Source: Mizuhopecten yessoensis
Lineage: Eukaryota
Assembly: GCF_002113885.1 (NCBI RefSeq)
Contig: NW_018408879.1
Span: 369,293-433,292 of the forward strand
Length of the DNA stretch: 64,000 bases
Direction of reading: 5' to 3'
Program-made: the position numbers and the translations under genes
Part shown: one piece after another, positions 1 through 64,000 of the stretch
Layout of the letters: each line of letters opens with the position of its first letter
How positions within the stretch are numbered: position 1 is the stretch's first letter
Notes under the pieces: generated by a model
Databases searched by the model: none
What the model was told of the DNA's origin: nothing
Seen by the model: only the letters and a program-made list of their open reading frames with translations

Positions 1-2155
1 ATCAGACCAGACCAGGGAAATGTTGATGCTAAGATCACCAAACCCTCGATGTTGACTCTAGTTACATCAAACCAGGGACATGTCGACACTAGTAACATCA
101 GACCAGGGACATGTCGACACAAGTTAAATCTAACCCGGGACATGTTGACACCAGTTACAAAAGACCTGGGACATGTTGACACTAGTAACATCATACCAGG
201 GACACGTTGGCATCAGTTACAACAGAACTGGGACATGTTGACACTAGTAACATCATATCAGGTACATGTTGACACTAGTTACTACAGACCAGGGACACGT
301 TAATGCTTGTAACATCAGACCTGGGACATGTTGACTCTAGTTACATTAGACCAGGGACATGTCGACACTAGTTAAATCTAACCAGGGACATGTCGACACT
401 AGCTAAATCTAACCTGGGACATGTTGACACCAGTTACAAAAGACCTGGGACATGTTGACACTAGTAACATCATACCAGGGACATGTTGACACCAGTTACA
501 ACAGACTTGGAACATGTTGACACTAGTTACTACTGACCAGGAATATATTGACACCAGTTTCTACAAACCGGGAACATGGTGACACCTGTTACGACAGACC
601 TGGAACATGTTGACACCAGTAACTACAGACCAGGAACATGTTGACACCAGTTGCATCTAACCAGGGACATGTTGACACCATTAACAACAGACCTGTGACA
701 TGTTGACACTAGTAACATCCTACCAGGGACACGTTGGCATCAGTTAGAACAGAACTGGGACATGTTGACACTAGTTACATCATATCAGGTACATGTTGAC
801 ACTAGTTACTACAAACCAGGGGCACGTTACTACTTGTAACATCAGACATGGGACATGTTGGCACTAGTAACATCATACCAGGGACATGTTGACACCAGTT
901 TTTAAAGACCAGGAACATGTTGACACCAGTTACAACACACCTGGGGCATGTTGACACTAGTAACATCATATCAGGTACATGTTGACACTAGTTACTACAA
1001 ACCAGGGGCACGTTAATACTTGTAACATCAGACATGGGATATGTTGGCACTAGTAAAATCATACCAGGGACATTTTTACACCATTACAACAGACCTGGGG
1101 CATGTTGACACTAGTAATTATAGACCAGTGACATGTTGACACCAGTTTCTACAGACCAGGAACATGTTGACACCTGTTACAACAGACCTAGGACATGTTG
1201 ACACTAGTTGCATCAGATCAGGGACATGTTGACACCAGTTGCATCTAACCAGGGACATGTTGACACCAGTTACAACAGACATGGGACATGTTGACACCAG
1301 TTACTACTGACCAGGAACATGTTGACACTTGTAAGATCATTCCAGACCAGGGACATGTTGACACTAGTAAGATCAGACCAGACCAGGGACATTTTGACAC
1401 TAGTCACATCATACCAGTGACACGTTGACAATTGTAACATCAGACCAGGTACATGTTGACACCAGTAACTACAGATCAGGGACATGTTGACACTAATAAC
1501 ATCATAGTAGGGACATGTTGACATCAGTTACATCTAACCAGGGACATGTTGACACCAGTAACAACAGACCTGGGACATGTTGACACCAGTTACGTCAGAC
1601 CAGGAACATGTTGACACCTGTTACGACAGACCTGGAACATGTTGACACCAGTAACTACAGACCAGGAACATGTTGACACCAATAACTACAGACCAGGAAC
1701 ATGTTGACACGAGTAACTATAGACCAGGAATATGTTGACACTAGAAAGATCATTCCAGACCAGGGACATGTTGACACTAATAAGATCAGATCAGACCAGG
1801 GACATTTTGACACTAGTAGCATCATACCAGTGACACGTTGACAATTGTAACATCAGACCAGGGACATGTTGACACTAGTCACATCAGACCAGGGACATGT
1901 TGCCACTAGTAACATCAGACCAGGGACACGTTGCCACTAGTAACATCAGACCAGGGACACGTTGCCACTAGTAACATCAGACCAGGAACATGTTGACACC
2001 AGTTACAACAGACCTGGGACATGTTGACACTTGTCACATCAGACCAGGGACACGTTGCCACTAGTAACATCAGACCAGGAACATGTTGACACCAATTACA
2101 ACAGACATTTGACATGTTAACCATAGTCACACATGATTTCTGACATCTTGACACT
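1..2155. repeat. 31-bp tandem satellite (consensus GGGACATGTTGACACTAGTAACATCAGACCA), about 65-70 diverged copies, truncated by the window start
   Basis: ACATGTTGACAC recurs about every 31 bp; ORFs 49..303, 1270..1524 and 1915..2154 are translations of the repeat. Confidence 0.95.
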
Positions 2156-5100
2156 TACACCAACAAACGAGAGCCGTGTTGCTACTAACAACAGCAGACC
2201 AGAGATATAATGGCAGTTATAACCGTGGAATTTAAAATATTCTTTTTTAGTTTTTAGTTGTGTTTACTGAAGTGCTCCAGTCTACGTAGATGTAAAGTTG
2301 ATGTAGTGAGAATATGATTAGTAATTCTGTAAAATACTTTTGTTCTTTTAGGTTCACGTTACAAACGTCTGGATAAGCATCGGATGTTAGTCATGAACAG
2401 TGGATTATTTACGATACCTTAATGGCAACACCCAAGGAAAAGGACCCAATACATTGATAAGTAATATAGTGTCTCGTAGGTCAGAACTGACCGGAAGTTT
2501 TAAGGATGTTACGTACAATATGTTGTTTTTCGTGTGTGTATCTTGAAACAAGCTATTTTACTAAATAGTGATTCCAACATTATCATAAAACGGGGGTTAC
2601 AACAGCAAATATGTGAATTTCAAAATCACGATCATTGTAAGCTCGAATTTACAAACCTTGGATTGTGAATTAGTTAATTGTGGTTGAAAAGAATTAAATG
2701 TAATTATCAGACACATCTGTAGCGTGGCTCAACGTGTTTACTGGTGTAAACACATCAACAGTATCAATGGTGCAGTCCTGGGCCAACATAGATACATACC
2801 TACAATGAACATAGCAGTGGTTAGTCGGTGGCTATTTAACTCTACCATACCAATCGGAGATCTCCAAGGCTAAAACGCTTTAATTAAATCTATTCATTGC
2901 GTTGAGTTGAGGACTCGAACAAAGGGCCGAGACCGCCAGCGAGTGGTTCCGCAAAGTGTGGCGTGTCAATGCCTGTAGCGCGTGTAAAAGATCACTCCTT
3001 TTTGAAAGAATTCAGCTTTAAGTCTCTGTCATAATAGCGGAATTTGGGCTGGTGCTTAACTGGAAAATAGGAATTAAGTTGGCCGGTACCATTTTTAATC
3101 CCAGGTGGAAAATAATTGTGAGATTTATAAATACCCGTGTGAAAGAGGTGATTATTTGTAAAGGAGATTAGGACGGATAAAACTTATATATGGCAGAAAA
3201 TAAACGTGTATGTATACGATTATATAGTTTATTGGAAATTAGTGTTCTACATTCCCATAGTACACAAATAAAACTATGAGATCATGATTATTTAATAATT
3301 AAGCAGATTCGTGAAAAAAATCCGGTAGTGAAGATAAATAATAATTTTATATTTGACGTATCTGCGTCTGGTGGCACTTTAATCACACAGCGATAAAAAG
3401 GGGGTAACACACGAGCAGGTCGGTTCATTATCGACTAATAACTAACAAGTATATAACTGGTCAGCTACGTCCGACCTTAACCGTCTTGTATTGTAATTAG
3501 TACGTTAAGATATAATTGGACGTTAAGTGGACTCTTTTCCTTAGGCGGATTATCACACTGTTGAACTAGCTTTTTAAGTTCTTAACCAACTCGTGAAAGC
3601 AAATTAAATGTTTACGTCATAGTCACATAATATTTTGTTTGCAAATGCTAGATTTGCTTCGGTCTTTGTTGTTGTTGCTTATGTGGATAGAAGCAATACT
3701 TAGAGTCGTTAAAACGTGTTCCGATGTCGTTATTTGTTAGTGTAAATATGACATGTCACCCGTGTAAATTTTGAGTCGTTTTATTCACCACGTCTCAAAT
3801 TCGTCTCATCAATAAATATCCATCATCGTAAGAGATGGGAACGTCGTGTGATAGACAAGATGGCGGGTAACATATACATGCATATGCAAATGTTGCTGAC
3901 TAATTGATACATAAGATGTGATATAACATGTCTGGTATTTACTCGTTTGCATGATGAGTTTTAAATCCAATCAACATCAATTTTTGTTAGAGGTCAAAAA
4001 TCTTGCATAGCAATGATGCTACGTGAGGAATTTGATTGACATATCGGTCGACTCCTACGTGTCCCCGGGGTAAACATTTCCCGTACAAATCCTGGCCTGA
4101 TTATATAGATCATCGATATGATTGATAGCACATAACATGGTCCTGACACACTGGCCATGATGAGTGTCACACCCAGCTAACAGGCGGGCTGTGGTACACA
4201 CACTCAGATCCCCTCTACAAGTGTTGAGTTTTTTTTCATCAGAGACGTAAAAATGTAGTAACATATATGTCTCTGTTTTCATCCCTCAAGATACCTATAT
4301 AATTATATTAAGCGTCAGAAGCATAGGAGCAGGCCAGAATTAGTATTTAGTGTACATCAGAGATAACCCAGATAGATATGGCGTCCTAAATTAAATCAGA
4401 TGTTTAACCCAGAACCCCTACTTATACCATTTTTAAAGAAAATAACTGTGCGTATGATTAATCAAGTAATGCATTAACAGAATTATCGATACAACATTTC
4501 TTTCATCTAAAAACGCAAAGATTTCGTCTTAAATTGAACAGAATATGTAAGGCCTATACTGGCGCAGAAAAAAAAATCGTAAGTGAATAAAGCTTTCGTT
4601 CAAAAGCATCCCACTGGTATGAAATTATATTTCTCAAAAAAATAATATTTAATATTAATTCGGTACCTAGATAGTTTACATGTTAAAACGATGCAGGGTA
4701 AGAGAAACATATAGCCAAGCTGCGCCGAGTATCACACATCTCTACTGTAAGGTTAGCTTGTGCAGCGTTATGCAAAGGTAGTGCTTCCTTATTAACTTGT
4801 AATGGAGTTAAAAATTACTAGTCAAAGGTGACTTTAATTTGTTTGAAATTCGTTTTATTGCAGAAAACAAAAACAAAAAGGCGGATACCTATATATTGAT
4901 ACAGCAGTCATATTCGAAATATATTCCCCATGATCCGATATACCTCCACAATAAGCGTCAGGTGTATTCATTGGAATTCACTGATCGGATATATATTGGT
5001 ATAAATTGTATCTTCCTGTTTAGTCACTCTATGTGTCAAAAAAGACATATTTGACATTTTTACCACATTATGCGTCCCCAAGTTATGAGAGGTCACTATT

Positions 5101-5299
5101 TCGCTGCGTACATATCTGTTTCGGAAAAAAATTATCAAACACATTTCTGGTTTACTTCTATTTCAATTCTAATTTTGTTTTTGTGCCAGTGCAGCAACGA
5201 AAAGATATATAACAACATTCCCTAGTTCCTGCTACTGCTACAGTAGCGCTATGAGCGTGTGTGTATTGCAGTGCGTATATTACACCACAACCTGAACAC

Positions 5300-5476
5300 C
5301 CCTCTCTAAGCTCCGAGTTCATTGGTCCGGTCAATGACATGCGCAGACGGCAGCACGTGTTCATAAACAAATTTTCATGAAAGAGGGATCACAGAACTAT
5401 ATAGTAGTGACTTGTAGTTTGGAATCTAACCCTTCTTAACTCAGGTAGTTTGCTACAGAGCTCAACGCTTGTTAAC
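5300..5476 (+). promoter_or_regulatory. Probable promoter/5'UTR region of the quaking gene
   Basis: CpG-retaining zone upstream of the ATG with reverse CCAAT (ATTGG 5321-5325), NRF1-like CATGCGCA (5338-5345) and E-box CACGTG (5354-5359); a YY1-like GCCATTTTG lies near 6005 in intron 1. The TSS cannot be determined. Confidence 0.4.
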
Positions 5477-5603
5477 ATGGGAACTGAAACTAACAAAGAT
5501 GAGCGTAACACGCCAGAATATTTAGCACAGTTACTAAAAGACAAGAAACAAATTCAGGCATTTCCGAATGTTTTTGTACACTTGGAAAAACTTTTAGACG
5601 AAG
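5477..5603 (+). CDS. QKI: quaking exon 1 (coding part): [42 protein letters not shown](E), QUA1 dimerisation region
   Basis: ATG in AACATGG context; donor AAG|GTAAGT at 5604; 127 nt, ends phase 1. Confidence 0.95.
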
Positions 5604-8600
5604 GTAAGTTTACGTGAAGCTTGAAAACGTGCGAATTTCTTGGTGTATCTCGCCACAAATTTTGCAGAAATTGTTATTGATAATTCGGAGTGATAATATG
5701 ATTTAATACGGACGCAAAACGTATTGGAATTTACTCGTGTGTCTATTAATTCTGATGGTGCATCCTACTTGGGCCTGGCCCACATTGAGGGGAACATGTC
5801 TACCAAAAGTTTTGGACTAAAAATAACACTAGCAATTCACTTCGTAAAAGTTACTAAAATTCTTTTAAACTCATATTTTGTTATACCAAATTTTAGTTTT
5901 TGCTAATTTCTAATGATTGTGACCAAATTCTGGGCTGTTGTGTGGGAAGTAAGCTACATACTCGCCGCATACCGACACAAAGCGAACAGCCCCGATTTTT
6001 GGCAGCCATTTTGAAACTTCTCCCGTCACTGCACACAGCTTTGAGTGTTTTTACACTGCGTGACTCATTCTTACTTCTTGATTTTAAGATTTCTCTGATT
6101 TTCTTTAAAATAATAACATTCTGACATCGGAAAATCTCAACGTGGAGTGATATCAACACGTAATTCCCGCGGTTTCCCTTATCTCCAGATTGTAAATATT
6201 ACCTGTTGATAAGGTATGATAAATTGGCTCAGCTGATTTGCTCAGGTAGCGCACAACCTCGTAGGAAAATAATGTGTTCATTCGCGACAGAAACAGTAGA
6301 ATCTTTCTGATTTTACCACTTATTTTGTTTTTATTCAGTTATTCAGTTTAAAAAATTATTGATTACATTGAATACTTATGGAATAAAACGTCAAATCAAA
6401 GTAATTATTAACTAAACAGATTGATGAATGAATATATGACAGGTTAAATAAATAGTTTTGTCAATAACGATAAAAATCTCGGGAAGTAACTCTTAAATCT
6501 GTGCTTTTAAACAAATCTCGTGATAGGCCTATCGTCAACTAATCAATAGAAAATTTTATTGTAATGAACACTCTTATTTACATTAACATGATTGGATCAA
6601 TAATTTGTACTGCACGTTTTGTTGGGTTAAATGCCTGGACTATTGGCTTATGTGTAACCTAGGTTGGCCTATACCCATGTATTGGTTATTAGGCTGTTCA
6701 TTGAGCTACTGTATGATGTATACTATTGTAGTAATATCTAAAAATTGTATTGAACATTTTTACATACTAAGCAGCATCAAATGACTATGCACCCTTTCCC
6801 CTATTGAAATCACCTGTCCACAGCACGGGATGTTTTAGCATGTCTACCTCTTAACCAGTTCATCATTTACGCTTGTCCGTCACTTCTGGTAACACTCATA
6901 TGTCTAATATTTATTATCTGCATCTCTCTTGCTTGATTGTCAATTTTTTTTTTGCGACTTGTTGTCCATCTGAAAGAAATTGACAAAGGTTTGAGTTTGT
7001 AAAGACAAAATGTATGGGTGCAAATCACATGTCACATGAAGTATTAATAACCTAGTTTTCATTAAGTGTATTTCTCCAATATACAAGAGTCTTTCATCAT
7101 TTAACCTGTGATAGCTACTTAGAGTATTTTGTGTAAAACAGTAACATTTTTCCCACCATACTTTACATGTTCTGTACCATATAATGCAGTCTTCAGTGTG
7201 CCAACATCTGAGCACTGGGTTACCATCTAATCTACTAATATCCCTCCCTATCAACAACTATTTCCTTGTTGTTTGAAACCCATTAAAGGATATACACTAA
7301 AGAAAATTGTGATCCCAATATGAGAAAAAAAGTGTTTCCAAAGAGGAGGATGGATTTACGAGCGGCCAATACGCTGAAATTGTTGATGGTACTTCATCTT
7401 AAATTATCGGCTACACAGAACAGTGACAGGTATGGTAAAACATGTCTTTTGATGAATTGTGGCAGATGTTGTAACTTATAAATGTTGTTTCCATTTTAAG
7501 TGTTGAAAACAATATTGAATTAATTTTACCTCCAATACCTATATACTCCAATGGAAAAGAGACATTGTGATCAATTAAAAATTGAAAGACTTTCGAAATT
7601 ATTTCCCCCTTGAAATAATTTCAAATTTTAATAGCAACACGAGAGCTGGTAAAGCTGCAGGTGTAAAAAAAAAGAGTACATGTTGTGAAAAAGTGTATTC
7701 TATGAATTGTCCAAATGTTTGTGTACACAGATTACATACAAATTGATTTCTTGTGACTTTGTGTTGAACATACATCACATTTGGAAACATCATTTCTTCA
7801 TGGATTTAGAGAGCTGAAATTGACTGTATTTATACTTTACGCTCATCGTGGAAAGAGGAATAACGATCAACATCTGAAACCAGGACAGAACAACACAAGA
7901 ACTCGGTCCTAAACTCGAGATACTCTGCAGTATGGTGACTGACATTTAGATAAAACTGGAATATAATTCGACTTTGTTAAATTTACTATGTGTGTATAAA
8001 ACTGGAATGATAAACCACTATAAGTTGATTACATATGTGTTTATGAAAATCTGTGCATACTGAGAGGAGTTATGAATTAAAAGGAGGATAACGAAATTCA
8101 TCAAAAGAGGTAAAGGTATTTTGATATAAAACTAAAAGTAATACATGTATAGGATATTAAAACCGTTCTTCCAGGCTAGTATAACATTTTTGAACATTTA
8201 AGGTAATTTTTTCTTGTTTGTACCTGTCAAACCCTGTAATGCAGGGACAGAACAAAACTTACAAATATGGATATCATATAACAAACAGATTTATCAAAAC
8301 TATTTCATAATTCTTGACTTGAAGTCTTTTTTTATATAAATCAGTTTTAAAATTAATGCCTTGAACCATACTTAAACGCTATTTATCAAATTTAAATGAG
8401 GTGGGTTAAAATAAGTACAAGGCACATATTACAAAATATTGAAATGGATCACATTCTCTAGCATTGAGCTGCTGACATTGGCCTAGTGTGATTATTAAGA
8501 GATAAGCCTTGCACCGACTCTATGAAATGGGGAGGATTTAGGCTCCATGCGAAGAGGACACAGACTGGCTTTGTGAGGTTGTCCTATGTATAGCTGTGCT

Positions 8601-11600
8601 AGTCGGCCTGGAAGGGTGAATAATCGGTGTGTAATTACAAACCTACACAGATACTATATATTTCACACCCCATTGCACAAGAAGACCTGACAGTGCCCAT
8701 TCCAGACCAAGGTTGAGTGGAAAATTACAAAACCTTCCAGATAAAATGATACCACAGGGTTTATCTTTGGACTGTTTGGTGTTTTTTAAACATTCTTTCA
8801 TGGGCTTGTTAAAAAAATCTTTTGTATGGCATTGCACGCCTTTATATTTTATAAGATTTGTTTTTGGTAATATTGTTAATATATAAATATCTTGCTAAAG
8901 ATGATTACCGGTTTTTGTGTTAAGATTGTAATATTCCATGTGCATTGAAGTTCTTCCAGGAGTTTACATGATATCTCAACTCGCACAAAAAGTTCCTTTG
9001 TATATATGACTCACAGGTGCATACCATGAGGTGTATACACTATCTACTTTGAAGTCCCTTCAGCATATATACCTTTCTTGCACGTACATCCTCATGTCCT
9101 TCCCAAAAATGGGGGCATGCATGAGGGGGATTTAAGGTCAGTAGCTCTGGATCCTTCTCAAATTTCTCTTAATGTTGTGATATCTGGGGCAGTGCATTAG
9201 TTAATCAATTGTACAGCTAGCTATAGGAACAGCATTGACACGATTGGTTAATTTTTAACTAACGTACCAACAAATACATTAATTTTTGACCATTGAGATT
9301 GTTTTAATGAAGGTTTTCAACATGTGTACTGATAACTTTGCTCTAGCTTCTCATTCCCGCTCTTTTTAACTAGTTCACCATCTTTGGAGAAATCTTGTAG
9401 CTACAGTAACGGGGAATTCGTAGGAGCTTTGAACATGTTCAATATGCAGTATCTGTAAATCATGACATGTTGTACATTTTGGATTGCCTTATAGTCTGTT
9501 GTAATGACTTGTTTCTAGGGAATCCGACACAGTCAATCACAATGTCGTGCTGATGTGTCCCCTGTGATGTTCTGGGATATATGCAGCGATAGGCATTTTC
9601 TTGATCATCAGATTTGAGAGTTTCATTTATAATTCATAAAAAAACCTGTGCAAGACATTTTACCATGAATGCATTTGTTTTTGTTGTTCGACAATCCGAG
9701 GGAAGGATACTTTTGCAGAATAACTGAATTTCTGAACGAATATAGCATGCCTGTAGCTTGTGTTTATTTGTCAATGATTGTATCTGAGGCTGTAAGCCAG
9801 TCTACTGCTATATACCCAACCATGCACTCTCAGCTGTTCACTAGATCAATAAACTCGAAAGTCACACTGGGATGGTCAGGATTTTGGTATAACAGTTCAA
9901 AAAATATTGCCAAATAGTTAAACTACATTAACCACTATTTCATGTATTGTGAAATTTTTTATGCACTACACAATCCTGCATTGATTATCATTTTATAACT
10001 TTCTTATACAAGAGAAAATGAAATCACGCAGAGGTCAATGATGGAGAAATCCCTGTAATACATTTCTACCTAGCTGTAGACTGGGAGCCTTATGAAAACA
10101 ATTATTTTAGCAGCAAATGATATATTGGAAAGAATTAGAACCACATGTCGATTGACCAAGGCCACAGTGGATTGGCATATTCTCACCACAAAGAGATCTC
10201 CATCAGCTTGTAAATGCCCTGCTGAGTGTGGCCTCTTGAGACTCCTAGCCTCCTGTGTGTGCCAGTGCTGCCCAATCTGGAGCATGTGGAGTTCCCACAG
10301 TCCTCATTATAGGGGCCATGTGGGGCTGGTTCCAGAGTGTCTTTTAGAGGGAAAGCAGGGCATCATAAATCATGCAACAGATAAATCATTTTAAGAGTAT
10401 TACACAAATATTGAATATATATCTGAATTAGGAACCTTTTGTCGAAAATGTAGCTTATATATATATATAAATCTGTTAAGTTTTTATTATTCTGGGAAAA
10501 ACAGATGACATTGCTCAGTTTTGAAATAATTTTCGTGTCTAAAAGCTTTGAAGAGTTTGAATGGGCCTGTCGTGTCTTTGAGACGTATTTGCAGTTGGTC
10601 AATAGAGAGGTGTACAGAAATCACCACTCTATATGAAAGTTTATGGCTTTTGTTTACTCCTGTAGCACTCTTGAGGACTACTGATATAGGTAGCCAGGTA
10701 GCAGTATTTAACTGTTATCTTTTCTCAGTAAAACTGAAATTATCCAATTTTTTGCTGTCTGGAACTTACAATTCAAGCTTGGACACGTAGTGCGGGAGAT
10801 TGTTAATTTATTTTTGTCCCATTTTGGTATTTTCTTTCTGATTTTTTTAATGTTATACAGACAAAGTTACCACTAGCTATATATATAACACTAGTTTATT
10901 TCATAAGCTTACAGCAAATACAGCCATGGGGAGGGTATACCATAGTGCTGCCAGTTTTTCGAAAACTACATGTACGTGATGCATTTATAGTGGATAACGG
11001 TGTGAATCATTTGCAGGTGTTTTTGTTTGTGCTGATAGGCTAAAGAACAGTCGTTCTTCTTCAGTCTCGATTCCAGTACTGAAAGGCTAAAGAATAGAAT
11101 GATGGAATTGATCAAAGGAAATAGATATAAAGCACATACAAATTAATTACTGAATATTTGTATTGTGAGCCAAAATATTATTTTGTATCGGGTTTATACC
11201 TTGTTTTGTGTTGGGTACGTCTTTAGTGCTGTTACTGCTGCTGGCTACAGTCTGTCTATGTAAAGGGAACCCTACTAATTAGATGATGGTATACAGTTAT
11301 ATCCCAGCTACGTTTACCTTTATCAAGAGTTTGTTTCTGAAGAATAAAATGGGGAAGAGCAGTGCAAATTGATATAGCATTTCTAGATATATTCTCCGAC
11401 CACCGTGATGCAGACATCATTATTTGTGTATATAACACTGAAAGCTCTTGATGCGTTTTATCTTTATATATTGTCAAATGATGCAACATTCACAGTAGGT
11501 AATACATACAGATTACATGCAATTTCACTTCTGTAAAGACTTTTGTTATGATATATAGATGGGAGGAGTTGAAAGCATAATACTCGCAATATGGTGAATG

Positions 11601-14600
11601 GTTCAATGGCTGTGTATAGCTGGTAGCAGTTATGTGCATTCCTGGCAACACATCGCCCAGATTATTATGGTTTCTCTGTTTTGCATAGAAAGTTTGAAGT
11701 TAATTTTACAATCTTGCAAACAAAAAAAATAAAATTAAGGGAATGGTATACAATTATTATGACCTCCCCTTCTTTATGTCTGGATTCTCTCATAATGGCT
11801 CCAGTGTATGTACATCAAACAGATTCAGACCCTTACATGCTAGCCTCTTTGTTTAAATGTCATTTGGCAATCATTTTTTCAAGTTTTAGCAAAGAAATTC
11901 ATGCCAACATACAGTTTGGACTTTGAAATATTTGGGAAGTACAGAAGAGGCCCTTCTGGCTATAGCTTAGAACTTCTTTCACAAGCTTACCCTGCAATCA
12001 TCTCAAGATGTTTGACGTTTTCTCATTTTATTTAGCAGTGAAAAAACCCTGAAAAATGAGGAAACAGCAGGGCAGCACTGATCACAAGCAGATGTAGAGC
12101 TGTGTAAGAATCAGGGCACCTGCAGGAGGTTGTGTAGTCCTGCTCTTCCAAACTTGTGGAGGGAGATCAATCATTTCCCCTCCCCCCTGCCTCTCTGTAA
12201 GTGAGGAATGTGCCCTATCCTATATCCCCCCATCCCTGCAGTGCCAGTCATCTTGGCCATCTTGGTGTATATAATCCCAATCCCTTAGCAATACAGTCAC
12301 ATGTCTAGTGTGGTCAAACCCTGTCCCAGTCACATATTCATTTAGAGCGTCCTTGTCCTAATCCTGATCACATGTCCATTGTGAAGTCCAAGTCGCATGT
12401 TCTTCGTGGAGTCTTGTGTCCAAGAAATGTGTCCATGGAGTCCCTGTCCAAGTCTGTTTGCATTTCTTCAAAACTTGTTGAAATGACACATACATTTAAA
12501 TCTTTGTGCACGATATAAAAATTGTTCAGCTAGGTACATTTATCAATTTAGATAAGTGAAACAAGATAAGAAGTCAACAAAATGCATTTCTTGCCTATAA
12601 CATTTCATTGTTATATTTGCTGAAAACAAAAACAAAATGACATATCCTTTCGAAGATGTATGGCTTAACTAATTCTGTAAGCTTAGTAGGTTGATGGAAT
12701 TTTGGCATTTCATGTTACAAATTTTGATGAAGAACTTAATTTTGTGGTACACAATTTGAAACAGAATGATGCCCTTGCCATACCTGAAATGGAGTGTTCC
12801 CCTTGGTAGACCCGGGTGGTAGATATAGATGTTAGGAAGCAGAGAGAGAACGGTGTATAACCAAGAGCTAACCAACCATCCTCTTTATGGATAAGGATTG
12901 TCCCATACTTTTACTTGGTCCCACCAATCATATAGCATCCTGACAAATAGTCTTTGGGATTTATTTACCAGGTCTACTACACACAATAAGCAACACAAAG
13001 AAGTTCATGGCTACCTGGAACTATTGATTAAAGTTACCAAGCCCTTCTTGTCAAAAACACAATACTTTAGGCCTTATATTGCTTGATTGGAAATGGCATG
13101 ATAATCTGATAGATCATGTTGGGTGTGTAATTTTTCTCCATATGGATGTAATCGTTAATCTTTTGTGTACATATATAGTTGCAGTGATTTTAGTAGGTAT
13201 GATGTAGTAAGTTCTCAAAATGTCTGCAAATCCCATAGGAGAAGCTCTTGGTCAGGACTCAGATATTTGCGTCATAAAAATAAATAAATATATTTTATAT
13301 AAATGTAAAATTTTGATGAAATTCAAACCAATCGTTGCTGATTCTGTAACAGGTGTAATGTTATCTATAATGGAAACTGAACTTATTCTCCTGGTAGCTA
13401 TAGAGTGATGACTGATGATAACAGATACATGTATATATCTATGTGTCATTGTGAATACTGTTTTTGTTGCTGATGTGTTGGTAGGACCTAAATCTCATGT
13501 TAGAATATGTACATGTAGGAATGTTTCTGAAAACATATGTCAACGAATAAATTAACTTTAGCGAAATTGGCTAAAGTTAGAATTCTTAGGACTAAGTGTA
13601 CTTCTGAAGGGATGGCATGCAAGTAATGGCATACTATCTGTGTTCTGGGTGTGACAGTTAGTTTACATGAGGACTGGCATATACGAGGTGTCTGTGTTAG
13701 ATGTAACAAAAAAGTGAAGGATTGTAAAGACTGTAAAGGATGTTGGTATGCTGGATATTACAGCTTGGGCAAGTTGTCACGGCTCCCATAGGGTGTCTGT
13801 GTGCTAGCTTTCATCACAGGTTTATTGTCATTGTTGCACGTTTCTTTTTGAGGAACTGCATCCTCAATTCTAATTCTGCACCTCTAGTAGGGTAAAGGAA
13901 TGAAGGCCTGTTTTATAGTCCAATTAGGTTAAACCCAATTATATTTGTTTCATTACCATTGCTATGGTACGCTTCAATTCAAGGGCACAATAAAACCATC
14001 GTATAATGACGACAACTCCTTCGGAACACTGTACAAAGCCTCAAGATGAATTGAGGTTTCTTTATTTTTTTCAACCATGGTTAATTTCTTTTCAGAAGAC
14101 GCAATACAGTTCAATCATACCTGAATTACTGTACATAGTTCAACAAGTGTTCAGTTAAAAAATGTATTTATATCTGGATAGAGGTCTCTGAACGATATTC
14201 AAATGTCCTTCAGTTCCTCTGGGGAGCAATTGTTTGTCACGTTTTATGATTTTAAACAGTTGTAAGAATTAAAGATACCGGGCGGTGAGCAGGGTGCAGC
14301 GTGTATCCATTGTCACTAATTTGTTTGTTCCAACATGTACAAGGTTTATTTGTCCCGGTATGCTAAGTTTAATACCAGAGGGAATGCTTACTGACTTGAT
14401 CTAATAGCTGGCAACTGTTCATCCTAGATTAACATCACAAATTCTAAATGTGTTTTATCCCATCATTCAGTATACTCAGTCATGTGTACAGACAATGTTT
14501 CTACAATCAGATTGCCATGTAGCTACTAAGAATATGACACAAGTTTGTGTGCCAGGTTATTCTGATATTCTCAGCATTGTCATTTGTATAAGAGGTGCCA

Positions 14601-29600: not shown

Positions 29601-32600
29601 CAACAATCTCAACATTCCTTAATTAATTACAAATAATCGGAGAAAACTTGTAAGCAAGCTTCCATTAGCTGTAGGCGACCTGTTTGTATGCAATACTCGG
29701 TGATTGATTGAGTTCTAGTGGTAGATAGTGTTTGTACTACTGAAGTTCTACCTCTGTGCTGATTGCTTCCATGTACAAAATTGAGATCCCAAGCAAGTAT
29801 AATTATTGGTGTAGAATTTGAAATTAAGTTTTTAGTGGATATCTTGATGCTTAACTTGGAAAGTAATTCTCTACATATTGGTCATTACAGAATGTTTTCT
29901 CACATATCTTGTTTAGGAGTCATTAAGATGAATACGCTATGTAACCTTCAAGTAGAAATGCAATCAGCTAGGTAACCTGTTTGTGGTATTAACTTGCATG
30001 TGATTTTGGTGTAGATATTAACTACAAATAGATTTCAAGGTTACAAGCGATAATGTCTATTGCAGTAGGTCTTTGTAAAGGTAGCACTCGCTGGTGGGGG
30101 TCACTAGGGAGGGGGGGGGGGATCTATATGAGGTGCAGTACTGGAGGATGCACACTAAAGCTCATTATTATTTAAAGATGTTGAAACACAGTTATTTCTG
30201 TGTTACAGCTGCCATTCCCAACCACAAGTTCTTTCTCTCGCCAAACTGCCATAGCCACACATGTGTATTTGTTTGTTAGATTTCTACATAGTTATTGTAA
30301 GATTTAAAAAAATTACTTCGATGCTGAGGTGGCAACTTTGGCATTAAATATAAATTAACTAGGTATAACATATATCGCATTTGAATAAAAAATACCACCA
30401 TTTAGTACATGTCATATCTGTACAGTTAATATAAACAGTATTTAATGAAGCCCTGGTCACATAAAGCTGTTGCTATGGTTAGAGGCCTATACAATCAGGA
30501 AAGATCCTCACAAAATTTCACCTGTTATAACATTGAACAACACAGTTCTTCAGTGTTGCAACCATATTTCAACGGAAAACTGCATTAACAAGGGAGGTAA
30601 TTTGGTGTGCTTTAACCCATGATGTGAATGCCATATATTTTTTCAGGCTGAGGGAGAAGATGATTTGAAGAAAATGCAATTGATGGAACTTGCTATTTTG
30701 AATGGAACTTACAGAGACTCGAAAATTGTTGCTCCCTTCGGGTTCTCACCCACAGGGCTTGCCCGTAAGTTTATTTTCACCCCCTGATCGCCATGACGAC
30801 TAACCAGTGACGAACAGGGTGGTTTTTCTTGACCATTAACAATTTGAAGTTTGACTCGTGTTGTTGATTTTTTGCAGCCTGATGGCGAGGATGACTTAAA
30901 GAAACGCCAACTTATGGAGTTAGCTATCATAAATGGCACATACCGTGACACTTCTAAACCCTCACCTTCATCGAACTCCCAAACATCAACGACTCGTAAG
31001 TCACGGTGACAATATACCAGCAGCCAACCCTATCTATGCCAGTGTGCGGTGTTTAGCTTTCCTCTAATTTTTTTGTACCTGTATTGCTACATCTTTTATT
31101 TATCTTTGCATCCTTTTGGCAAGAGGAATTTTAATATCCACACCCATTTTATTTTTTCTTTGTCATTTACTCTGTGGTTGAGTGGTAGATGCATGAAACC
31201 CACCCTTGCTTACACGGGGTAGATTGGACCAGACTTCCCAGTGCGGGGACCATATAGTGCTGCTTCCAGTATAGATGTAGTGGGTGTATTGTCTCACAGC
31301 TTATCATCATCATCTTCATCCTCCTCCTTCTCCTCATCATCATCTCTCCTCACCTCTCCCAGTAACGATCACCTCACTTGTCCATTTTTAATCAGTGCTC
31401 TGATTCCGTCACTTCCTAAAACCTGATAATTTAGAATTTTTAATGGTATTTTTTATATGTATTTATATCTTTGCTAACATGGAGCGTAGAATTTTCATCT
31501 GTTAAGGTGTTCCAACTAGACTAGACCGCTTTGTTAACATGTTTTGAACAAAACTGCACCAAAGGTTTAATATGCTGCACACATTCATTGTAAACAAGAT
31601 GAATCATTGTGAATTTGTTTTTATTTACGCTGTATATTTCTTCATGTATGGGCAAATTTGTTTTGAAGAGAGAGAAAAAGGCCCCGACAAGTTCCAGATA
31701 GTGATGTTCAGAAGCATGTTTCTAGATATTTTCATTTTAGCCAGAAAGGTGTGGAATTGTTTCCAAAACTTACACCAATACAAACGATTCTCATTGCACC
31801 AGCAGTTGCACTACTGTTTTATCCTATACACCCTCTCCAAATCCTCTATTCATCCCATTTTTTATACCTACAAATATCATTAGGTTTACAATGTACAAAA
31901 TACCTGGTCTGGCTGATCCTAATTAGAATTCATTTTAAAAGAAGCGTTGCATCAATACCCATATATCTGTTGTGGAAGTTTTGATTGACTACAAAACTAT
32001 TAATCACCATCACCATTCCGTAAATAAGGTACCATTCCATCTGCATGTGGTTGTGTTGGAGGGATCTAAAGGCCGGGCCCTAGAATGCATGGGTGAAATG
32101 GCTGAATTTTCTTGCAGTACTGGAACGGTTTTTTGTGCATGATTTTCTTGAGCCGGATGAAATACACACATCTTTGACCCGCTGTCTTGGAACAGACTTT
32201 GTTTGCTTTACTTATTTTGTATTTATTACACATGTTTTGATGTATTTTGCTAATCAGACCACAAAGCTACCTACATCAGCTTCACCTATCTTTTTATATG
32301 TACTAATCAAAATGCTTCCATTCAAATAAGTTAGTTTTGCTTGATGTTTGTGCCTAGCCACCCACATTGAATTCTAAGTTATTTACTTCTAATCAGTAAA
32401 AGCTCTATATTTGGTTTCATGGAATCTTTTCTCTTTTAAACACCTGGTATGTTTTTGTATATAAATTAATGTTCCCAGTAGATACTGATTCATTAAAATC
32501 AATTTGCACATGATGATTTTATAGCTCTTTCAAAGAACGGAGATTAAATCAACAAGAGGTGAAAGGCTGTAGTAGCTTTTGTGGTATCTATTTTCTTATT

Positions 32601-35600
32601 CTTCAGGTCTTAGAAAATGTATGACTTGATTTGAATGTTCATCTTTGGAGATTTCTGTCTTGACTTAATACTCCTGTTTAAATGTTCCCATAACATAGCG
32701 GCCATCTTTTATAAGTGGAGTTACACAGTGTTTCTTTATGGAGATAGGCGTTAGATATAAAGAGGAAAATATGATTCTGTTGTAATCTTGATAATTTGTT
32801 TTCAAATCCAAAATTATTCTTTGGTATGTAGAGTCGAAACAAAATAGAGAGCAACATTTTTAAGCAAATTAGATTGATAGACAAATACAAATCCTATATC
32901 CATATGAACAATGTTAAATACAAATAATAATATTTTTACAAAAATAGTTGATAGGTAAGTCCAGAAAATGGATCTTCAGTCATTTTATACATATGGTTAA
33001 AGTTTCGGGGGGAAAATGGATTTAGGTTTGGCATCAATAGAGTACTAACCTTGGTTAACATTTATGTTGATGAAATGGCTTGTAATATTTGTGCCACGTA
33101 TGTGTGTGACTTCTGGTGCAGCAAACATCTGTTGACAAATATGGACACACATTTTCAATGACCCTATACCGACCCCTGTATACTGGACCGGTAAATTTTA
33201 ATTATAATTCATTGTTTGACCAATTTTTGCCTTTTCACTTTTAAGCTGGTATGAAAAGACCCTGGGATCTTGCAAATATTCAAGGTGTAGGATTAGGAAG
33301 CCTAACTCCACCGTCAATGGGACAAGGAGGTTGGTTTATCAAAACTATCCAATCACAAGACCTCATCCTCTCACTAATTTCCTTTGTTTCTAACAGGCAT
33401 TCCTGTAGCTTGAATTCAAATATTCAAAATAAATTTTAGTCAAAGTTTCATGTTCTAATGGATAACTGATTTGATTGTAAGCAGACATATATATCAGCAA
33501 ATTGAAAATGTGTACCCATTCATTGTTAGCAGTATGTACAACAAGGTATGAATCTGTTATAAGTATTTTCTTGCTCTTTTTCTGATGTCGGATATGGTTA
33601 TTATTTAACAGTATACTTTCGGAGATGATATACAGATCAGTTGGTGTTGTATGAATGCAGATCAAATTCTGCATTGTACTAACTTGTTCCCTCTTTTGTA
33701 TTTTACTTACAGAAGGACCAAGGCTAATCACCACAGCACAACAGTTATCACACATTCCCAATCTACGCACGCAAACACCACAAGGTGCCCCCATCATCTT
33801 GACACCGAGGATCCCGACGAGTCAGGCTGGTTTAATGAACGGTCCCCCACCACTGGTGTCACCATCAGAGGCCGCCACAGGTCTGATGTATAATCCATAC
33901 GAGTACAATCCGTACTCTGCAGCCGCCTTTCACCAAGCAGCGGCACTCATTGAATATCCTTCCTCCTTTGACCAAGCCAACCTTGGTATGTTTCCCATAG
34001 TGCGATAGATTTTATCATCCAGTACTGGCTTATCAACTAGGGAAATCATTTTATGAATTGCACAATCATTGTTTTGTCAATATATATGTATGTTGATATT
34101 TTTTCTCATTTTTCATTTACATGGAATGCTATTTTTATCACATGAATTTAAATTAAATGAAATCCACCTGATTTTAAAGAAACGATGTATAGGGCTGTTC
34201 CAGATACGAGTATAGGGAGGAGTTGAAGGGAGTCACCAATTAATGATGATATAAGGGTGTTGGGGTCAGAAGAAACGTTAACATTTGTATAGTGGGCCCT
34301 AGTGGGGGATTGGTGGTGGTGGGGATTTCACAACAGCGGTTCCTCAAACCCACCCCATATGTTTTTCTGGAATAGCCCTGAAGGGTGTAGTTAGATTATG
34401 TGGTCATTTTATTATTTTATTCATATACACTTGATTTTATAAAGATGAATTCTTAAGTTTATTTACACCAACTTATAATCCTTCATGTTTGTAAATTATG
34501 TAAAAAAAAATCCCTCAATTTACTTTTGGAATTTATTCCCATATTTTACACAATTTATGTTTTTGTTCACACAATGTAATTCCTTGACATTCCAAACTCA
34601 TAGTTACTTGTGTTAGATTGTGTAAATCGCCTGTGTCTTCTGTAAATACCAATATTACACAGTAAATTTGTTCTATGCATCGGTTACTAGATTTAAGTCC
34701 CATATCTACAAAATTGTTGTAAGCTTAGATATGTAATGGGTCCTCTATGTTTGTAATGTAGAATTCTTTTCCACTTTACATGCAAATCAATGTATAGGAC
34801 AAACATGGTATGTATAATATACCCAAAGCGAAAGTCCCACAAATAGAGAATATCAAAAATAATTTACATATTTTGTAGTTAAAATATTGCTTTCTTCTGT
34901 TTAAATGCTTGTTAATTCTTCACCATATCCTAAGTCAACTTGTCTTAACTCATGTTACTTTGTGGATAAAACTACAAATACTATCTAAACTGTTGAACAT
35001 TTTGTCAAATAAATTTATAAAAAATTAATCTGGTAAGTCATAATGATAAGTTCACTGGTCCATTTCTTAAACAAGTCTTAATTCACTTACTAACGGAATA
35101 TGATGTGCATTCCATATCGAATCACACGAAGATCTGTAAAAGTAAATTGAACAAAGGAAATCTTAATTCTGTGATTCTGTAACAGTAACTTGAACAGAAG
35201 AAAGTCAAAATTCTGTGATTCTGCCATTCATGCATTCCATTTATATTCCTTTTGAAAAGGAATGCTGAAATATTTGTATATAAAATACTAGCAGTAACAA
35301 ACAGATGTACTAGTGGTGTAATACCCTTATTGACCCTCCAGTGGAGAACAGTTGACTTGAAGGATGATATATGTAATCACTCGTTTAAGTTATAGTTTCA
35401 CATTTATCCTCTGTGATGATCATACCCGTTCACCTACCAACCAACGCATTATCTCTTTTTCTCCCCACAGGCAAAGCATAACCAATCCAAACTGGAGTGG
35501 CCAAATCTAGACATAAACATGCGTCCCTATGCTTTGTAAAGTGGAGGTAGACTTATCTGTAGACATTTCACTTGTGTGCCTCTACTTTCACCATTTAATA

Positions 35601-37414
35601 GTTTTTGTTGAAAATAAACAAAACATAATTTTCATTTGTTTCTTAAAATAATCTTACGTTTGGTGATGGATTTACACATAAAAATCAAAATAAAAAACAA
35701 CCCCAAACCAAGTACTACGTAATACATATAAATTTGATTTAATCTAGTTGTGTTTGCTTTTGTCAAAATATTCCCCATGAATTTAAGCACTCTTTAAGAA
35801 TTGTTATTAATCCAATAATATGTATTAATTTCAGCTTGCGTTTTTCCTTGGTCGAATGTTTTTCGACCTTTTTTGTCGTGACATCTCCTGGTTAATAACA
35901 GCACTAGATAGTCAGATCAGATGTATAGCTATGAAAAGTTTGGATTTTTGTTAATTCCAAGTTTGCAACTTTAATAATAATTTATAATATATTTTTCAAT
36001 TTTATTTGTAAGGAACTTTTTTATATTATGAAAGAAGTTAATCCTATTTTTTAACTAATTGATTAACCTCACGATCTAACAGTTTAAATTAACACCCAAG
36101 TATTTTTGTGATATTCAAAAAAAAGTTTATTATTTCCAGCATATATGAATGTGCTGAAATTGGCTTTAACATGAACCAGTTGTCTTTCACGCTGAAAGTT
36201 CAAGTATTGTACATTGTACAGGCCATAGCATGGTGTTGTTGAGTATTGTTACGTTAGATGAACCAGGAGGTGTGGTTGACTGGTGCCATTGGACTTCAAT
36301 GATAGTGTTTGCTTTCTGTCCTTTTATATACCTCTCTTTAATTCTTAACACAATAGGGATTTGGATGTTAACTTTCACATACCGAAGCGTTGCAGAAATA
36401 TATCCCTTTGGTAACGGTTTAAACGGAAAACCTCATGTCATGGAACAGTAACATTTTCCTCTTAATCTCCTGCTAATTTGGCATATGCCGTTTCTGTAAG
36501 CTTGGCATGAGTAACAACAGCTGAATGAAAACTATAGGAATACGCTGCATTATCAAGTACTGCCTTAAAATGTCTGCATTGGACACATAAGTGACGGAAG
36601 GTCAGATAGTCCAGGTTCTCCAATCCAACTAAAACAAAAGTGGTCTCCGATTGTGTATCTGCCACTAATTAATTGACCTGTCTGAGCAGGTGCTTTCACA
36701 GTGTATTCATTATTCACATGACATTTAATAACAAGGCTTCAGACACATTCCATGCTTTATCTACTGCTGTAGCATAGGTATGTATTACACCTGTGTTAAA
36801 TCGACACTGCCTGTATTATTTCATTAAGCTGTCAGTAACTCGTGTTCAAAACGGATAAAATTGCATCCTGATCCCAGCATTATTTGTATCATACTTAACA
36901 GAAATTAAACAGTTTAAGCATCTTAAATGATTATATTTCGCCTTAAATGATAATATTTTTAGATTTGTAGATTTGTATTCAAATCAGTATTATAGTGAAT
37001 ACAAGCTCGTAAGTAACAAACCAATTACTGAAATATTTATAACTAAGCCCACAAGACAAAGTGCCAAAGATTTCATATAAGTAGAATTAACTTAGAAGAA
37101 TTAACCTAGTTAAATTGTATGGCTTTGACCTATCGTTACTCAATATAGATGCCAGGATCTACAGCCTATTTACTAAGGCAGGTCAGAGGTCAAGTCTTCG
37201 AGAGAATTTGTGAATGAAAGCAAACATTATCAGCAAAGTCAAATCATTGACCACCGAGAGGGAAACTCTCTTTATACATATATTTCTTTCTTTTTTTGCA
37301 TTTGTCAAGGCCAATATCTAAATGTCTTGGGATATTGTAGGTGCAGTGCCTAAAATGAGGAGAACCCTCGAGGGAATGAGAGCCCACCCTTACGCAAGGG
37401 TTTCTCTTCCATAA
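5477..37414 (+). CDS. QKI: Quaking/How STAR-family RNA-binding protein (QUA1-KH-QUA2), spliced CDS: join(5477..5603,18607..18740,20447..20563,24850..24993,[30647..30764 OR 30878..30995],33713..33985,37341..37414) = 987 nt, 328 aa
   Basis: Manual splicing gives GT-AG introns with compatible phases. Translation contains the QUA1 segment ([12 protein letters not shown]...[14 protein letters not shown]), maxi-KH ([39 protein letters not shown]), QUA2 (LKKxQLMELAIxNGTYRD), a Pro/Tyr-rich tail and a RAHPYAR motif. Confidence 0.96.
14929..14951. repeat. Poly-C tract (23 nt)
   Basis: Direct reading. Confidence 0.95.
15368..15458. mobile_element. 91-bp MITE with perfect 20-bp terminal inverted repeats and TTAA ends
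   Basis: TTAACTCATTCACCCCTGAA (15368-15387) and TTCAGGGGTGAATGAGTTAA (15439-15458). Confidence 0.8.
16614..16843. repeat. Tandem duplication, 2 x 114 bp, one mismatch
   Basis: Copies start at 16614 and 16728; they differ at TGCATG vs TGTATG. Confidence 0.92.
18607..18740 (+). CDS. QKI: quaking exon 2: (E)[44 protein letters not shown]
   Basis: Acceptor TTTTCAG at 18606, donor GTAAGT at 18741; inside ORF 18543..18800; [12 protein letters not shown] is the STAR KH start. Confidence 0.96.
18774..18864. mobile_element. Diverged second copy of the 91-bp MITE, opposite orientation to the copy at 15368
   Basis: TTAA ends, same length; reverse complement of its interior (CACATTTGAACC..AATCAAAGGCTGG) aligns with the interior of 15368-15458 (CACATTTGAACT..AATCAATGGTTGG). 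Confidence 0.72.
18891..19279 (+). mobile_element. Non-autonomous Helentron-associated element (HINE/DINE-1-like, pearl-type of bivalves)
   Basis: 5' T-run, subterminal repeat GGTCACCTGAG (18896-18906), nearby inverted copy (18913-18923), CGTC-type microsatellite, 3' subterminal repeat CTCAGGTGACC (19245-19255), 3' hairpin AGGCC..GGCCT (19260-19273), ends CTTGTT. Confidence 0.85.
20447..20563 (+). CDS. QKI: quaking exon 3: [39 protein letters not shown] (KH GxxG loop)
   Basis: Acceptor TTTTTCAG, donor AAG|GTGAAT; 117 nt, phase 0-0. Confidence 0.97.
20590..21059. repeat. 40-42-bp intronic minisatellite (TATTGTAAC(A/T)CTATGGACAGTTGTCTGAACCTGTTTATA), about 11 copies
   Basis: Recurrent CTATGGACA..TCTGAACCT, starting ~27 nt after the exon 3 donor. 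Confidence 0.92.
23090..23700. repeat. Old degenerate minisatellite (~55-60 bp; GAGTTCTA..TAAGT..AGGATTTGTAGAT..)
   Basis: Recurrent GAGTTCT / GGATTTGT / TTTATGGATGTAAAA motifs; period approximate. Confidence 0.55.
24850..24993 (+). CDS. QKI: quaking exon 4: [48 protein letters not shown]
   Basis: Acceptor TTTCAG, donor GCG|GTAAGT; 144 nt, phase 0-0; not in the ORF track. Confidence 0.96.
30647..30764 (+). CDS. QKI: quaking exon 5a (QUA2 variant A): [39 protein letters not shown]
   Basis: Acceptor TTTTTTCAG, donor CCC|GTAAGT; 118 nt, phase 0-1, open frame. Confidence 0.93.
30878..30995 (+). CDS. QKI: quaking exon 5b (QUA2 variant B): [39 protein letters not shown]
   Basis: Acceptor TTTTTTGCAG, donor CTC|GTAAGT; 118 nt, phase 0-1, open frame; paralogous to 5a with many synonymous differences. 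Confidence 0.93.
33713..33985 (+). CDS. QKI: quaking exon 6: (Q)[34 protein letters not shown]...YNPYEYNPY...[12 protein letters not shown](G), Pro/Tyr-rich tail
   Basis: Branch point TACTAAC 33677-33683, pyrimidine tract, CAG acceptor; donor G|GTATGT at 33986; within ORF 33655..34008. Confidence 0.92.
34191..34379. mobile_element. ~190-bp MITE
   Basis: Terminal inverted repeats AGGGCTGTTCCAGA (34191-34204) and TCTGGAATAGCCCT (34366-34379), one mismatch. Confidence 0.65.
35471..35546 (+). other. QKI: Candidate alternative exon 7A (G-K-A-stop after exon 6); either a short terminal exon or a stop-containing cassette exon
   Basis: Strong acceptor TCTCTTTTTCTCCCCACAG at 35470; TAA 35479-35481; possible donor GAG|GTAGAC at 35547; AATAAA at 35613 and 35689. 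Confidence 0.5.
37341..37414 (+). CDS. QKI: quaking exon 7B, QKI-5/HOW(L)-type C-terminus: [24 protein letters not shown]
   Basis: TTGTAG acceptor, phase 1; resembles human QKI-5 GAVATKVRRHDMRVHPYQR (recalled); donor AAG|GTTAGT at 37424. Confidence 0.9.
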
Positions 37415-38700
37415 ATTTGGAAGGTTAGTCCCAATTATTACTTATATTTTATTTGAGATGTTTTGCCCTAGTGGAGTTCCATTTCTTTTCAAAGGCAATG
37501 GTTAACAATGATGTGAACAAAAAAAAATCCACTTTGTATTTTAATTGACCTGGCACAAAACTTTCTCACCATCTGTACATGGTTTAATTGATATCAAACA
37601 TCCTTTCTCCAGAAATTTGTGTTGGAGTAAATCAAGTTAGTGCCATTTTGTTGTAATAAAAATACAAGAACCATTTCTTTTGTTTCCATCAGGTTTTGTG
37701 TTAAACCATTGCCATTGACAAATGCTCTGTATATGTAATATATATATATACATATGTGCTCTTTTTATACCTTTGATCAAAGTTATTTATATTTTACATG
37801 AGAACAAAAATCAAATTTTACCTATCCAACATTGATAGTTGTGCATAATACTTTTATTTAAGTTTTATATTTGATGTGCCTTAAAGGCAGGTGTTTTCCC
37901 TGTAGAGCTGATGTAAAACGACCGTACCGTATCGTCTCATCACAACTACATATAATGTAATACAGATAGTGTTGTTGGCAAACAGTACCAATATAGGTTG
38001 GCCATTAGTTGGTGAGGGTCAGGTTGGCCATTAGTTGGTGAGGGTCAGTTTTAGAAATATTTTCCCTGTCTGATTCGTCTCCCATCATGTTCACATATAA
38101 ATTTCAGCATTTTGTTTAGCATGATTTTTTTTTTTTTGATGAGTTTAAAGTTTAAGAATTTGTTAGATTTCATTGAGTTATATACATATATATTACAGTA
38201 ATTAATTTGAACGCAAAAACTAGAAGCAATACTCAGGATGTTACGTTTGATTTACATGGTATTTCCTTGTTTTGTTAGCTTGTGAGTGTTATATGACGAT
38301 CAAAATAGAAGAAAAACTACTGCAAAATTCATAAAGATCATTTGTAAGATTCATTTTGTCAGAACCATTCTATTGGTTTGAACTCTTTTCATATGCAATT
38401 TCCATACATTATATTCATGATTTTATCGTTTAAAAGCCAAGTGTCAGTTTTTGTTTGGGTTTATTAGCAGAACATAAACCTATCAATCTCTATTGACAAC
38501 CTGTTAAGAGAAATAAGTGAGATTTCAATAGAAAGTCCAATAAATGGCTCAGTATCTTAATATAAATCAAAAACATTTTAAAGTCATTGCTCAAGTTCCA
38601 TACGTAGTATAGTTGGTGTTAGACTGAACTCCTTACCCAGCAAATAGTCCCCATACTGGTGACAGCAATAGCAAGGGTTTTCTACATACATCTAGTTATC

Positions 38701-38822
38701 TTTCTTAAAAAGTGTTCTTAAATTTGTTTAGCCATTCAAAATACAGTAGAAAGGTCATATATTTCTTAAAAAGTGTTCTTAGATTTGTTTAGCCATTCAA
38801 ACAAAATACAGTAGAAAGGTCA
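38701..38822. repeat. Tandem duplication, 2 x ~61 bp
   Basis: TTTCTTAAAAAGTGTTCTTA..AATACAGTAGAAAGGTCA at 38701 and 38762. Confidence 0.85.
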
Positions 38823-40504
38823 AATTAAATTTGATTCTTCAAAGAATTTTCTGTACTCGTGGAATATTGTTTACAAAATGTTTTAAAGCAAATACGGAGT
38901 ATGATATGGATAGGTTAGAACTACTGTATACATTTTATATGTGGAAGGGATCCTAAGGAATGCCTTAGTATCGCGCTAGATACAGATCATTATTACTCAA
39001 TGCGTTAAATGTTTATTATTTTCTCGGGATATTAGTGCAAAGTCCATGCAAGTACAATCATAAGTTTGTGTAGGCAGATACAGCCAGTGTATTATTGAAT
39101 GTCCCCTTGTTATTGTAGATGTCCACACTTGTTAGATATATATATATACAACATGACATCAACATTTTCTTCCAACTTTTACAATGAAAACCGTGTGAAG
39201 AGAAACACGTGCAATTGTTGTTATATTTTAAGTATGTTTAGGAATAAAAGCACATCAGTTGAGCAAACAGCAGTGTTTATTTTCATTTTAAATTGATGGA
39301 TTCATGTTTTAACTGTAAATCTGCTTCCCTTTTTCATGTAGAATTAGATGTATATAAATTCATTGAAAATTGTCTAAATGGAATTAAAACCGCTTCCTTC
39401 CAGAGTTTTATTTCTGTATGATAAACGTTAAACAATTACCATTATAATTCTACTTCAAGAACTGCAAGTGCATTTACAGTTATACAACAAAGAACTCACT
39501 AGGGTGTTGCATACATGGATGGTTTTGGAACTGCTAGGAAGATTGAAAGCTGTAGACAAGCTTTAGAGGACGTTGGGATGGGATTACCAACCATCGTAAC
39601 CAAGCTTTAGGGGACATGGGGAGGGGCCACTTTGCCTTATTCTAGTCGCTATATTTATGTCATGTCTACAACCTTCTCAACTCTTTGCTTTTAATAGTGG
39701 AAATTGCTTTGAAATTAAATCTAGGTTCAGATTGAAGAGAGTTGGGAATGTTAAAATGTATACATTTGAACCTCGTGTTTATCTGGACCTAAAAAAGTTT
39801 TCCATAGTGTTTCATATTGTAGTCTGGAAATGGATTTTCCTGTCAGTAGTCCAGATAACATGGTTCCAATGTATACCAAAGTTGTCTTAACATTTGTTTT
39901 GTGTTGACTATATAGAGAATACAAGCTATTACAGTAGTACTGCACAGTGTTACAGATAGATATGCAGTCCTCTCGGACATATTGTGTAATATATCTATTA
40001 CATGTAGGCTTGGTTATACCCGATTGTACTCGACACTAATATGACATGTACTAACATTTTGAGGATTAAAGGTGTGCTATGTTAATGTAATTGGTATACA
40101 GTTATACATTAATCACTGTTCATTCATTCATTAATCAGGTCATTGATTGGTCAATGGCTGCTTGACCTGTGACATTTGCTTTTTATCTGTACACCATTCC
40201 TTCCCCTTCTATCTTACAAAACAAATGCCCTGAGTTGTGGGTTCGGCATGAGTTGATGTAATCTTTTTAAAGCATGAGGTTTTACTTCTCACCTGTAAAG
40301 CACACTTTAATCTACAAACTGTGTAGTAGTGTCACTGTTATTTGGGTAACAAACGTTATTATTACCAAGCAGAATTAATAATCATAATAATAATAATTTC
40401 TGTAATTAATTTTTCATATTGAATGCATAAAAAGACAATATTTATGGTAGCAGTATAAACTAACATTTCTTCTTTTTTCTTTTTATTTTTCACTAAACCT
40501 TCAG

Positions 40505-43500
40505 CTGCCTACCAACTAACTTATACCTGGTCACAGTTAAAGTCGAACCCCTTGCCTGTCCGTACGTATCCATGCTGTGCTGCTGCTACTACTACTTCTG
40601 CATCGTATTGGTCAGTCGGTCAGTCGGTCCAAACCTAACACATGTACTACTGGAGGGGTTTGTTGGGTAGCCGACACTGCACCACTTTAGACGGACCGAC
40701 AACCGTATTTGTTGACTTGCATCACGAACCATCCACCTTAACGCTCCATTGGTAACTGCCTGGCAGTGGGACATAGAAGTTTACCAGTAACTACTTACTT
40801 CCAGACGTACTGAATCAGTACCCTGCCTTCTGCAAACAACATCCACTAACATTGCCTTCTACCAGCCTAGTGACTCGGAGGCTGAGCCAATTAACATTCT
40901 TATATCAGAACAGATGGACTATATACAAGTGTGATTATAGTGTTATATTTACACATGTTTGTATGAAAGAGCCCACCGTCCTTGTGTATAAAAAAATTTG
41001 ACAATGAATTGTCAAAATGTCTAAGTGCCTGAACATTACTCGTTAACTAATTCCTTTGTACTAATTTGACTGTTGTGTCCGTTTCCCACCATAACAGTTA
41101 TATATAGCATTGATTGTGTGCAGACAAAATATTGCAACAAAAATTTACCAATCACTATTTTTCGTTGAGACATGTCTATATATCGTATATATATTCATAT
41201 ATATCTTCTACATTTACCTGTACATTAACCTTGTTAAACCAGAATTTGATTAATATTGTTTTATGTTTATGTACAGTTTTTGGAGCTTTCTCTGCGTAGC
41301 TGTTTATACCTATTATATATATATATCCCCGACCATTTTTTCTCAAGGGGACAAATTTTCATTAATCGAAATCAAAATATAACATTTGGTCTTAAAAGTT
41401 TAATAATGTTAAACTTCCTTTTTTAATTCTTAAAAAGAATGCTTCAAGATAAATATACAAATTCATGGAGATTAATCACTATACAATTATTGTGCCCTGT
41501 TTTTGAGTTTTGAAAGTGAACCCTGTAAATGTCCTAGTAACCCTCGCCCAAGATGAGGAGATTGGTATGCTGAGGCTGTGTTATCCTACCAAACACCTGT
41601 ACTACCGGGCATGGCGGCTCCATCCACCAGGCTCACCAATCAAGGGCACTTTGGCATGATCAGCTCAAAGTAAATGTCATTGATTTTCTTTGTTTTCATA
41701 AAACTTGAATTATAACTACATAATGTGAAGTGCTCGGTACTTGCGTATAACAGGTCTGGTGTTTGGTATGATGATATGGTCGTCACTAACCTGTGACTGA
41801 ATTCCAACCATGTTATATATTACTAGGAAGTGATACTCTCTGTCCTTTGTTTGGTGGCAGTAAGGTGAGAGAGAGGCCCCACATAGTGTCATCAGACAAG
41901 ATCTCAACCTGGACATGCATAACCTGTCAAGTTTGGTATCGACAAATCTTGCAAACTTCTGAAGTATTTGGAATCTTTTCCAGCGATCATTTCCCCTGAT
42001 GTTATGCATGTCTGGGTTGATTATGGTTCAAACTTAATCATTTAAAATGCAATGTTGAAAGCTCCACAATATCTATCCTCTCAATATTAATTGGACATAG
42101 TATGAAAAATTATAACTGCCGGCAAAACTTTGTTGTTTTGATTGCTTCCAATATAATTATTAAAATGATGCGAGAGTTACTGACAATCCACCTCTTGACG
42201 CTTTCTTAACAGCCCAGGATCATGTTTCATTTTACAGTACTGTACATTTATCATGTTGATTGAACTTTTGCACACTTCAAAGTAGATTTATATGTCAGAA
42301 GTTTAGATCATTATCTGGGAAGTTTTCAAAGCAACAGGCTTTTGTGAGTCTGCTTCTTACTTGTGAGCTTATGAGCACAGCTTTCTGTTACAAAACCACA
42401 GTGATTGGTGTAGTGTTATTCCCACTAGGAGAGACTGTTCACTTCCTGTGGATTCTGACTGCTTCATTCAGTTTTAATTCAATAGTTGATAAAACAGGAT
42501 TGTGTATAATATATAAACTAAAGTTATTGAAGGGAATTTTTTCTGTAATATTGTAAGTTTGCTTTATATAGAACTGAGCATACTCTGTTTAGCTATCAAT
42601 GCTCACCTTGTCCACAAAATTGACCTTGGCTGATCAGTTAGGGTCCTAATACCTTGAGCGGTCAGAATCCATGAGAGGATGAACTATTGGCTGATCTGAT
42701 ACTGACATGATACTCGTTGTTGTACATATCGTTAGGACTTTCACATTGATGATGACAGGGTATATTTGGAAGAGATCTTTTTTTTGATCTAGTTTATCTA
42801 GATATTGTTTTTTTATCTGTCCTGCAATTTCAAACATATCAATATTTTATATCATTGTAGCGAGAAAAGAGATCAAAACAATTAACATAAAGGCATTGTA
42901 CTTAGTATATATATATATTATATACATTTATATAAAGTTTTTGTTTATATTTCTATGCATTAAGTGGGAATATCACCGTACTAACTGCTGTGTACTGAAT
43001 GGGTTCTGCCATGTTATTGGTAACTTTTGTATAGAAACATCATAGCATTTGTAACTTGTAACCTGTATATAATCTTCATGAAAATTACATTTATTAGAAT
43101 AGAGAATAGAGNAAAAAAAAAAAAAAAATGAGAACAAATATATTGAAAAGAACAATAGTAGCTATGCAATTGATGATCATATCCACCTGCTTCCAGACTA
43201 ACCTACCTACTGACTACATGTAGCTGGCATTTGCCAAGTATTCAGTGAATGGTTGGAGAATTTATTATTGAGATTTTTTGATATTTCAATTTTGGATTGT
43301 CTTCCAAAGATTGCACAAAAAAGGGATAGTTTATTTTTTTTACAAGACCTGTATATACTCGATGAATATAATATTTGAAATGGGAGTTCCTCAGAATATA
43401 TGCACACATTTTTAAATTAATTTTATTCAGAATTTATTTATTCCGATAGTGAAGGTTGATAATGACCAATGAGAACAGTTTATGATATCATGATACAATC

Positions 43501-44975
43501 AAAATTAATCAAGATAAATATTTCCTTGTAATATTCATTGATCAAAATGTTAGTAATTGAACAAAATGTTGTAGTGTTTTTTTCGCCTACTTTTTTTCAC
43601 TTGATATTAAGATGTTAAGTATCGGTTTGCCACCTAGAAGGAACTCCCATTAATATAACAACGAGGTGTTTTTTTGAAAGTTTATGCAATTTATTTTAAA
43701 AACGTGAAGATATGCTCATTTAAAATATATCAGTGTCTTTTTTTAAGTTTCATGTTTATTTAGAGTTAATTTCCTTTTATTATTTTGTTAGACCTTGGAT
43801 GCAGGTTGTAGATACAGAAACCTCAAGTGCCTTTTACTCTTATTAACTGTGCATGCACTGATACTTGTGCAGGTGTTTGTACTGGGCCAAAACTTTGTAG
43901 CTACTTAGCATTTGTTTTGTGTATATTGACAACTATTTTGTTACTGTTGATTGTTTATTTTTTGTACATATTAACATGATATTTTGATTTCTTCCCACCC
44001 CAAATTATTATATATGTATATCATATCTTTTTGTTTTTGCTGGTGCAAACAACAGAAAATGCATAATAACATACTTCCTTGTCCTCCCAGACTGTTGGCG
44101 TGTCCGAAGAGAATCCACCAACAGCACGTGTTAGTTTGAAGTGTATTTTATATTAACATGCTGTAGTTCAGAGTCGTAATTGAAGTGAATCTCAGTTTTC
44201 CATATATTTCCTTACTAATTAGTATCCATATATATATATTATTCCTGATTTCTCCTACACTTTATGGAAATACTCCTTTAATGAGAAAAAACTTCCTCCT
44301 TGGAAATAGCTAATTTTACATTATATACTACAAGAGATTAGTCGGATTATGAAACTTTCTTTTGTTGAAGTTTGTCAGGACAATGTAAATTGCTGATATC
44401 CCTGTACCCCAATGGAAAGAAAATCTGAAGAGTTGCACTAGATCTGATAAAATAATTGTGTAACTGGGGGCCAGGCACATACATTATATTCTGCCAGGAG
44501 TTAATGAAGGATCTATCCAACACTATTGGCCTATAAAGTGGGAGTGTCCAGTTGCCCTGCATGTTGACTCCCAGTGCACGCCTGTAACTGACTTTGTTTG
44601 ACTCTCCTCACAGGTATAACATATCTGGTCATTTGACCAGAACTTCAAACCACCAAGGTGTTAACAATATAATCAGCATGGCCATATCTTGCTAAAAGTA
44701 GAGAAAAAAATTGGTTTGATTTGACAAACAGTCCAAAGCAGAATGTCTTGATCATTGTTCAATTAGGTAACTTGACATCACTCAAATTTCTGTTAGCAAT
44801 ATTATGATTTTGAATTGTTGAAAAAATCACTGTTGGAATTAATGAATGGCCATGATGTACACCTTGGGTAGGTTCCTTGTCTACTTAACGACTAATTCAT
44901 CATTACATATAACACTGCATTTTGTACTTTTTGCGTAACAGTATTATGCAATAAAGTCTTGTTTGTATGTGTGTT
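40505..44975 (+). other. QKI: Probable terminal 3'UTR exon of quaking (~4.5 kb)
   Basis: Branch-like AACTAAC 40458-40464, ~30-nt pyrimidine tract, TTCAG acceptor at 40504; AU-rich sequence ending in AATAAA plus a GT-rich element. Confidence 0.65.
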
Positions 44976-44980
44976 GTATT
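44950..44980 (+). terminator. Polyadenylation signal AATAAA with downstream GT-rich element
   Basis: AATAAA 44950-44955 followed by GTTTGTATGTGTGTTGTATT; upstream TGTA and T-rich motifs. Confidence 0.6.
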
Positions 44981-47636
44981 TCTCAGTTTATTACTAACCA
45001 TACTCACCCTGCGGTCACCCTGCAGCATACTCGGCCTGTAGTTTGATTACAATAACAAGCATGACGATTGATTTATATGCTATTTATCTATCCAGGCCTT
45101 GATGCTCATGTCTAGTATGAACTGCTAGAATATTGAATTACAAATTATGACAGATTTGTGATCCGATTGTGCAATCTGATTGGTTGATTTTAACTGGAGA
45201 CTTGAATTGTGGTCAAGGCTCAAATTTTGCCCAATGGGCAGGGGGGATATCTAAAGGTTATTGCAGTAAAGTTTCACGACACAATGGTTTATACAACGAT
45301 AAATATTGATTCAAGGACAAATGTACAGATGTTGAACATCACTTTAGTCTTTGATATATTTTGCTTGTGTCTTGTATGTAAATCATTGAATAAATAATAG
45401 GTAAATTAGTATGGATGTAGTCCAGGTGAAATGTATTGCATATTTTTTAACGGTAAGGTAATGAAAGACATTTAGGCTAGATTGGACAGCTGTGATACTC
45501 TAATATGCCTCATCCTTTTTCAATTGTATATTCTTCTTTGTGAGGAAAACTAGACAGGGAGAGTCTTCAAGCATGCAAGATCCCATAAATGCCAAAGTAG
45601 TTCTAGAGACACAAAACCAAGTGCCTTGTCATGTTTTGAACAGGATTTACTCCCTGTTAGCTACCTTTGTCCTTTAATCTTACTAAACATTGCTAATAGT
45701 TGCCTCCAAATTATACAAACTATTAAAAACTTGCTAACCAAAGAGTGTGTGTACTTACTATCCCTAACCTTGTATTACTAAGCTTAGACAATTTTTAGTT
45801 AAGTTCAGGGAAGTCGAGTTTGGATCTGTGATATCTATGCATTAAAGTGGTCCCTCCCGTAAGTTTATTATAGAACTATATATTTCCTATTTCATATCTA
45901 CAAAGGCTTCATCATTGTTATACTGGGATGGTCTCGGTTACTCTACCTAGCCATTTTATTGATAATCATCAGCTGAAATTTATTTAAAGTTTTCATTTTA
46001 ATGTAAATCCCTGCAATTCATTTTAGTGAAAACTTGGGACGAAAAAAATCAATCAAAATTCCCTTTCTCTTGTGACAAGGTCAAGATAGGGAAGTCCTAA
46101 ACAGTGTTTTCATCCTGCCGCATGTTCTAATCACTGTTTATTTCAAAAGTTGTTTTACTGGGCTTTTTCAAGTTTTGCTCAAAATGCTCAAATTTAACAA
46201 AAACCTGCTTTATGCTATTTAACTTCTACTTGGATCTTTTTATTTTTACTACATTTATTTCTGAAAGCTTGAGCGACACACATCCTCAAGTCCTCTTTAC
46301 ATGTTATATCCATGACAGTGACCATGCTTTTGATTGGTTAATAATTTTGTATACAAATTAGACGTTTTGTGTCCAGCTCTCACTGGAACCTGAGAAACTG
46401 GTGTTAGTATAACAACATTGTTTCGTGTCAACAGTTTGTACAATCATTCATATTTAAACATGTTGAAATATTTGAAGGCATAATTATTGTAAGTTGATAA
46501 TCATTTTAACACATATGCACCAACCATTGAATTTATGAGTATAGTTTTACATCATAACCATCATCCTTTGATTGAATCTCATTTTTCGATTATATTTGTG
46601 AATATGATGACGATAGTGCAGGGACCTATATTTTCACTGCTATGGGTAGTCATCACATGCAAGGAATTTTTTTTACAAAAAAAAAGAGAATTAAAGAATA
46701 TGAAAAAGACAACTAAAGTGTTGGACGAATTCTTGCCAACAACACCGCAGGAGGACGCCTGGTGTTGTTGCTGCGGCTGAGTAATCTGTATGGAGTAAGG
46801 TATAACTAAGACTTGGTGTATGAACTAACTATCTGCTGAAACAAGGGCTTTACAACCTTTCCATTGAGCAGTGATAACCAGGACATTTGATATGTGTACA
46901 TGACAGTTTCTCATTAAGGGCATACCACTCTCATTTTTCAAGGTAAAACATGATTCTCAAAAACCCAAAATGAACAATGTAGCTTCTAAAATTAATTTTC
47001 TAAATGTTCCTTTTTCCGCTGGGGTGTTTTAATCTTAGATGATTTCACATTGAAACGTATGCTTAGTCTGTACTACGTATAGAGTGATAACATAGTATAC
47101 GTTTATGACAATGGTAGAGAGTATTAATATTGCTAGGCAGCAGTTTACTCTACCGAAAAAAGCCTGAGAAATGGATCACTCACCAGACTACTTCTATTTC
47201 TGTTGTCATCTCTCCAAAGGAGACTCATTCTGCACACACCAAATATAAGACTGAACGGGGTCACGCGCTATCAGGATATATATTTTGTCAACTTGAAGCA
47301 ACCGGGAGATATGATGTTTTTTCAACGTTAAGCATGGGCTACCATACTATTAATTTACTTTTTACGTGAACATAAAATCACAACAACCGTAAAATGATCG
47401 GAATTCAATTTTTTATCCTAGAGAAATGTCAGTGTTTACAGAACTAGATAACCTTTTGGATACTCGACGCTGCCTGTAGTAAGGTTCACTCACCCATGTA
47501 GATCAAGATGTCCAAAAATACCAGCTTGATTAATATAAGTTGTAATAACTTGTTTCATAACCGTTGTAAAATAAATACAATTGATTATTATATAATATAC
47601 AAAATCACAGGACCGATATATTTTGACAAGTCATAC

Positions 47637-47910
47637 AACCGAGGTTCTCTAAATTTCATTTGGTAGAGCGTAAGACTGGTAAACCAGAGGTCCCTGGATC
47701 TCTGGTCTTCCCTGGTCACTTGGTCATGAACGTTTCCCAGTATCTTCCCGGGAAACGTTCATGACTCTGTGGCAAGAAAGACGATCACAGCCTAGAAACT
47801 GAAACGTTCATGGCCCAGTGACCGGGAAGACGTTCATGGTCCAATGAAGGAAAACATTCACAGCCTAGTGAAGACATGACGGTATGGATGATTAATGGCG
47901 TCCTCGGTTA
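47637..47910 (+). mobile_element. Degenerate tRNA-derived (SINE-like) head followed by short AACGTTCATG repeats
   Basis: TTTGGTAGAGCGTAAGACTGGTAAACCAGAGGTCCCTGGATC resembles tRNA D, anticodon and variable arms with a decayed B box; AACCGAGG/CCTCGGTT inverted pair at the ends. Confidence 0.35.
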
Positions 47911-49206
47911 GGTGATTGGGTGACCTTGACGTGGAGTACGTGTTAGCGTCGTGGGCCGTCTGTCCAACACACAAGGGACGTTAACGGGATTTTTGCTTGC
48001 CCTTTATTACAAGGATATCAATATTTACCTTTATTACCAAGATATGCTATAGAGAAGGGATGGATCCTGATCCCCGCTCTGTGATCGACACATCCGAGGT
48101 AATTAATAACAGCGAGATTGATTTACAAGTAAAATACTATTTGGTCGTACGTGCATATCAAGTAGGTCATATACACAGTAAACAGGCCAGCGATGACTTC
48201 TTTTCGCTTTATATACAAATATGACAGTGACAGGCAGTTTTGATACCGTTACCTTGTAAAATAATAAAAGCACAACGAAAAATATCCCGCTTCGTCTCTT
48301 GGAGCGTTGATTTCGACTTTGAGCAGTTGCGCAACAGTTTCTCCTGGAGTGATGAAAATATGCGATTGATATGGAATCTGTATTGAAATCTTTTTATTTT
48401 GTTATTTATATAGGTGATTTCCCTTTGAATTATCAGAAGTCAGTCGTACAGGTTCCAGGTTAAACCTTATATGTACGCCCTAAAGGACGTCAAGGTTCAC
48501 GGCGTCTAGTTAACGTGGCTACGGCGTCTGGTTAACGGGGCTCCATTGCTAATGGCGCGCTTTCCAAATATGTGTACCATATCAGAAAATTATTAATGCA
48601 TATCTTAGAATATCAATTAAAAGGTCGGTCAATACATAGTGAGTCTTATCTACTTCTACAGACAATCCATGATCCACACCTTCTGATAGGAAAAAAGTCT
48701 TGGAAGTTTTGCAGATAGATAATAATTTGTGTTGCTTACTGTAGGGGAGAACGTACATTAATCCGCATTTAATGACTCTCTAGTACAAATAATGCACCAC
48801 CACTGACATCAATCAACACGAATGAAAACATGCCAACTTTGGAGTTAAATGTAGGCAAAGCACAGGAACTACTACATGTTTATCTTTGAATCACGAGAGT
48901 AGGATATATTTAGTGTCTACTAGCCATGTATAACTGGGAACATGACGTCAACTATCACATTTACATAATAGACATACGAACATGTATGTACACAGATTTA
49001 CCGATACCATTCTCCTGCGGGTTTGAGACACTAACTGGTATATAGCTGTGATCTAACCTATTATTATATCACAAACCGCCAATATTGAAACACTTCGAAA
49101 TGATCTGCAAGTAGACGGCACGGGACGGGAGTAGGACTTCAAAATAAAATCACAATCACTATGACCAGGGGAAAGTTGAGCGAAAAGTTATTTTCAACAA
49201 GAAAAC

Positions 49207-52200
49207 GGTTACTATGGTAACATGTGTCCGGAGTCATTGTACCAACACTTGGTAAAGGGTTACTGTAGTAACATATGTCCAGGTTTATTGTACGTACACT
49301 AGGCACAGTGTAACTGTGGTGACATGTGTCCCGGGTAATTGTACCTACACTAGGTACAGGGTTACTGTGGTAACATGTGCTCTGGGTAATTGTACCTTAA
49401 CTAGGCACAATGTTACTGTACCTACACTAGGTACAGGGTTACTATGGTAGCATGTGTCCAGGGTTATTGTACCTACACTAGCAGGTACAGGGTTACTTTG
49501 GTAACATGTGTCCAGGGTTATTGCACCTACACTAGGCACAGTGCTACTGTGGTAACATGTGTCCAGGTTATTGTACCTACACTAGGTACAGGGTTACTGT
49601 GGAAACATGCGTCCAGGGTTATTGTTAAGCACTATAAACATTGTTACTGTGGTAACCTATGTCCAGGTTTATTGTACCTACACTAGGTAGAGGGTTACTA
49701 TAGTAGCATGTGTACAGGGTTACTGTACCTACACTAGGTACAGGGTTACTGTACCAACACTAGGTACAGGGTTACTGTACCTACACTATGTACAGGGTTA
49801 CTATGGTAGCATGTGTCCAGGGTTATTGTACCTACACTAGGTAGAGGGTTACTATAGTAGCATGTGTACAGGGTTACTGTTCCTACACTAGGTACAGGGT
49901 TACCATGTTAACATATATCTGGGGTTATTGTACCTACACTACCAGGGTTATTGTACCTACACTAGGAACAGTGCTACTGTGGTAACATGTGTCCAGGATT
50001 ATTGTACCTACACTAGGCACAAGGTTACCGGGGTAACATGTGTCCGGGGTTATTGTTACTACATTAGACACAAAATTACGGTGGTAACATGTGTCTAGGG
50101 TAATTATACCTACACTAGACAAAGGGATACTGTGGTAACGTGTGTCCGGGGTTATTGTACCTACAATAGGTACAGGGTTACTGTGGTAACATGTGTCCAT
50201 GATTATTGTACCTACACTAGAAACAGAGTTACTGTGGCAAAAAAAATCCGGGGATATTGTACCTACACTAGACGCAGAGTTACTATGGTAACATGGGTCC
50301 ATGGTTATTGTACCTACACTAGAAAGTGTCCCGGGTAATTGTACCTACACTAGGTACAGGATTACCGTGTTAACATATATAGGGGTTATTGTGCCTATAC
50401 TAGGTATATTGCTACTGTGGTAACATGTGTCCAGGATTATTGTACCTACACTAGGCACAGTGCTACGGTGGTAACATGTGTCCAGGTTTATTGTACCTAC
50501 ACTAGGTAGAGGGTTACTATAGTAGCATGTGTACAGGGTTACTGTTCCTACACTAGGTACAGGGTTACCATGTTAACATATATCTGGGGTTATTGTACCT
50601 ACACTAGGTACAGGATTACTGTGGTAACATGTGTCCATGATTATTGTACCTACATTAGACACAAGGTACAGGGTTGCCGTGGTAACATGTGTCCGGGGTT
50701 CTCCTACTTCACTAGAGGAATACCGTGGTAACATATATCCGGGGATATTGTACCTACACTAGACGCAGAGTTACTATGGTAACATGTGTCCATGGTTATT
50801 GTACCTACACTAGAAACATTGTTACTGTAGTAACATATGTCCGGGGATATTGTACCTACACGAGACGCAGAGTAACTGTGGTAACATGTGTCCAGGGTAA
50901 TTGCACCTACACTAGGTACATGGTTACTGTGGTTACATATATCCGGTGTTATTTTACCTACGTTAGGTATATGGTTACTGTTGTAACATGTGTACGGGGT
51001 TATTGTGCCTACACTAGGTACAGGGTAACTGTGCTAACATTTATCCAGGGATATTGTACCTACACTAGACGCAGAGTTACTATGGTAACATGGGTCCATG
51101 GTTATTGTACCTACACTAGAAGCAGAGTTACTGTGGCAAAAAAAATCCGGGGATATTGTACCTACACTAGACGCAGAGTTACTATGGTAACATGTGTCCA
51201 TGGTTATTGTACCTACACTAGAAGCAGAGTTACTGTGGCAAAAAAAATCCGGGGATATTGTACCTACACTAGGTACAGGATTACCGTGTTAACATATATA
51301 GGGGTTATTGTGCCTATACTAGGTATATTGCTACTGTGGTAACATGTGTCCAGGTTTATTGTACCTACATTAGACACAAGGTACAGGGTTGCCGTGGTAA
51401 CATGTGTCCGGGGTTATTGTACCTACAATAGGTACAGGGTTACTGTGGTAACAGGTGTCCATGGTTATTGTACCTACACTAGAAGCAGAGTTACTGTGGC
51501 AAAAAAAATCCGGGGATATTGTACCTACACTAGGTACAGGATTACCGTGTTAACATATATAGGGGTTATTGTGCCTATACTAGGTATATTGCTACTGTGG
51601 TAACATGTGTCCAGGATTATTGTACCTACACTAGGCACAATGTTACCGTGGTAACGTGTGTCCGGGGTTATTGTACCTACAATAGGTACAGGGTTACTGT
51701 GGTAACAGGTGTCCATGGTTATTGTACCTACACTAGAAAGTGTCCCGGGTAATTGTACCTACACTAGGTACAGGATTACTGTGGTAACATGTGTCCATGA
51801 TTATTGTACCTACATTAGACACAATGTACAGGGTTGCCGTGGTAACATGTGTCCGGGGTTCTCCTACTTCACTAGAGGAATACCGTGGTAACATATATCC
51901 GGGGATATTGTACCTACACTAGACGCAGAGTTACTATGGTAACATGGGTCCATGGTTATTGTACCTACACTAGAAAGTGTCCCGGGTAATTGTACCTACA
52001 CTAGGTACAGGATTACCGTGTTAACATATATAGGGGTTATTGTGCCTATACTAGGTATATTGCTACTGTGGTAACATGTGTCCAGGATTATTGTACCTAC
52101 ACTAGGCACAGTGCTACTGTGGTAACATGTGTCCAGGATTATTGTACCTACACTAGGCACAAGGTTACCGGGGTAACATGTGTCCGGGGTTATTGTATTT

Positions 52201-55200
52201 CACTAGAGGGTTACCGTGGTAACATATATCCGGGGTTATTCTACCTACACTAGGCACAAGGTTACCGAGGTAACATGTGTCCGGGGTTATTGTACCTTCA
52301 CTAGGTATATGGTTACAGTGGTAACATGTACCGGGGTTATTGTACTTACACTAGGGACAGGGTTACTGTGGTAACATGTGTCCATGGTTATTGTACCTAC
52401 ACTAGAAAGTGTCCCGGGTAATTGTACCTACACTAGGTACAGGATTACTGTGGTAACATGTGTCCATGATTATTGTACCTACATTAGACACAAGGTACAG
52501 GGTTGCCGTGGACGCATGTGTCCGGGGTTATTGTTACTACATTTGACACAAAGTTACGGTGGTACCATGTGTCCGGGTTATTGTACCTTCACTAGGTATA
52601 TGGTTACAGTGGTAACATGTACCGGGGTTATTGTACTTACACTAGGTACAGGGTAACTGTGGTAACATGTGTCTTAGGTACAGGGTTACTTTGGTAACAT
52701 GAGTCCAGGGTTATTGTACCTACACTAGGTAGAGGGTTACCGTGGTAACATGTGTCCAGGTTTGTTTTACCTACTTTAGGTATATGGTTACTGTGGTAAC
52801 ATGTGTACGGTGTTATTGTACCTACACTAGGTATATGGTTACCGTGGTAAAATATATCCGGAGTTATTGTACCTACACTAGGCACAAGTTTACCGTGGTA
52901 ACATGTGTCCGGGTTTATTGTACCTACACTAGGAACAGTGCTACTGTGGTAACATGTGTCCAGGATTATTGTACCTACACTAGGCACAGGGGAACTGTGG
53001 TAACATTTGTCCAGGGATATTTTACCTACACTAGACACATAGTTACCGTGGTAACATGGGTCATGCGTTATTGTACCTACACAAGGTACAGGGTTACTGT
53101 GGTAACAGGTGTCCATGGTTATTGTACCTACACTAGAAGCAGAGTTACTGTGGCAAAAAAAATCCGGGGATATTGTACCTACACTAGACGCAGAGTTACT
53201 ATGGTAACATGTGTTCATGGTTATTGTACCTACACAAGGTAAATGGTGACCGTGGTAACATGTGTCCTGGGGTATTGTTCCTACACTAGGAATATGGTTA
53301 CCGAGGTAACATGTGTCCGGGTTTATTGTACCTACACTAGGTAGAGGGTTACTATAGTAGCATGTGTACAGGGTTACTGTTCCTACACTAGGTACAGGGT
53401 TACTAGGTAGAGGGTTACTATAGTAGCATGTGTACAGGGTTACTGTACCTACACTAGGTACAGGGTTACCGTGGTAACATGTGTCCAGGTTTCTTGTACC
53501 TACACAAGGTATATGGTTACCTTGGTAACATGTGTTNCATATATCCGGGGTTATTTTACCTACGTTAGGTATATGGTTACTGTGGTAACATGTGTACGGG
53601 GTTATTGTACCTACACTAGGTATATGGTTACCGTGGTAACGTGTGTCCTGGGTTATTTTACCTACAGTAGGTATATGGTTACCGTGGTAACATATATCCG
53701 GGGTTATTGTACCTACACTAGGCACAAGGTTACCGTGGTAACATGTATCCGGGGTTATTGTACCTACACTAGGTACAGGGTTACCGTGGTAACATGTGTC
53801 CAGGTTTATTGTACCTACATTAAACACAAGGTATATGGTTACCGTGGTAACATGTGTCCAGGTTTGTTTTACCTACTTTAGGTATATGGTTACCTTGGTA
53901 ACAGTGTCGGGGGTAATTGTACCTACATTAGGTATATGGTTACCATGGTAACATGTGTCCATGTTTATTGTACCTACATTAGACACAAGGTACAGGGTTG
54001 CCGTGGTAGCATGTGTCCGGGGTTATTGTTACTACATTTGACACAAAGTTACGGTGGTAACATGTGTCCGGGTTATTGTACTTACACTAGGTATATGATT
54101 ACCGTGGTAACGTGTGTCCGGGGTTATTGTACTTCACTAGAGGGTTACCGTGGTAACATATATCCGGTGTTATTGTACCTAAACTAGGAATATGGTTAAC
54201 GTGGTTACATGTGTCCGGGGTTATTGTACCTACGCTAGGTACAGGGTTACTGTGGTACCATGTGTCTAGGGTAATTATACCTACACTAGGCACAGGGTTA
54301 CTGTGGTAACATGTGTTATGGTTACCTTGGTAACATGTGTCGGGGGTAATTGTACCTACATTAGGTATATGGTTACCTTGGTACCATGTGTCGGGGGTAA
54401 TTGTACCTACATTAAGTATATGGCTACCGTGGTAACATGTGTCCAGGTTTATTGTACCTACATTAAACACAAGGGATATGGTTACCGTGGTAACATGTGT
54501 CCGGGGTTATTGTACTACTGTGGTAACATGTGTCTAGGGTAATTATACCTACACTAGGCACAGGGTTACTGTGGTAACATGTGTCCATGATTATTGTACC
54601 TACACTAGAAACAGGGTTACTGTGGCAAAAATAATCCGGGGATATTGTACATACACTAGACGCAGAGTTACTATGGGAACATGTGTCCATGGTTATTGTA
54701 CCTGCACTAGAAACAGGGTTACTGTGGCAAAAATAATCCGGGGATATTGTACCTACACTAGACGCAGAGTTACTATGGTAACATGTGTCCATGGTTATTG
54801 TACCTACACTAGGTACAGGGTAACTGTGCTAACATTTATCCAGGGATATTGTACCTACACTAGACACAGGGTTACCGTGGTAACATGAGCCCTGGGTTAT
54901 TGTACCTACACTACTAGGTACAGGGTAACTGTGGTAACATTTGTCCAGGGATATTTTACCTACACTAGACATATATTTACCGTGGTAACATGAGCCCTGG
55001 GTTATTGTACCTACACAAGGTACAGGGTTATTGTGGTAACATGTGTCTAGGGTAATTATACCTACACTAGACAAAGGGATACTGTGGTAACGTGTGTCCG
55101 GGGTCATTGTATCTACACAAGGTACAGGGTTACTGTGGTAACATATGTCCAGGGTTATTGTACCTACACTGCTAGGTACAGGGTAACTGTGGTAACATTT

Positions 55201-58200
55201 GTCCAGGGATATTGTAGCTACACTAGACACAGAGTTACCGTGGTAACATGAGCCCTGGGTTATTGTACCTACACAAGGTACAGGGTTCCTGTGGTAACAT
55301 TTGTCCATGTTTATTGTACCTACATTAGACACAAGGTACAGGGTTGCCGTGGTAACATGTGTCCGGGGTTATTGTTACTACATTAGACACAAAGTTACGG
55401 TGGTAACATGTGTCGGGGTTATTGTACCTTCACTAGGTATATGGTTACCGTGGTAATATGTGTCCGGGGTTATTGTACTTACACTAGGTACAGGGTTACT
55501 GTGGTAACATGTGTCTAGGGTAATTATACCTACACTAGGCACAGGGTTACCGTGGTAACATGAGCCCTGGGTTATTGAACCTACACTACTAAGTACAGGG
55601 TAACTGTGGTAACATTTGTCCAGGGATATTTTACCTACACTAGACACATAGTTACCGTGGTAACATGGGTCATGGGTTATTGTACCTACACAAGGTACAG
55701 GGTTACTGTGGTAACATGTGTCCATGGTTATTGTACCTACACTAGAAACAGAGTTACTGTGGCAAAAAAAATCCGGGGATATTGTACCTACACTAGACGC
55801 AGAGTTACTATGGTAACATATATCCGGGGTTATTGTACCTACACTAGGTATATGGTTACCGTGGTAACATGTGTCCGGGGTTATTGTACCTACACTAGGT
55901 ACAGGGTTACCATGTTAACATATATCTGGGGTTATTGTACCTACACTAGGTACAGGATTACCATGTTAACATATATCTTGGGTTATTGTACCTACACTAG
56001 GTACAGGGTTACCATGTTAACATATATCTCGGGTTATTGTACCTACACTAGGGCCAGGATTACCGTGTTAACATATATAGGGGTTATTGTGCCTATACTA
56101 GGTATATTTTTAACATGTGCCCGGGGTTATTGTACTTACACTAGGTACAGGGTTACTGTGGTAACATGTGTCCATGATTATTGTACCTACACTAGAAACA
56201 TTGTTACTGTAGTAACATATGTCCGGGGATATTGTACCTACACGAGACGCAGAGTAACTGTGGTAACATGTGTCCAGGGTTATTGTACCTACACTAGGTA
56301 CAAGGTTACTGTGTTAACATGTGTCTAGGTTTTTATACCTACACTAGACACAGAGTTACTATGATAACATGTGTTCATGGTTATTGTACCTACACAAGGT
56401 AAATGGTGACCGTGGTAACATGTGTCCTGGGGTATTGTTCCTACACTAGGAATATGGTTACCGTGGTAACATGTGTCCGGGTTTATTGTACCTACACTAG
56501 GTACATAGTTACTGTGGTTACATATATCCGGGGTTATTTTACCTACGATAGGTATATGGTTACTGTTGTAACATGTGTCCTGGGTTATTGTACCTACACT
56601 AGGTATATGGTTACCGTGGTAAAATATATCCGGAGTTATTGTACCTACACTAGGCACAATGTTACCGTGGTAACGTGTGTCCGGGGTTATTGTACTTCAC
56701 TAGAGGGTTACCGTGGTAACATATATCCGGTGTTATTGTACCTACACTAGGAATATGGTTAACGTGGTTACATGTGTCCGGGGTTATTGTACCTACACTA
56801 GGTACAGGGTTACCGTGGTAACATGTGTCCAGGTTTGTTGTACCTACACTAGGTATACGGTTACCTTAGTAACATGTGTCTTGGGTTATTGTACCTACAT
56901 TAGGTATATGGTTACCGTGGTAACATGTGTCAAGGTTTATTGTACCTACATTAGGTATATGGTTACCTTGGTAACATGTGTCAGGGGTTATTGTACCTAC
57001 ATTAGGTATATGGTTACCGTGTTAACATGTGTCCGGGGTTATTGTAACAACATTAGACACAAAGTTACGGTGGTAACATGTGTCTTGGGTTATTGTACTT
57101 ACACTAGGTATATGGTTACCGTGTTAACATTTATTCATGTTTATTGTACATACATTAGACACAAGGTCTATGGTTACCGTGGTAACTTGTGTCAAGGTTT
57201 ATTGTACATACATTAGACACAAGGTACAGGGTTGCCGTGGTAACATGTGTCCTGGTTTGTTGTACCTACACTAGGTAGACGGTTACCTTAGTAACATGGG
57301 TCTTGGGTTATTGTACTTACACTAGGTACAGGGTTACCATGTTAACATATACGGTTACCTTAGTAATATGTGTCTTGGGTTATTGTACTTACACTAGGTA
57401 CAGGGTTACTGTGGTTACATGTGTCCATGTTTATTGTACCTACATTAGGTATATGGGTACCTTGGTAACGTGTGTTGGGGGTATTGTACCTACATTAGGT
57501 ATATGGTTCCCGTGGTAACATGTGTCTAGGGTTATTATACCTACACTAGACAAAGGGGTACTGTGGTAACGTGTGTCCGGGGTTATTGTATCTACACAAG
57601 GTACAGGGTTACTGTGGTTACATGTGTCCATGTTTATTGTACCTACACTAGGAATATGGTTAACGTGGTTACATGTGTCCGGGGTTATTGTAACTACATT
57701 AGACACAAAGTTACGGTGGTAACATGTGTCTTGGGTTATTGTACTTACACTAGGTATATGGTTACCGTGGTAACATGTGTCCGGGGTTATTGTACCTTCA
57801 CTAGGTATATGGTTACCGTGGTTACAGGTGTCCGGGGTTATTGTACTTACACAAGGTATATGGTTACCGTGGTAACATGTGTCCGGGGTTATTGTACTTA
57901 CACTAGGTACATGGTTACTGTGGTAACATGTGTCTAGGGTAATTATACCTTCACTAGACAAAGCGGTACTGTGGTAACGTGTGTCCGGGGTTATTGTATC
58001 TACACAAGGTACAGGGTTACTGTGGTAACATTTGTCCAGGGATATTGTAACTACATTAGACACAAAGTTACGGTGGTAGCATGTGTCCGGGTTATTGTAC
58101 CTTCACTAGGTATATGGTTACCGTGGTTACAGGTGTCCGGGGTTATTGTACTTACACAAGGTACACGGTTACTGTGGTAACATGTGTCTAGGGTATTTGT

Positions 58201-59101
58201 ACCTACACTAGGCACAGGGTTACTGTGGTAACATGTCTCCAGGGTAATTGTACCTACACTAGGTACAGGGTAACTGTGGTAACATGTGTCTTGGGTTATT
58301 GTACCTACACTAGACACAGAGTTACCGTGGTAACATGAGCCCTGGGTTATTGTACCTACACTAGGTACAGGGTTACCATGTTAACATATATCTGGGGTTA
58401 TTGTAACAACACTAGGTACAGGATTACCGTGTTATCATATATCGGGGTTATTGTGCCTATGCTAGGCACAGTGTTACCATGTTAACATATATCTGGGGTT
58501 ATTGTACCTACACTAGGTACAGGGTTACCATGTTAACATATATCTGGGGTTATTGTACCTATACTAGGTATATTGTTACCGTGCTAACATGTGCCCGGGG
58601 TTATTGTACCTACACTAGGTACAGGGTTACCGTGGTAACATGTGTCCATGATTATTGTACGTACACTAGAAACATTGTTACTGTAGTAACATATATCCGG
58701 GGATATTGTACCTACACTAGACGCAGAGTTACTGTGGTAACATGTGTCCAGGGTTATTGTACCTACACTAGGTACAAGGTTACTGTGTTAACATGTGTCT
58801 AGGGCAATTGTACCTACACTAGGAATATGGTTACCGTGGTAGCATGTGTCCGGGTTTATTGTACCTACATTAGACACAAGGTACAGGGATACTGTACCTA
58901 CATTAGGCACATGGTTACCGTGGTAACATATATTCGGGGTTATTGTACCTACATTAGGCACAGGGTTACCGTGGTAACATATATTCGGGGTTATTGTACC
59001 TACACTAGGCACAGGGTTACCGTGGTAACATATATCCGGGGTTATTGTACCTACGCAAGGTATATGGTTACCGTGGCACTAGGCACAGGGTTACCGTGGT
59101 A
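49207..59101. repeat. ~10 kb satellite array of 51-bp monomers (GGGTTATTGTACCTACACTAGGTACAGGGTTACTGTGGTAACATGTGTCCA), about 190 copies
   Basis: 51 bp = 17 codons, which explains the repetitive GYCTYTRYRVTVVTCV / VGTITPDTCYHGN ORFs; frequent frameshifts; an N at 53537. Confidence 0.97.
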
Positions 59102-61305
59102 TTTGCACTAATGTGTATGTGTATTAGCTTTTTTTTAAACTAATATTCTAGAGACATCGACGAGTGTATACCAGAGAATAGTAGGTTTCGTTATGTGACT
59201 GAAATGATATCACCAAGACCCACTGAGCGGTTGTTTAAACTAAATACTCAAAAAATATACTTAATTTGACATTTTTTTCCTGGTCCAAGGTCGAGTCACA
59301 ATGTAAAATTCCACAATTCTAAAAGTGGTTGAGTAATGTAGCTTCCACGATTTTCGTTTCGTGTGTAACTTTATTAGCCCTAAATCCGCGCTACGTTTGG
59401 GGTTGCTTTGTTACCTTATTACAGCAGTCGAGCGTAAGGACTTCCACAACATAATCGGACTTATGCTCTCTGTCACCAGATATGGATATCATTTCGGTTT
59501 TAGTCATCGAGTCCATTATAGCATGTATATAATTGGTGTTTGAAGGTAAGGTTTTAAATGTTTTATTAATAGTAAGTAGTGCGTGTGATCACCTTACTAT
59601 CTAAAGCCGTCCTTCACTCTTGTAATCTTACAATACTATATAATACCAAACTGTTTCTCAGTACAAAACATTGATCATGAAATGGTAGGCTTAGTTAAAA
59701 AGAGAATTAACTTAAGAAGTTGAGAGATCACAATGAAGGAAAAACGACCCGCTAACTACCGGCCATAGGTCCGCGCTGTTCTGGCAATTAACACCAATTC
59801 CGTTCGATTACATTTTGTAGATCTATGCTTGCTTTCAGCTCATTTGCTTAAAAAATGACTTCACAGGTGCATCTCTTAAAAAAGCACCCTGAAATATCAA
59901 AATATCGTCTTGTCTGATCAAATGATTGAGTCCCCAATGATGTCAGTTAAGTCAAGATAACGGAAGTTGACCGATTTTGATTCAATTTCTCATTGATTGC
60001 TTCGAAGACATATAGTTAGTATACCCCTAAAATACAATAGAAACGTTTTAGACATTATGACGTATACAATTAGCAAGACACAGAAACGAACGCACCGAAC
60101 ATTTACACATTTAACATCATTGGCGATGGACAACATTACGAAGTTAGATTACAGGAATTCTTATTGTAATAATTAAATGATGTAAGTGTATAATATCCTG
60201 TCATATAAATGGGATTTAGGTCGTGTAACAATACGATTATATATACATATCCCTGTCATATATCTTGTGTAGTACTTTTATCATAATTCAGATTCATCTG
60301 TTATAATAATTAACCGACGTGGATATTGCACACTTAACAATTATGCGGAACCGGGGATGAGAAATAGTTGAAAATAGTTTGACGATCAATACAGGGAGCT
60401 GAATGGTCTCGGGGTGTGCGATTCGGTTATATGTTATCCCTTCGACGCCTAGGGAAGCAGTGAAGGTGGGCGAAGTCAGGAAGATGTGGAGGCGGCGGAA
60501 AAAACACGTCTTTCTGTTCAAGTCTTTAGCCGAAGAGGAATAGAAACGACACATGACAACAGTGGCACAGGTACACGTACTGTACATGTATACATAACAC
60601 ATACATTCTATACAAAGACACGAATGACGCGGGAACGGAACCCGGATTCCGAACATAATCGGACGAATCTATAAGACAAAATAGATATATAACAGAACAA
60701 GTATGACGCATTTAATTAAATATAGATTATTTTCTCCATTTCTCCGCTCCACTATGATATTCTTCCTCTCGCTAGGAGGTCTATCCCCATCGAAACGTTC
60801 AGCGTTTACACGTTTTAGGGGTTAAGATTAACTTTCGGTAAAAATACCACCAATGATGATATACATGTATTACGATTGTTCGACATCGAGAGCTTTCCTC
60901 CCTTCTCGTATACATCATACTTTTTACCGAAGGCTGATTTAAATCCCTCAAATTTCAACATTACTCTGAACACCTTAGCATAGGCTCAACTATAGCTGAA
61001 ACATATGTTCGATCTAAAGAATAGGATATTTCCTTCTGAAGATCCAAGTCCGGTGTTCGGGGGTCGGAACCTGGACTTTGGTGCGATAAATATTTGCCAT
61101 ACAGAACTGTTACAAAGTCTGTCCTGTCCTGTCCTAAGAAAACAATCGTCATCAATCTAACGGTTGTGACGTTTAACAGGAAAACTATAAAACCTGCGGT
61201 CTACCTGTGTGTTGGTGCTATATATGGGCGATTAACTTCACTCAAGTAAACCAGACGAATGAATCACACATACGCCAGCTAAAACAATTCACCGACATAT
61301 CAAAT

Positions 61306-61339
61306 ACAAGAAGTCCTAAGGGCCTGTATCCGTCACTTG
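61306..61339 (-). mobile_element. Degenerate 3' terminus of a HINE-type element
   Basis: ACAAGAAGTCCTAAGGGCCTGTATCCGTCACTTG resembles the reverse complement of the 3' end seen at 19245-19279; the other end was not located. Confidence 0.4.
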
Positions 61340-62703
61340 TTCAGCAATGCTGTATCTCACGTCTGCAAAGTACTGAAGGTACTTATGGAGAAGGGATTTG
61401 GAGGTTTCAAAACCTAACATAACAGAACAAACAATCAACTCGGGGCTGCCTAGGCCCCTATGTAACAAACCAAGGACCGCGCTGGGGGATCACGATGCTT
61501 GTTTTCCTTAACCATTTCAAGACATGCATCAACGTAAACATTTATGTTCGTTTTGTTTGTGATGCTGCTACGGCTTGGGCAATGAAGAGGAGGGATTCGT
61601 AGTTTCAGATAATTTCTGCATCCTGAGGTTTGTTATATTTTATAAAGACCACTTCTGTGCAAACTCATATTAAGTCACTTGCACATCACCATCGTTCTCT
61701 TGTGTTCGGAGCCCAAGACGTGCAAATACATTTTTTCTGAATTGCATGGCAACAAATCGCTGTACTGCGTACAGACTTATCCTACGATAGGTTATTTCGT
61801 GGGAACGAAATAGTATTGCGTGGAAAAGAGATAGTATGTATTTTATTTATCCCGGGTCGCCGGCTTACTCCCAGTCCTAGTATTATCTAGGATTGCCCTC
61901 ACTGTACCAGGTAGCATGCGCCGAGTCGGCATATTACATAATGCGGAACTCGACCGAGCTTTATCGGACATATTTGATTTCTACTGCATGTGTTAGTTAA
62001 AAGCAATTCTGCCCTGAACGTATTGCTCAAGTATGCATGCACGATATTCATTACAAGGAATGATGGCAGAGGTTAAATTGGATTATATTAAAAGCATTTA
62101 AACGAACACCCGCTTGACTTCAATGGAGAACCCCCATTTTTATTTGCCATAGATACCTGTACGTGCCCCGTTTACCGTGACACGCCGTATATTTACATTC
62201 TATTTAAATATAAGAAACTATCTGAGAAGTTTTGTTATGTTATGTACAGTATATGAACAAACTAGCAGTTATGGAGGGATGGAGGAGTCAAATGAACCTC
62301 ACTGATATTTGTATATCCTAACTAAAACCCTCAAGAAGCCTCAATTCTAGCTAACGAGCTTTCCTTCGTGGCACAAATCTGCAAAGTATCTGCGAAAGGA
62401 AGTATTATGACCCCTACACTATTTTAAGGGGTACCGGAAGCCCGATGTTGGTAAAATGAGATTCGTTTGTTAGCTTTGACCGTCCGTATTTTTTCTCCTC
62501 GGAATGCAACCAAGTCAACATAACGTATCTATATGCCAAAACATTTCCTTGGGGACCGTATAGCGAAGAGTATAGGCATTGGGACCGGTTACCGGTAGTT
62601 CCGCTTTATTAGTTAATGCGTCTAGAACAAACAGGAAATAGCTATATTTCGTCTGAGGAAGTTAGATCACGTGACTACGTGAAGAGACAAAGCTAATCTA
62701 AGA

Positions 62704-63176
62704 AGATTTAGTAACGTTTTCTTATCGGTTATATCTGTCTACCGGGACACTAACGGTAGATTTAGTAACGTTTTCTTATCGGTTATATCTGTCTACCGGG
62801 ACACTAACGGTAGATTTAGTAACGTTTTCTTATCGGTTATATCTGTCTACCGGGACACTAACGGTAGATTTAGTAACATTTTCTTATCGGTTATATCTGT
62901 CTACCGGGACACTAACGGTAGATTTAGTAACGTTTTCTTATCGGTTATATCTGTCTACCGGGACACTAACGGTAGATTTAGTAACGTTTTCTTATCGGTT
63001 ATATCTGTCTACCGGGACACTAACGGTAGATTTAGTAACGTTTTCTTATTGGTTATATCTGTCTACCGGGACACTAACGGTAGATTTAGTAACGTTTTCC
63101 TATCGGTTAAATCTGTCTACCGGGACACTAACGGTAGATTTAGTAACGTTTTCTTATCGGTTAAATCTGTCTACCG
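62704..63176. repeat. 54-bp minisatellite, about 8.8 near-identical copies (AGATTTAGTAACGTTTTCTTATCGGTTATATCTGTCTACCGGGACACTAACGGT)
   Basis: Exact 54-bp period (62704, 62758, ...), only a few substitutions. Confidence 0.97.
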
Positions 63177-63649
63177 TTTACCTATCTTTAGATATTAAAC
63201 TGATATGTTGATGTGTTATCCCTGTCAGCTGTCTAACAGGACACATCACTTGTCTCTGTCACCCCGTCACTTTAAGAATTTGAAGGTCAAATCTTAAAGT
63301 CACCACCAATCACATACGTAGGCAAAGACAAATTTATACACACGTTTATATGTGTTATTTTGTTTGTGAATCGAGTGTTACCACACCGTTCTGTGTTACA
63401 GGCCGTTGTCTGAAACACCTGGCAATATGTATCACCATTTCTCAACAAATGAAACTAATTGTATTCGGAAAATCCACAACTGAAGAACCAAACGAGAGAT
63501 CTCGCCGACTAGAATGACGAGTTGTACCGGAAGTGCACTTTAAATGATACTTAACAGGTGAACAGGTCGTGAATATATTAAATCTGTCCATTGTCATAGT
63601 GTGTTGACACGGTGTCCTTCGCATTAAAGCCATTCTGGTATTTGTGGAG

Positions 63650-63717
63650 GATAGATAGATAGATAGATAGATAGATGGATAGATAGATAAAATAGATAGA
63701 TAGATAGACAGACAGAC
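63650..63717. repeat. (GATA)n/(GACA)n microsatellite
   Basis: Direct reading. Confidence 0.95.
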
Positions 63718-64000
63718 TGGCGGGTAACTTTACATAACACTGTATAAGGCAATACAACCCTAATACGTATACCATAACTACATATAGGATCTACACAGCT
63801 CTATCAGTAGAGACTGAAACTGATGTATATTGCGATTTCCGTCTGACAAACTGTCACACTCATTATTTGCGACGGAGTGGAATGTAACATCACACGTTAT
63901 TCCGGAAACATTTTCGCTCGTTCACTATATTTTAAACAGACAATAAAATACTTATAATCTAATTCATATTTCATTGTTACATTTTTAACGCACATGTCTT

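Follow-up and report, generated by a model that had tools for sequence, protein, structure and literature searches.

Mutually exclusive exons need a device that forbids their joining as well as a device that chooses between them, and only a handful of such systems are understood. For exons 2 and 3 of alpha-tropomyosin, joining is prevented by steric exclusion: the mapped branch point is only 41 nt away from the upstream donor, with an AG-free pyrimidine tract after it. The hexamer ACUAAC is recognised by the splicing machinery and also by Quaking. In the SELEX consensus, the bipartite Quaking response element reads ACUAAY-N1-20-UAAY, and high affinity requires both elements within ~20 nt. The position of a Quaking site determines its effect, such that a site downstream of an exon favours the exon and a site upstream disfavours it.

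Another case of exclusive splicing is OGDH, in which exons 4a and 4b are kept exclusive by distant branch points that have been mapped to +25 to +41 and lie in the terminal loop capping a stable hairpin; a donor-to-branch limit of roughly 50 nt is quoted for this gene (PMC7969005). At ACUAA branch-type sites, Quaking competes with SF1, as was found for RAI14 exon 11, and two tandem ACUAAC elements are required there (PMC13004596). Autoregulation of mammalian Quaking acts on the 3′-end isoforms (PMC5695090). Hairpins that shorten or mask the sequence between splicing signals have been described for the adenovirus E1A intron, at least as cited in PMC5224494, and for yeast COF1 (PMC3239191).

Here we describe an exon pair in a scallop gene for a splicing regulator. 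The pair codes for part of the surface with which this regulator recognises RNA, and the interval between the two exons exposes the regulator's own preferred hexamer in a loop. The hairpin carrying this loop probably helps to choose the exon, and similar features appear to be present in related animals.

Organisation of the scallop Quaking gene

A Quaking/HOW-type STAR gene is located on the + strand of the window, which is the whole 64-kb stretch of DNA that was analysed. Its exons were searched one by one, and the protein-level results rest on single exons. A search of the genome with the Quaking_NLS family gave 0 matches, and the controls likewise gave 0. The gene features are as follows.

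Exon 3, + strand: encodes GPRG..VRGKGS.
Exon 4, 24850-24993, + strand: end of the KH domain (..NWEHL..KKLLVPA), from the ORF scan; common upstream exon.
Exon 5a, 30647-30764, + strand: 118 nt, QUA2 helix type, from the translation; reads join it to 33246 and 33713.
5a-5b interval, 30765-30877, + strand: 113 nt, GT..AG.
5b acceptor region, 30859-30877, + strand: pyrimidine-rich tract UGUUGUUGAUUUUUUG and CAG; acceptor use is shown by reads.
Exon 5b, 30878-30995, + strand: 118 nt, QUA2 helix type, from the translation; reads join it to 33246 and 33713.
Optional in-frame exon, 33246-33329, + strand: 84 nt, used after 5a or 5b (joins 30764>33246, 30995>33246 and 33329>33713).
Exon 6, 33713-33985, + strand: proline/tyrosine-rich tail, from the ORF and joins, with its end inferred from the GT at 33986.

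The 5a-5b interval begins with GUAAGU at its 5′ end and finishes with UUUUUUGCAG at its 3′ end. Upstream of the exon 6 acceptor, at a distance of ~30 nt, a UACUAAC branch consensus is present, and reads over exon 6 align as far as 33987.

Exons 5a and 5b are mutually exclusive in RNA reads

The use of both exons was assessed with RNA reads from two deep libraries (X21 and X23) and two others in the region 29000-34500, with joins listed when supported by at least 3 reads. The joins listed were 30764>33246, 30764>33713, 30995>33246, 30995>33713 and 33329>33713, and each of the four joins from 5a or 5b to downstream exons had 5-53 reads in two libraries. A direct 5a-to-5b join (30764>30878) was not seen at the level of at least 3 reads, hence no separate removal of the 113-nt interval was seen either. 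For comparison, junction reads for other joins amounted to ~40-90 per library, and those on the donor side to ~90 per library. On the upstream side, the last 23 bases of exon 4 form the loose-end consensus that precedes both 5a and 5b in the reads. Acceptor-side read counts for 5a:5b were 31:57 in X21 and 38:19 in X23. Since this ratio differs between the libraries, exon choice is regulated. The mutual exclusivity of 5a and 5b is genuine, and both exons are used, in agreement with the original prediction of alternative exons at this place; they are real, strictly alternative in the reads and 118 nt long each. Inclusion of both (118 + 118 nt) would shift the reading frame.

A predicted hairpin in the interval displays ACUAAC

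The interval contains the following elements.

Interrupted hairpin, 30780-30822, + strand: 13 bp, from RNAfold, with pair probabilities of at least 0.98 in three contexts.
ACUAAC, 30799-30804, + strand: branch-site and STAR-protein hexamer in the loop, with the A at 30803.
CAG, 30815-30817, + strand: buried within the stem as part of its 3′ arm, 14 nt downstream of A30803.
AUUAAC, 30835-30840, + strand: candidate for the working branch point, 38 nt upstream of the 5b acceptor.

The original prediction had paired two arms by hand and placed ACUAAC in the loop between them. Arms, loop and motif were found in the sequence exactly at the coordinates given. In the hairpin obtained with RNAfold (30780-30822), 30780-30794 are paired with 30807-30822 by 13 pairs in four blocks, with a dG of -14.9 kcal/mol. 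When all 113 nt of the intron (30765-30877) are folded, this stem recurs in both the minimum-energy and the centroid structure. The pairs are C30780-G30822, C30781-G30821, CCCUG (30782-86) with CAGGG (30815-19), UCG (30788-90) with CGA (30811-13) and CAU (30792-94) with GUG (30807-09). The loop comprises 12 nt (30795-30806, GACGACUAACCA), and a U-rich run (30823-30830) directly follows the stem. Partition functions were calculated for the intron alone, for the intron with 65 nt on either side and for 5a, intron and 5b together. Over these three contexts, stem pair probabilities were 0.98-1.0 and ACUAAC was unpaired at 0.86-1.0, which bears out the predicted display of the hexamer.

The hairpin has a z-score of -2.59, and 4 of 200 dinucleotide shuffles were equally stable. 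For donor positions +7 to +56, a z of -2.69 was obtained (p 0.011, 800 shuffles), and for the whole intron a z of only -1.6. The motif ACUAAY occurs at 88 sites on both strands of the 64-kb window, which is below the shuffle expectation; the chance of at least one copy is ~0.08 in the interval and ~0.01 in the loop. Taken alone, the scallop hairpin is therefore roughly a 1-in-100 structure with a roughly 1-in-10 motif. The 5a-5b interval is present in one copy in the 988-Mb genome assembly and is thus not a repeat, which rules out a repeat or transposon origin. On neither strand of 30300-31400 did an Rfam 15 covariance model match (E values up to 1). The modelling confirms the hairpin as a real local stem-loop between the mutually exclusive QUA2 exons.

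Candidate branch points upstream of exon 5b

A30803 in the loop lies 39 nt from the 5a donor, the same distance as predicted, and 74 nt from the 5b acceptor. The A of AUUAAC, A30839, lies 75 nt from the 5a donor and 38 nt from the 5b acceptor. A copy of CAUUAACAA is also found upstream of 5a, at 30583-30591. Between A30803 and the 5b acceptor, AGs occur at 30806-07, 30816-17 and 30848-49. The view that these AGs favour AUUAAC as the branch holds, as the CAG 14 nt after the A of ACUAAC would be a usable acceptor. Among the RNA read joins and loose ends listed, no join or loose end was observed at this CAG (30815-30817), and among the loose ends listed for 29000-34500 none was of the lariat type. 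The AAG lies 46 nt after A30803 and 9-10 nt after the A of AUUAAC. The AG-free zone before the scallop 5b acceptor is 26 nt, the shortest among the lineages. Nearly all other introns carry a yUAAC or yUAAU 20-45 nt upstream of the 5b acceptor, which also fits the predicted preference for AUUAAC. It seems fairly likely that the working branch of exon 4-to-5b splicing is AUUAAC or UUGAC at -23, while A30803 is a doubtful candidate for this role.

With respect to Quaking binding, the core ACUAAY of the bipartite response element is present at 30799-30804. A second UAAY half-site within 20 nt of ACUAAC is absent in scallop, both upstream and downstream; the nearest UAAY is the UAAC at 30837-40, 32 nt downstream.

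The exon pair and its interval in other invertebrates

Relatives were collected by a word search with an open frame through exon 5a, which gave short genomic ORFs of many animals whose contigs were fetched, and by a metagenome scan with 5b-peptide alignment. This resulted in 25 distinct 5a-type/5b-type intervals. Lineages were grouped by exon peptide similarity, and the set contains no other scallop. The 5a/5b exon pair was present in 11 further invertebrate lineages, and the exon length is 1 mod 3 for every pair member in every lineage. In nine lineages, scallop included, the 5a-5b interval measures 73-124 nt, with flanking introns that reach kilobases. Two or three other lineages with differing peptides, which may be annelids, have intervals of 292-842 nt. 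Many further contigs carried only a 5b-type exon within 1.2 kb. Found across many lineages, the pair is old and widespread; the short interval is retained in one large group and is not universal.

Over the lineages with short introns, AG-free zones have a median of 59 nt upstream of 5b versus 26 nt upstream of 5a (Wilcoxon p 0.001). The entire 5a-5b interval is AG-free in four species, and in the lineage L016 the intron is AG-free and has an ACUAAC in its first third.

CUAAY motifs and local structure after the 5a donor

To leave out the normal branch zone, CUAAY was counted in the 5a-5b intervals without their final 45 nt. We found 18 copies in 1204 nt (15 per kb), compared to a background of 1.5-2.2 per kb in the same loci, which corresponds to a ~10-fold enrichment. 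Downstream of the 5b donor, CUAAY is present at 0.5 per kb over the first 110 nt. By lineage, 6 of 11 carry CUAAY outside the last 45 nt versus ~1 expected (p 4e-5 to 4e-4), and with a 65-nt exclusion 4 of 11 do so (p 0.001-0.005). The lineages with 292-336-nt introns have three CUAAY clustered 30-110 nt after the 5a donor. With ~180-270 nt and many AGs separating them from the acceptor, these copies cannot be branch points there. Enrichment even where branch use is impossible favours a protein-binding role. On the other hand, CUAAC is the local branch consensus, as in the UACUAAC before exon 6, so some of the enrichment could reflect spare or distant branch points. An ACUAAU-N12-ACUAAC block is identical in four related species (L018, L056, L025 and L026), with diverged flanks. 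The bipartite arrangement of ACUAAY and a second UAAY therefore occurs in other lineages, namely in these four species and, as ACUAAU-N5-UAAC, in L002.

Conservation of the stem, to which the original prediction had looked, was not seen: the scallop stem sequence aligns with none of the relatives compared, a set without other scallops. A clear display of ACUAAC in a hairpin loop was seen in only one further lineage, L016; elsewhere the exposure was mixed, with CUAAY unpaired probabilities across lineages from 0.27 to 0.97. Most short intervals have a small stem-loop of their own that starts 10-17 nt after the 5a donor; a count of perfect stems misses the interrupted scallop stem and is used descriptively only. 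Two related species share both arms of a 6-bp stem but differ in the loop and the next 25 nt.

Excess structure was assessed by shuffling only the 50-nt segment in question, with 131 background segments from the same loci. For the 50 nt that follow the 5a donor, the mean z was -1.06 versus 0.04 (sd 0.99) for the background (Mann-Whitney p 0.001). This excess had a p of 0.003 with lineage medians and of 0.047 with the least structured member per lineage; in four of nine lineages no excess was found. Shuffles of whole introns were biased by the U-rich 3′ end, and with them structure appeared after the 5b donor as well. This disappeared when only the segment was shuffled, where no significant excess was observed after the 5b donor. 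The signal on the 5a side persists under segment-only shuffling and is weaker than with whole-intron shuffles. The data are suggestive of a recurrent local structure after the 5a donor, without proving it.

Discussion

In the reading that we prefer, with a probability of roughly 40%, the loop hexamer is a displayed putative Quaking/SF1 site that sets exon choice, and AUUAAC at 30835-30840 is the working branch. We infer that the loop ACUAAC is a candidate site for the KH-QUA2 proteins SF1 and Quaking and not the main branch point. A protein at the loop would be positioned just downstream of 5a and upstream of 5b, for which the position rule of Quaking predicts more use of 5a and less of 5b. 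The Quaking gene could thereby tune which QUA2 helix its own protein carries. In addition, the fold would compact the 75 nt from the 5a donor to AUUAAC to roughly 35 nt and would bury the CAG. Compaction and CAG burial would both help to prevent 5a-to-5b splicing. Several observations speak against this reading. There is only one core hexamer in scallop, with the second element beyond ~20 nt, the stem is not conserved in the relatives compared, the display of CUAAY in loops is inconsistent and the structure excess is modest. Overall, the original interpretation of the hairpin is partly supported. A more far-reaching idea, which we think improbable, is that Quaking picks its own QUA2 helix by competing with SF1 at a branch-site-like CUAAY between the exons, displayed on a hairpin in scallop, that this would be an ancient feedback in molluscs and other lophotrochozoans, and that the same element would enforce exclusion.

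A somewhat doubtful explanation is that hairpin and hexamer came together by coincidence and have no role. Exclusivity would then be due to reading frame and RNA degradation only, and the short intron would be a remnant of tandem duplication. The length of 1 mod 3 of all pair exons in every lineage would fit well with such a mechanism. Degradation, however, usually leaves some double-inclusion reads, and none were seen at the level of at least 3 reads among the ~90 donor-side junction reads per library. The pair persists in lineages with long introns, as would be expected under coincidence, whereas the intron length has been kept short in nine lineages. The structural data can be read both ways. 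The z of only -1.6 for the whole scallop intron, the unconserved stem and the four of nine lineages without excess structure are consistent with chance; the p of ~0.01 for the hairpin alone and the recurrence of structure at the same place are not easily explained by it. Similarly, the chance of ~0.08 for one ACUAAY within 113 nt can be cited for coincidence, but a ~10-fold CUAAY enrichment in independent lineages argues against it.

It also seems unlikely to us that A30803 is the branch for exon 4-to-5b splicing and that steric exclusion blocks the splicing of 5a to 5b. Since A30803 is only 39 nt from the 5a donor, U1 at the donor and U2 at the branch could not assemble together. In such a distant-branch arrangement, the hairpin would display the branch and hide the CAG 14 nt downstream, and Quaking could still compete with SF1. 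The missing 5a>5b join at the level of at least 3 reads would be explained, and the distance of 39 nt is below the ~50-nt limit quoted for OGDH (PMC7969005). Moreover, gACUAAC is the interval's best match to the branch consensus of the species as seen in the UACUAAC of exon 6, and the U-rich run at 30823-30830 follows the stem. Against this, AUUAAC exists at the canonical distance, and most other lineages have a similar motif. The AG positions differ between scallop and its relatives. A long AG-free zone before 5b in the short-intron lineages (median 59 versus 26 nt), the four wholly AG-free species and the ACUAAC in the first third of the AG-free L016 intron all fit with a distant branch, but the scallop zone of 26 nt is the shortest. 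The CAG and the AAG, 14 and 46 nt after A30803, are unused, so the distant-branch model needs the CAG to be masked by the stem and the AAG to be ignored. Finally, an interval held at 73-124 nt in nine lineages with kilobase-sized flanking introns would be in line with a steric constraint, yet lineages with 292-842-nt introns keep the pair where no steric block is possible.

Docking-site/selector pairing of the Dscam or 14-3-3 xi type was rejected: in a crude test of seven species, the best duplexes that the first 100 nt downstream of 5b could form, with the 5a-5b intron or with the 150 nt upstream of 5a, showed no excess over shuffles (z -1.2 to +2.4).

If our preferred reading, a displayed Quaking/SF1 site in the loop, is true, a splicing factor would determine, through competition at a branch-type site, which RNA-binding variant of itself is made. 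This would link steric or distant-branch exclusion, the competition of Quaking with SF1 and Quaking autoregulation. All of these ingredients have precedents; what is new is that the exons under regulation code for the RNA-binding helix of the regulator itself. Because exon pair, short intron and motif enrichment recur in many invertebrate lineages, the idea is open to experiment.

Comparison with known systems

The scallop locus resembles alpha-tropomyosin in its exclusivity and in the distance of the candidate branch from the upstream donor (39 nt versus 41 nt). The branch of alpha-tropomyosin has been mapped, whereas the one in scallop is a candidate only, and the scallop AGs argue against it. 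The locus also closely resembles OGDH exons 4a and 4b (PMC7969005). Both genes have a duplicated, exclusive exon pair with a short, size-restricted intron, and both carry a branch-type motif in the terminal loop of a hairpin, at 25-41 nt in OGDH and at 39 nt in scallop. Several relatives of scallop also share the long AG-free zone before the second exon. In contrast to OGDH, the scallop AG-free zone is short, a CAG and an AAG follow the motif, the pyrimidine tract is not very long and an additional branch motif is present at the canonical distance. Furthermore, the branch is mapped in OGDH and a sequence motif in scallop, and the scallop motif is the predicted site of the gene's own product.

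As with the hairpins of E1A and COF1, local pairing shortens the effective path by tens of nucleotides and conceals an AG. Those hairpins lie between branch point and acceptor and promote splicing, while the scallop stem is flanked by the donor and the likely branch point and would act against splicing of the interval. RAI14 has the same hexamer upstream of an alternative exon (PMC13004596). It differs in the number of elements, as scallop has one; the four related species with ACUAAU-N12-ACUAAC resemble the dual site of RAI14. As in mammalian Quaking autoregulation (PMC5695090), the regulated gene would be Quaking itself, but the target in scallop would be the RNA-binding QUA2 helix and not the 3′ end.

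Exon choice in two RNA libraries

The mutually exclusive 118-nt QUA2 exons of the scallop Quaking gene, 5a (30647-30764) and 5b (30878-30995), are not used in the same proportion in the two deep RNA libraries. In reads over window positions 30647-30995, the share of 5a was about 45% in X21 versus about 65-85% in X23. This unequal 5a:5b ratio indicates that exon choice is regulated between samples. RNA reads also revealed an optional exon, which is used after 5a as well as after 5b:

33246-33329, optional in-frame exon of 84 nt

In X21, whether it was included seemed not to depend on which of 5a and 5b was chosen; in X23 this independence was less clear. Separately, two X21 reads carry a backward join from exon 6 (33826) to exon 5a (30684), with 17 extra letters in between; this join represents either a chimera or the trace of a circular RNA.

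Elements around the exon pair in scallop and relatives

About 45-65 nt past the 5b donor lies the intronic element CAGUGUGCGGUGUUUAGCUUUCC (31040-31062), which distant relatives have too. Among the relatives' loci, GUGUGC is found at +32 to +47 from the 5b donor in L016, L014 and L021; in L004, L019 and L010, which form a related group, GCACAC lies at +47-49, within a local hairpin. The scallop element is probably a conserved control element for 5b splicing.

Many host-associated metagenome contigs (L024, L027-L044 and similar loci) contain a 5b-type exon but lack any 5a-type exon less than 1.2 kb away. The animals behind them have either lost the exon pair or possess a far longer 5a-5b interval.

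Repeats and ACUAAY elements

The long array of degenerate short tandem units at window positions 49100-52100 has the look of a minisatellite and not of a gene; each of the three + frames contains repetitive open reading frames (..GYCTYTR..). Eight copies of ACTAAC at an exact spacing of 54 nt (62749-63132) indicate a tandem repeat. ACUAAY elements also occur 3′ of the coding exons, as pairs 14-15 nt apart:

40035-40055, + strand, ACUAAY pair
41046-41065, + strand, ACUAAY pair

Both could be Quaking sites in the Quaking gene's own 3′ region. In four related species (loci L018, L056, L025 and L026), the 5a-5b interval contains, 32-60 nt upstream of 5b, an identical 24-nt ACUAAU-N12-ACUAAC block between diverged flanks; this block resembles a dual branch site for Quaking/SF1.
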